This document shows, piece after piece, positions 1-54,916 of a DNA stretch of 54,916 nt. Under the pieces are notes generated by a model. The model was not told the DNA's origin. It saw only the letters and a list, made by a program, of their open reading frames with translations, and ran no database searches. The stretch spans positions 1 through 54,916 of the forward strand of contig CALRHL010000004.1 in the NCBI GenBank assembly GCA_943359455.1. Reading direction: 5' to 3'. A program made the position numbers and the translations under genes. This DNA comes from Candidatus Uhrbacteria bacterium RIFOXYB12_FULL_58_10. GTDB taxonomy: Bacteria; Patescibacteriota; Patescibacteriia; UBA9934; GWF2-40-263. Numbering within the stretch: position 1 is the stretch's first letter; every line of letters starts with the position of its first letter.

Positions 1-60
1 AAGGTAAAAGGTAAAAAGGAAGGAATTCCTACCCTTTTACCTTTTACATTTTACTTTTCC
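1..60. repeat. 7-nt periodic repeats in inverted arrangement (AAGGTAA)n ... (TTTTACC)n, probably truncated by window edge
   Basis: aaggtaaaaggtaaaaagg followed by ccttttaccttttacattttacttttcc directly downstream of ndk. Confidence 0.7.
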
Positions 61-527
61 TAAATCCCTTCGCCAAACTGGAAGCGATCTGTAATTTTTT
101 CGTAGGAAAATAATTCGTCCTCTTTAAAAAACCGTTTGACTTCTGTCACCGCATTTTCAACCGAATCAGAAGCGTGAATCAAATTCGACGGGACGTTCAT
201 AGAAAAGTCCGCGCGAATTGTTCCCGCATCGGCCGAACGCGGATTTGTTGCACCGACAATTTTGCGGACAGACTCCACACAATCGATTCCTTCCAGAACA
301 ATTCCAACGACAGGAGTTTGCATCATGAATTGTTTAAGCGATGCAAAAAATGGTTTGTCTGCAAGGTGCGAATAATGCTCAGTGAGCATTTCATCACTCA
401 GACGAATAAATTTGAGCGCGACAATTTTAAGACCTTTCAGTTCGAAACGACGGATGATTTCTCCAAGCAAGTCGCGTTGAAGAGCATCTGGTTTGAGAAG
501 AACGAGTGTACGTTGTGTGTCGGGCAT
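60..527 (-). CDS. ndk: nucleoside diphosphate kinase
   Basis: RTLVLLKPDA, GATNP, GTIRADF, NLIHASDS (catalytic His); start moved to MPDTQ at 527. Confidence 0.95.
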   Translation of the reverse strand: MPDTQRTLVLLKPDALQRDLLGEIIRRFELKGLKIVALKFIRLSDEMLTEHYSHLADKPFFASLKQFMMQTPVVGIVLEGIDCVESVRKIVGATNPRSADAGTIRADFSMNVPSNLIHASDSVENAVTEVKRFFKEDELFSYEKITDRFQFGEGI

Positions 528-534
528 ATAAGAG

Positions 535-590
535 AGGCCGGGAGGCATTAGGCCCGGAGGCCAAATGGGTCCGAGGCCGGATAGATAATT
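535..590. repeat. AGGCCGGGAGGC-type short repeat cluster
   Basis: aggccgggaggcat (535-548) recurs exactly at 42726-42739 and partly at 42766-42777. Confidence 0.6.
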
Positions 591-620
591 CAAATTTGAC
601 ATTAGATTATCGTCTTTGAG

Positions 621-1532
621 CTAAAATGGCAAGGGTGAGCGATGTATCCATGGATCGCCACCGTCAGATGTCAGTAGCAGATCTCCGTCCTTGTCCGTAC
701 GATATATTTCAATCCCCAAATCCCAAAGACGGGATATGACAGCCGGATGCGGATGTCCGTATCGGTTATCGACCCCGCAGGAGATCACGACCTCTTCTGG
801 ATGAGCTGATTGTAGAAAATCATACGACGACGAAGTGACCGATCCATGATGGCCAAGTTTGATCACATCCACTTCCCCGACGCTCGCTTGAATGGCTTGT
901 TCGACGGACTCGGTCGCGTCTCCCATCAGCACAACGGATGTGTCGTGATAGTCGAGGCGATACACGATCGAACCAATGTTTGTATCTGGATCTTCGACCG
1001 CATCCTCCGTTGGCCACAGTTGAGTCAACAACACCTCTCCAAAACGAATCGAATTTCCCAATCTCCCTGTCACGAGCGTCGCACCTGGTTCAGAATCTCG
1101 CGCTTCAAAAAAACCTGCCGCAACCGCCGTTGATTTTTTATCACCATTTGAGACGATCGTTGTGACTTCGTACTGTTGCAATACTCCCGCAAGACCACCA
1201 ATATGATCCGCGTCCGGATGTGTGCCAATAACCACATCAATCGTGCGATCCCAAGGCAACATCACCTGTCCTAGTTTTGTGAGTATGTCGCGATCTGGAC
1301 CACCATCAATCAAAATTTGATGTCCATCTGGTGTTTCGATAAATGCGGAATCGCCCTGTCCGATATCAAAAAACCAGATCCGTAACTCATTTCGATACCT
1401 GAACGCAGATTCATACGTCCACAAACCTCCTGAGACGATCAATAACACCAAAACAAGAACGGTCTGTTGGACTCGAATGCGGTGATTTTTCCACCAACGT
1501 TTAGGTGTGAGGCGTGATGATTTTAGTCTCAT
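621..1532 (-). CDS. ComEC/Rec2-type metallo-beta-lactamase-fold nuclease domain (split ComEC, C-terminal part)
   Basis: FFDIGQGDS, ILIDGG, THPDADHIGG, LMGDA, HHGS, NRYGHPH, RTD; start MRLKS overlaps upstream stop (ATGA). Confidence 0.9.
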   Translation of the reverse strand: MRLKSSRLTPKRWWKNHRIRVQQTVLVLVLLIVSGGLWTYESAFRYRNELRIWFFDIGQGDSAFIETPDGHQILIDGGPDRDILTKLGQVMLPWDRTIDVVIGTHPDADHIGGLAGVLQQYEVTTIVSNGDKKSTAVAAGFFEARDSEPGATLVTGRLGNSIRFGEVLLTQLWPTEDAVEDPDTNIGSIVYRLDYHDTSVVLMGDATESVEQAIQASVGEVDVIKLGHHGSVTSSSYDFLQSAHPEEVVISCGVDNRYGHPHPAVISRLWDLGIEIYRTDKDGDLLLTSDGGDPWIHRSPLPF

Positions 1533-2818
1533 ATCGATCCAAACCAGGTGACGAGATGTAAAACGATCGAGGAGACGGCGAAAGCGGGTGTTGCAAAGAT
1601 AATTCCAAGTGTTGGTAAAATAAATCCAGCCAAAATCGCGATCCCGGTTAGTGTCATGAGGATTGGAACGAGTGGAAGGACGAGAAGATTGACGATCGGT
1701 GCGGTGATCGACGCGGTGCCAAAATGCCAGAGCATGATCGGGAGAGTGGCGATGATGGCGACGATCGATGCGGAGAACGACTTGCGCAACGCGAATATCT
1801 CTGGAACGAACGTGCATTTCTTTTCCATCTGCGTTGCGTACAAAAGCATGGCAGCCGTTGCGACAAAGGATAGTTGAAATCCGACATCATCGAAAAGGAG
1901 AAATGGATTTTGTAGCAACATGAGTGTGAGGGCGAGGAGTAAAACATTTGGCATGTACGGTTTTCGATGGATCAAAAATCCGACCAGAGTAAGCGAACCC
2001 ATCAGTCCTGCACGGACGATGGCTGGAGATGCACCAGCGATGAGAACATAGATGAGTAGTAATCCAGCGGTGAGATACGTTCCATTGCGTCGACCGAGCG
2101 CGGTGTGTGTGATCCAATACAAAAATGTCATGGAAAAAAGTGAGACATTAAAACCGCTGGCTGCGAGAATGTGAGACGTTCCTGTTGATGAAAAATCGTC
2201 TTTTAAATCCGCCGAGAGTGCGGAACTTCCACCAAATAACAGTCCGGACAGGAACGATGCGTGTGGTTCAGGAACGATCATCGCGAGACGATCCACAATC
2301 ACGCGTTTGATCGAAAGAAGTGTCGAAATAATACCAGTGCCAGGCGATTGTATGTCCAAATACTGAGCGCGAAAACAGATCGCGAGAATTCCCTGACTCT
2401 GAAGATATCGATCGTATCGAAATGATTCAATCGGTTTAGGAAGTTCCGGCTGACAATTGAAAACGATGCTGTCACCGTAGGAAATGACAGGAAATGGTTC
2501 TGCATAAACAAGAAGTTTACCGCCAGTAGATTCATCTGCAACAGAAAGATCATCTACTTCGATGCGCTGTCCGTATGATGTGTTTTGAACTTCAGCAACG
2601 ACTGTGCCAGCAATGCGAACTGGATGGCCGACCGATTCTGCGATCGTTGAATGGTTAAAATGGTCGTCAGGTTGAACGAACGGTAAGATCACGTTTCCAA
2701 TCGCAATCCCTAAAACAAAACAGATCATCCCCGCCGCAAAAGATTTCGACGGCGATCGGAGGATCTGAGAAATAAAATGTCTTCTATCATTTTGCATTTT
2801 TAATTTTGCATTTTTCAT
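1529..2818 (-). CDS. comEC: ComEC/Rec2 competence channel (OB domain + Competence membrane domain)
   Basis: TGTSHILAASGFNV, SPAIVRAGLM, DVGFQLSFVAT, many TM segments. Confidence 0.9.
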   Translation of the reverse strand: MKNAKLKMQNDRRHFISQILRSPSKSFAAGMICFVLGIAIGNVILPFVQPDDHFNHSTIAESVGHPVRIAGTVVAEVQNTSYGQRIEVDDLSVADESTGGKLLVYAEPFPVISYGDSIVFNCQPELPKPIESFRYDRYLQSQGILAICFRAQYLDIQSPGTGIISTLLSIKRVIVDRLAMIVPEPHASFLSGLLFGGSSALSADLKDDFSSTGTSHILAASGFNVSLFSMTFLYWITHTALGRRNGTYLTAGLLLIYVLIAGASPAIVRAGLMGSLTLVGFLIHRKPYMPNVLLLALTLMLLQNPFLLFDDVGFQLSFVATAAMLLYATQMEKKCTFVPEIFALRKSFSASIVAIIATLPIMLWHFGTASITAPIVNLLVLPLVPILMTLTGIAILAGFILPTLGIIFATPAFAVSSIVLHLVTWFGSI

Positions 2819-4134
2819 TCTTTCCGCAATCCCACTCCTCGATACAAAAATCCATGCGCGGACAGATTCAAATCAGCCAGATGATTCATCCCATCAAAAA
2901 TTCTAGGCTCAGCCATGCGCTCGCGAACAGCCTCAAACGAAACTTCACGAAACTCTGGCCATTCATTCAAAACAAGAAGTGCATCCGCACCTGTCGTCGC
3001 ATCAACGGCGGTTGGAGCAAACTCGACGGAGGATGGCAACACGCGTTTTGCTGCTTCCATTCCCTTTGGATCAAACGCAACAATCTCGGCACCAAGACCA
3101 ATGAGCCGCTGAACAATATCCATAGGAGCGGATCCACGTACATCATCCGTTCCACCTTTGAATGCAAGTCCCCACACCGCAATGCGACGACCACGAACTC
3201 CGTCAAGATCTGAAACAACGCGAGTCACAAACCGCTCACGCTGACGATTATTCACTTCAATCACCGTTGCAAGCAATCGCGAATCATATCCGCTCGTCCC
3301 CGCCATTTGCATAAGGGCAGAAACGTCTTTCGGGAAACACGATCCACCATAACCAATTCCTGCACGCATAAAATGCGGACCAATGCGTTTGTCCATTCCA
3401 ACCGCTCGTGTCACTTCGCGAATATCTGCTCCAAATCGTTCTGCAATATTTGCAATTTCATTCACAAACGAAACTTTGGTTGCAAGCAAAGCATTCGCGG
3501 CATACTTTGTAAGTTCTGCACTTTGCAATGACATAAACACACGCGGTGCGTTTATCCCATCGTGCAGTCGATCAAGGGTTGTCTGCGCAACGGAATCGTC
3601 CGCACCGATCACAATTCGATCCGGTTCCATAAAATCTTTCAGAGCAAAACCTGGACGTAAAAATTCTGGTAATGAAGCAATTGCCACAACCGATGTCAAC
3701 GCTTCACGACCAACTTCTCCCATCTTCTGACGAATGCGTCGAATCACTTCCTGATTTGTTCCAACAGGCACGCTCGACTTCACAACAATAAGTGCCTCAT
3801 GATCCAGCAATTCTCCAATGCGATCAGCTGCGGCTTCTACGAAAGACAAATCGGCAAATCCGTCTGTCCGCGCGGGTGTTCCTACCGCAATCATAACCAC
3901 CTCTGCTCCATCAATCACTTCTGCCAAATCTGTTGCAAATACAATACGCCCGGCCTCCTGCATTTCGCGCAGGAGCTCAGGAAGCTCTGGTTCATAAAAC
4001 GGTGTCTCCCCCAAATCGAGTTGCGCAATTTTTGATGGATCTGTATCTACACACGCCACTCGATGCCCAAGTTTGGCATATCCAAGCCCCGTAACAAGGC
4101 CAACATATCCCGTGCCGATCATGACAAGATTCAT
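2815..4134 (-). CDS. ugd: UDP-glucose/GDP-mannose dehydrogenase family protein
   Basis: GTGYVG Rossmann motif, PEFLR, AELTKYAAN, GYGGSCFPKD, GLAFK..TDDVR. Confidence 0.92.
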   Translation of the reverse strand: MNLVMIGTGYVGLVTGLGYAKLGHRVACVDTDPSKIAQLDLGETPFYEPELPELLREMQEAGRIVFATDLAEVIDGAEVVMIAVGTPARTDGFADLSFVEAAADRIGELLDHEALIVVKSSVPVGTNQEVIRRIRQKMGEVGREALTSVVAIASLPEFLRPGFALKDFMEPDRIVIGADDSVAQTTLDRLHDGINAPRVFMSLQSAELTKYAANALLATKVSFVNEIANIAERFGADIREVTRAVGMDKRIGPHFMRAGIGYGGSCFPKDVSALMQMAGTSGYDSRLLATVIEVNNRQRERFVTRVVSDLDGVRGRRIAVWGLAFKGGTDDVRGSAPMDIVQRLIGLGAEIVAFDPKGMEAAKRVLPSSVEFAPTAVDATTGADALLVLNEWPEFREVSFEAVRERMAEPRIFDGMNHLADLNLSAHGFLYRGVGLRKE

Positions 4135-4140
4135 ACCGCG

Positions 4141-6633
4141 TTACTTCACCACAATGTTGATCAAGCGTCCAGGGACGAAAATCACCTTCACTATTTCTTT
4201 TCCTTCGACAAATTTTATGACATTTTCTGTGGCAAGTGCGCGATCTTGAACATCTTTCTCTGGAAGATCTGGTGAGAGCTCGACGGTTGCACGAAGCTTC
4301 CCATTAACTTGAATCGCGATCGGGACGAGCTCATCAACAAGCAAACCAGGATCATACGTTGGCCACGCTTCGTCAAAGATCGACGTTGTGTGTCCAAGAT
4401 CAGACCAGATTTCCTCTGCAAGATGCGGAGCGAACGGCGCGAGGATCGCAATCAACATCTCATACTCTTCTCGTGGCACTTCCTCAAACTCCATCATCGC
4501 ATTTACACAAATCATCATCTGCGAAATCGCTGTGTTGAATTTGAATGCATCTATGTCGTCGGTGACTTTTTTTATTGTTTTGTGAACAATTTTTTTTATA
4601 TTTTCAACTTTCGAATTTTCTTCGGATTTCGAATTTCGAATTTCGAATTTCATTCTCATCCCCCACACCTTATCCAAAAACCTCCTCACCCCTACAATTC
4701 CATTCGTACTCCACGGCTTTGCATCCTCAAGCGGACCCATGAACATTTCGTACAGCCGGATCGAATCCGCGCCGTACAGCTCGATCACTTCATCAGGATT
4801 GACGACGTTCCCACGAGACTTCGACATTTTTTCTCCGTCCGGACCGAGAATCAGACCTTGATTACGAAGTTTCAAGAATGGTTCTTCAAAATCTAGATAT
4901 CCAAGATCATGCAACGCATACGCAAAGAATCGCGAATACAGCAAATGCATCACGGCGTGTTCAGCACCACCTACATACAAATCCACGGGTGCCCAATACT
5001 TGACCATTTCTGGTTCTGCAAATACTTCTGTGTTGTTCGGATCTGTGTAGCGCAGATAGTACCAGGAAGAATCGACAAATGTGTCCATGGTGTCTGATTC
5101 ACGACGGGCTGGACCATCGCATTTTGGACAAGTCACATCATGAAACGTCGCGGAGTCAACGAGCGGCGACCGTCCTGTTGGCTTAAAATCTACATCGCGA
5201 GGAAGTTCTACTGGCAACTGTTTCGGATCAACGGGTTGTGGACCACAGTTTTCACACCAAATGATCGGAATCGGTGCACCCCAGTAACGCTGGCGACTGA
5301 CAAGCCAATCACGCAGATGGTAGTTCACCACACGCTTCCCCTTCCCTTTGCTTTCAAGTTCAATGGCGAGCATTGTCTTCGCTTCCTGACTCGTCAGTCC
5401 GTTAAACTCTTGAGAATGAACAAGTATACCTGGTCCAGTCCAACATCCAGACAAGCTGTCTGACCCTTCGACAAGCTCAGAGAATATATCTGATGGCGGT
5501 GCGATCACCTGTCGCACTGGCAAGCCATACTTCCCCGCAAACACAAAATCACGTTCATCATGCGCTGGCACCCCCATCACCGCGCCCGTTCCGTAGTTCA
5601 TCAAAACGTAATCCGAAATCCAAATCGGCACATCCTCTCCGGTGAGCGGATGTTTTGCGTACGTTCCGATAAACACGCCGGACTTGTCTTTCTCTAATTG
5701 CGTGCGTTCGAGCTCGGATTTTTTTCGTGCTTGATCGCGATACGCAACGACCGCTTCGTAATTGTCTGGCGTTGTCAGAACATCCACAAGCGGATGTTCT
5801 GGTGCAAGGACGACGTACGACACACCAAACAACGTATCCACACGCGTCGTAAACACAGGAATCGAAAACTCCGCCTCGTGCAGACGTTCAGAACCAATCT
5901 CCCCAACCATCTCTGCCCGCAACCCGCGAAACTCGACCTCTACTCCTTCCTTGCGCCCAATCCAGTTGCGTTGCATCGACTTAATGCGCTCAGGCCAATC
6001 AACGGTTTCAATCCCAGCAAGCAAACGATCGGCATATTTCGTAATCCGAAAAAACCATTGCTCTAATTCTTTTTGAATAACCACCGTTGAACAACGCTCG
6101 CACGATCCGTCCACCACCTGTTCATTTGCAAGCACGGTCTGGCACCCATCACACCAATTCACCGGAGCCTTTGCGCGATACGCAAGATCATTTTTGTACA
6201 ACAATAAAAACAACCACTGCGTCCACTTGTAATACGAAGGATCGCACGTTGAAACTTCACGAGACCAATCAAACGACAATCCAAGTGCTTTCATCTGACG
6301 ACGAAAATTCTCTATCGCCTTCCCCGTCGTCTCCGCCGGATGCACCCCTGTCTTCACGGCATAATTTTCCGCAGGCAATCCAAACGCATCCCACCCCATC
6401 GGAAACAAAACATTCTTCCCCAGCATACGAGCTTTGCGCGTCAAAATATCAACCGCAGTATAGGATTCCACATGCCCCACATGAAGCCCTGCTCCAGATG
6501 GATACGGAAACATCGTAAGATAATACACAGCATCATCCGCGTCCTTTGTTTCCTCTCTGACCTTTCCAACCTTTTTTTCCTCCCATTTCTTCTGCCACTT
6601 CGGTTCAATTTCTAAATGGTTATAACTTGGCAT
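4141..6633 (-). CDS. leuS: leucine--tRNA ligase
   Basis: MFPYPSGAGLHVGH, GWDAFGLPAEN, editing domain GTGAVMGVPAHD, SRQRYWG, KMSKS; start MPSYNH at 6633. Confidence 0.98.
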   Translation of the reverse strand: MPSYNHLEIEPKWQKKWEEKKVGKVREETKDADDAVYYLTMFPYPSGAGLHVGHVESYTAVDILTRKARMLGKNVLFPMGWDAFGLPAENYAVKTGVHPAETTGKAIENFRRQMKALGLSFDWSREVSTCDPSYYKWTQWLFLLLYKNDLAYRAKAPVNWCDGCQTVLANEQVVDGSCERCSTVVIQKELEQWFFRITKYADRLLAGIETVDWPERIKSMQRNWIGRKEGVEVEFRGLRAEMVGEIGSERLHEAEFSIPVFTTRVDTLFGVSYVVLAPEHPLVDVLTTPDNYEAVVAYRDQARKKSELERTQLEKDKSGVFIGTYAKHPLTGEDVPIWISDYVLMNYGTGAVMGVPAHDERDFVFAGKYGLPVRQVIAPPSDIFSELVEGSDSLSGCWTGPGILVHSQEFNGLTSQEAKTMLAIELESKGKGKRVVNYHLRDWLVSRQRYWGAPIPIIWCENCGPQPVDPKQLPVELPRDVDFKPTGRSPLVDSATFHDVTCPKCDGPARRESDTMDTFVDSSWYYLRYTDPNNTEVFAEPEMVKYWAPVDLYVGGAEHAVMHLLYSRFFAYALHDLGYLDFEEPFLKLRNQGLILGPDGEKMSKSRGNVVNPDEVIELYGADSIRLYEMFMGPLEDAKPWSTNGIVGVRRFLDKVWGMRMKFEIRNSKSEENSKVENIKKIVHKTIKKVTDDIDAFKFNTAISQMMICVNAMMEFEEVPREEYEMLIAILAPFAPHLAEEIWSDLGHTTSIFDEAWPTYDPGLLVDELVPIAIQVNGKLRATVELSPDLPEKDVQDRALATENVIKFVEGKEIVKVIFVPGRLINIVVK

Positions 6634-6741
6634 AGTGGAAAGATCGTAACACGGACAGAAAAACAAAAAAAGAGGCAACTAACTATGCCCAAATTTCATC
6701 AAGCTTCATAAATTTTGGGTACAGTTGTAACACATCATTTG

Positions 6742-6778
6742 AAAAAAAGGCGGCTCCCGTACTTGCGCACGAGAGCCG
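6742..6778 (-). terminator. intrinsic terminator of orphan ORF 6784-7440
   Basis: minus strand cggctctcgtgc-gcaa-gtacgggagccg + cc + T7. Confidence 0.8.
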
Positions 6779-6783
6779 AGATT

Positions 6784-7440
6784 TCAGACGTAGAGATCCA
6801 TCCACTGGAAACACCCACCGTTGTAGGTGAGTCCGTGGAATCCATTCGAAGCGTAAGCATCCACTGGGTTCTGGAGGTAGTGCGCTGCGGTCTTGCGAAG
6901 AACAGGGAGACGCATTTCCCGAGGAAGTGCCAACATGCGTGCTGTAATGTCTTGCACCTCATCGTATTCCCAGCCCATGAACGACAGGATCGCGAGAAAC
7001 GCGTACTCCGGCCTGTACGCCGTGCCACCCCAGCGGTGCCCGTACGGTTCACGGAACAAACTGCGAGTCGGGAACGGACGTCCTGCCGGCCACTTCGCGA
7101 TGTACGCCATGAGCCCGTAGTACTCCATGGCCCACAGGTAACTGTGCACCGAGTAGTGCGCGTCGATATCACCGTTCTTGGTCGCTCCGTTCATGTGATT
7201 GAACGCGCCGATTCCGAGCCGAGACATCATGTGGTACGGAGTCACGGACATTGCTTCGCTGAGCTCCCCTTCCTTGATGACTGCCCGCACCGTGATCGTC
7301 GGCGAACTCGAGGCGCGCTCCACGACGTGTGCTGACAGAGTCGAACACTTCGGCGAGCTGTAAAGCACACCAACATCTTTGCTCATCTTTCTAACCTCGG
7401 CCGACGTCATCGACCTTGAAACACCTTGAACTGATTTCAT
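6784..7440 (-). CDS. hypothetical protein (218 aa), stand-alone transcription unit
   Basis: ATG preceded by purine-rich ggaaggaag, own promoter and terminator, higher GC than flanks; no recognised motif. Confidence 0.7.
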   Translation of the reverse strand: MKSVQGVSRSMTSAEVRKMSKDVGVLYSSPKCSTLSAHVVERASSSPTITVRAVIKEGELSEAMSVTPYHMMSRLGIGAFNHMNGATKNGDIDAHYSVHSYLWAMEYYGLMAYIAKWPAGRPFPTRSLFREPYGHRWGGTAYRPEYAFLAILSFMGWEYDEVQDITARMLALPREMRLPVLRKTAAHYLQNPVDAYASNGFHGLTYNGGCFQWMDLYV

Positions 7441-7660
7441 TTTTTCTTCCTTCCCCGCGTTGCGCGAGGTTTAATTTTTGACCCCGTCGGATGACGAGAC
7501 CGTGACCGTCAAACGGCCTGTGTCGCTGCCGTCAACACCGTTCCATCGAACGGCTCGAGATCGTTTGGAAGATATAAACGATTTCGATGCATGTGTATCT
7601 CTGTTCTGATCCTCAAAATGCTTTGCAAATTTAAGGAAATAAGAACGCAAGATAACGGCT

Positions 7661-7689
7661 TAGAATAGCATATTTTTGTGATTTTGTCA
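7661..7689 (-). promoter_or_regulatory. sigma70-type promoter for ORF 6784-7440
   Basis: minus strand TTGACA-17 nt-TATTCT with TG extension. Confidence 0.7.
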
Positions 7690-7766
7690 AGAAATCTGTG
7701 TTATACTATCTATAGAGACCTCTGTAACTTGACGGGACTCAAGTCCCTAAGAAATCAACGCAATCT

Positions 7767-10391
7767 ATGGACAAATCTACTTCTCCACCTGAAGGTGTAT
7801 CGACGGGGACCGTATCGGAAAAAAAACTACAGGCTCGAAAGCGGATTGAGACGGGAGACGTCATTGCTGGCGTCGCGGCGATTGCAGGAGCGATCCATGT
7901 TCGTGTGAACGTTCCGGAAAAACCACCCGAGCTTGAACAACAAAAACTGACTCCAAATACCGAACATCCTGACTGGCGCTATACGGCGGTTGGAAACATC
8001 GTTCAAGAAACGATGTTTCAGGATGAAACGCACACAGGTGGAATTCAGAATAATTTTGTTGACCTGTTTGAAACGGTGTTCACATCGACAGAAGGCACCT
8101 ACTATTATTTCGATACAAAAGGAACGGTTCTTCTCACAACACACCAACCAGAAGCACTTCGACTGCTCAAAGAATCCGTTATAAAAGCGCGTAAGGACAA
8201 AAAGAATCCTGATACACTTATCGCTGAGCTCAAAAAACAAACTCAAGCGTGGCACAATGAAAATCGCAAGAAAATTTCTGATGTCGCGGTTGTTCCTGTT
8301 GACTACGCCATTGCAGGATATCCGTTTATTACATCCCCGACTCTTCCGGGTGTTGAAATCGAAGGTGAAAAAACGTCCCTTCTTCAAGTCGTGATGGAAC
8401 GACTCAAGGAAAAAACAAAAAGTCTGAAAGAAGGTCCTCGTTATTTTCAAGGAGAAGAACGATCTATCTATAACGGCATTGTCGAAATAGCAAAAGCATA
8501 CGATATGCCACGCGCGATTGTTCTTGGGGTTGCTGCCAATGAAAGCGGATATGATCGAGACGCGATTTCTAAAGCAGATGCCCGTGGTGTTTTTCAGTTT
8601 ACAAAGGGTGGATTTAATGACGCAAAAGAATATCTTCAAAATCACCCAGAACTTGGAATGACCGTCCGTTCAGGATCCATTGGCACATTCGAAGATTCGT
8701 GGAAAAATCGCTTTGTGAGCGCGGAATTGTTTTGTGTATACTTCCGCGTGATTCAAAAACGCATTCGTCCGGACGTCGAAAAACTTGAAAGACGTTTATC
8801 AAAAATCGATTCAAGTTATCAGACAGGTGTCCTTCTCGATATCGCGACGATCAACGCTTACAACGCAGGAGCTAATCGTATTTCTGATTGCATCAATCGA
8901 TTCCTTTCTCTTTCAGATACGCAAATCCAGTCCCACATCGGCAAACCTCCCTATGGAGTCGACACGTGGCTTGCCGTAACGGGACTTTCGTTTGGACTCA
9001 CTGACAAAAACAAAGCCACCCTCGTTGGCCCAGACGTTTTCCTGTACCCACAAAAAGTTCTTGCTATGGGCGCTCTCATCATGGAAGAAAACAACTATCT
9101 GTCCGTTCATGAGCGTGAACGTGATGATGCGGTTACAATGATCCCAGATCCGCAAACACGACGTGGTCTCTGGCAAGGACTAATGATCGGAAGTGGAATC
9201 ACTGCGCTGGCAGCTGGATTATTTACGGGTGCGCGCACTCTAAAAGACACCCATGCAGAAAACCCAAACTACTCGACACGCCGAGATTTTTTAAGAACCA
9301 CGGCCGCAACAATCGGTATTGCATCACCAATTGTTCGTGCAGGAAAGAAGTGGTTCGAAGAACGAAAGGTATCTCCTCTTCCTGACATTGAAGTTCAGCC
9401 AATGCACCATGAATTATTTAAAGAAGTCATGATTGATGCGAAATTTGCTCTCGATGAACTATTAAAAAAACTAAAGCAAAATGCAGAAGATGGAAAAACA
9501 GGATGGACGGCCGACGAGCTTGATCAAATTTATCAGTATCTCGTCCCAGAAAACCGAAAATTACTTGCAAAACGATTTGAAGCAATGTTCGGAAAAGATC
9601 TTGTAAAACGTTTTGCCGAATCCGAGCGTCTTAAATACGAAAAACGTATTCCTGTATACAACGAAGCGATTCCTCTCCAACGTTCCTACATTGAACAAGA
9701 AAAAAACTTGGGGAATTTGATGACGCTCACACAAGATGACCCATCGCTTCCTTACTTCTGCGAGCAAGTTGGTAAACCGACTGGAGTAGGCAATGATCCA
9801 GACGCGATGTACACTCGCAAAGAATTTTTGCCTGTCCTCGGAACACTCATTGAGCTCGTAAATTATCAAATCGATGCATTCAATGTAGACCCGTCGTCCT
9901 ACGGAATTTTGAATGCGACCTTCCCTACCCTCCCGCATATTCGTGCGGTAAAAATTTCTGGGGCGTTACGATTTGTCGAAGGAACGATGGAGATGTTTGA
10001 AAAAGGACAAGGAGGTCGCACAACCACCGGAACCACTCCACATTGGCTTGGATACACCTTAGACATCGCTTCGTTTGCAACAGATGGAAGTCACATGGTT
10101 CGCCTCGATGAAGATTTGCTCGAAGAAAAAGGCGGAACGGTGAAAGTAAAACGAGGGGATAAATTACCAAGCCAAGGATTTGGAAAACGCACACGTGAAC
10201 TGTATTCCACCATGATCGGACGAGCGCTGTTTGCCATGCGCGAGCCTCTTATGAAACAGCAAAGAATAGAAATTCAACCGCTATGGGAAGGATACGGCAA
10301 AGATGAAAAAGGAAGGAAAATTTCTGGAACAAGCAAGGTTTGGGATGGTGGCCAACTCAACTGGCACATTGCCATGGAAGTACAGGAATAA
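7767..10391 (+). CDS. 874-aa putative peptidoglycan hydrolase: lytic transglycosylase (SLT) domain + membrane segment + C-terminal M15/DUF5715-like Zn peptidase domain
   Basis: AANESG (E259), ARGVFQFT, AYNAG = SLT motifs; SGALR, PHWLGYTLDI (H-x6-D), NWHI = LAS/M15-like ligands; internal TRRDFL. Confidence 0.75.
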   Translation: MDKSTSPPEGVSTGTVSEKKLQARKRIETGDVIAGVAAIAGAIHVRVNVPEKPPELEQQKLTPNTEHPDWRYTAVGNIVQETMFQDETHTGGIQNNFVDLFETVFTSTEGTYYYFDTKGTVLLTTHQPEALRLLKESVIKARKDKKNPDTLIAELKKQTQAWHNENRKKISDVAVVPVDYAIAGYPFITSPTLPGVEIEGEKTSLLQVVMERLKEKTKSLKEGPRYFQGEERSIYNGIVEIAKAYDMPRAIVLGVAANESGYDRDAISKADARGVFQFTKGGFNDAKEYLQNHPELGMTVRSGSIGTFEDSWKNRFVSAELFCVYFRVIQKRIRPDVEKLERRLSKIDSSYQTGVLLDIATINAYNAGANRISDCINRFLSLSDTQIQSHIGKPPYGVDTWLAVTGLSFGLTDKNKATLVGPDVFLYPQKVLAMGALIMEENNYLSVHERERDDAVTMIPDPQTRRGLWQGLMIGSGITALAAGLFTGARTLKDTHAENPNYSTRRDFLRTTAATIGIASPIVRAGKKWFEERKVSPLPDIEVQPMHHELFKEVMIDAKFALDELLKKLKQNAEDGKTGWTADELDQIYQYLVPENRKLLAKRFEAMFGKDLVKRFAESERLKYEKRIPVYNEAIPLQRSYIEQEKNLGNLMTLTQDDPSLPYFCEQVGKPTGVGNDPDAMYTRKEFLPVLGTLIELVNYQIDAFNVDPSSYGILNATFPTLPHIRAVKISGALRFVEGTMEMFEKGQGGRTTTGTTPHWLGYTLDIASFATDGSHMVRLDEDLLEEKGGTVKVKRGDKLPSQGFGKRTRELYSTMIGRALFAMREPLMKQQRIEIQPLWEGYGKDEKGRKISGTSKVWDGGQLNWHIAMEVQE

Positions 10392-10397
10392 AGCTGT

Positions 10398-11624
10398 TCA
10401 CGAATATTGCATCGCCTCTTGTAACCGTCCAAGCGCGACCACAAACGCGGCGCGTCGCAAGTCGGTCTTCAATGTTTGTGCTGTCTCAAAAATTTCCAAC
10501 GCTTCCCTTTCCATAATTTCCTTCAATTTCCCAAAGACTTGTTCCTCAGTCCAATGCTCTCCTTTCAAATTCTGTTCCCATTCAAACGTCGAGACCGTGA
10601 CACCGCCAGCATTGAAGAGAATATCTGGGATGACAGAAATTCCACGAGCAAACAGCGCATCATCTGCTTCTGGAGTCGTCGGCCCGTTTGCAAGTTCCAT
10701 AACTGATTTCGCTCGGATTGAACCAACATTGTCGGCGCGAATCTGATTTTCCAGTGCCGCAGGAATCAAAATATCGCATTCAAGTGCGAGCAACTCGTCA
10801 TTTGTGATCGTCCGAGTTCCTGACATCCCAACAACCGACCCAGTCGCTTTCTTGTGTGCCGTTACCGCATCAATATCAAGTGTGGTATCTGATACAATCG
10901 CGCCTTTTGAGTCTGAAACGGCGATCACACGGTGTCCTGCCTTCGTCCATAAGTCTGCCGCATGATCCCCTGCATTTCCAAAACCCTGAACGACCACACG
11001 ACAGGAAATTGGCAACCCAAGCTGTTCACGCAATGCATCAAACACGTAGAACCCACCTTGTGCCGTCGCGGTTCCGCGCCCTTCTGATCCGCCTTGTCCA
11101 AGCGGCTTGCCAGTAATCACCGCGCCAGACGTATCGCCCGTAATTTTCCCAAACTCATCCGCCATCCATGCCATAATTTCTGGTGTCGTGTTCACATCCG
11201 GTGCTGGCACATCTTTGCGTGGACCAAGGACATCTGCCAAAGCACGCATCCATCCGCGCGACAACCGCTCAAGCTCGCCTTTCGACAACATTTTCGGATC
11301 CACAGTCACCCCACCCTTCCCTCCCCCCATAGGAATTCCAACAACCGAACATTTCATCGTCATCCAAAGGGCAAGAGCTTTCACCTCATGAATATCCGTT
11401 TGTAAATGAAAACGAATTCCACCTTTGTATGGGCCACGCGCATTGTTGTGTTCAACTCGATACCCTTCAAATACACAAAGCGATCCGTCGTCCATGGTCA
11501 CAGGAATCGAAATGTGAATTTCACGATTAGGATGCTTCAGTCGCTCGATAAGATCTGCCGGAAATGGTTTAACAGCGTTCGCTCGTGCGAGTTGATTGAG
11601 AGCGTTGTCAAAAGGGTTATTCAT
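10398..11624 (-). CDS. gdhA: Glu/Leu/Phe/Val dehydrogenase (glutamate dehydrogenase)
   Basis: RGPYKGGIRF, MTMKC, GGGKGG, DVPAPDV, QGFGNAG, ELANGP, NAGGVTVS; start MNNPF at 11624. Confidence 0.92.
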   Translation of the reverse strand: MNNPFDNALNQLARANAVKPFPADLIERLKHPNREIHISIPVTMDDGSLCVFEGYRVEHNNARGPYKGGIRFHLQTDIHEVKALALWMTMKCSVVGIPMGGGKGGVTVDPKMLSKGELERLSRGWMRALADVLGPRKDVPAPDVNTTPEIMAWMADEFGKITGDTSGAVITGKPLGQGGSEGRGTATAQGGFYVFDALREQLGLPISCRVVVQGFGNAGDHAADLWTKAGHRVIAVSDSKGAIVSDTTLDIDAVTAHKKATGSVVGMSGTRTITNDELLALECDILIPAALENQIRADNVGSIRAKSVMELANGPTTPEADDALFARGISVIPDILFNAGGVTVSTFEWEQNLKGEHWTEEQVFGKLKEIMEREALEIFETAQTLKTDLRRAAFVVALGRLQEAMQYS

Positions 11625-11668
11625 ATGCGTGACAGTTTGGCACAAGCTCGCAAGATTCGCAAACGATA

Positions 11669-11829
11669 GGAACCTCTGCAAAAGTCATGTGCGAGGTCAA
11701 ATCGAGACAGATTCGCACGACACGCATGAACGATTTCGAGGTGATATGCAGATATCATTGAGGAATCGTGAATGCGTGTGGTGCGAATATGGCCGATTTG
11801 AAGCCGTGCATGACTTTTGCAGAGGTTCC
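11669..11829. mobile_element. MITE (161 bp) with 21-bp perfect terminal inverted repeats and 4-bp GATA flanking duplication
   Basis: ggaacctctgcaaaagtcatg (11669-11689) / catgacttttgcagaggttcc (11809-11829); gata immediately outside both ends. Confidence 0.85.
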
Positions 11830-11844
11830 GATAAAAAACGTCCC

Positions 11845-12546
11845 CTAGCCCGTGGGCGTGGAGACGTCAAGAAAGAGAGCGGTTGCGTTTTCGATTTGAT
11901 GATCTTCGGTGAGCAACATTCGCAGAGCGTCGCGAGCTTGCTTCACGGTCGGTTGGCACAACGCGGTAGCAATGCGACGCGATGACCACAAGCGATCATC
12001 AAGCGAACGCCACACTTCGTCCGAAGCAAGCAACATGTATCGACTCGCAAGTGGCCAGGTGAGAACACGCACATCTGGTGTGCACAAAATGTGTTCAGCT
12101 TTGCGATCTCCAATCGATCGCGTAATACGACCTTTTGTTCCATGATGATCTGCGGTGATCTCTGTCAGACAATGCTGACTGATAAATGCGGCACGAGCGT
12201 CGCCAACATGGGCAACGACAATGCGATCTGGCGACAGGTCAACCATCACAAGTGTCGTTCCTCCATGACAGCGTCGTTTCACATCACGATCGATAATCTC
12301 AATCGCATGATGTAATGATTGAATCGGACATAGAGTGCTGTAGCCGTTCTCTTGGAGAAGCACGGGTAACCGACGTGCTACATATTCTGCGGCCCAGTCC
12401 CCATCCTGTCCGCCATGCCCATCAGCCACTATTCCAATTCTCGATCCTGGTAAAAGCCAATCATCGAGAACAAAATATCGATCCTCCTGAACATCACGAC
12501 ATCCTTTCAGTGAAAATCCAGCCCAACGATCAGATCCTGCCAGCAT
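11845..12546 (-). CDS. PP2C/PPM-family Ser/Thr phosphatase-like protein with degenerate C-terminal motifs
   Basis: QEDR, VADGHGG, GGTT, HVGDAR, DH, TRSIGD; ASDEVW and IENAT in place of ASDG/DN. Confidence 0.85.
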   Translation of the reverse strand: MLAGSDRWAGFSLKGCRDVQEDRYFVLDDWLLPGSRIGIVADGHGGQDGDWAAEYVARRLPVLLQENGYSTLCPIQSLHHAIEIIDRDVKRRCHGGTTLVMVDLSPDRIVVAHVGDARAAFISQHCLTEITADHHGTKGRITRSIGDRKAEHILCTPDVRVLTWPLASRYMLLASDEVWRSLDDRLWSSRRIATALCQPTVKQARDALRMLLTEDHQIENATALFLDVSTPTG

Positions 12547-12608
12547 GTAAAATCCTCTCCGCGTAATTCAAAACGCAAGCAAGATAATATCACAGATGCG
12601 TTCAATGA

Positions 12609-15143
12609 TCAACCCTTCATCTTTTTCGCCGCACGCCTATCGTGAAACTGATTTCTTAACCGACGAAACTTTGGAGAAGATAATTTTGCCATCAAAACAC
12701 CTGTTAATTTTTCAGGAAGTTCTCCGACACGTGAGGCGTCTACCACGGCGACATTATTTTCGGAATACACATCCGGCTGGGTTTCATCTGGGTACACTCC
12801 TTCATTATAGATATTTATAAATTCTCGTTCTCCTCCACGATTCGCAATCCCAATTCCGACAAAAAATATCTGATCACGAAATCGAGAAATTGACTGAAGG
12901 GTTCGTTCCGAACTACCAGGTTCGATAGATTCCATAATATTTGCCAGCATCTGTGGAGGCGCATCCTGATTTCCATGCAAATAGGATACCAACTTAGTCA
13001 TGCTTTCTGGATCATCAGCGCCTCCGTCTGTAATAAACAAAATAATTTTCACTCGTTCTTCTGATTTGTTAATAAGCCGCTGATCTTGGTAGGCGGCATG
13101 CAGGGCGGAAACTGCCGCAAGGGGATCATTATTATCACCCATTCTCATTTTTCGATACGCAGGAAACATTTCTACTGCAAAGCGCTCTTCTTCTTGTGTT
13201 CGATCAGTTTCTTCTCCGCTTGTATGTATCAACCCTTTTTCCCACCCATCATGATTCATTCTCGCAACATCATTGGAATATAAAATTCCAAGATATCGCA
13301 ATGGTGGACTTGCTTCAATTTCTGGTTCTCGAAAACCAAAACGACGCATACGTCGTGCAATTTCTGAATTAACACGAAGCGCAACACGAGCAAGCATAAC
13401 GTTTGCCGCTTTCGCCGCATTCTCACGATGACCACGCATTGAACCAGAATGGTCATTGACAACGATAATATCGACCCCCATGAAACGTTCGATTGTTTTT
13501 CGGGTCTCTCTTACTTCCGGAAATTTCTTTCCTTCTAACACCATTTGCCGGTACGCCTCCGCCTTTCGTGTTGTTGGAAGCCGACCCATTGGTTGGTCCC
13601 CAATAATGATACGTAATCGATCTTCCAAAAAACTATCAATCAGTTTATTTGTCATCTCATTCAGCGATTCCTCGTCAATCAACCTGATGGCATCAACATA
13701 TTCTTGATGATCCTCCCGCGAAATCGATGCTGGTCGTGGAATTTCTAGAGAGTTTACCCCGCGACTTCCGCTTCGACCGGGTCTACCTTCCGGACTATTT
13801 TCCTTATTATCTCCACCACCTTTACCTTCCCCTTCTCCCTTCCCCTTCCCCTCGCCCTTTCCTTCTCCCTTACCTTCCCCTTCTCCCTTCCCCTCGCCCT
13901 CCCCTTCTCCCTCCCCCTCTCCTTCCCCATCCTTATCCTCACCCGCATTATCCGGATGCCTCTCATCACTTCTATCAATCTCAATATCCTCATGCGTGGC
14001 ATGTCCTCCTTCACCCTTTCCAGAACCGGGATCACCTGCCTTGCCTTCCTCAATCAATCGTCGCAAAAGTTCTAACAATTTTTTTGCAATCTGTTGTATC
14101 GTTTCATCATCCCCAATCTTTTCCTCAGATCCATCCTCTGGACCAAGCTTCTTTTGCATCGCTTCACGAACTTGTTCCGCAACTTCTTTTGCAGAACCAC
14201 CTTCCGCCTCCAATTTATTCAATGTGTCTTCCAAATCTTGTTGTTGTGCGTCAACGAGTTGAAAAAAAACAGGAGCAACCACTTTGTTAAACTCGCGATG
14301 ACGAGAGATCGTCGACTTGCTTCCATTTCCACAAAAACGAGCTGTTTGAATCACGCGAATAAACTCCGCTTCTAAAACAGAATCTCCTAACATGTAAGGA
14401 TTCGGAACACGCTCTTCTTCCGGAATCTTCTCACGCTCATCACTTCCAAAATGGAACGCTTCATGTTTCAGCGCTGACATAAAATAATGAGGACGACGAA
14501 GCACCGCCAACACCTCACGCGCGGCGCGACGTTTATCTGCATCCGCATCTGGTCCAACAACTTGCGTCACACTTGCTTCATACGGATCTTCCAAAATAAC
14601 ACGAGGAAAATAATGATTGTATGCGGCAAAATATGCACCGACCGTTCCTGGGCGCTTTTCGAGATTATTTGCATCAAGCAACATGTCGAGTTTTGTATTC
14701 AAAAACTGCCCGACCACCCCTGCGTATTTCCGTTGACGATCCTCGTACACCTTTTCATCTTGAATTTCGACCGTACGCATCACCTCTTCTCCATGCCCAA
14801 ACTCATGCCAAAATAAAGCAAACATGGAAGCAGGAGGACCTTCCCAATACAGCGCGGGATCATACTCAATTTCTTCTTTGATGACTCGTTTCGTGTCTCT
14901 ATCAAAATACCGTTTATTACAAAATCGATTGCTTCCAAGCGGAGCCTCAGCAAACGAAATACGTCGAGGTGGATCACTGTGAGCCGCTTCTCTTTTAAAA
15001 AACCGTTCAAAATCTTTCAGTTGAACACGAAACGCTTCGTGTTGTTTGACACGTGTCTGTTCTTTTGCCAACCGCTCTTGTTCCTTTGCTAAGCGCTCTT
15101 TCTCCTCAGGTGGCAAATTTGATGATTGTGTCGGATCTGACAT
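12609..15143 (-). CDS. vWA-domain protein with N-terminal HExxH motifs and Gly/Glu/Lys low-complexity linker (CobT/MoxR-partner-like)
   Basis: WHEFGH and KHEAFH; (GE/GK)n linker; MIDAS DHSGSM and FITDG; 2 nt downstream of the AAA gene. Confidence 0.8.
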   Translation of the reverse strand: MSDPTQSSNLPPEEKERLAKEQERLAKEQTRVKQHEAFRVQLKDFERFFKREAAHSDPPRRISFAEAPLGSNRFCNKRYFDRDTKRVIKEEIEYDPALYWEGPPASMFALFWHEFGHGEEVMRTVEIQDEKVYEDRQRKYAGVVGQFLNTKLDMLLDANNLEKRPGTVGAYFAAYNHYFPRVILEDPYEASVTQVVGPDADADKRRAAREVLAVLRRPHYFMSALKHEAFHFGSDEREKIPEEERVPNPYMLGDSVLEAEFIRVIQTARFCGNGSKSTISRHREFNKVVAPVFFQLVDAQQQDLEDTLNKLEAEGGSAKEVAEQVREAMQKKLGPEDGSEEKIGDDETIQQIAKKLLELLRRLIEEGKAGDPGSGKGEGGHATHEDIEIDRSDERHPDNAGEDKDGEGEGEGEGEGEGKGEGEGKGEGKGEGKGKGEGEGKGGGDNKENSPEGRPGRSGSRGVNSLEIPRPASISREDHQEYVDAIRLIDEESLNEMTNKLIDSFLEDRLRIIIGDQPMGRLPTTRKAEAYRQMVLEGKKFPEVRETRKTIERFMGVDIIVVNDHSGSMRGHRENAAKAANVMLARVALRVNSEIARRMRRFGFREPEIEASPPLRYLGILYSNDVARMNHDGWEKGLIHTSGEETDRTQEEERFAVEMFPAYRKMRMGDNNDPLAAVSALHAAYQDQRLINKSEERVKIILFITDGGADDPESMTKLVSYLHGNQDAPPQMLANIMESIEPGSSERTLQSISRFRDQIFFVGIGIANRGGEREFINIYNEGVYPDETQPDVYSENNVAVVDASRVGELPEKLTGVLMAKLSSPKFRRLRNQFHDRRAAKKMKG
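13812..13935 (-). repeat. 6-nt period low-complexity repeat encoding GEGEGKGEG linker
   Basis: cccttc/ccctcg/tccttc units on + strand. Confidence 0.85.
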
Positions 15144-15145
15144 AT

Positions 15146-18100
15146 CTACGGTTTAACCTCCTTCTCAGGCAGCGGACCAACAACAATTTTTGCTTTACAC
15201 TGACTTCCTTTATTTTCCATTTCTTCCACAAAAATTGTAAGATCTTTCTCTGAATTCTCACCAAGTCGATTTCCTGCTTTTCGAATATACACCGTCCCAC
15301 CAACCGCGCGATTGCACGCACGTTGCCCTGTTTTGTTCAAATGTAACGTTCCACCTTTCATGCCAAACCCAGCGCGATCCTCTGCCGTTTGTAAGACATA
15401 ACCTTCGCCACCTTCCATATTTTGAAAGGCTCTCGCTCCAACCCTATACGCAGTAAGCTCCCCACCATTCATCCGATTCCCAAAATGATTCCCGACTGAA
15501 TCCACCTGTAACTTTCCTCCGGACATTTCTCGCCCAACATAATTTCCAGCAATGCCGATAATTTTTACAAAACCTTTCTGCAAACGATACCCGAGAAGGT
15601 CCAACGATGGACTCGCGCTCAGATTAATCACGATTTCTTGTTTCATTGCATCTTCGTCTGACATATTTTCAAAATGAAGATACAGTAACCTTGAAATAAA
15701 CAACCCAACCATCTTTTGGTCTTCCCATGATCGAGACGGTAAAATCTCCGTTCTGATTCTATTTACATACACCTGCATATCTTCCGGCTCAACGATTCCT
15801 CCTGTCACAATACTTCGAAGAATCTGGGTGTCTGCTATAAGTAATTCTTCAGGGTCTGCTTTCACCTCTGCAGACTCCGCATCGCGCAAGGAAAACCATG
15901 TCTGTGTCAGCTCTCCCAACTGTTTCTGTACGTCCGGATCCCCTCCTTCTTCCTCGATGCGTTTTCTCCACGCTTTATCTTCTTCTGCAAGTATCATTCT
16001 ACTCGACTCAAATCGCAATTCTGAAAACAACGCTTTATTCCTGGCGCGTGGTTTCTCAGAAAGTTTTTTCCCAAAACGAAATGATGCTGGAAGTTCTGTT
16101 TGAGTGGAGCGTCCCACGCTTAAAATTTGTGCGGCATCTTGCACAGACACTCCCGTCAAACGACTCGCAATAAGATGTATGGGATATTCTTGTGTATCCA
16201 AGTCACCGAAAATACCAGATGTTGCAAACTGTTTAAAAATTTCCAAGCGTGCTTTTTTCATGTCATCTTGACGCCACGGACCAGCCATAACAACCTTCCA
16301 TGCTGCCTCAAGAAAATGTGTTGGAATTCCATTGCGATCAACAGAACGTGATTTTGTCGCTGAATTGACAACAAGCGCAATTATATTTTCAAGAGTCCGA
16401 ACGGAAATAGGAGAAACCATGTTTAAATCTCCCGGAGACAGATACATTTTTCGCAATTTTGGAAAAACATCCGAAAGCAACTTTTTCGCCATTTCATACT
16501 CCTCTTCTTTCAACAAGGATTGATGAGGGTCGTCAGGCATTGTACTCATGATTTCAAGCAATTTCATTTCGGTGTCGTACGACAAATAATCCACTTTTCG
16601 TTTTTCTGGAAAACGACTGATCACCGCCGGAGGAATATCCCCTCCACCCGCACGTTCGCTTTGAATATCTCCCCAGTTACTTGTCGCAACCACGCGTGCG
16701 TTTGGATGGATACGAAACTCCTCCGATCGTCCAGCCGGCCGAAATCCCTTTCCCGGACGACGCGTCAACAAATCGTACACTCCTTCCAAACCTTTTCCTG
16801 CCTTATCAACTTCATCAAGCACAATGATGGCACCTTCTTGCAACGCAAGTGATAATGGCTGATCCACCCATGCCGCAAGCGCTTCCTGTCGCGCTTTCAA
16901 AATACGCTTGTCGTCAGGTGCAACCGCACCGATTGCCGCAATACTACGAGCGAGATCAAACTTATACTTGTACCAACGGCGAAAATCTTCCGCTTTCTCC
17001 GCTGGTGTATCTCCAGAAAATTCCTCTAATATTCCTTCAGGAATATGAGCAAGCAGTTCGTCTCCTTTTTTATTTTCAATAGATCGCCAAAATACTTCCG
17101 CGTCCTTAAGTGTTTCTGCTCTCGGAAGTGGCAACTGGTGCATCCCAACAAGTGTTTCAAATGAAGATCCTTCATGAATAGAAATCACGCGACATGGTTG
17201 ATGATTTTCTCGTGCAATTTCACGTAACGATTCGGTTTTTCCCGTCCCTGGTGGTCCATACAAAAGAACGCGCGCCACTTTTCCTCCTGGTGCTAAAACG
17301 AGTTCCCGCAACGTATCCATGTCTGCTTTAATCTCCCCAACAGGAATAAACGTTTTTCCATGCACATGATAATCCTCCAAAAGACTCCCAACTTCTCGTT
17401 CTTGAATATATTCCGCGAGCTCACTATTGCGCGGATCACGAAGTTTTGTTTCGATATCAGATTGCATGTCTCGCTGGCGTTGCTGAAGAACGATTCGTTC
17501 TTGAGACAACGAATCTCCTGATCGTGTTGAACAAACTTCCAACAAAAACGACGAAATTTTTTCTGTTGCATTTTGACTATTTTCTTTATCAAATTCCAAA
17601 ATGTTAGATTCGAGGTACCGATCAACTAAACCATCGAAGTCTTCCTGAAGATGCGTACGCAGAAGTTGATCAATAGACTCTGGTGGACGTTTTGGATCTG
17701 TCGTAAACTGCATGTTCTCTGCGCGTATGACGAGCGCCGTCAATTCATTCAACAGCAATTCTTTTTTGTGCAATTGACTGATTTCAAACAGTTGTTGTTC
17801 ATACACGACAAATTTTCTTCTGGCATCTGCTCGGCGCATCAAAGAAAACAACGTCTCTGATGCAACTTGTTGTTCAGGGGTCGGTTTCTCTGTTTGAAAA
17901 GCAAGTCGTTTACGAACTTCAAAACTTACCCGATCACGCATTTCAAAAAAAGTTTTTGTGAGCTCTGCATGTTCGCGTCGAAGCGCTTCAAGCTGATTTG
18001 TTTTACCTCCTCCAAAAAGATCAGTGAGACCACGAACAGGACTGTTGGGCGCAGACTGAATCTGAACCGCACGTTCGATTGTTTTGATACGCTCAGAAAG

Positions 18101-26584: not shown

Positions 26585-26604
26585 TAACCATCTCGAGAAA
26601 TTTT

Positions 26605-28164
26605 ATGTTCGCGTATCTCCCCCATCTTATCGTCGCCCTCCTCGCTGGAGTCGGAGCCGGATATGTCATCCGTAAGCAGGTCGCCGCTCGCTCAACATCC
26701 GATGCAGAAGGTCGTGCAGAAAAAATTCTGCACGAAGCCAAAGAAAAAGCACAAGAAACGTTGAACGAAGCAAAAAATAAGCATCAGGAGTTGCTTTTGG
26801 ATGCAAAGGATAAATCGCTTAAAGTAATGGAGGAGTCGAAGCGTGAAGAACAAACCAGGCGTCTAGAACTTACCGAAATGCAAAAACGTTTGGAAAAGCG
26901 TGAGACGATGTTTGATACGAAGCTGATTGAAATTGAAGATAAAAAAAATCTCCTTGAGACGAAAGAGAAGCAGATCGAAGATGCGAAAGGGGAAATTCAA
27001 TTGATTCGCCATGAACAGGCAAAGAAATTAGAGGAAATTGCGGCGCTGACAAAAGAACAGGCTGAGGAGAAACTCATGGCGGAAGTAGAAAAAATTTCTT
27101 CAGAAGCGCTCATGAGTCGGCTCAAAAAAATGGAGCAGATTGAGGAGGAAGAGGTCGAAAAACAGTCACGTAAACTTCTTTCGCTTGCCATCACACGATT
27201 TGCCTCCACACAATGTGTCGAGACGACGACGACAGCCGTTGAACTTCCTTCCGATGAAATGAAGGGACGTATTATTGGAAAAGAAGGTCGCAACATCAAA
27301 GCGATCGAAATGGAGACAGGGACGGAGATTATTGTTGATGATACTCCTGGAGCGATTACGATTTCTGGTTTTTCTCCCATTCGCCGACAGGTTGCCAAAC
27401 GTGCGCTTGAGGCATTGATCAAGGATGGACGCATTCATCCAGCTCGCATTGAAGAATCGGTCGCGGAAGCAAAAAAAGAACTGGCAACGGAAATCCGCAA
27501 AGCAGGCGAAGAAGCGCTCGCGACACTTGGAATTCCTGTCGGATCAATCGATCCAAAGCTCGTTTCAATTCTTGGACGTTTGAAGTTCCGCACGTCGTAC
27601 GGTCAGAACGTTCTGCAACATTCCATTGAGGTAGCGCAATTGTCCGCGATGATGGCTGAAGAACTCGGAGCGGATGTGTTTGTCTGTAAAAAAGGCGGGT
27701 TGTTTCATGATATCGGAAAAGCAGTCGACCACGACATGGCCGGCGCGCATCCAGAAATTGGCTACAACATCATGAGAAAGTTCGGATTTCCAGAAGAACT
27801 CGCCTACCAGTCGATCGCTCATCATGAAGACAAACCACGCACCGTTGAAGGAGCGATCGTAAAAGCCGCCGATGCCATTTCTGGTTCACGTCCTGGCGCA
27901 CGCAAAGCATCATTCGAACAGTTCATTCAGCGCATGGAAGAGCTCGAACGCACCGCATCTTCATTTGATGGTGTCGAAAAAGTGTACGCGATCCAAGCTG
28001 GTCGCGAAGTGCGCGTATTCGTCACCCCAGAACGTATCGACGATCTCACCGCATTCAAACTCGCTCGCGATATTGCAAACAAAATCGAAGCAGAGTTGAA
28101 CTACCCAGGAGAAGTTCGTGTCACTGTGATCCGTCAGACACGTGTGGTAGAATACGCTAGATAG
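26605..28164 (+). CDS. rny: ribonuclease Y
   Basis: N-terminal TM, coiled coil, KH KGRIIGKEGRNI, HD domain FRTSYGQN..H, HDIGKA. Confidence 0.97.
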   Translation: MFAYLPHLIVALLAGVGAGYVIRKQVAARSTSDAEGRAEKILHEAKEKAQETLNEAKNKHQELLLDAKDKSLKVMEESKREEQTRRLELTEMQKRLEKRETMFDTKLIEIEDKKNLLETKEKQIEDAKGEIQLIRHEQAKKLEEIAALTKEQAEEKLMAEVEKISSEALMSRLKKMEQIEEEEVEKQSRKLLSLAITRFASTQCVETTTTAVELPSDEMKGRIIGKEGRNIKAIEMETGTEIIVDDTPGAITISGFSPIRRQVAKRALEALIKDGRIHPARIEESVAEAKKELATEIRKAGEEALATLGIPVGSIDPKLVSILGRLKFRTSYGQNVLQHSIEVAQLSAMMAEELGADVFVCKKGGLFHDIGKAVDHDMAGAHPEIGYNIMRKFGFPEELAYQSIAHHEDKPRTVEGAIVKAADAISGSRPGARKASFEQFIQRMEELERTASSFDGVEKVYAIQAGREVRVFVTPERIDDLTAFKLARDIANKIEAELNYPGEVRVTVIRQTRVVEYAR

Positions 28165-28242
28165 TGCTATACTCAGAGAAATAAGACGATGGCTGTGGAT
28201 CTTCCGTAGTTCCGTAGCTGTCTGTAGGTTCGTATCAACATT

Positions 28243-28527
28243 ATGAACAAAGCAGAACTTGCGATGCGGATTGCGGACCGACTTGGATTGTCCAAGAAAG
28301 TCGGCGAAGATGTTATTGAAACGTTTGAGGACATTGTCACCGCCACACTCGTTTCTGGTGGCGAAGTCACAATCGCCGGTTTCGGCACCTTCTCCGCCCG
28401 CGTCCGCCAAGGCCGCATGGGAGTGAATCCACAACGCCCAACAGAAAAAATCCAAATTCCATCTGTCACCGTGCCGAAATTTAAGGCAGGCAAGGCGTTA
28501 AAAGACGCACTAAAAGGTAAGACATAG
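28243..28527 (+). CDS. hup: HU family DNA-binding protein
   Basis: MNKAEL, GFGTF, GVNP, PKFKAGKALKD. Confidence 0.93.
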   Translation: MNKAELAMRIADRLGLSKKVGEDVIETFEDIVTATLVSGGEVTIAGFGTFSARVRQGRMGVNPQRPTEKIQIPSVTVPKFKAGKALKDALKGKT

Positions 28528-28531
28528 CGCC

Positions 28532-28569
28532 AAAAATAAAACGCGAGAGATCAGCTCTCGCGTTTTTTT
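28532..28569. terminator. bidirectional intrinsic terminator
   Basis: aaaacgcgagag-atcag-ctctcgcgtttt with A- and T-runs on either side, between convergent genes. Confidence 0.85.
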
Positions 28570-29332
28570 ATTTGCTTGGTATTTTTGCAGATATCCAGAG
28601 AAGATCGAATGTGGATCTCAGGGTAACAGCAATATCACCACTGGCAACGAGGATAACAGAGTTTTCCTTACGAGTCGTAATGAAGGCAACTTCATTTCCG
28701 AAAACAAGAATCGTTGCGGGAAGTTTCACGGATGAAGACAAATATCGAGACTCACGCAATTGATAAGCATCGGTTGCAACGACTTTTTTTGTTTGGGTAT
28801 TTTCCGGAAGCAACTGTCGACTCTTGATCCCAAGTTTCATGCGAGTCGCGACAACATGCTTGATCAGATATTCTTCACGGACATATTCACGCATGCCAAT
28901 TGCACTTGTCAGTAAACAATACTCTTTCACGCCGGAATGAAATAACTTCTGCCAAAACTGTCGAAATCCATCTGTTCCTTCATACATCGTTACTCCTGCA
29001 GATTCACCTGTCGTTGCACAAAGAGATTCCAAATCCGGCAAAATTTCCCGAAAAGTTTTTTCTCGATCTTCTAATCGTTTCAAGAACGTTGCGGGTGGCT
29101 CCGCAGCATATTGTGTACGACCTTTTACTTTGCGCAACCGAAAAAATCCGCGCCGACACAAGTTTTCAAGAATCGGGTAGAGGGTCGTCCGTGGCAACTC
29201 TGTGTGACGAGAGAGCTCAAGCACCGTTATCGACCCTGCTTGCAACCCAGCAAGATAAATCGTGGACTCTTTATCGTCAAACCCATACGAAATAAGTGCT
29301 TCACGAACACGTCGATGATCTTTCATACGCAT
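28568..29332 (-). CDS. TrmB-family HTH transcriptional regulator
   Basis: GFDDKESTIYL...ELPRTTLYPILENL..RG, AEPP, YEGTDG, IKSRQL, LRESRYL; start uncertain (29326-29344). Confidence 0.85.
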   Translation of the reverse strand: MRMKDHRRVREALISYGFDDKESTIYLAGLQAGSITVLELSRHTELPRTTLYPILENLCRRGFFRLRKVKGRTQYAAEPPATFLKRLEDREKTFREILPDLESLCATTGESAGVTMYEGTDGFRQFWQKLFHSGVKEYCLLTSAIGMREYVREEYLIKHVVATRMKLGIKSRQLLPENTQTKKVVATDAYQLRESRYLSSSVKLPATILVFGNEVAFITTRKENSVILVASGDIAVTLRSTFDLLWISAKIPSK

Positions 29333-29372
29333 ATAGTTCACCATACCATGCCAGAGATGAAAGACGAATTGT

Positions 29373-29416
29373 TGTCGAAAAAACCGACAGATCCTCTAGG
29401 CAGGTTTTCGACAGAT
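29373..29416. promoter_or_regulatory. candidate operator for the TrmB-like regulator
   Basis: tgtcg-N7-cgaca; tgtcgaaaa/ttttcgaca IR; cgacagat direct repeat, all in the divergent intergenic gap. Confidence 0.5.
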
Positions 29417-29456
29417 GGTAGTGTACTGGTAGATCCTTCACCATAGGAGGTGGATC

Positions 29457-29813
29457 ATGGAACGTCTCTTCCTACTTGTCGGAACGCATTTCCTTGGCGA
29501 CTTCCCTTTCCAGAGCGACTGGATGGTGAACTTCAAGGGAAAAGACTTCGTAATCACGGTCGACGACAAAAAGAAACTCGTCGCCAGATGGCCCGAAGTG
29601 CTGTTCTACCATGTCGCGGTGTACGTCTCAACGATGTACCTGTTCATGCGCGTGTGCGGCTACCACCCAACAGCACAAGGTGTTGCTGTCGATGCGGTAA
29701 CCCACTACTTCATCGACATCCTCAAATGTCGCGGGGTCATCCGGTGGATCTGGCTCGACCAGCTGTGTCATCTCACCGTTCGCACGAGCTTGTGGTATGT
29801 GGGGTGGCTGTAA
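29457..29813 (+). CDS. DUF3307-like membrane protein
   Basis: HFLGDFPFQSDWM..K, LFYH, THYFID, WLDQLCH; strong SD aggaggt. Confidence 0.8.
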   Translation: MERLFLLVGTHFLGDFPFQSDWMVNFKGKDFVITVDDKKKLVARWPEVLFYHVAVYVSTMYLFMRVCGYHPTAQGVAVDAVTHYFIDILKCRGVIRWIWLDQLCHLTVRTSLWYVGWL

Positions 29814-29826
29814 GGAAAATCTAAAA

Positions 29827-29876
29827 GCGGCCCGACTCACCGGGCCGCCTGCCTCGTTCGACGGGGCTCTTTTTTT
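29827..29876 (+). terminator. tandem hairpins / intrinsic terminator
   Basis: gcggcccg/cgggccgc then gcctcgt/acggggc + T7. Confidence 0.75.
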
Positions 29877-30420
29877 ATTCGAATTGGAACGATGGCAACA
29901 CTCCTTCAAACGCTGATTCTTGATTCAAAAAGACAGACACGATAATCGTTGAACCGTTTGTGTCAAACAAATAGTGCGTTTTATCCTGTTTCATCTCCGT
30001 CGTACTTGTCACTTTTTTCATGGCGATTCCGTTCACGGTCACATCCTCCACATTCGTCACCTTTACCGCTCCATTTGGATTTGTCGCTTCTAAAGAAATT
30101 TTGAATCCGTCGGCGGTGATCGCAGGTGTTACCGCGTAAAAATACGCGATCGTCGTCGGCTTCGTGTCCATCACGATATCACGCAAGGAAACGAAAAAGT
30201 CAACATTCATTCCCAAGTAGTCCGTCGCCCGCGTTTCGTCGGTGCGATTATGCACATCCATGGATTTTGGATAATCAAATCCAAATCCATACTGCGAGTT
30301 CTGATACCCTGTCGACTGTTCTGTTTCCGCTGGCGCCGTCGATGGTGACAGTGGGAAGCTTCTGCAGCCGAAACCAGCAACAGCAATAAGAGATAAGCTA
30401 GCGAGCAAATGTTTCAACAT
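29875..30420 (-). CDS. putative lipoprotein (PsbP/Mog1-like fold possible)
   Basis: MLKHLLASLSLIAVAGFGC lipobox-like signal; YQNSQYGFGFDYP; VTVNGI; ends SFQFE. Confidence 0.7.
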   Translation of the reverse strand: MLKHLLASLSLIAVAGFGCRSFPLSPSTAPAETEQSTGYQNSQYGFGFDYPKSMDVHNRTDETRATDYLGMNVDFFVSLRDIVMDTKPTTIAYFYAVTPAITADGFKISLEATNPNGAVKVTNVEDVTVNGIAMKKVTSTTEMKQDKTHYLFDTNGSTIIVSVFLNQESAFEGVLPSFQFE

Positions 30421-31663
30421 ACGAGACAATATCAGTGAGTGTAACAAGTTTTGATTCTGTTGACGCACGCTCTTTCCATTCGATAGATGACTGCGCGAGT
30501 GATTTTTCAGAAACAACAAGTCGAAGTGGCATCCCGAGCAAGTCCGCATCAGCAAATTTTTCTCCAGCAGAAACTCCGACACGATCATCCCAGAGAACTT
30601 CAACTCCCGCACGAGTTAGTTGATCGTACAAATCTGTCGCAGACTGTTGAACGCGTTCATGCACCGCCACATCTTTTGAACCAATCGACACAACATGGAC
30701 CGCAAATGGAGCGACAGACTTCGGCCAAATAATGCCACGTTCGTCATGAGACACTTCGACAATCGAACCCATGAGACGCGACATGCCAATTCCATAACAA
30801 CCCATCCAGACTTTTCCTTGTGTTCCATCTTCGAGCGTTACCGTGAATCCAAAATCATCCGCAAAGCGCGTTGATAATTTGAAAATATTTCCAACTTCGA
30901 TTGCCTTTGTCTCGATAATTTTTCCATCACACTTCGGACAGATGTCCCCATTCTTCACCTCAGCAATTTCACGATTCACCGCCCAGCGACATTTGTCACA
31001 AACGTAAATCAGATCTTCACCGTATGGTGTTACAACTTGATACTCATGACTGTACTTTGAAAACACTCCTCCAGATGCTTCCGTCTTGATTGCATCGAGT
31101 CCCATGCGGTTAAACAGATGGGTGTATTGTTCGGCAACGGTGTCGTAGTACGTTTCTAGATCTGCTTCTGACCTGTGGAACGAATACATATCCTTCATCG
31201 AAAATTCGCGACCTCGAAGCAATCCAGATTTTGCACGCGCCTCATTGCGAAATTTGTCCTGAATTTGATATGCCGAACAGGGCAAATCTTTGTACGATTT
31301 CACAAACGCTTGCACAAGCGGCGTGACGACTTCCTCATGCGTTGGACCAAGCGCAAACTCTTTGTCCCCTGCCCCCGTGAGTTTATACAACACATCAATC
31401 GAATCCCAACGCTTCGTCGTTTCCCACGGTGCTTTCGGAATCAAGGCAGGCATGAGTACTTCCTGTCCTCCAACCATATTCATTTCTTCGCGGACGATCG
31501 CTTTGATTTTGTTGAGAACACGCAGTCCAAGCGGCAAAAACGTATAAATGCCCGCCGCAAGCTGATTTACAAATCCACCCTGAATAAGCAACCGCGCATT
31601 CGTCGAATCTGCATCCGCTGGAGCCATTTTGTTGGTTTTCGCAAAAAGGTGAGAATACTTCAT
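30398..31663 (-). CDS. proS: proline--tRNA ligase (short form without INS editing domain)
   Basis: LGPTHEE, QIQDKFRNEAR..GLLRGREF.MKD.YSF, IEVGNIF, MGCYGIG, KFADADLLG. Confidence 0.96.
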   Translation of the reverse strand: MKYSHLFAKTNKMAPADADSTNARLLIQGGFVNQLAAGIYTFLPLGLRVLNKIKAIVREEMNMVGGQEVLMPALIPKAPWETTKRWDSIDVLYKLTGAGDKEFALGPTHEEVVTPLVQAFVKSYKDLPCSAYQIQDKFRNEARAKSGLLRGREFSMKDMYSFHRSEADLETYYDTVAEQYTHLFNRMGLDAIKTEASGGVFSKYSHEYQVVTPYGEDLIYVCDKCRWAVNREIAEVKNGDICPKCDGKIIETKAIEVGNIFKLSTRFADDFGFTVTLEDGTQGKVWMGCYGIGMSRLMGSIVEVSHDERGIIWPKSVAPFAVHVVSIGSKDVAVHERVQQSATDLYDQLTRAGVEVLWDDRVGVSAGEKFADADLLGMPLRLVVSEKSLAQSSIEWKERASTESKLVTLTDIVSYVETFAR

Positions 31664-31736
31664 ATCGCACGGATCGTATCAAACCCTTGATCAATCTTCA
31701 AGTATTTGATAGAGTCTCTCCACGAAAGGAGTGCTA

Positions 31737-32231
31737 ATGCTGCTGCTCATTCTATTCCGTTGCACAGCTGGTGATGACGACGAAACGTGGCCAATAGATG
31801 AAGAAATGGCTGCACTCGAAAAAGAGATTCCCTTCAACCTCCGGACCGTACAAACATGTGCGGTTTTGTCGGAACACTCACCAACATTTCCGGAGCGACT
31901 TGTCTTTTTGTACAAGCTCGACGGAAAAGGCATTGATGCGCAGGCTGAACTGATTGCAGTGACAACAACGCGATTGCGCTGTGGAGAAGTTCATCTCGCA
32001 TTAAAACCTGGAAAAGAAGGGACGAACGTGATGATGGATTTCATGTCGCCGAAAGATCCAGTCGTCATCGACGAACTGCGCATCTATCCGCGTCTCACCA
32101 ATTGGTCTGAACAAGATCCGTACGCTGTCGCGAAAGAGACTCATATTCCATGGAGCGATTACGTCTTCCGAGTGAACCAGATCGCACCTGCAACTGACGA
32201 TGTCTCTACAATCCTCGTGGGACAACAATGA
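31737..32231 (+). CDS. hypothetical protein, probably secreted
   Basis: SD gaaaggag; hydrophobic N-terminus; fills the gap between proS and tsf. Confidence 0.6.
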   Translation: MLLLILFRCTAGDDDETWPIDEEMAALEKEIPFNLRTVQTCAVLSEHSPTFPERLVFLYKLDGKGIDAQAELIAVTTTRLRCGEVHLALKPGKEGTNVMMDFMSPKDPVVIDELRIYPRLTNWSEQDPYAVAKETHIPWSDYVFRVNQIAPATDDVSTILVGQQ

Positions 32232-32354
32232 TCATCGAAATAATCATGAACTTCTTTCAACGACTGTGTGGCTTCCCTAATTACGAGCCGATCTACGAAG
32301 CACCACCAACTCAAAAACGCACCGACTAACGTGCGTTTTTTTCTTATCGTCTTC

Positions 32355-32942
32355 CTATCCAATCATGAATCGCGAGAATCGACTCACTTGGATATTTTCA
32401 CCAATCGTTGCAACTTTTCCTTTGATGAACTCGTCAACGGTCTTGTCTTCGTCTTTAATGAACGCCTGCTCGAGCAGACAAATATCGCTGTAATATTTGT
32501 TCAACTTACCTTCGACAATTTTTTCGACAATCTCTGCGGGTTTCGCTTGCTCAGCCATTTCTGCGCGAAATAATTCTTTTTGCTTTTCAATCAGATCCAC
32601 AGGAACGTCTTCGCGTTTTACATAGAGTGGGTCAGAAGCAGAAATGTGCATCGCGATATCATGGCACATCGCGATAAATCCTTCGGTGCGTGCAACGAAG
32701 TCCGTCTCACATAACACTTCAACCATAGCCCCGAGTTTCGCGTTGCCATGTAGGTACGCATGCACACGACCTTCTTTGGTCGCGCGTTCCGTTTTCGAAG
32801 CTGCTTTCACGAGCCCTTTCACTCGTAATGCATCCGCAGCTGAAGCGAGATCACCATTCGTTTCTTCTAAAGCACGCTTGGCATCCATCATGCCTGCACC
32901 GGTCATTTCGCGAAGTTGAGAAACAAGTTTTGCGTCAATCAT
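32355..32942 (-). CDS. tsf: elongation factor Ts (short form)
   Basis: LREMTGAGMMDAK, CETDFVA, IAMHI, LLEQAFIKD. Confidence 0.96.
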   Translation of the reverse strand: MIDAKLVSQLREMTGAGMMDAKRALEETNGDLASAADALRVKGLVKAASKTERATKEGRVHAYLHGNAKLGAMVEVLCETDFVARTEGFIAMCHDIAMHISASDPLYVKREDVPVDLIEKQKELFRAEMAEQAKPAEIVEKIVEGKLNKYYSDICLLEQAFIKDEDKTVDEFIKGKVATIGENIQVSRFSRFMIG

Positions 32943-32963
32943 AGAAAAAGGAGCGTTAGTTGT

Positions 32964-33716
32964 TTAGACGGCAACAGGTTTTACAACATCGGTAGGTTTC
33001 TGTGCAGCGACGGCGGCAGCGATCTTCACGGCTTCTGCTTTTCCTTCCTGGACAGCCTCCGCAACAAGACGTGTGATCAATTCGATCGCCTTTACCGCAT
33101 CATCGTTAGAAGGGATCACATAGTCAACACCTCCTGGATTCACATTGGTATCACACATCGCAACAACTTTTGTTCCCGTTGTGTTCGCTTCGTCAACAGC
33201 CGTTTTCTCTGTGCGAATATCCACGACAAAAATCGCTTCTGGTGGTTTTTCAAGCAATTGAATTCCTCCTACCTTTTCTTCTTTTTCCAAAATTTCACGA
33301 TCGAGAATAATCTGTTCTTTTTTCGTGTATTTTTTCAACTCACCCTTTTCGCGCTGATCTTTAAGGGTGCGTAAACGTTTGAGAGTAATTTTCAACTGAA
33401 CAAAGTTTGTGAGTGTCCCTCCAAGCCAACGACCGGTCACATGTGGCATGCCACACTGCTCCGCATACTTACGAACGATCGGCTGTGCTTGACGCTTCGT
33501 ACCCACAAACATCACATTACCACCACGAGCCACAACAGACTTCACATACTCAAGCGCCTGTGGAAGCATGGTTTGCGTTTTTTCCAGATCCACAATGTGA
33601 ATTCCTCCACGCGAACCAAAAATATAATCCGCCATCTTCGGATGCCAACGCGACGTCTGGTGCCCAAAGTGCACTCCTGCCTGTAACATGTCAACTAAAC
33701 TAGGCATTTTTGCCAT
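32964..33716 (-). CDS. rpsB: 30S ribosomal protein S2
   Basis: AGVHFGHQTSRWHPKM, FVGTK, RWLGGTLTN, DTN, PSNDDA; start MAKMP after SD aggag. Confidence 0.97.
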   Translation of the reverse strand: MAKMPSLVDMLQAGVHFGHQTSRWHPKMADYIFGSRGGIHIVDLEKTQTMLPQALEYVKSVVARGGNVMFVGTKRQAQPIVRKYAEQCGMPHVTGRWLGGTLTNFVQLKITLKRLRTLKDQREKGELKKYTKKEQIILDREILEKEEKVGGIQLLEKPPEAIFVVDIRTEKTAVDEANTTGTKVVAMCDTNVNPGGVDYVIPSNDDAVKAIELITRLVAEAVQEGKAEAVKIAAAVAAQKPTDVVKPVAV

Positions 33717-33719
33717 ATT

Positions 33720-33825
33720 GAATCTCCTTTTTACACCGAGGGCACGTTTTGGCCCTCCAATATATGTTGAGCTGAGCTCGACACACGTCGGAGAGAGGAG
33801 CAAAATCGCTAATTTCCCTCTGTTT
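33720..33825 (-). promoter_or_regulatory. structured rpsB 5' leader (probable autoregulatory element)
   Basis: minus strand ctccgacgtgtgtcgagc/gctcaacatatattggag long hairpin and gagggc/gccctc; TATACT upstream. Confidence 0.5.
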
Positions 33826-33863
33826 GATTTATGGCAGGAGTATAGAGGAAAGATAAAAAACGG

Positions 33864-34883
33864 TCAATGGATAAACATCGCATCACCAAATGAAAAGAAT
33901 CGATATCCAAGACGAACAGCTTCTTCATACGCATGCAGGATATTTTCTCTTCCTGCAAACGCACTCACAAGAACAAGGAGGGTCGATTTGGGAAGATGGA
34001 AGTTCGTGATAAGTCCATCGATAATTTTGAATTCAAAACCTGGGGTGATGAATAGATTCACATCTTGTGTTCCAACACGCAATTGCGTTCCTTCCAGCGC
34101 TCGGACTGTTGTCGTCCCGACAGCGATCACGCGACGCCCTTCCTGTTTCGCAAGCAAAATCCGCTTTGCTGTCTCGGCCTCAATCGTGACTAGTTCGCTA
34201 TGCATCTCATGCTCCTCAAGTGTTGCTGTCTTCACCGGTCGAAATGTCCCAATCCCAACATGAAGGGTAACAAACTCAAATTGCACTCCTTTCACTTTTA
34301 TTCGTTCAATCAGCTCAGGTGTAAAATGAAACCCCGCCGTCGGTGCTGCAACCGATCCAACCGTCTTTGCGTAGACCGTCTGATAATCATCTAACTTTTC
34401 AGGCGCTCGAGCCACATACGGCGGAACAGGAATCTCGCCGTGCAAATCGGTAAACGCGAGCACCTCCTTGATGGTTGCATTCATTTCAAGTGTCACGATT
34501 CCATCTGCCTGTTTCTCGAGCACGACCGCAACAAGCCCGCGAAGATTAATCCAGTCCCCAACAAGCACCTTCTTCCCGGGTCTTATCATCGCCGTCCATT
34601 TCGTCCCTTCCCCTCTCAACAAAAAAACCTCAATCATTTTAAATCTTCCATTTTGCATTTTGCATTCCCCGTTCAACCGCGCCTTAAACACCTTACTATC
34701 ATTCATCACCAAAACATCCCCTTCCCTCAACTCTTCTTCGATCTGAAAAAACTTTTTATGCTCCATCGCTCCCGTTTTTCGATCCATCACAAGCAACCTC
34801 GAGTGATCCCGCGGCTGAATCGATTCCTGAGCGATTTGTTCAGGTGGAAGACGATAGTCGAACAATGAGATTGGGGTTGACAT
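33864..34883 (-). CDS. queA: S-adenosylmethionine:tRNA ribosyltransferase-isomerase
   Basis: FDYRLP..IAQ, PPY, YQTVYA, SVAAPTAGFHF, TLHVGIGTF, AVGTT, TNFHLP, YRFFSFGDAM. Confidence 0.96.
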   Translation of the reverse strand: MSTPISLFDYRLPPEQIAQESIQPRDHSRLLVMDRKTGAMEHKKFFQIEEELREGDVLVMNDSKVFKARLNGECKMQNGRFKMIEVFLLRGEGTKWTAMIRPGKKVLVGDWINLRGLVAVVLEKQADGIVTLEMNATIKEVLAFTDLHGEIPVPPYVARAPEKLDDYQTVYAKTVGSVAAPTAGFHFTPELIERIKVKGVQFEFVTLHVGIGTFRPVKTATLEEHEMHSELVTIEAETAKRILLAKQEGRRVIAVGTTTVRALEGTQLRVGTQDVNLFITPGFEFKIIDGLITNFHLPKSTLLVLVSAFAGRENILHAYEEAVRLGYRFFSFGDAMFIH

Positions 34884-34924
34884 GTAAGGAAATATTGATG
34901 GTTTCGTTGTAGAATGCAACTAAC

Positions 34925-35087
34925 TTATACTATCTCCAATTAACGCTTCGGCATAGCCCGTTCAAAATTGAGGCGAGGCGAAGAGAAAAGGCTGAAGCAT
35001 ATCCGTAGATATGTTGAAGACTTTTCTCAAAGCCGCAGCCCAATTTTGGACGGGATGGTGCCGGATGGTTAGTTGGAGATAGTATTA
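34925..35087 (-). mobile_element. MITE family 2, copy 2 (163 bp)
   Basis: perfect 13-bp IR atactatctccaa / ttggagatagtat; reverse complement of 24523-24685 with few substitutions. Confidence 0.9.
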
Positions 35088-35098
35088 AAATCACAAAT

Positions 35099-36289
35099 AT
35101 GACAATCAAACAATCTGCCGCATTTATCGCCATTATGGCGACCATTACTCTTACCGGGACAGGATGCCTCTCAACTTCACGTGAGCAGACTCCTGTCGCT
35201 CGTCCGGTCGAAGTCAGTACAAAAGAAATGCCTAAATCTGTCGCGTCCGTTCCATCTCCCGCCGACACAAGTGATGTCGAAGACTGGGTGCGTTATGAAA
35301 GTTCCACGGCCGGTCAAATCGGCATGAGTTTCCTCTACCCACCAGAACTCAGTCCTGTTGTCTGGGACACAACCGCTTGGGGAACCGATTCCGTTGGTGT
35401 GGACTTTGGAGGATTCGGTGTTGCTCGCATTCCAAATACGAGCCGAGTGTCTATCTCCGAATGGTTGGACGCACAGTATCCTGAATTCGCTTTCAATCTA
35501 TCAGCCGTAAATCGTGATGATGCGTTTTATCCGGCACTCACAAGTGGAGCGTGTGAATCCTATTACGTCATGGATAACTTCGACGAAGACAACGGTCTTT
35601 CTGGAATTGGAGGAACGGTGTTCATGAATCTCGGTGATACATCTCTCTATACATTCACTCTTGCACAAGATTGGAACCAAGAACTCGGGGATCGTGTGGA
35701 AGTAATCCGAAAGATCATGGGTACGGTTGAATGGTTTGCAGAACGCGCATCGTGTTCAACAATGATCGTGGTTCAAGACGACACAGTCGGAATCTCGTTT
35801 ACTATTCCTGCGGCGTATGCACCTGTTTACACACAAGACGAGTATGGAATAGGCTCCGAAGAAACATTTGAAACAACACCTTGGACCTGTCTTACAAACC
35901 ATATATTTCTCTCTCGACTAGGCGATGCCGAATCTGTTTTCCTCTCCGTCAACGACACTTGGGAGTGTGAAGTTCCGGGACGTGATGGCTACTGGGGAGA
36001 TCAGGCCACACGATTTGATACAGAAGATGAAATCGAAACGTGGTGTCAAACGAAAGATACATGCGAATCGTTTGCCAATGCACAAGGAATCCAAATCTGG
36101 CACGCATACTCTGCATTTGTTGACGACTGGGGCGATGTCCTTTCAGACATCGACGAGTACGCCGCATGGAATCCAAACAAATCCATTCACGGAATCCTCT
36201 TCTCAAACCAAGGCTTCGTCAAAAACGGCCTCGGTCGCCAACTCACAACACTCCGTGCAATCGTCGATTCGCTAACCTTCCCCGAATAA
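35099..36289 (+). CDS. putative lipoprotein, acidic, two similar-sized domains
   Basis: signal ending LTGTGC; 396-aa ORF; GMSFLYP / GISFTIP and MGTVEW / VDSLTF parallels. Confidence 0.7.
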   Translation: MTIKQSAAFIAIMATITLTGTGCLSTSREQTPVARPVEVSTKEMPKSVASVPSPADTSDVEDWVRYESSTAGQIGMSFLYPPELSPVVWDTTAWGTDSVGVDFGGFGVARIPNTSRVSISEWLDAQYPEFAFNLSAVNRDDAFYPALTSGACESYYVMDNFDEDNGLSGIGGTVFMNLGDTSLYTFTLAQDWNQELGDRVEVIRKIMGTVEWFAERASCSTMIVVQDDTVGISFTIPAAYAPVYTQDEYGIGSEETFETTPWTCLTNHIFLSRLGDAESVFLSVNDTWECEVPGRDGYWGDQATRFDTEDEIETWCQTKDTCESFANAQGIQIWHAYSAFVDDWGDVLSDIDEYAAWNPNKSIHGILFSNQGFVKNGLGRQLTTLRAIVDSLTFPE

Positions 36290-36303
36290 CCCTTCCGACA
36301 TCC

Positions 36304-36357
36304 AAACACCCAATAACCAAGTTGAAGCATATGCGTCAACTTGGTTATTGGGTGTTT
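36304..36357. terminator. 22-bp perfect hairpin / strong terminator
   Basis: aaacacccaataaccaagttga / tcaacttggttattgggtgttt. Confidence 0.75.
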
Positions 36358-36400
36358 TGTCGTTTCATTCTATTCTGAGACCATTTTTCTGAGAAAACGT

Positions 36401-36437
36401 GAGATTGCTTCGTCGGCTGAGGCCTTCTCGCAATGAC
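36401..36437. repeat. half copy of the truB-type REP-like element
   Basis: gagattgcttcg...ctcgcaatgac matches the 3' arm of 25916-25983. Confidence 0.75.
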
Positions 36438-36531
36438 AGACGTTCTGAATTTTGCAACGGTCGCTCTACTCTACATCGCTCTACTCTATTCTTGACAAAA
36501 CCCACTTTTTGTGATATGATTCGCTCAAATT

Positions 36532-37950
36532 ATGACAAATAAATTTCTCAAATTTCCAATAATTTCCTTCATTTCCCTTTTTCTCATCGTCGGACCTGTT
36601 CTTGCCTATTCCTCATGGCCAGGGCCGTCTACTGCGACAGATATAGGATCCGCTCTCCTCACAAGTGATCCTGGTTTTGAACCATCCGGTATTGTGTATC
36701 ATCCTGGACGTGACACCTACATTACTGTTTCCGACGAAGGTCAAATTGCAGAAGTCGAACCAGACGGTACGCTTGTCGATGAATGGGATCTTGGGCGCAG
36801 TTACGATCTTGAAGATGTCACCGTTGCAGACGAATCAAGCTCTCTTGTTTATCTTGCCGACGAAAATACGTCGAGTGCCATTGCATTCGACCTTGATACC
36901 GGAGCGCTCACAGGCGACAGTTGGAGTTTTTCTGCATACATCACAGAAACAGATAATCTTGGTCTTGAAGGCCTTGCGTGGGTACCTGATGGCGATCACT
37001 CCTACGGAACGACGACTTCTGGAGGATTATTTTATGCAGGCTGGCAAGAGGACGCGGATATTTATGTATTTGAACCAGACCTCACGACGGGCAGTGTCAC
37101 TTTTCTCGAAGAACTTCGCACGACATCCGGAATGACAGATCTTTCTGGTCTTGCGTATGATCACATGACAGGAATACTTTACGTTGTCTACGACGGATAC
37201 GACTTATTCGAAATGCGAGACACCAACAGTACTCTGCTTGGTTCCTACACCTTACCTGGTTCCGGACAAGAAGGAATTGCTGTTGCAACAAACTGTCCAT
37301 CAACCGACTCAATCACGATCGTAATTTCCGAAGACGACGACACACTCGAGTCCTACGCATCTGTCCCTGTCACTTGCACCGTACGTGATGACGACGGCGA
37401 CGGAGTGGATACAGAATCCGATTGTGACGACACCGACGCGACGGTTTCTAGTTCTCAAATGTATTACATCGATGCTGATGGTGATGGATACGGTTCTGAT
37501 ACAACTGCGACATTTTGTTCATCGACAGCACCATCCGGTTACGCATCAAATTCAGACGATTTGTATGACACTCGTCGTGTTGAAATATGTAATGATGGAA
37601 CAGACAACGACGGTGATGCTTCCATTGATGAAGCAAACACCCTTGCAGAAAATGGACCGCATCCGCTCTATAGTACATACTCCGTCAGCACGACTGGCTG
37701 GATTACGAGTGCATCCGGATCTGCTCCTGGTACAGCCCGTATCGTTTACACAGACGCATCTTGTTACGACTACGTTGTTCCAGTTTCGACTGTCCCAATA
37801 CTCACGGTTATTACAGGAACATCATCCTACACCATCACGTCTAGTGGGATGAAAACAACAATTAATGGCCTTACGGGAACGACAACAAGTGTTTCACCAA
37901 CGGTAACCGTATCTCCGAGAAAAAAATTAAAAATCCCCCTAAAACCATAG
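36532..37950 (+). CDS. secreted protein: SdiA-regulated/YjiK-like beta-propeller + MopE-related Asp-rich metal-binding repeats
   Basis: signal peptide; EPSGI, TVSDE, DLEDVT, GLEGLAW, DLSGLAY, QEGIA; DDDGDG..DCDDTD, YIDADGDGYG, EICNDGTDNDGD; promoter TTGACA-17-TATGAT at 36492-36520. Confidence 0.75.
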   Translation: MTNKFLKFPIISFISLFLIVGPVLAYSSWPGPSTATDIGSALLTSDPGFEPSGIVYHPGRDTYITVSDEGQIAEVEPDGTLVDEWDLGRSYDLEDVTVADESSSLVYLADENTSSAIAFDLDTGALTGDSWSFSAYITETDNLGLEGLAWVPDGDHSYGTTTSGGLFYAGWQEDADIYVFEPDLTTGSVTFLEELRTTSGMTDLSGLAYDHMTGILYVVYDGYDLFEMRDTNSTLLGSYTLPGSGQEGIAVATNCPSTDSITIVISEDDDTLESYASVPVTCTVRDDDGDGVDTESDCDDTDATVSSSQMYYIDADGDGYGSDTTATFCSSTAPSGYASNSDDLYDTRRVEICNDGTDNDGDASIDEANTLAENGPHPLYSTYSVSTTGWITSASGSAPGTARIVYTDASCYDYVVPVSTVPILTVITGTSSYTITSSGMKTTINGLTGTTTSVSPTVTVSPRKKLKIPLKP

Positions 37951-38004
37951 AAGAACGCGAGTGATTGACACCCAATGCTGATTTTGATATATTTCCGCTC
38001 GTAT

Positions 38005-38289
38005 ATGAAAAAAGAAATTCACCCAGAATATTTTGAAAAGGCAAAAATCACCTGTGCCTGTGGTGCCAAATACGAAATTGGCTCAACCATGGCAGAAATT
38101 TTTGTTGAATTGTGCGCCGCGTGTCACCCATTCTACACAGGCAAACAAAAAATTCTCGATACGGCTCGCCGTGTTGAAAAGTTTGGCGACAAGCTCACCA
38201 AGAAGGACGCAGGAAAAACCGTAGCAAAGCGCGCAAAAACAGCTGCACGTGGTGCAAAAAAGAAAGCAAAAGCAACCAAAGCATCCTAG
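38005..38289 (+). CDS. rpmE: 50S ribosomal protein L31 (Zn-binding type)
   Basis: MKKEIHPEY, CACG, CAACHPFYTG, RVEKF; promoter TTGACA-17-TATATT at 37965-37993. Confidence 0.95.
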   Translation: MKKEIHPEYFEKAKITCACGAKYEIGSTMAEIFVELCAACHPFYTGKQKILDTARRVEKFGDKLTKKDAGKTVAKRAKTAARGAKKKAKATKAS

Positions 38290-38301
38290 ATCTTGATTCT
38301 C

Positions 38302-39384
38302 ATGAATCTCCTCGACGAGCTCAAACGAGTTCAGGCGCGAAAGAGCGAGCTCGAGTCACAGTTAAGTGACTCGAGCGTTCTTTCTAATATGGCAAAGTTG
38401 CGAGAGCTGAATGAGAAATACGTTGAGGTTGTTGAGGTGGTTAAGGTGGGTGAGGTGTTTGAAAAGGCTGTATTGGATTTAAAAAGCGCGGAAGCAACAC
38501 TGGCGAATGAGAAAGATCAGGATATGCGTCAAATGGCGCTCGATGAGATCGAAGCGGTGAAAGGACGTTTGCCGAAATTAGAGGAAGAATTCACCCTTGC
38601 ACTTGTTCCTCCAGATCCTTTGGATAAAAAAAACACGATCGTGGAAATCCGTCCCGCGGCTGGTGGAGATGAATCGGCGCTTTTTGCCGCCGAATTGTTT
38701 CGCATGTACACACGCTACGCAGATAAGCATGGATGGAAAATAAACGTGATCACGGCAAATAGAAATGATTTGGGTGGATATAAAGAAATCATTTTTTCGG
38801 TGGAAGGAAAAAATGTTTATAGCAAACTCAAGTATGAATCTGGAGTTCATCGAGTTCAGCGTGTCCCGGAAACAGAAAAAGCTGGACGTGTTCATACGTC
38901 AACGATCACGGTCGCGATCATGCCAGAAGCAGAAGAAATCGATGTGAAAATCGATCCAAAAGATGTACGCATCGACACGATGACGTCTGGTGGCGCGGGT
39001 GGTCAAAGTGTGAACACAACGTATTCCGCCGTGCGCCTCACACATATTCCGAGTGGTCTCGTCGTACAATGTCAGGATGAACGCAGTCAAACACAAAATA
39101 AAGAGCGGGCGTTTTCAGTATTACGCGCGCGTTTGTTTGCATTTGAACAGGAAAAAGTTGCAAAAGAACGTGGAGATAAGGTACGTGGTCAAATCGGTTC
39201 CGGCGACCGCTCTGAAAAAATTCGCACATACAACTTTCCACAAGATCGTGTTACCGATCACCGCATTGGTCAAAATTTTCACAATATTCCAGCCATTATG
39301 GAAGGAGACTTCGAAGAGATTATTTCCGCGTTAAAAACAGCCGAGTTGAATAACGCGTTCGTTCACGAAACAGACGAGGAGTAA
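38302..39384 (+). CDS. prfA: peptide chain release factor 1
   Basis: [14 protein letters not shown] (PxT), [29 protein letters not shown]. Confidence 0.97.
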
Positions 39385-39388
39385 ACGT

Positions 39389-40069
39389 ATGCAGGCTGTT
39401 ATTCTTGCAGCTGGCAAAGGCCTTCGCCTGCGCCCGCTGACCGATACCATTCCAAAAGCGCTCGTCGATATCTGCGGTCAACCGCTGATTTTTCATATTC
39501 TCACCTCCCTACCAGACGATGTGACGGAAATTTTTATCGTCGTTGGATATTTAAAAGAACAGATCATGCAGATGGTTGGGGATGCGTGGAACGAAAAACC
39601 TGTCCAATATATTCTCCAAGATCCGCTTGATGGAACAGGGTCCGCACTGCATTTGGTGAAAAATGATTTGCATGGAAAGTTTTTGGTCGTGAATGGAGAT
39701 GATCTCTATGACAAGAAAGATCTGGAATGCTTGGTCGTTCATGATCATGCCTTGCTTGTGTCTGCGACCAAAAATCCGGTTGCTGCGTCTGCCTTAGAAG
39801 ACCGTGATGGAAACTTTATCGGACTTGAGTCCTACGCGCCTGATCAAGAAGTAAAACTTCGAGTGTGCGGGGCGTATATTCTTGATGAACGATATTTCCG
39901 CTATACGCTTGCAACAGTCAACGTTCACAACAAGATAGAATATAGTTTACCGCACACGATCGTTGAAATGACAGCTGATTTAAAGATAAAAATCGAACAT
40001 GCGGATAACTGGCAACCTGTTGGAACACATGAAGAGCTATCGAAAATCCGGATGAACTGCCTGCAGTGA
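39389..40069 (+). CDS. sugar-phosphate nucleotidyltransferase (NTP_transferase, GlmU N-terminal-like)
   Basis: VILAAGKGLRLRPLT..PKAL, GTG, NGDD. Confidence 0.85.
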   Translation: MQAVILAAGKGLRLRPLTDTIPKALVDICGQPLIFHILTSLPDDVTEIFIVVGYLKEQIMQMVGDAWNEKPVQYILQDPLDGTGSALHLVKNDLHGKFLVVNGDDLYDKKDLECLVVHDHALLVSATKNPVAASALEDRDGNFIGLESYAPDQEVKLRVCGAYILDERYFRYTLATVNVHNKIEYSLPHTIVEMTADLKIKIEHADNWQPVGTHEELSKIRMNCLQ

Positions 40070-40114
40070 GGGACGAACTGTGGATAACTAGATAATTTCG
40101 CTAACATACAGCCC

Positions 40115-40143
40115 TTGACGGCTGTTTTATGTTCCGGTAATAT
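40115..40143 (+). promoter_or_regulatory. sigma70 promoter of ncRNA C
   Basis: TTGACG-17 nt-TAATAT. Confidence 0.7.
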
Positions 40144-40149
40144 ACGTTT

Positions 40150-40860
40150 TACCACTCGCTGAGAGCGCGCCACGAAAATCACTGGTCCTCACAGTCGCAA
40201 GACAAAGGGAACAGCGTACTAAGTGACGCAGACAGGAAGTCATTCACGTGACAAGAAGTCACCTCACAGCGTTGGACGGCAGAAGTCGCTCATGTACTGA
40301 ATCGCAAGATTCCCAATCCGCCTCGTGCAGATTGTGCCAAGAGCTTCTGAAGCCAACCGGTTCGTCAGACAAGTTGAAGCTTTCCAAAGCGCTCTCTCTT
40401 TCAATCGTAGAAGTAGTCGAATCATTTAAGTGGAACAATTGGTCTTCGGATCATGAGGGAAACAAAGATGAATTGATTGCAGAAGCGAACGAAACAATCC
40501 AAGTGGAACGATTGGTCTTCGGATCATGAGGGAAACAAAGATTGCGAGATCGAATAGGCCAGCCAAAACGAAATCTGAATTCAGAACGGAATTCAAAGAC
40601 AATGCCAGCAACTCGTGCAATACCGAGAAGCTACTCTCTCCAAATGCGAAACTTAACGGTGCTGGTCAGCTTGCTGATCAACAACGAAGACACGAACGAA
40701 TGGAGTCGAGTAAAAGCAACGTCTGTGAAGACAGAGAAGAATAAGCCCTCAAAGCCAAAACCTTCCGCGTCCTCCATATGGATGCATCTGCGATAACATC
40801 AAAGAAGCCGAACCACCCCTTCCCCTTTGCGCTGTTGACTTCGGTCCAGCGCTTTTTCTT
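40150..40860 (+). ncRNA. candidate large ncRNA C (~700 nt, purine-rich, internal 42-nt duplication)
   Basis: promoter + terminator with no credible ORF; gagagcgc/gcgctctc helix; GCAA and UUCG hairpins. Confidence 0.6.
40428..40542 (+). repeat. 42-bp direct repeat x2 (1 mismatch), 31-nt spacer
   Basis: aagtggaacRattggtcttcggatcatgagggaaacaaagat at 40428-40469 and 40501-40542. Confidence 0.95.
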
Positions 40861-40862
40861 TT
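40829..40862 (+). terminator. intrinsic terminator
   Basis: gcgctg-ttgac-ttcg-gtc-cagcgc + tttttctttt. Confidence 0.8.
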
Positions 40863-40881
40863 GTGATACACTTTTCAAACT

Positions 40882-41808
40882 ATGCTGATCATGGAAGCAC
40901 TTCAGTGGGCGAATGATGTCCTTAAACGACAGACAGATCTAACGAACCGTCTTGATTCGCCAATGCTTGATGCGGAGGTTTTGTTGTCTGCAGTGCTTGA
41001 GGTGAACAAAACGTGGTTGTTTACCCACCTGGATTATGAATTGAAAACAGATCAAAATGAGCGCTATCGCGAATCTGTAAATCGACGTGCAACGCATGAG
41101 CCTGTTGCTTACATCGTCGGCTCGCGTGAATTCTACAAACGGGATTTTGCTGTGAATCGATTTGTCTTAATCCCACGTCCAGCCACCGAAGTCCTCGTCG
41201 AACACGCCTTGCAAATTTCCTCCTCAGTCATTTCTCCAATTTCTCCAGATTTCAAAATTTCCTCCGTCCTATTCGCCGACATCGGAACGGGTTCAGGGGC
41301 GATCGCTGTCACGTTGGCAACGGAATCCAAACTCCCTGTCATTGCAACAGACACGAGCAAGCAGGCTCTTGTTATCGCAAAAACAAATGCTCATAAACAT
41401 CACGTCGAAGAACTCGTCGATTTTCAACATGGAAATCTCGCAGAACCTATTATCAAAATTTTTAAATCCCTCGGGGTACAAAAACCGTTCCAGCATCTCA
41501 TCCTCTGCGCCAACCTGCCGTATCTCTCAGAGAAACAGATCGACACAGGACAGCGCGACGTTCGCGACTTTGAACCAAGAGAAGCCCTCGTCGCCGGACA
41601 CGACGGTCTCGACGCCTACTGGAACCTCTTCCGACAATTAAAACAAAACCGTTCGGTTTTACCCGAACGTGTTACCACTCTCATTGAAATCGATCCATCC
41701 CAAAATCTCTCCATCCAAAACCTCATCCGCCACGCCTTCCCACATTCCTCCCCACAAATCACAAACGATCTCGAAAGCCTCCCCCGCGTCGTGATCACAG
41801 AGATTTAA
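40882..41808 (+). CDS. prmC: release factor glutamine methyltransferase
   Basis: LDAEVLL, EPVAYIVG.REFY, VLIPRPATE, DIGTGSGAIA, ANLPY, EPREAL. Confidence 0.93.
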   Translation: MLIMEALQWANDVLKRQTDLTNRLDSPMLDAEVLLSAVLEVNKTWLFTHLDYELKTDQNERYRESVNRRATHEPVAYIVGSREFYKRDFAVNRFVLIPRPATEVLVEHALQISSSVISPISPDFKISSVLFADIGTGSGAIAVTLATESKLPVIATDTSKQALVIAKTNAHKHHVEELVDFQHGNLAEPIIKIFKSLGVQKPFQHLILCANLPYLSEKQIDTGQRDVRDFEPREALVAGHDGLDAYWNLFRQLKQNRSVLPERVTTLIEIDPSQNLSIQNLIRHAFPHSSPQITNDLESLPRVVITEI

Positions 41809-42955
41809 TCCCAACCGTCACATCCTCCTCGTCCCCAACGACTTCAATCCACGTGTTCCCAGCGTTCATGGTGATCTCATTTCCTGTCATGTCGAAAAAT
41901 CTGAGTCGTTCGCTTGTGGATGGTTTTTTCCATGTTGCTTCGATCGTGATTCCGTCTTGCGCTAACCATGCCTTCCCTTCTCCAACAGTGCGTATCTCGC
42001 GACGACCGACGTAGTCGAGGATTTCGATGTCTGTGACGATGACGGCGACGTTGGTGGCGGTGACCTGTGTTCCGTCTGCTGTGAGATAGGGTCGACCGCC
42101 TTGTGAGCGGATATACTGTCCGGACTCAGAATCGTACGTCCAGTTAGCTGTGTACAGGTCGGAGTTGAAGTAGACAGTGACAAACGAAGACTGACCCTTC
42201 GACTCCCCCGCCACGGCGGGGTCGCTCAGGGAGTATTTATTTGTGTCTGAACTTTCCTGTGGTGATCCTATGGAAGGCTCAGCTTGAATATCCTTAAAAT
42301 TCCATACCCCATATAACACCTCTGGTGCACGATCTCGATCTATTGCGGCTTCCACATACTTCCCTAACAGCTCCGTGGATGTATAGGTATTGTGCGGAGC
42401 ATAGCGATCAGAAGCGCGCCAGAAATAGTCTCCGTTCCAGAACTCGTTAATGTCAAACGTTCCTGTGGATGAAATAACTTCAAGGGCGGCGTTCGAACCG
42501 CCGACGTGTGTGTATAGCGCGTCGAACTCATTTGCCCAGTCAATAAAGTACGGGCGTGCGGATCGAACAGGGCCGATCTTCAGAACGACCGTGTCGGACG
42601 AAAAAAACGCCTCCAGACGAGGAATCGCGGCTTCTACAGGCGCTTCGATGACGAGAAATGCTTTATCGATTCCAGAAACAGGCCACGCGTCGACGGCGTT
42701 GTCGATCATGACGGCGTAGACAGGTAGGCCGGGAGGCATAAGGCCGTCAGACGGCCTTTGGCTTAAGGCCGGGAGGCCAGTGAGCGGGTGGCGGTGAAGA
42801 GGTTCGGAGGATTTCAGATCCTGAGGTTCAAAGAGGTTTATTGATTCTTGACTCTTGAATCTTGACTCTTTTATCCATGCCTCTAAACTAAACGCAAGCG
42901 CCAGAAATATGGCGCTTGCGATGATGATCCTCTTATTTTTTTGCAACAGGGGCAT
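41795..42955 (-). CDS. DUF3048 domain-containing membrane-anchored protein
   Basis: HPLTG, AVMIDN, VEAAIPR, IGPVRSARPY, HVGGS, APHNTY, GNTWIEVV. Confidence 0.85.
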   Translation of the reverse strand: MPLLQKNKRIIIASAIFLALAFSLEAWIKESRFKSQESINLFEPQDLKSSEPLHRHPLTGLPALSQRPSDGLMPPGLPVYAVMIDNAVDAWPVSGIDKAFLVIEAPVEAAIPRLEAFFSSDTVVLKIGPVRSARPYFIDWANEFDALYTHVGGSNAALEVISSTGTFDINEFWNGDYFWRASDRYAPHNTYTSTELLGKYVEAAIDRDRAPEVLYGVWNFKDIQAEPSIGSPQESSDTNKYSLSDPAVAGESKGQSSFVTVYFNSDLYTANWTYDSESGQYIRSQGGRPYLTADGTQVTATNVAVIVTDIEILDYVGRREIRTVGEGKAWLAQDGITIEATWKKPSTSERLRFFDMTGNEITMNAGNTWIEVVGDEEDVTVGIKSL

Positions 42956-43628
42956 TTTTCTTTTCATCACCTTCTGCCGTTTCATCGTCTGCTTTCTTTT
43001 CCTTTTCAACTTTCTCAACCGCCGTCACATCAATTTCGACTGCCTTGCTCAACTCATCCATTTCCGCATCGGTGCGTGGAGCGGCGACAAGCGCAACGGT
43101 TGCATCCATATCTTCAAGCACTTCAACCGTGGATGGAATCGGCAAATCTTTTACATGAATTGCATCGTCAAATGTAACCAGTTTAGAAATATCAATTTCG
43201 ATAAACGAAAGCAAATCTTTTGGCAAAGCTTTAATACGAATTTCATCCATTGGACGAACGAGTGTTCCTCCAAGACCTTTGACTGCTGGTGATTCGCCAA
43301 TGAAGTGCAGTTTTACCTCTGCTTCAATTTTCTTCAACATGTCCACCGCGCGGAAATCGGCGTGAATGAACTCGTCGCGAAGAGGATCGGTTTGCGAGTC
43401 TTGAATAAGAACATGCAATGGCTTACCTCCATCGATCGCCAACGCAACAAGCGTTGATTCCCCAGCACCTTTAAGCACTTTGGCAAACTCGTTATGAACT
43501 ACTTCAATACTGATTGGCTCTATTCCTGAACCGTACACAACAGCAGGAATACGACCATCGTTTCGAAGATGGTAGTTCTTGCGACCAATAAGATCGCGCT
43601 TTTTCGCGTTGAGAGTAAATAGTTCCAT
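42933..43628 (-). CDS. rplY: 50S ribosomal protein L25/Ctc
   Basis: RIPAVVYG, Q.DP, HADF, GESPAVK.LGG, IHVKDL. Confidence 0.95.
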   Translation of the reverse strand: MELFTLNAKKRDLIGRKNYHLRNDGRIPAVVYGSGIEPISIEVVHNEFAKVLKGAGESTLVALAIDGGKPLHVLIQDSQTDPLRDEFIHADFRAVDMLKKIEAEVKLHFIGESPAVKGLGGTLVRPMDEIRIKALPKDLLSFIEIDISKLVTFDDAIHVKDLPIPSTVEVLEDMDATVALVAAPRTDAEMDELSKAVEIDVTAVEKVEKEKKADDETAEGDEKKNAPVAKK

Positions 43629-43701
43629 ATAAAACAAAACCAGCAATTAATGCCGGCATTGTGCGTGATAGAGAAAAAGTTGTCAACCCCGTCTCACGTG
43701 G

Positions 43702-44094
43702 CTAGCCTTGAGTTGTGTGAAGAACTTTCGTGCGGGTTTTTGCACGGATGGATCGACGCTTTTTTACAGGAACTTGGAAACGGGTCGAAAAACTCGTAAG
43801 AAGTGCCTGATGAACGTCGATGACGTCGTCGGTTGTTACCTTTACATTGTTATGAAAATCTAAGACATCTGTGTGCGATAAATCTGTGATAAGTCCAACA
43901 GAACTCGCACCCGCCTCATGTTCTTGCAACAAGGAAAGTGTCGCGGATCCGCATTCTTCGCACGTAACGTGAATCAGTCGCATCTGTCCTGATTCGGAAA
44001 GAATGCGAGCATGCATTGGCTCGTATCGTGTATCGCACAAAGGACAGTATGCCATGACGCGCAAGGCGTCGAAACCTGGAGGGTTTGGTTTCAT
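43702..44094 (-). CDS. hypothetical Zn-ribbon protein
   Basis: CPLC...HVTCEEC, GLITDLS, VTTDDVIDVH. Confidence 0.75.
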   Translation of the reverse strand: MKPNPPGFDALRVMAYCPLCDTRYEPMHARILSESGQMRLIHVTCEECGSATLSLLQEHEAGASSVGLITDLSHTDVLDFHNNVKVTTDDVIDVHQALLTSFSTRFQVPVKKRRSIRAKTRTKVLHTTQG

Positions 44095-44153
44095 ATGTTT
44101 CTATATTATCACTCAAGCTTGATAGAGGACAAGACTTACCTTCGACCCAGTGT

Positions 44154-45263
44154 CTAAGACGTTTTCCTATTCCCTCCGTGGATCACAACACTCTGTGCGA
44201 TTCCGAGCATCACAAGAGTAAACAACAACGAGCTTCCGCCGTAACTGACAAGCGGTAACGCAATACCGGTCACCGGAAGCAAACCGATATTCATCCCGAC
44301 GTTAATAAAAAATTGAACAAACAACACCGCACCAATCGCAATGAGAAGATAACTGGTGAAGTCATCGCGTGTTTCTTTCGCAATGGACCAAAGACGGAAA
44401 AAAACGATGCTAAATGCTGTGAGAACAAGAAGCACTCCAACAAACCCGAGCTCTTCGGCGATTACCGCAAAAATAAAATCCGTTTGTGATTCTGGAAGAA
44501 ATTTCAACTGACTTTGTGAACCAAACCCAAGTCCACTCCCAAACCAACCTCCCGCACCCACAGCAATGATCGCTTGAGTCACGTTATACCCTTGACCAAG
44601 AGCATCAGAAGCAGGGTCGAGAAAGGTCGTGATGCGATCTTTTTGATACGGGAGAAAAAGAAAATTCCAGGAGATGAGTAAAGAAATTATGGAAATTATG
44701 GAAATGATTAGTAAATGAAATTTTTTAATTCCGGCGAATAGAATCATGATTCCCCACATGCCGACGAGCAGAATAGCGGAGCCGAGGTCAGGTTGGAGGA
44801 AAATGAGACCAACGGGAAGTGCGGTGATCATTCCGCTTTCAAAAAGTTCCTTCCAACCAAATTCAATACGTGCGCGACGTGCAAAGTAGGCGGCAAGAGC
44901 AACGGCAAGCGCCGCTTTCATAAATTCAACAGGCTGAAAACTAACCGGTCCGAATGCATACCATCCCGTCGTATTACGGATCGTGACTCCAAATAACAGC
45001 ACACCGATCAAAAGCAAAATACCAATCCCATACAACAAAATCGCATAATTTCTAAGCAGATGATAATTCGATCCAGCAATCAGAAAAAAAAAGACGCCAC
45101 CGATCAACGCCGCAATGGTTTGTTTTTGAACGTTCAAAAAATCTCCCCCACCGTGTGACAGTTCAACCGAGTAAATCGTGGCAAGACCAAACAACACAAG
45201 GGTAAAAATACCCATGATCAAAATCCAGTCCGCGTTTTGCCATTGCCGAAATTTCGACAACAT
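44154..45263 (-). CDS. rodA: rod shape-determining SEDS peptidoglycan polymerase
   Basis: FQPVEFMK, QPDLG, YQKDRI, GYNVTQA, LPESQTDFIF...EELG, PVTGIALPLVSYGGSS. Confidence 0.9.
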   Translation of the reverse strand: MLSKFRQWQNADWILIMGIFTLVLFGLATIYSVELSHGGGDFLNVQKQTIAALIGGVFFFLIAGSNYHLLRNYAILLYGIGILLLIGVLLFGVTIRNTTGWYAFGPVSFQPVEFMKAALAVALAAYFARRARIEFGWKELFESGMITALPVGLIFLQPDLGSAILLVGMWGIMILFAGIKKFHLLIISIISIISLLISWNFLFLPYQKDRITTFLDPASDALGQGYNVTQAIIAVGAGGWFGSGLGFGSQSQLKFLPESQTDFIFAVIAEELGFVGVLLVLTAFSIVFFRLWSIAKETRDDFTSYLLIAIGAVLFVQFFINVGMNIGLLPVTGIALPLVSYGGSSLLFTLVMLGIAQSVVIHGGNRKTS

Positions 45264-45273
45264 GTGACTCCTG

Positions 45274-46197
45274 TCAACGCGTCAATACGCGCGTTCTCGT
45301 ATCCTCCGTGGATTCTCCTTGTAACGGTTTATAGGATGCAATGTCAAATGGATTGACGTCTGGGAACACTTCTACCTGCGTCACGGCGGGAATCGTCCCA
45401 AACCAATTGAGGGAAATATCTTGTGTCTCTCCTGCGTCGATGGAATGTAAAACTGTTCCGGTGACCCCAACAACGGCAGGCCCACGTGTGAGCATCACCG
45501 TTATCGTTGGATCGTAATAACTGAAAGCAGAATTATTTGTGAGAGAAAAAGTAACACGCCCAATCGTTTCTCCCTCAATCTCGATGCGATCAAATACAGG
45601 ATCATTGACTTGCATTTGAAGCCGGTCCCCCGTCCAAACCGCAACATCCCCAGTATCATGATGATCAATGCGATGCCAGACAAGGTCGGTAATTTCCAAA
45701 GAAACAGATCGTGGGGTTGCGGACGAAACGGTCGCGTAAGCAACGAGTGGTTTTTCAACTCCGGGAAGCGCGTACGCATGTTGTGGTTCTGTTTCCCCCG
45801 CTGTTGAAGAAAACGAATAAGAAAATTCTGCCCACCAATCGTTGTTTGGGTTTGTAACGGTGGTATAAAAATCAAACTTCCCTTCCACAGAAGGCACCGC
45901 AATCGCCGTGGATGTTTTTAAGTCTTTCGCGGCATTTGAAAGAGAAAAACTTCTGAGGTCGGTTTGTCCATAAGCAACCATTTCAAGGGTGGCTTGTGTT
46001 TCATCCGCATAGCTTACAAGATACGCATCCGCAAAGGTCCAAATTACAAAGAGAAGAATGAGACCGTCCACACAGGCAAATAAAAACAACCCGAGTCTTC
46101 GTAAGCCGTCGCGATGCTCAATCCACCATTTGGAACGGCGATATTTTTTTTGATCCTCCTGCTCCGATTGAAGCAAGACAGGTTGGTCGTCGGACAT
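45274..46197 (-). CDS. hypothetical membrane-anchored protein with beta-rich extracellular domains
   Basis: 307-aa ORF, single TM near N-terminus, NPN motif, co-oriented with rodA. Confidence 0.75.
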   Translation of the reverse strand: MSDDQPVLLQSEQEDQKKYRRSKWWIEHRDGLRRLGLFLFACVDGLILLFVIWTFADAYLVSYADETQATLEMVAYGQTDLRSFSLSNAAKDLKTSTAIAVPSVEGKFDFYTTVTNPNNDWWAEFSYSFSSTAGETEPQHAYALPGVEKPLVAYATVSSATPRSVSLEITDLVWHRIDHHDTGDVAVWTGDRLQMQVNDPVFDRIEIEGETIGRVTFSLTNNSAFSYYDPTITVMLTRGPAVVGVTGTVLHSIDAGETQDISLNWFGTIPAVTQVEVFPDVNPFDIASYKPLQGESTEDTRTRVLTR

Positions 46198-46225
46198 AAC
46201 AGTCTTAGTATACAGGAATAGTCTA

Positions 46226-46363
46226 TAAATTCTAAATTCGAAGTATCAAATCCGAAATAATATTCAAAGCATAAAACTCAAAATTAAAAAAATTCGTTTT
46301 TTTGAGTTTATTATTTCAAATTTGGTGCTTATTTCGAATTTGATACTTCGAATTTCGAGTTTA
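46226..46363. repeat. long AT-rich inverted repeat built on 7-nt periodic units
   Basis: 46234-46260 vs 46329-46355 complementary at 26/27 positions; inner aaactcaaaa/ttttgagttt. Confidence 0.85.
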
Positions 46364-46364
46364 A

Positions 46365-48488
<2,124 letters not shown>

Positions 48489-48523
48489 CATTCTTTCTGT
48501 TTAGCTGTGTGTATGGAGAATAC

Positions 48524-49132
48524 ATGACTGAACCTACTCTTGTAACAGACATCGAAAAACTCGAAGCTCGAAAGAAGTTCCAGCAGGAACAAATTCTAGG
48601 TGGAAAGTCGCAGGCAACATTCGCTGACATGGGGATCTGTACTCCCTACCAGCTCGTTTTCGATCTTGGTGACGACATGTCGTACCAAGGGGCTGAAGCC
48701 GTCAATGCCAAAGTCGCCACCTGCATCGAACAGTGGCTACAAACACAAATCACTCTGTGGGTTGAAAAGGACGCAGGTGATGATCACGCACGACGACTAC
48801 CCGTCGGAGAACTTTCTGTGGCTCGAAGAAAGAAAATGCACCTCAGAAAAGAAGGTGACAGTCCGCCAAAACCGATCTTTGTGATCGAATACGAAGGTAG
48901 TCTCCCTGCCACACACATCGATCAAAACGTTCTTGATCAATCGGTGTACATCGACTTGTGTGCTCTGTACGTGGCGATCGTGTGTGAATGTGGATTTTTT
49001 CCTGCGCTCATTGTCGTAGGTAACCACCACTGGCAGGCAACAATGAACGGAAACGACGCAACGTTCACTAAGCCCCAAGAACCGCAAGGCAATTTCACCG
49101 TCACGAGTAGCCAGGAACCATCAACCCTCTGA
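48524..49132 (+). CDS. hypothetical protein
   Basis: ~200-aa ORF followed directly by terminator gaggca-ttc-tgcctc-T run (49131-49153). Confidence 0.65.
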   Translation: MTEPTLVTDIEKLEARKKFQQEQILGGKSQATFADMGICTPYQLVFDLGDDMSYQGAEAVNAKVATCIEQWLQTQITLWVEKDAGDDHARRLPVGELSVARRKKMHLRKEGDSPPKPIFVIEYEGSLPATHIDQNVLDQSVYIDLCALYVAIVCECGFFPALIVVGNHHWQATMNGNDATFTKPQEPQGNFTVTSSQEPSTL

Positions 49133-49237
49133 GGCATTCTGCCTCTTTTTTTTATCCACCCCTTGCCCTTGCCAAACGAACAAGAACCGTGTATATTTGC
49201 ATTAAATAGCCCCGCGAGGGGCTCTTAGAATACTCTT

Positions 49238-49444
49238 ATGTTGAAAACACAGGCAAAAAAGGCTGTTTCTTATTTCAGGGAATCTAAAGAAGAGCTTGAA
49301 AAAGTTACTTGGCCAACTCGACAGGAAACCATACGCTATTCGATCTTGGTCGTGATCGTTTCTGTATTCATGGCCTTTTTCTTCGCCAGCCTCGACTGGG
49401 CGTTGAATCTAGGTCTTGAACAGCTCATCAGATTGACATCTTAA
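49238..49444 (+). CDS. secE: preprotein translocase subunit SecE
   Basis: ELEKVTWPTR + one TM; upstream of nusG. Confidence 0.93.
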   Translation: MLKTQAKKAVSYFRESKEELEKVTWPTRQETIRYSILVVIVSVFMAFFFASLDWALNLGLEQLIRLTS

Positions 49445-49500
49445 ATTAAGCTCCAAACCTTCGAGTTTCGAGTTTCAACTTTCGATCTTTTTTTACTCCT

Positions 49501-50046
49501 ATGCCAAAGCAAACAGCGAATTATGGTCGGCGTTGGTACGCCATTCACACCTATTCCGGATATGAGGACAATGTGTGTGAAGCGCTTAACCAACGCATCG
49601 ATACCATGGACATGCATGACAAAATCTTTGCTGTGCTCGTTCCAAAAGAGAAAAAAATCAAAATAAAAAATGGAAAACGGAAAACGCTCGAGGAGAAAAT
49701 TTTTCCAGGCTACGTTCTTGTGGAGATGATGGTAGACGACGATTCCTGGTACGTCGTACGTAACACACCAAACGTCACAGGTTTTATTGGCACGGGAACG
49801 ATTCCAACTCCGATAGCTCCAGAAGAAATTGAAGCACTCATGAAACGCGTTGGTGTCGACGAACCAGAAATGACGCTCGATGTCTCAAAAGGTTCTGTTG
49901 TGCAAATTACCGACGGTCCATTCAAAAATTTCGAAGGAAAAGTTTCTGCGATTGATGCAACTCGTGGAAAGATCAAAGTACTCGTAAACATGTTTGGTCG
50001 AGAAACTCCTGTCGAACTCGATTTCCTTCAAGTAAAAAAAATCTAA
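49501..50046 (+). CDS. nusG: transcription termination/antitermination factor NusG
   Basis: WYAIHTYSGYE, FPGYVLV, VRNTPNVTGF, KOW DGPF, MFGRETPVEL. Confidence 0.97.
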   Translation: MPKQTANYGRRWYAIHTYSGYEDNVCEALNQRIDTMDMHDKIFAVLVPKEKKIKIKNGKRKTLEEKIFPGYVLVEMMVDDDSWYVVRNTPNVTGFIGTGTIPTPIAPEEIEALMKRVGVDEPEMTLDVSKGSVVQITDGPFKNFEGKVSAIDATRGKIKVLVNMFGRETPVELDFLQVKKI

Positions 50047-50106
50047 TAATTCACATAGCACTGGTCGCCTCCCTTCGTGGGTTGAATCCAGTCAAACAAA
50101 ACTGCT

Positions 50107-50529
50107 ATGGCAAAGAAAATCTTGACTCAGGTTAAGCTCCAGATTCCAGGTGGAAAAGCGACTCCTGCCCCGCCAGTTGGTCCAGCACTTGGTCAGCACG
50201 GTTTAAACATTGCGGCGTTCGTCAAGCAATTTAACGACGCAACGCAAAGTCGTATTGGTGAGGTGGTGCCAATTATCATCAACGTATATGAAGATCGAAC
50301 GTTCGACTTCATCATGAAAGTTGCTCCCGCTTCTGGACTTATTGCAAAAGCTGCAGGGATAGAAAAAGGCTCTGGAAAACCGCTCACGGAAAAAGTGGGG
50401 AAAATCACGAAGACTCAACTGCGGGAAATCGCCGAAAAAAAATTACCTGATCTTAACACCACCGACATTGACGCTGCGATGAAAATAATCGCTGGCACCG
50501 CGCGTCAAATGGGAGTGGATATTATATGA
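50107..50529 (+). CDS. rplK: 50S ribosomal protein L11
   Basis: [31 protein letters not shown]. Confidence 0.97.
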
Positions 50530-50876
50530 CAAAAGGTGGATCGATCATTCTCAGAATTTACTTCACGCTCGTCTCATTTGTTACGCTCATGATGCTTGTG
50601 TTCTCGGTGTCCGATCTTGTAAACATCGCGCTTAAATCGTTCGTGTTTACGAAAGCCGATACAGGTTATCCAACCTACTGCGATTTGCAATACCAGACAC
50701 AAGAGCAGTGTGACCAACAAAAAGTGCAAAGCTCTGATCAAGCGGTTGTTGAAAAACAACAATCAGCCGTCCGAGACATTTCCCTTCTGCTTGTCGCCGC
50801 ACCTTTGTTCTGGCTCCACTGGAGAATGGTGTATCGGGATTGGATGGATAGTAAAAAGGAAGAAAAAGGAAGTTAA
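50526..50876 (+). CDS. DUF5671-like two-TM membrane protein
   Basis: [11 protein letters not shown] ... [11 protein letters not shown]; ATGA overlap with rplK. Confidence 0.7.
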
Positions 50877-50888
50877 CACATAAAAAAC

Positions 50889-50925
50889 GTGGGAGGTCCG
50901 ACGTATGTCGGACCGTTTGAACCAC
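50889..50925 (+). promoter_or_regulatory. L1-binding translational operator upstream of rplA
   Basis: gtgggag-gtccgac/gtcggac-cgtttgaaccac, the GUGGGAG...ACCAC L1-site architecture. Confidence 0.75.
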
Positions 50926-50933
50926 TTATCGAT

Positions 50934-51614
50934 ATGGGAAAACGATTTGAGACAGCAAAAAAACTCGTTGAGGTGAAGAAAGTTTATTCGGTAACGGATG
51001 CGATCGCGCTTTTGAAAACGTTTCCAAAAGCTGGATTCGATGAGGCGGTTGAATTGCATATAAATCTTGGAATCGATCCAAGCAAAGGTGATCAACAAGT
51101 ACGTGGAACGATTGCATTTCCGCACGGAGTCGGAAAATCGAAACGTGTTATTGCCTTCGTTGAAGCCGCAAAGGAAGCTGAAGCAAAAGCGGCAGGAGCA
51201 GACATCGTTGGTGGCGAAGAGCTTATTGCAGAGATCGCTTCCAAGGGTGTTCTCGACTTTGATGTCGCCGTTGCAACTCCTGCGATGATGCCAAAGATCG
51301 CGAAACTCGCGAAACTTCTCGGACCAAAAGGACTCATGCCGAACCCAAAGAATGATACAGTCGGTCCAAACGTTGCAAAAATGATTGGGGAACAGAAAGC
51401 AGGTAAACAGTCGTTCAAAAACGACACAACGGCGAACATCCATCAAATTGTCGGTCGTGTCTCCATGAGCGAAATTCAGCTCAAAGAAAACCTGACTCCG
51501 TTTATCGACCAGATCCGAAAAATCAAACCAGCGTCGTCAAAAGGAATCTATTTCAAAAACGCGGTTCTCACAACCACGATGGGTCCGGGAATTAAAGTAG
51601 ATCTCAACAGCTAG
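50934..51614 (+). CDS. rplA: 50S ribosomal protein L1
   Basis: FDEAVEL, DQQVRG, PHG.GK, LGPKGLMPNPK, TTMGPG. Confidence 0.97.
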   Translation: MGKRFETAKKLVEVKKVYSVTDAIALLKTFPKAGFDEAVELHINLGIDPSKGDQQVRGTIAFPHGVGKSKRVIAFVEAAKEAEAKAAGADIVGGEELIAEIASKGVLDFDVAVATPAMMPKIAKLAKLLGPKGLMPNPKNDTVGPNVAKMIGEQKAGKQSFKNDTTANIHQIVGRVSMSEIQLKENLTPFIDQIRKIKPASSKGIYFKNAVLTTTMGPGIKVDLNS

Positions 51615-51687
51615 ATCCCGTCAGACGGGGTAGACCCCGTCTGACGGGGTAGACAAAAAGCACCCGTCCGCGATAAGCTGACGGGTG
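51612..51687. repeat. GTAG-type REP-like doublet and second hairpin
   Basis: cccgtcagacgggg-taga-ccccgtctgacggg perfect 14-bp IR; cacccgtc/gacgggtg directly before the dcd-like ATG. Confidence 0.7.
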
Positions 51688-51689
51688 TT

Positions 51690-52343
51690 ATGATTTTATC
51701 TCGCCAAGACATCGTCTCACAGATCAAGTCTGGAGGAATTCGACTCACCCCAGAGCTCGATCAGTTTCAGATGCAGCCGCACGCCATTGATCTGCGTCTT
51801 GGTTATAAGTTTTTGATCCCGCGTAATTGGACGATCGATGAAAAAGGTCGTCGTGCCATTAAAGTTTCGATCGACAATGTCACCGCGCATCCAGAACAGT
51901 TTGATGAGGTCATCCTCCAGCCAGGACAATATTTTGAACTGCTCCCAAATGAATTTGTGATCGGAACATCTCTCGAACGCATAGAAATGAATGCACCAAA
52001 CCTGATGGCGATCCTCTTCCCTCGTACATCCACGAATCGTCGAGGAATCGATCTGTCACTTTCTGGAATCATTGATGTTGGATACAAAGGCCATCTCATC
52101 TTTCCAATGAAAAACGAAGCAGGTGATCAGGTCATCCGGATCTATCCTGGCGAACGTGTTTGCCAAGTTATTTTTGAAGAGTTGAAATCCCCACTAACTC
52201 CAGAGGAGGCAAATCAACACGGACTGTCCGGAGCAAAATACAGCGAGACGACGGATCAGACGTTCAAACTGGACAAAGATGAGGAACGTCGTGCTCTCGT
52301 AGAAGGAAAGCTTGATGAGATGAAAAAACGATTCGGAGTCTAA
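51690..52343 (+). CDS. dcd: dCTP deaminase-family (trimeric dUTPase fold) protein lacking the catalytic Glu
   Basis: MILS, QPHAIDLRLG, L.PNEF, RTSTNR, IDVGYKG, PGERVCQ; FPMKN where Dcd has LE(F/L)xN. Confidence 0.8.
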   Translation: MILSRQDIVSQIKSGGIRLTPELDQFQMQPHAIDLRLGYKFLIPRNWTIDEKGRRAIKVSIDNVTAHPEQFDEVILQPGQYFELLPNEFVIGTSLERIEMNAPNLMAILFPRTSTNRRGIDLSLSGIIDVGYKGHLIFPMKNEAGDQVIRIYPGERVCQVIFEELKSPLTPEEANQHGLSGAKYSETTDQTFKLDKDEERRALVEGKLDEMKKRFGV

Positions 52344-52351
52344 AGAAACCT

Positions 52352-53260
52352 CTAAAGTTGTCTCAAAACATTTTTCATCATCCAACAGGCATCTTCGGGA
52401 GTTTGGTATTCGATATGGTAAACAATCGCGGGATTGCCGCGGGCGAAGCGGGAAACCGATGCGCCTTTTTTTGATAAAAGAACGATTGGTTTGCCGGCCA
52501 TCTGTGCATAGGCGAGTTCTCCTCCAACTCCGAGGGATGTATACGTAACATCGGCCACAATCACGTCTGAGGCACGCACCTGATCGACATCGATCTGCCA
52601 GACTTCTTGTGAGGTACGGCAGTCGTTGGAGCGTGGATCACAATGCATGTGTGGAACATACGGCTTGATGCCGATTTCAAGACAAGCGTCTGCGAGTGAT
52701 TCGTACAGTTTCCGCATCGGTCCATACTCCTCTTCTGGCATGTTTGTCATCGGTCCAGAAATGTAGGAAGACTGAACGGATGGTTTCAATGTCTGTGCAA
52801 ACACATTGTCACGACTAAACCTATCGTGCGCGTCGTCTGTCACGTACAAATCACGAATCCCTGCGTTAATGAGTGTTGTCCAGCACGATTCACAAGCCCA
52901 CCAGTGACCATACATGTACGCATCGGCTCCTATGAGGTCGATTCCACGCTCAGTCGCCATTTTGACCGCCATCTGCTCTGCGTGTCCCGGAGCATCATGA
53001 AGGGTGCACAGATCATATCCTGTCCCAGACGGACAATCTAAAACAACGCGTGGGCAAATATGTACAGTTCCTGCCCCCCGACTAAACCCGTTCCCCGCTG
53101 TCACGAGTACTTCCCCATCCCGCACCATAGCGATTCCGACAGGATAAAGTGTATCTCCTGACTGCTCTGCACGAGCTTTTGCTGCAGAAAGCATAAAACG
53201 GTCGTCGTGAGGAACATACTTGAGCTGACGATCAGATGGCATGTAGGGATAGTCTGGCAT
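52352..53260 (-). CDS. dCMP-deaminase-like domain fused to nucleoside 2-deoxyribosyltransferase/Rcl(DNPH1)-like N-glycosidase domain
   Basis: N-terminal CPR..C.SG.GY.LC, HAE, WACESC, LINAGI; C-terminal YISGPM, PYVPH, D.DQV.ASDVIVAD, SLGVGGELAYA, KPIVLL. Confidence 0.85.
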   Translation of the reverse strand: MPDYPYMPSDRQLKYVPHDDRFMLSAAKARAEQSGDTLYPVGIAMVRDGEVLVTAGNGFSRGAGTVHICPRVVLDCPSGTGYDLCTLHDAPGHAEQMAVKMATERGIDLIGADAYMYGHWWACESCWTTLINAGIRDLYVTDDAHDRFSRDNVFAQTLKPSVQSSYISGPMTNMPEEEYGPMRKLYESLADACLEIGIKPYVPHMHCDPRSNDCRTSQEVWQIDVDQVRASDVIVADVTYTSLGVGGELAYAQMAGKPIVLLSKKGASVSRFARGNPAIVYHIEYQTPEDACWMMKNVLRQL

Positions 53261-53289
53261 AGTAGGAATGCAAAATTCAAAATGAAAAA

Positions 53290-53796
53290 TTATGAAATGG
53301 TAAAATGCATTAAAATTCCTTGCCCAAGCGGTCGTGATTCGATCAACTTCAAATCGATTCGTCCGATCCCAGATACAAGTGGGATCCCTTCACCAAATAG
53401 AACGGGTTCGACGGTTAGGAACAGTTCGTTGACGAGACCTGACTGTAGGAACTGCGAATATACAGATGCACCACCGCAGACAGCGAGATGGGTGACGCCT
53501 TCGTTCTCGAGACGGGCGACGAGAGCAAGGACAGATTCAGAAGTGAACTCGATTCCTTCGACTCGCTCCGCTCGCTCAGGAGATATGGTATGAGTCATAA
53601 CAATCAGCCGTCTTCCCTTCAATGGCTTCCCGAAGGTCTTAAACGTTGTATTCCCCATCACCACCGTCCCAATCTCTTTTGTTTTTTCAACAAAAAAACG
53701 TGTGTCTTCTTTGCTCGTCCATTCAAGCGAAGATTGTCCTGGAGCCTGCCCAATTTTTCCATCCGCACTGATGGCGGCGATAAGGGTGATGATCAT
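53290..53796 (-). CDS. folA: dihydrofolate reductase family protein
   Basis: LIAAISADGKIG, W..KED..FF, VVMGNTTF, KPLKGR, GGASVY; ATGA-coupled to the thyA-like gene. Confidence 0.85.
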   Translation of the reverse strand: MIITLIAAISADGKIGQAPGQSSLEWTSKEDTRFFVEKTKEIGTVVMGNTTFKTFGKPLKGRRLIVMTHTISPERAERVEGIEFTSESVLALVARLENEGVTHLAVCGGASVYSQFLQSGLVNELFLTVEPVLFGEGIPLVSGIGRIDLKLIESRPLGQGILMHFTIS

Positions 53797-54626
53797 AATG
53801 CAATTTGTACTTTTTTCATGGCAGCGCCTGGATTGTACTGACATTGAAACATTTCGATCAGTTCTGTGACGAGTGTAGCATCTGCTTCTAATGCTCGTTG
53901 GAAGGAGTGTTGAGGAAGCTGGCAGATAATTTCTGGATGGACTACGACTTCCCGACCAAGAATATCCTCGACGGCTTCGAACTGATTTTCGTAAATGTGT
54001 GCGTGTGAAATGGAAACCGTGAGTTTACCGACGGCAACAGCGAGCTCTTGCGCAAGCATGGCTTGCAAGAGAGCGAAGTCAGCGGTGTCGTTTGGGTTTC
54101 CAAGTACCATGTCGTTTGATCGGATAACGACGTGAAGATTCAATTTTCCGCCGATGATATTTACCGTCCAGGTGAATGGACACGGAACATTTTTCTTTTT
54201 AGGTGCACGCAATCCATCATCGCTTGGATCCCACATGATGACAACTCCCTGTCGGGATGTCGGTTCCTCACGCAGATGCTCAACCAACTCAATCAACTGG
54301 TCACGACCAAAATGATGACGCCAACGATATCCATACGCGGTCTCAACCGTTCCATCTGCTTCCAAAAAACTATCCCAACCTTTTGTAAACTGTTGCAAAA
54401 AACCAGCGTGCTTATGGCCCGCAATAAACCAGACTGTTTCTGCACAAAAAAACTTTGGAAACATTTTGCGCACGGTCAAGAGAGGAAAACCACTCGCAGG
54501 TTGAAGCTCATACGTCACTCCCGGGATCGCACGCGTCGAAAAACCCGTCCGTTCATTTTGAACAGTCTCCCCTTCGTGGTAAATGCGTCCAAGAGCGTCG
54601 AGATAGACTCGATCAAATGTCGTCAT
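53793..54626 (-). CDS. thyA: thymidylate synthase-fold enzyme with cytosine-nucleotide specificity signature (Asn177->Asp)
   Basis: ERTG, FPLLT.RK, E..WF, YGYRWR, DQL, PC (C149), RSND..LG.PND (D180), HIYENQ. Confidence 0.85.
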   Translation of the reverse strand: MTTFDRVYLDALGRIYHEGETVQNERTGFSTRAIPGVTYELQPASGFPLLTVRKMFPKFFCAETVWFIAGHKHAGFLQQFTKGWDSFLEADGTVETAYGYRWRHHFGRDQLIELVEHLREEPTSRQGVVIMWDPSDDGLRAPKKKNVPCPFTWTVNIIGGKLNLHVVIRSNDMVLGNPNDTADFALLQAMLAQELAVAVGKLTVSISHAHIYENQFEAVEDILGREVVVHPEIICQLPQHSFQRALEADATLVTELIEMFQCQYNPGAAMKKVQIAL

Positions 54627-54695
54627 AACCCACTCATCCTATCAGACCAAACATAACTATCCAAACGTGGACTTTTCGGCTAATATACGACTATT

Positions 54696-54916
54696 ATGCA
54701 ACTGCCTGTGGATATAAAAAGGATTCGTCCAGACGTTCCGTTTCCGGAGTACAAAACTGCTGGGGCGATTGCGTTTGATATCGCCGTTTCAGAAGGCAAA
54801 ACGATGCAACCGGGCGAAACGGTCTTTTTTTCAACAGGATTAGTAGTCTGCACGCCTCCTGGCTATGGCCTCATTATTGCCGGACGATCATCAAACGCAA
54901 AAAAACAGATTACCCT
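54696..54916 (+). CDS. dut: trimeric dUTPase-like protein, 5' part (runs off window; absent from ORF track)
   Basis: my translation MQLPVDIKRIRPDVPFPEYKTAGAIAFDI...PGE....TGL....PPGY...IAGRSS. Confidence 0.8.
   Translation, partial: MQLPVDIKRIRPDVPFPEYKTAGAIAFDIAVSEGKTMQPGETVFFSTGLVVCTPPGYGLIIAGRSSNAKKQIT

Follow-up and report, generated by a model that had tools for sequence, protein, structure and literature searches.

The window, the whole stretch of 54,916 nucleotides that was analyzed, is an entire contig of Candidatus Uhrbacteria, a tiny groundwater bacterium. A five-gene set lies at 51690-54916, where the open reading frames and profile matches confirmed the genes as an earlier note on this DNA had placed them. 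First, a Dcd-like protein of 217 aa is encoded on the plus strand (51690-52343); it matches PF22769 with 92.9 bits and TIGR02274 with 92.1 bits (cut-off 92.8). The next three genes, convergent to it, are on the minus strand. A fusion gene (52352-53260; 302 aa) encodes a DCTD-family zinc deaminase domain (residues 1-165, 52766-53260; PF00383, 38.5 bits, residues 19-140) joined to a DNPH1/Rcl-like domain of the nucleoside 2-deoxyribosyltransferase (NDT) fold (52352-52765; PF05014, 33.8 bits, residues 183-268). Beside it are a DHFR of the RibD_C/DHFR clan (53290-53796; 168 aa counted from an internal ATG; RibD_C 75.4 bits, DHFR_1 63.7 bits) and a ThyA-like enzyme of 277 aa (53793-54626; PF00303, 177.3 bits). 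The ATGA in which the stop codon of thyA overlaps the start of folA, also reported in the earlier note, is present, and the DHFR is, judging from this overlap, translationally coupled to the ThyA homologue. Finally, a dUTPase gene of the trimeric type begins on the plus strand (54696-54916; PF00692 29.7 bits, TIGR00576 35.8 bits), with its first 73 codons running to 54914. This gene is cut at the contig end, and dUTPase homologues of full length occupy the same place in relatives. The 69 bp between the divergent ThyA-like and dut genes (54627-54695, from coordinates and sequence) is presumed to be the promoter region for both, and the divergent dut/thyA arrangement was found in 27 of 80 related loci. 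The module is chromosomal and adjoins secE-nusG-rplK-rplA.

The ThyA homologue was aligned with E. coli ThyA using MAFFT. E. coli positions 146, 147 and 177 correspond to C-P-D; the fold is that of ThyA, the catalytic Cys is aligned with C146, Pro occupies the His147 site and Asp the Asn177 site. The selector Asp, which had been claimed from the letters, was also found when HMMER aligned the protein without gaps to thymidylate synthases of solved structure. It is not a sequencing accident, because 117 of the 120 nearest homologues carry it (the remaining three did not fit the search expression). As described in PMC8670742, positions 177 and 147 best tell TS homologues from contigs with modified cytosine apart from those of unmodified contigs, and the N177D change converts TS to a dCMP methylase.

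Canonical thyA-folA systems with a dCMP deaminase or Dcd/Dut (EC 2.1.1.45) share the fold, the C-terminal tail and the DHFR coupling with the Uhrbacteria locus. The residues in common are Cys146, Glu58, Tyr94, Arg21, Arg166, Asp169, His207 and Tyr209. The Uhrbacteria enzyme differs by Asn177 to Asp, His147 to Pro, Leu143 to Asn and Arg127 to Gln, and by a 4-residue insertion ahead of the catalytic Cys; the Asn177-His147 pair of dUMP-specific ThyA is absent. Arg127 of E. coli ThyA is presumably a phosphate ligand, and the Gln at this site may count against the reading preferred below.

Two other activities were considered for the ThyA homologue, and its residues fit neither. A 5-hydroxy-dCMP synthase of the RB69/DLP3 type, with Asn at 169, was ruled out because Asp169 is kept; 160 of 163 aligned sequences have it. 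A dCMP hydroxymethylase of the T4 gp42/MilA type did not fit, as position 143 is Asn and not acidic and the homologue's clade has a conserved, TS-like C-terminal tail of the form P..P.KK.QIA[LVI]. T4 gp42 shares the selector Asp; it differs in having Asp143 and Thr147 and in lacking the tail, and in the tree it branches far off as an outgroup. These residue criteria are those given in PMC13326640, where Asp or Glu at 143 denotes hydroxymethylases and Asn169 denotes 5-hydroxy-dCMP synthase.

The residues agree with those of the Xp12 type. Asp177 with a residue other than His at 147 is found in the Uhrbacteria, Xp12 and Mallos enzymes, all of which read C-P...D, and a non-acidic residue at 143 with Asp169 is found in both the Uhrbacteria and the Xp12 enzymes. 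The Xp12 enzyme itself has Asn143; therefore, Asn143 is compatible with a methyl product. The full signature N143/C146/P147/D169/D177 and the motifs flanking the catalytic Cys are common to the two proteins, which are only 37-40 % identical, with 38.6-39.7 % as the narrower estimate. In the tree, the ThyA homologue falls outside the canonical clade (canonical clade support 0.96). The Uhrbacteria subclade is separate, within an Asp-type assemblage that includes the Xp12 clade and whose joining node has a support of only 0.74. We predict from the active-site signature and the likeness to the Xp12 enzyme that the ThyA homologue is a dCMP C5-methyltransferase yielding DHF, i.e. a deoxycytidylate C5-methyltransferase of the Xp12 type, which we take to be EC 2.1.1.54.

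The phage precedent is described in PMC12088426 and bioRxiv 10.1101/2024.12.05.627091, which cite Wang & Ehrlich 1982 and Kuo et al. 1982 for the Xp12 route. In Xp12 and metagenomic phages, 5-methyl-dCMP is the product of a TS homologue, and 5-methyl-dCTP is converted to dTTP by a deaminase of the DCTD family. According to the 2024 preprint (bioRxiv 10.1101/2024.12.05.627091), in vivo formation of 5-methyl-dC was seen with the Xp12 TS and with 5 of 7 homologues from metagenomes, 2 of 7 phage homologues gave none, and PaMx74 and metagenomic phages carry modules related to that of Xp12. The Xp12 TS homologue is that phage's sole PF00303 gene. Xp12 and Mallos have the same trio as Uhrbacteria, namely the TS homologue, a DCTD-family deaminase and a RibD_C-type DHFR; the Uhrbacteria DHFR is 25-27 % identical to the DHFR-like proteins of Xp12 and Mallos (E 9e-5 and 1e-5). 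The gene linkage of the Xp12 type also extends to the Uhrbacteria relatives: the deaminase was found in 66 of 80 related loci, and 55 of 80 have a DHFR homologue no more than 5 kb away, whose start frequently coincides with the final TS codon. In Xp12, a dCTP-directed pyrophosphatase is linked and thymidylate comes from methylated cytosine nucleotides; the Uhrbacteria counterpart is predicted from its genes. The systems differ in that one is phage-borne and the other chromosomal, and their TS clades are separate. The pyrophosphatase is of the MazG/PRA-PH type in Xp12-type systems, whereas the Uhrbacteria candidate has the Dcd fold. In addition, the Uhrbacteria deaminase belongs to another subfamily than that of Xp12 and is fused to the DNPH1-like domain.

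The Dcd homologue is the sole PF22769 gene in the genome. It retains the fold and the Ser/Arg motif and lacks the catalytic Glu of dCTP deaminase Dcd and bifunctional Dcd-Dut. In alignments to M. tuberculosis and other solved dCTP deaminases, Pro stands where these have the Glu of '...ITLELSN', which bears out the claimed loss of the deamination Glu. We take the Glu in this '...TLELxN' strand to be the catalytic deamination residue of Dcd. The change is not a sequencing accident, because all 39 of the Dcd-like genes aligned from beside Asp-type ThyA homologues, the Uhrbacteria gene included, have Pro there. We also compared the Dcd-fold genes by the type of their TS neighbor. Beside Asp-type TS (n=10), the residue was P in 9, S in 1 and Glu in none; beside Asn-type TS (n=22), it was E in 10, A in 9, and Q, L and P in 1 each. 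The Dcd-fold protein is predicted to be a non-deaminating (d)NTP pyrophosphatase, and dCTP -> dCMP + PPi is the proposed reaction.

In the fusion protein, the deaminase domain has the zinc motifs HAEQ and CESC of DCTD-family dCMP deaminases and a subfamily motif, HWWxCxxCW. Its matches to solved structures are distant (best E 0.019). The genome has just one further PF00383 gene, which is TadA-like. W128 of the Xp12 deaminase is placed against the 5-methyl group in PMC12088426, and the column aligned to it is aromatic in 66 of 69 linked deaminases (F 65, Y 1); this match rests on a low-identity alignment, since the similarity to the Xp12 deaminase is not significant (BLAST E 0.16). The domain is proposed to turn a 5-methyl-dC nucleotide into a dT nucleotide. 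The best solved relatives of the DNPH1-like domain are rat Rcl (E 2.3e-5), human DNPH1, whose PDB molecule name is '5-hydroxymethyl-dUMP N-hydrolase', and MilB (E 0.0099). The Glu of '..GVG.EL' and an upstream Asp, presumably the catalytic residues of DNPH1/Rcl, are matched in the alignments to rat Rcl and human DNPH1 (E from 2.3e-5 to 0.004). These alignments stop short of the N-terminal Tyr; a 'SSYISG' stretch may correspond to that region. The domain is a probable (d)NMP N-glycosidase and was found in 19 of 80 related loci. Mammalian DCTD deaminates 5-hydroxymethyl-dCMP, and DNPH1 then hydrolyses 5-hydroxymethyl-dUMP. The same two families thus act on dNMPs in mammals, as separate proteins for nucleotide sanitation, whereas Uhrbacteria has both in one polypeptide within a thymidylate operon, where most relatives do without the glycosidase domain.

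We searched the genome (97.7 % complete) for other sources of thymidylate. The ThyA homologue is its sole PF00303 (TS-family) gene, and profile searches found no ThyX, TK or dNK; the canonical thyA or thyX for which a search had been suggested was thus not found. Among 41 relatives, a ThyA-family match was present in 33 and ThyX in exactly the remaining 8, so that the two are mutually exclusive. Given the single PF00303 gene, the missing ThyX, TK and dNK and this mutual exclusivity, the module must supply dTMP, and the five-gene set appears to be the organism's only recognisable source of T. The suggested co-occurrence of the Asp variant with the deaminase and the Glu-less Dcd was also borne out in these relatives: of the 24 relatives with the Asp, 23 had the deaminase subfamily (E<=1e-5), against 0 of the 17 others, and a P-type Dcd-like gene was found in 23 of 24 and 1 of 17, respectively, counts that overstate independence because the compared relatives are kin. 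The ThyA of one relative (G011) is nested in the canonical clade (support 0.97 with the selector columns masked) yet has Tyr147/Asp177, and it sits in the same operon type with the same deaminase subfamily. On this topology, Asp177 with a non-His147 residue is a second, independent gain within this operon. Elsewhere, a dCMP deaminase (P0146) and a MazG-like PRA-PH domain (P0177) are each fused to an Asp-type TS. The module was found in 403 species-level genomes versus 7 viral contigs with 45-50 % identity.

We consider it moderately probable that these genes form a housekeeping module for a cytosine-first thymidylate route, predicted to run dCTP -> dCMP -> 5-methyl-dCMP -> dTMP. First, the Dcd-fold protein, without its deamination Glu, would hydrolyse dCTP to dCMP and PPi with no deamination. 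Second, the ThyA homologue would methylate dCMP at C5 with 5,10-methylene-THF and release dihydrofolate, a step suggested by the active-site signature and the likeness to the Xp12 enzyme. Third, the overlapping DHFR would regenerate THF, as its family and gene coupling suggest, and SHMT, encoded elsewhere in the genome, would reload it. The DCTD-family deaminase would then convert the 5-methyl-dC nucleotide, as a mono- or triphosphate, to the dT nucleotide. Dut would keep dUTP low, and the fused DNPH1-like domain might, speculatively, clear a dead-end nucleotide such as dUMP unused by the TS. This order, with FolA recycling DHF, is the one proposed in the earlier note; as a prediction from genes, it is supported by all of our comparative tests and contradicted by none.

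An ordinary pathway was weighed against it. Here the deaminase makes dUMP from dCMP, ThyA methylates dUMP despite its Asp by means of compensating changes, and the Glu-less Dcd is a second dUTPase that supplies further dUMP. The gene neighborhood is in keeping with this explanation. Asn-type ThyA genes of other Patescibacteria are often beside DHFR, DCTD-like deaminases and Dcd-fold genes, showing the thyA-folA-deaminase order with a nearby dUTPase-fold gene. Operon composition alone is therefore not discriminating, and the linkage of ThyA to a deaminase, put forward earlier as a test, fails as one. Furthermore, the ThyA homologue surpasses the TIGR03284 'thymidylate synthase' cut-off (117.2 vs 108.35). 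Archaeal-type dUTPases are Dcd-fold proteins, and the Pro-form Dcd homologue could simply be a dUTPase; its match to NF002598 is weak (29.5 bits). A P-type Dcd-like gene also occurs with two Asn-type ThyA genes in one genome (G027), so the P-type Dcd is not strictly tied to Asp-type TS. However, a second dUTPase would be redundant beside the canonical Dut, and the loss of Glu is specific to Asp-type TS partners (Glu in 0/10 vs 10/22 beside Asn-type). The renewed evolution of Asp177 and non-His147 inside the same operon in G011 also argues against dUMP as the substrate. Finally, the characterised Asp-bearing members described in the cited papers (T4 dCH, MilA, BcmA, Xp12 TS and the engineered N177D/N229D enzymes) all act on cytosine nucleotides. 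We regard the ordinary pathway as unlikely.

In a second alternative, which we hold to be distinctly improbable, base replacement of the Xp12 kind occurs in the cell: 5-methyl-dCTP is the main product, genomic C is partly or wholly 5-methylcytosine, and dTTP is formed by deamination at the triphosphate level. As reported, Xp12 and PaMx74 achieve exactly this replacement with the same set of a dCTP-removing pyrophosphatase, an Asp-type TS, a DCTD-family deaminase and DHFR, and the sole deaminase of that kind characterised in these reports acts on triphosphates only. A C5 DNA methyltransferase was not found in the organism's own genome, and such genes were present in 3 of 24 Asp-type relatives versus 6 of 17 others. 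Two of the Asp-type congeners (G003 and G006) nevertheless have full-length C5-methyltransferase genes (309 and 236 bits), which count against base replacement because fully methylated C would leave no substrate. From the mutual exclusivity of ThyA and ThyX it follows only that the supply of thymidylate depends on the module.

The remaining alternative, a MilA/MilB- or BcmA/BcmB-type pair in which (d)CMP would be hydroxymethylated by the ThyA homologue and the NDT-fold domain would free a base substituted at position 5, either for nucleotide turnover or for a small-molecule pathway, shares the selector Asp and a domain related to MilB and the 5-hydroxymethyl-dUMP hydrolase DNPH1, but is hardly credible given the non-acidic Asn143, the C-terminal tail that is missing from T4 dCH, the retained Ser167 that is Ala in ribo-specific MilA/BcmA, the coupled DHFR although hydroxymethylation yields THF and so needs none (PMC5175136), the presence of the NDT domain in only 19/80 loci, and the failure to find another thymidylate source in the organism's own genome. 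The 5mC/5hmC turnover raised in the earlier note is disfavored on the first, second and fourth of these points. What T4 gp42 with the gp56 dCTPase, MilA/MilB and BcmA/BcmB do have in common with Uhrbacteria is a cytosine nucleotide substrate paired with a dCTP- or base-removing step, which in Uhrbacteria is predicted.

The cytosine-first thymidylate route thus remains the preferred reading. The earlier note knew of no description of it as a core cellular pathway. This stood for cells, as we found no cellular version in the literature, but the route itself is known in phage Xp12 and metagenomic phages. The new part looks to be a cellular, housekeeping version of the phage route. The further idea that Uhrbacteria and the other module-bearing Patescibacteria remove dCTP and replace cytosine largely or wholly by 5-methylcytosine before replication has, in our judgment, a slim chance of being right; if true, a canonical base would here be replaced at the nucleotide level in a cellular organism for the first time.

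The genome of this bacterium comprises 1.07 Mb in 44 contigs, and the window corresponds to one complete contig, C4. Pfam and NCBIfam placed a Dcd-fold gene on the plus strand at 51690-52343. Convergent with it, on the minus strand, are genes for a 302-aa protein in which a DCTD-family deaminase is fused to a nucleoside-2-deoxyribosyltransferase fold (52352-53260), DHFR (53290-53796) and a ThyA homologue (53793-54626); the stop of thyA and the start of folA overlap in ATGA. A dUTPase gene (54696-54914, plus strand), which diverges from the ThyA homologue, is cut short by the contig edge, leaving its 5' part. The positions, strands, families and ATGA overlap proposed in the earlier note all agreed with the profile matches and the sequence. 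Upstream of the module lies secE-nusG-rplK-rplA (49238-51614). Between rplK (50107-50529) and rplA (50889-51614), we observed a plus-strand ORF of 116 aa with a hydrophobic N-terminal stretch (50526-50876); it shares 4 bases with the end of rplK, and such a position in the L11-L1 operon is unusual.

A search of the genome for a canonical thyA or thyX, as the earlier note had proposed, returned a single PF00303 gene, the Asp-type one (Asp at E. coli ThyA position 177), and ThyX, TK and dNK were not found in this 97.7 % complete genome. Both dUTPase-family matches of the genome lie within the module locus, and the one further CDA-fold gene is TadA-like. SHMT and ribonucleotide reductase are encoded, and a thymidylate-kinase fragment is present at a contig edge. 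Among 41 relatives, a ThyA-family match occurred in 33 and ThyX in exactly the remaining 8; thus the module occupies the place where a thymidylate synthase is needed. The five-gene set is a cellular housekeeping module. In relatives G009, G021, G032-G035, G037 and G039, the ThyX genes lie in open frames of 600-805 aa and are of the tandem-domain kind, with the Thy1 domain matched twice in each.

The Asp at the selector site of the ThyA homologue was confirmed both by ungapped alignments to solved thymidylate synthases (TS) and by the alignment to E. coli ThyA. Asp replaces Asn177 and Pro replaces His147; Arg127 is changed to Gln and Leu143 to Asn. Unchanged are Arg21, Glu58, Trp80, Tyr94, Arg126, Cys146, Arg166, Ser167, Asp169, His207 and Tyr209. 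The N177D substitution is reported to turn TS into a dCMP methylase, and the two positions that best separate the TS homologues on cytosine-modified metagenomic contigs from those on unmodified ones are 177 and 147 (PMC8670742). An acidic residue at position 143 accompanies hydroxymethylation, and Asn169 accompanies 5-hydroxylation (PMC13326640). Hydroxymethylases release THF and make DHFR unnecessary, and the T4 enzyme dCH is without the C-terminal tail of TS (PMC5175136). The selector Asp was kept in 117 of the 120 nearest ThyA homologues. A search of 1.84 billion representatives gave 13,028 TS relatives, and an alignment of 163 sequences was built from the best 150 of these, eight closer homologues, our sequence and four references. 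Position 177 was Asp in 144 of the 163 (exactly C-P...D in 115), Asn in 15 and gapped in 4; Asn143 was paired with Asp177 in 126 sequences and Leu143 with Asn177 in 15. Two fusion representatives join an Asp-type TS to a dCMP deaminase and to a MazG-like PRA-PH domain, respectively. A further Asp-type representative (P0145) carries an N-terminal HNH_3 endonuclease domain, for which either fusion to a homing endonuclease or an error in gene calling may account.

The Dcd homologue had been described as Glu-less, and comparison with solved dCTP deaminases bore this out: Pro stands at the Glu column of the motif '...ITLELSN'. This Glu is the residue that we take, from the Dcd literature, to perform the deamination. 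The Glu-less gene is the only Dcd-fold gene of the genome, and the Pro (P-type) was kept in all 39 aligned Dcd-like genes, ours included, that adjoin Asp-type ThyA genes. Of the 10 Dcd-fold genes beside an Asp-type TS, 9 have P, one has S and none has Glu at this column, versus E in 10, A in 9 and Q, L and P in 1 each of the 22 beside an Asn-type TS. These residues suggest that the partner of a uracil-taking TS is deamination-capable or dUTPase-looking, and that the partner of an Asp-type TS would have lost deamination.

The 41 relatives were classed by sequence into an Asp clade (23), one genome (G011) with an Asp-bearing ThyA of canonical lineage, Asn-type (7), Asn-type of ~505 aa (2) and ThyX (8). 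The predicted co-occurrence of the Asp variant, the deaminase and the Glu-less Dcd was observed: our deaminase subfamily (E<=1e-5) was present in 23/24 Asp-bearing genomes vs 0/17 others and a P-type Dcd-like gene in 23/24 vs 1/17, counts that overstate independence because the 41 genomes are kin. The sole Asp-bearing genome without the deaminase subfamily was G023, which is 89 % complete.

In a TS tree with columns 143, 147 and 177 masked, the G011 ThyA was nested among canonical enzymes with a support of 0.97, and their clade as a whole had 0.96. This protein (locus L121, G011:C2:8500-15500, ORF 2998-4059, minus strand) reads Tyr147/Asp177 and is 44 % identical to E. coli ThyA and 27 % to ours. 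Its operon also comprises DHFR, a divergent dut and a deaminase that shares 63 % identity with ours, and a P-type Dcd-like gene lies ~3 kb off. It appears that nature has here repeated the N177D experiment: a canonical gene, having entered this operon, gained the very substitution by which engineers redirected TS to dCMP. Genome G027 (L119, L120) has two Asn-type ThyA genes and a P-type Dcd-like gene with 68-69 % identity to ours. It lacks our deaminase subfamily, and the Asp-type module may have been replaced in this lineage.

A pattern scan with one genome per species gave 403 confirmed loci of the Asp-type clade. In the best 80 of these, several of them incomplete, the genes no more than 5 kb from the ThyA homologue included a deaminase in 66 loci, DHFR in 55, a Dcd-like gene in 40 (often on the same strand immediately downstream), dut in 27 and a DNPH1-like domain in 19. 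The linkage of the Asp variant to deaminases that the earlier note had anticipated is therefore present, but it was dropped as a discriminator: seemingly perfect in the 41 relatives, it is often matched by Asn-type ThyA genes adjoining a DCTD-like gene of another subfamily, so only co-inheritance at the subfamily level was used as evidence. In a phylum-wide sample, DHFR, DCTD-like deaminase and Dcd-fold genes also adjoin Asn-type ThyA. The linked deaminases form a distinct subfamily with the motif HWWxCxxCW. The column aligned to W128 of the deaminase of phage Xp12, the residue against the 5-methyl group, was aromatic in 66/69 of them (F 65, Y 1) and in 6/23 deaminases linked to an Asn-type TS, a match that gives weak support because the alignment is of low identity. 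The deaminase domain had marginal matches only to solved structures (best E 0.019), so these do not help with its substrate.

Xp12, a Xanthomonas phage in whose DNA 5-methylcytosine replaces cytosine, was among the best matches to the ThyA homologue (39.7 % identity, E 7e-39; tblastn, 50,697 phage records). Its single TS-family gene matches ours in the active-site signature and in the motifs that surround the catalytic Cys and Tyr94. A dCMP deaminase gene and a DHFR-like gene come after it, so that the phage has the trio of gene types seen in our locus; phage Mallos has this trio too. The tree node uniting our TS clade with the Xp12 clade had a support of 0.74, and the similarity of the Xp12 deaminase to ours was below significance. 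In a profile search, none of the phages T4, Xp12 and Mallos matched PF22769, and T4 or Xp12-like phages were dropped as the source of a Dcd-fold dCTPase.

The Xp12 deaminase is reported to convert 5-methyl-dCTP to dTTP, 'a new thymidylate biosynthesis', and substituents at C5 are as a rule tolerated by DCTD enzymes (PMC12088426). In vivo, 5-methyl-dC was produced by the TS homologue of Xp12 and by 5/7 metagenomic homologues; deaminase genes lie beside such phage TS genes in 104/149 modified contigs vs 17/277, and one of these deaminases was active on 5-methyl-dCTP and inactive on dCMP and 5-methyl-dCMP (bioRxiv 10.1101/2024.12.05.627091). For phages, the cytosine-first route is thus established. 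As a core cellular pathway, the form of which the earlier note knew no description, it was not found for Patescibacteria or any cell within the literature searched. The mention of CPR in PMC10733785 is confined to their kinship with an amoebal Dcd2, PMC12455944 gives no residue analysis for the transferred thyA that it mentions, and nothing on Xp12 nucleotide genes was found in PMC7653180.

The comparative evidence supports the cytosine-first interpretation, for which we infer four steps. The Dcd-fold pyrophosphatase would convert dCTP to dCMP, the Asp-type TS would methylate dCMP and release DHF, coupled DHFR and SHMT would recycle the DHF, and the DCTD-family domain would convert the 5-methyl-dC nucleotide to the dT nucleotide. 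Our DNPH1-like domain retains the aligned catalytic Glu and Asp; as a speculation, it may dispose of dUMP, which an Asp-type TS would leave unused. The contrasts that appear to DISCRIMINATE between readings are the Dcd-fold partner, co-inheritance, convergence and the linked deaminases. The Asn-type neighbourhoods, G027, the 0.74 node and the dissimilar Xp12 deaminase do not DISCRIMINATE or argue against. The pathway type is known from phages; judged by the literature searched, what would be new, and is supported, is that a cellular lineage is predicted to depend on it alone for thymidylate.

If deamination took place at the triphosphate level, as in the one studied phage enzyme, 5-methyl-dCTP would come within reach of the polymerase, and we therefore kept the reading that these cells have 5-methylcytosine-substituted DNA, although we consider it improbable. 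No C5 DNA methyltransferase gene was found in the genome, and such genes are rarer in Asp-type relatives (3/24 vs 6/17 others), both of which favour it mildly; against it, two congeners with an Asp-type enzyme carry full-length C5 DNA methyltransferase genes. The gene is not the typical ThyA of Patescibacteria, since the clade at >=46 % identity is a minority, present in 11/301 genomes (ours included) drawn evenly across the phylum. The best 80 of the 403 loci all bear Patescibacteria-type names or placeholder labels. A phage or prophage origin is out, as ribosomal-protein and nusG/secE genes lie immediately upstream, and is also disfavoured by the occurrence of relatives, at 45-50 % identity, on only 7 IMG/VR contigs; the locus is chromosomal.

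Other TS-family forms were also observed. Several Patescibacteria genomes encode TS-family proteins of 474-510 aa with Cys-Leu at 146/147, Asn177 and ~200 extra residues, for example L127 (G029:C5, ORF 2797-4326 of the locus), L128 (G038:C34, ORF 1089-2600) and those of G084, G106 and G055. The G029 and G038 proteins have an acidic residue (Asp/Glu) at 143, a combination that the literature ties to uracil-nucleotide hydroxymethylation, and the genes of G084, G106 and G055 adjoin a DCTD-like gene. In one Patescibacteria genome, G301, a T4-gp42-like TS homologue of about 240-260 aa with the signature D143-C-T-D169-D177 occurs twice (L165, G301:C2, 16000-22500, and G301:C2:62696-63178), each time with a deaminase-like gene ~3 kb off; the pair could be a duplicated phage-like island making hydroxymethyl-dCMP.

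In the textbook scheme, every cell makes thymidylate by methylation of dUMP, via ThyA or ThyX. Automatic annotation labels the genes 'thymidylate synthase' and 'dCTP deaminase' (database names, TIGR scores); if the cytosine-first reading is true, metabolic reconstructions of these genomes would therefore contain wrong reactions. The finding touches the origin of phage DNA-modification pathways, that is, whether the housekeeping module or the phage module came first, and raises the question of whether some Patescibacteria have globally methylated DNA. If true, a sole route via 5-methyl-dCMP would add a third cellular way to T. The 'engineered' N177D change in natural ThyA genes of these bacteria would then have an explanation, and both the conserved family of Glu-less Dcd proteins and the distinct dCMP-deaminase subfamily would have a function.

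Follow-up and report, generated by a model that had tools for sequence, protein, structure and literature searches.

A chromosomal ThyA homologue of Candidatus Uhrbacteria with a cytosine-type active site, probably a dCMP C5-methyltransferase, in a gene module recurring across CPR lineages

Thymidylate synthesis from dUMP is textbook biochemistry for all cells. The Xp12-type enzyme class (EC 2.1.1.54), whose members methylate dCMP, has already been described, from phages. In the DNA of phages Xp12 and PaMx74, 5-methylcytosine (5mC) replaces cytosine, and their module comprises a ThyA homologue, a dCMP-deaminase-family gene and a dihydrofolate reductase (DHFR) gene, with a hydrolase or pyrophosphohydrolase gene ahead. 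According to the consulted part of a preprint (10.1101/2024.12.05.627091), the Xp12 homologue makes 5mdC in vivo, as do five of seven metavirome homologues with Asp where E. coli has Asn177 (hereafter Asp-type), the other two giving no 5mdC. The same part describes deamination of 5-methyl-dC to thymidine for Xp12/PaMx74-type phages; it also reports that the deaminase encoded beside one Asp-type homologue favours 5-methyl-dCTP, with dTTP as product, and that the phage enzyme mSCD-B5 deaminates at the triphosphate level. Furthermore, the excerpts consulted from several sources (PMC13326640 among them) state that N177D turns thymidylate synthase (TS) from dUMP to dCMP, describe the laboratory Asn-to-Asp mutants as dCMP methylases and single out positions 177 and 147 as the best discriminators between phage contigs with modified and with unmodified cytosine. 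L. casei TS N229D with bound dCMP is also listed in the PDB (1njc). Other members of the family give other products. Hydroxymethylation needs an acidic residue (Asp or Glu) at the third position ahead of the catalytic Cys, and D145N abolishes the activity of the T4 enzyme (PMC6400193, as excerpted); this reaction is described, in partial sources, as regenerating tetrahydrofolate. MilA carries Asp at the Leu143 position and 5-hydroxy-dCMP synthases carry Asn at 169 (PMC13326640, as excerpted).

The window, that is the whole stretch of DNA analysed (54,916 nucleotides), corresponds to the whole contig C4:1-54916 of the genome of a Candidatus Uhrbacteria member, an ultra-small (CPR) bacterium. 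It carries a ThyA-family gene with the following features:

53793..54626, minus strand: ThyA-family gene, Asp-type, 277 aa, predicted dCMP C5-methyltransferase (5-methyl-dCMP synthase) from PF00303, alignment, clade and model
54177..54191, minus strand: codons Asn146-Val-Pro-Cys149-Pro150, with the catalytic Cys, Asn at E. coli Leu143 and Pro at His147 (alignment)
54123..54125, minus strand: codon for Ile168, at E. coli Gln165 (alignment)
54087..54089, minus strand: codon GAC for Asp180, the pyrimidine-specificity residue, which aligns with E. coli Asn177 (HMMER and MAFFT alignments)

The 277-aa ORF matches the PF00303 Thymidylat_synt profile (E 4.3e-52, 177.3 bits, profile positions 2-242 of 266) and shares its fold, catalytic core and C-terminal tail with canonical ThyA from E. 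coli and L. casei. Residues were matched by HMMER alignments to solved thymidylate synthases and by a MAFFT alignment with E. coli ThyA (29% identity), both gap-free between the RS motif and ...ALL. In E. coli numbering, Glu58, Trp80, Tyr94, Cys146, Arg166, Ser167, Asp169, His207 and Tyr209 are all present. The C-terminus ...YNPGAAMKKVQIAL matches up with the E. coli tail ...YDPHPGIKAPVAI in the MAFFT alignment, and this TS-like tail (...KKVQIAL) is also conserved among homologues. By contrast, four residues of canonical dUMP-dependent ThyA (EC 2.1.1.45) are replaced, Asn177 by Asp (Asp180), His147 by Pro (Pro150), Gln165 by Ile (Ile168) and Leu143 by Asn, the last three of these positions lying around the pyrimidine; moreover, Trp83 is Phe and the loop at about E. 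coli residues 100-107 is shortened. An earlier note, made from the letters alone, had recognised a ThyA homologue in this ORF, had placed Asp180 at Asn177 in a gapless alignment, had read Pro for the His after the catalytic Cys and Ile for the Gln before RS, and had described the TS scaffold as kept; the profile match, both alignments and the core residues, tail, Trp80 and Tyr94 (with Phe for Trp83) bear this out. It had also pointed to a likeness of RSND..G..ND to T4 gp42, and this holds, as gp42 reads RSNDVVFGFRNDYA in the same alignment.

Together with hydrophobic 165, the window protein has the same Asp177, Asn143, Pro147 and Asp169 as Xp12 and PaMx74: its Asn146, three residues before the catalytic Cys, is at E. 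coli 143, and Asp172 within RSND is at Asp169. T4 gp42 has the same specificity Asp and RSND...G..ND motif (25% identity over 152 residues) but differs by an Asp three residues before the Cys, by having no C-terminal tail and, as far as partial sources describe it, by regenerating tetrahydrofolate. MilA and the RB69 gp48-type 5-hydroxy-dCMP synthases share the ThyA fold and the cytosine-type Asp, but MilA has Asp at Leu143 and the synthases have Asn169, the corresponding residues of the window protein being Asn143 and Asp169 (rule taken from the excerpts of PMC13326640). Since Asp169 is kept, the window protein is not expected to be a 5-hydroxy-dCMP synthase.

Asp occupies the 177 position in all 120 homologues among the matches listed (60-100% identity) and in all of the best 80 related loci from species-representative genomes. 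Therefore, Asp180 results neither from chance nor from a sequencing error. The whole Asn143/Asp169/Asp177 pattern is found in these 80 loci (80/80). In the alignment, Asn is found at 143 in 108 of 123 Asp-type rows and Leu in 14/14 Asn-type rows, most of which also have His147 (12/14) and Gln165 (10/14). One of eight NCBIfam thymidylate-synthase models scores above its cut-off (TIGR03284, 117.2 vs 108.35), the other seven being far under theirs (for instance NF002497, 141.6 vs 327). Near homologues are labelled 'thymidylate synthase' in public sources, as the earlier note had foreseen for automatic annotation, which it expected to give thyA.

The earlier note had called for a phylogeny; the tree unites the 50 Asp-type rows in a single clade (UFboot 100 / SH-aLRT 100), in which the window protein stands together with the phage Xp12 and PaMx74 homologues. 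These two phages belong to one half of the clade (subclade 99/94) and all 20 Patescibacteria rows to the other, the subclade of the window protein (95/98) being sister to the Xp12 subclade. Forcing CPR Asp-type and CPR Asn-type enzymes together, a group defined after the tree had been seen, is rejected (delta lnL 417.5, p-AU 7e-49). The window protein is only 33-40% identical to the assayed phage enzymes, and a single-protein scan of IMG/VR found no close viral relative (best match 32% identity). The AlphaFold2 model (pLDDT 96) is ligand-free, so that its comparison with known structures concerns the fold only: the closest are canonical methyl-transferring TS chains (Z 28.6-30.1, rmsd 1.8-1.9 A), followed by MilA (Z 26.2), 9iqc ('monooxygenase dependent on riboflavin with dCMP and FAD', Z 21.7) and T4 dCMP hydroxymethylase (Z 18.8), the structurally most distant member of the family. 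The predicted backbone is thus nearer to methyl-transferring TS than to T4 dCMP hydroxymethylase. The earlier note had favoured methylation over hydroxymethylation in a cytosine-type site, and all the sequence and context tests that we ran are consistent with this prediction.

The neighbouring genes are the following:

53290..53796, minus strand: DHFR gene, starting with the ATG at 53796 and 168 aa long (RibD_C 1e-20, DHFR_1 2.7e-17, phrog_316 dihydrofolate reductase 5.5e-22)
52352..53260, minus strand: 302-aa fusion of a divergent dCMP-deaminase-family domain (roughly residues 1-160; PF00383 1.1e-09) with a DNPH1/Rcl-like nucleoside 2-deoxyribosyltransferase-family domain (PF05014 4.1e-08)
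51690..52343, plus strand: dCTP-deaminase-like (Dcd-like) protein, 217 aa, predicted pyrophosphatase (dCTP to dCMP, or dUTPase) (PF22769 DCD 2.8e-26; TIGR02274 92.1 vs cut-off 92.8)
54696..54916, plus strand: canonical dUTPase gene running divergently to the ThyA homologue, present only in its 5' part because the contig ends within it (PF00692 6.2e-07, TIGR00576 6e-09)

The ThyA homologue's TGA and the DHFR gene's ATG share bases (ATGA), a coupling that fits a dihydrofolate-releasing reaction. The deaminase gene begins 29 bases beyond the DHFR gene. The same TS-deaminase-DHFR triad is found here as in Xp12 and PaMx74; a promoter/terminator scan gave no signal above shuffles. The fusion protein is the only dCMP-type deaminase of the genome, the other PF00383 match being TadA-like. 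It scores 20.8 bits with the ComEB-type dCMP deaminase model (cut-off 219) and bears no close likeness to the deaminase of Xp12 (BLASTP E 0.039), and its deaminase domain alone has only weak matches in the PDB (human DCTD, E 0.13). Its DNPH1/Rcl-like domain matches Rcl/DNPH1 chains (2.3e-05) and retains the SLGVG.EL motif. The Dcd-like protein has, in alignments, Pro139 where E. coli Dcd has Glu138, which we take to be the catalytic residue; its YPRSS and IDxxYxG motifs presumably resemble those of dUTPases. In the phage collection, its only matches are Dcd genes of archaeal viruses (26-33% identity). Several points set the cluster apart from those of Xp12 and PaMx74. Its deaminase, which carries a fused DNPH1-like domain, is of another subfamily; the candidate for cleaving dCTP comes from the dUTPase/Dcd superfamily instead of the MazG or HAD type; and replacement of cytosine by 5mC in DNA is not indicated for the organism.

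The gene is also, unlike its phage counterparts, chromosomal, next to the NusG-L11-L1 genes, and the sole ThyA homologue of the cell. The genome is 97.7% complete and has a single PF00303 match, which is the window gene; RNR and SHMT are present, and neither ThyX nor thymidine kinase was found in it. A prophage origin of the cluster was considered and rejected, as the window contains ribosomal, tRNA-synthetase and gyrase genes and as the module adjoins NusG-L11-L1 genes in four genomes.

The ThyA homologue belongs to a conserved module of four to five genes that recurs across CPR lineages. Among the 301 Patescibacteria genomes sampled for co-variation, 14 have the Asp-type form, including that of the window, the other 13 all reading Asp (13/13); the next 16 loci in this sample are all canonical Asn/His/Gln. 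None of these 13 other genomes encodes ThyX (0/13), and 10 of them encode the Dcd-like form devoid of Glu. The 12 strongest Dcd-like matches all lack Glu138 (11 Pro, 1 Ser), and the next 18, which are canonical Dcd, all have it. The 10 strongest matches to the deaminase domain all come from Asp-type genomes, and the linked deaminase subfamily is absent from three of the 13, one of which (G274) is 99% complete. One genome (G164) carries a Glu-less Dcd-like gene beside a ComEB-type deaminase, yet neither ThyA nor ThyX. Of the best 80 loci, 58 have DHFR within 3 kb, 52 have the deaminase and 35 have the Dcd-like gene (34 Pro, 1 unresolved). Fusions also occur among Asp-type representatives, deaminase-TS (P0146) and MazG-like PRA-PH-TS (P0177), some clusters carry extra P-loop kinases, and in one genome (G147) a Dcm-type methylase with an EcoRII-like nuclease lies beside the gene. 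The DNPH1-like domain was tried as a marker of the Asp-type module and rejected, being present in 30 of the 301 genomes, several times beside canonical TS genes.

The sole TS-family gene of this cell carries the pattern of dCMP-methylating phage enzymes, so the cell probably makes its thymidine nucleotides by cytosine methylation followed by deamination. We therefore consider the protein to be, with somewhat better than even confidence, a dCMP C5-methyltransferase of a cytosine-first route to dTMP that replaces ordinary TS, a reading in which we infer the substrate, the product, the order of the steps and the part played by the Dcd-like protein. In this route, dCTP would be cleaved to dCMP, possibly by the adjacent Dcd-like protein devoid of the deaminase Glu. 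The ThyA homologue would then methylate dCMP using methylene-tetrahydrofolate, and the dihydrofolate released would be recycled by the translationally coupled DHFR. Finally, the downstream divergent deaminase would convert a 5-methyl-dC nucleotide (mono- or triphosphate) into a thymidine nucleotide. The net chemistry would be that of the classical dCMP-deaminase route, with its two steps in reverse order. The window protein displays the hallmarks of the Xp12 type (Asp177, a non-acidic residue at 143, Asp169, placement in the clade and linkage to DHFR and a deaminase), with the counterpoint that the tested phage enzymes all lie outside the CPR half of the Asp-type clade. Also speaking against this reading are the two metavirome homologues that gave no 5mdC, the three Asp-type genomes devoid of the linked deaminase, the gene set of G164 and the distance from the Xp12 deaminase. 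We found no cellular dCMP-methylation route to dTMP in the published literature.

The classical route is that of Gram-positive bacteria and eukaryotes. The protein could be an ordinary TS that converts dUMP to dTMP despite its Asp, in a cluster devoted to this classical route where the deaminase would convert dCMP to dUMP, the Glu-less Dcd-like protein and the canonical Dut would act as dUTPases and DHFR would recycle folate. The cell needs dTMP and has a single ThyA-family gene, the gene set equals the classical one with a canonical dUTPase gene adjoining, the TIGR03284 cut-off is passed and the nearest structures are those of canonical TS (Z 28.6-30.1); the presumed dUTPase-like look of the Dcd-like motifs fits as well, and the three Asp-type genomes devoid of the linked deaminase are better tolerated here. 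However, Asp177, Pro147 and hydrophobic 165 make up the dCMP pattern of the published excerpts, the cytosine-type residues are invariant across the clade and the protein clusters with phage enzymes that the excerpted preprint reports to make 5mdC. Furthermore, canonical Asn/His/Gln enzymes exist alongside in other CPR genomes (16/16 checked), which indicates that the Asp type is a separate, maintained state, and the linked deaminase is of a divergent subfamily, not of the ComEB type, found only with Asp-type enzymes in the sample. We hold an ordinary TS, the main rival reading, to be rather unlikely.

Much less probable is a dual-specific or drifted enzyme using both dUMP and dCMP, with neither route exclusive. 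The supply of dUMP by the dUTPase and possibly by a second one, as well as the missing deaminase in some Asp-type genomes, would suit it, but the full set of cytosine-type residues is strictly conserved throughout a deep clade, which suggests selection for one defined specificity.

Lastly, a dCMP-modifying enzyme with another product, either a hydroxymethylase (T4 gp42, MilA) or a 5-hydroxy-dCMP synthase (RB69 gp48), shares Asp177 and RSND...G..ND with gp42, has a Thr two residues before Tyr98 where hydroxymethylases carry Ser/Thr (a non-discriminating trait, since Xp12 also has Ser there) and could account for the fused DNPH1-like domain, whose relatives hydrolyse hydroxymethyl nucleotides, but we find it hardly credible given Asn, not Asp/Glu, three residues before the Cys (rule from the excerpts of PMC6400193), the TS-type tail, the retained Asp169 (rule from those of PMC13326640), a coupled DHFR that would be superfluous for the tetrahydrofolate-regenerating reaction of partial sources, the structural distance of T4 dCH (Z 18.8) and the DNPH1-like genes lying also beside canonical TS genes in CPR genomes.

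If dCMP methylation does operate in these cells, a broad set of CPR/Patescibacteria lineages obtains dTMP from dCMP by methylation followed by deamination, an order so far described only for phages with 5-methylcytosine DNA. A bolder extension, which we regard as a long shot, is that dUMP-dependent thymidylate synthesis is lacking altogether in these CPR lineages and that 5-methyl-dC nucleotides, obligatory for dTTP, are partly polymerised, giving a chromosome with sequence-independent 5mC like Xp12 DNA. The extra P-loop kinases and a possible triphosphate-level deaminase (as the preprint excerpts describe for mSCD-B5) leave room for it; the Dcm-type methylase and EcoRII-like nuclease of G147 and the absence of Vsr from the window's own genome weakly oppose it. 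With the dCMP-methylation route, hundreds of genomes would be mislabelled ('thymidylate synthase', 'dCTP deaminase', 'dCMP deaminase') and the metabolism of these reduced symbionts would have to be modelled differently. Methylation sequencing, for which 5mC-selective deaminases are of interest, would gain cellular sources of such enzymes. Moreover, the question would be raised whether the phage 5mC system and the cellular pathway have a common origin.

Every detail of the earlier note's observation on the ThyA homologue is confirmed. Residues, numbered as in E. coli ThyA unless they are those of the window protein itself, were mapped by HMMER alignments to solved thymidylate synthases (TS) and by aligning the protein with E. 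coli ThyA in MAFFT. The gap-free alignment that had been claimed was borne out in both from the RS motif onward.

53793-54626, minus strand: ThyA homologue of 277 residues (Pfam Thymidylat_synt, E 4.3e-52)
54087-54089, minus strand: GAC codon of Asp180, aligned to E. coli Asn177

Besides Asp180, these alignments place Pro150 at His147 and Ile168 at Gln165, as the note had it. Glu58, Trp80, Tyr94, Cys146, Arg166, Ser167, Asp169, His207 and Tyr209 are retained and the C-terminus matches the E. coli ThyA tail, in agreement with the full TS scaffold and TS-like tail described from the sequence. The resemblance to T4 gp42 that had been put forward is also seen in the alignment. The pattern of the window protein is Asp177, Asn143, Asp169 and Pro147 together with a C-terminal tail.

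Enzymes carrying Asp at position 177 (Asp-type) are already known from phages. Passages of Yang et al. 2021 (PMC8670742) indicate that Asn177Asp turns TS from dUMP to dCMP and that cytosine-modified phage contigs are best told apart from unmodified ones at positions 177 and 147. According to part of Park et al. 2019 (PMC6400193), hydroxymethylases are marked by an Asp or Glu three residues ahead of the Cys and lack the C-terminal tail, and D145N abolishes T4 activity. Sections of a 2026 NAR article (PMC13326640) restate the 177 and 143 rules and add Asp169Asn as a mark of 5-hydroxy-dCMP synthases. Furthermore, excerpts of a preprint (10.1101/2024.12.05.627091) report 5mdC in vivo from the Xp12 homologue and from five of seven metavirome Asp-type homologues, and name 5-methyl-dCTP as the preferred substrate of a neighbouring deaminase. 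Xp12 and PaMx74 have the residue pattern of the window protein, tail included, and in both a hydrolase or pyrophosphohydrolase gene is followed by the TS, deaminase and DHFR genes.

The phylogenetic comparison with phage enzymes proposed in the earlier note places the window protein in one clade with the homologues of these phages. A quick tree (137 rows) and a careful tree (81 rows), the latter excluding T4 gp42 with its very long branch, concordantly recover a single Asp-type clade, which in the careful tree counts 50 rows and has support 100/100. One half includes Xp12 and PaMx74 (15 rows, 99/94); the other, of 35 rows (95/98), contains every one of the 20 Patescibacteria rows. Forcing CPR Asp-type rows together with CPR rows having Asn177 (Asn-type) was rejected (p-AU 7e-49, for a group named after seeing the tree). 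The representative P0251 combines Asp177 with otherwise canonical residues (His147, Trp83) and lies among Asn-type rows in both trees, which points to a second Asn-to-Asp change that arose independently. The ligand-free AlphaFold2 model of the window protein (pLDDT 96, pTM 0.94) is closest to four representatives of canonical TS (Z 28.6-30.1, rmsd 1.8-1.9 A), followed by MilA (Z 26.2, 2.8 A), a flavin-dependent dCMP monooxygenase (9iqc; Z 21.7, 2.6 A) and T4 dCH (Z 18.8, 3.0 A). Given this ranking, the scaffold as modelled is that of methyl-transferring enzymes. We predict, with moderate confidence, that the window protein is a dCMP methylase; the earlier note had likewise favoured methylation over hydroxymethylation.

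The Asp is not due to chance, since it is present in all 120 listed homologues (60-100% identity). These come from Candidatus Uhrbacteria or Patescibacteria group and, as had been foreseen, are called 'thymidylate synthase' by their sources. A motif scan of the best 150 proteins listed by an exhaustive search of 1.84 billion representatives gave 124 Asp, 13 Asn and 13 unscorable; position 143 is Asn in 108 of 123 Asp-type rows and Leu in 14/14 Asn-type rows. Some Asp-type representatives are fusions (deaminase-TS; MazG-like PRA-PH-TS).

A ThyA-family match is present in 136 of 301 sampled Patescibacteria genomes and is strong in 14 of these, the window's genome included. All 13 other strong loci have Asp177/Asn143, and the next 16 are all canonical (Leu143/His147/Gln165/Asn177). 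ThyX was found in none of these 13 Asp-type genomes. In the stretches fetched around their ThyA genes, the neighbours are DHFR (9/13), a Dcd-like gene (9/13), the deaminase (8/13) and thymidylate kinase (6/13); for instance, genome G026 has the order TS-DHFR-Dcd-like-deaminase-Tmk. The window's Dcd-like protein has Pro at the position of E. coli Dcd Glu138. This Glu is absent from the 12 strongest Dcd-like matches in the sample (11 Pro, 1 Ser) and present in all of the next 18, one of them from the unpublished genome G154. The Glu-less form occurs in 10 of the 13 other Asp-type genomes, and the 10 strongest deaminase-domain matches in the sample all come from Asp-type genomes. Moreover, species-representative genomes gave 258 stretches with relatives. 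In the best 80 of these 258, whose titles include many CPR candidate phyla, Asn143/Asp169/Asp177 are invariant (80/80); within 3 kb of the ThyA gene lie DHFR in 58, the deaminase in 52 and a Dcd-like gene in 35 (34 Pro, 1 unresolved). Eighteen of the 80 records (L098, L099, L101-L103 and others) are titled 'uncultured Gammaproteobacteria bacterium', a doubtful label that looks like a placeholder since several of their proteins are 77-87% identical to the Uhrbacteria query.

The window makes up a whole contig of a genome of 1.07 Mb (97.7% complete) and encodes ribosomal proteins, tRNA synthetases, IF-2, GyrB, RodA/FtsW and ComEC. This genome has a single PF00303 match and encodes ribonucleotide reductase and SHMT; neither ThyX nor thymidine kinase was found in it at this completeness. 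The ThyA stop overlaps the DHFR start (ATGA). The gene that begins 29 bases beyond DHFR encodes a 302-aa protein in which a divergent dCMP-deaminase-family domain is fused to a DNPH1/Rcl-like one. The Dcd-like gene is convergent with this operon and a dUTPase gene divergent from it; the sole other PF00383 protein of the genome is TadA-like.

52352-52774, minus strand: DNPH1/Rcl-like domain (nucleoside 2-deoxyribosyltransferase family), C-terminal half of the deaminase fusion, SLGVG.EL motif kept
15146-18382, minus strand: 1078-aa protein with AAA_5/AAA_16 and GXGXG domains
12609-15143, minus strand: 844-aa ORF following it, without Pfam match

The deaminase-DNPH1 pairing is reminiscent of the way human DCTD and DNPH1 clean up 5-hydroxymethyl-dC nucleotides. 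The fusion recurs in G242, G084 and G184 have free DNPH1/Rcl-like homologues close to the ThyA gene, and such genes occur in 30/301 sampled Patescibacteria, several adjoining canonical TS genes.

The main alternative, which we consider less likely, is that the window protein is an ordinary TS and that the same families, in classical order, form the pathway that Gram-positive bacteria and eukaryotes use. The Dcd-like protein could then be just a dUTPase, and the window protein does pass one NCBIfam TS cut-off. Passages of the preprint (10.1101/2024.12.05.627091) also report no 5mdC from two of the seven metavirome homologues. The linked deaminase is absent from 3/13 Asp-type genomes, one of them 99% complete, and G164 (97% complete; L059 / L083), where no ThyA-family or ThyX match was found, has a Glu-less Dcd-like gene adjoining a ComEB-type dCMP deaminase gene. 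The two readings are told apart solely by the active site of the ThyA homologue and by the subfamilies to which its partners belong, both of which stand against an ordinary TS. A prophage nature of the module is ruled out because it adjoins NusG-L11-L1 in four genomes.

Several clusters carry additional genes. The deaminase of G223 is fused to a P-loop kinase-like domain (L049:3742-4758, minus strand), and in G242 and G084 separate genes of the AAA_17/18/28 type immediately precede that of the ThyA homologue (L040:5360-5947, plus strand; L044:5060-5611, plus strand); these proteins may be dNMP kinases. At the deaminase's usual place, G274 has a 351-aa ORF (L050:7995-9050, plus strand) with weak matches to PF00303 (E 1.1e-4) and TIGR03283 (3.8e-5); this would make it another ThyA-like protein of the module, though a very divergent one. 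Nothing shows that 5mC is built into chromosomal DNA, although the extra P-loop kinases in some clusters leave room for it. Neither a C5 DNA methylase nor Vsr was found in the window's own genome. In G147, a C5 cytosine DNA methylase (Dcm-type) plus EcoRII-C nuclease gene (L043:7122-9470, plus strand) immediately follows that of the Asp-type ThyA homologue; such a system would serve no purpose in DNA that is methylated throughout, which speaks weakly against 5mC incorporation.

Full-text literature searches found no description of the pathway in cellular organisms. With the window protein as a dCMP methylase, dCTP would first be converted to dCMP, and the Glu-less Dcd-like protein may here replace the phage pyrophosphohydrolase. 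As residues, clade and DHFR coupling suggest, dCMP would then receive a methyl group, giving 5-methyl-dCMP and dihydrofolate, and DHFR and SHMT would close the folate cycle. Finally, the deaminase would turn the 5-methyl-dC nucleotide into a thymidine nucleotide, a role proposed because of its co-occurrence and the lack of another dTMP source.
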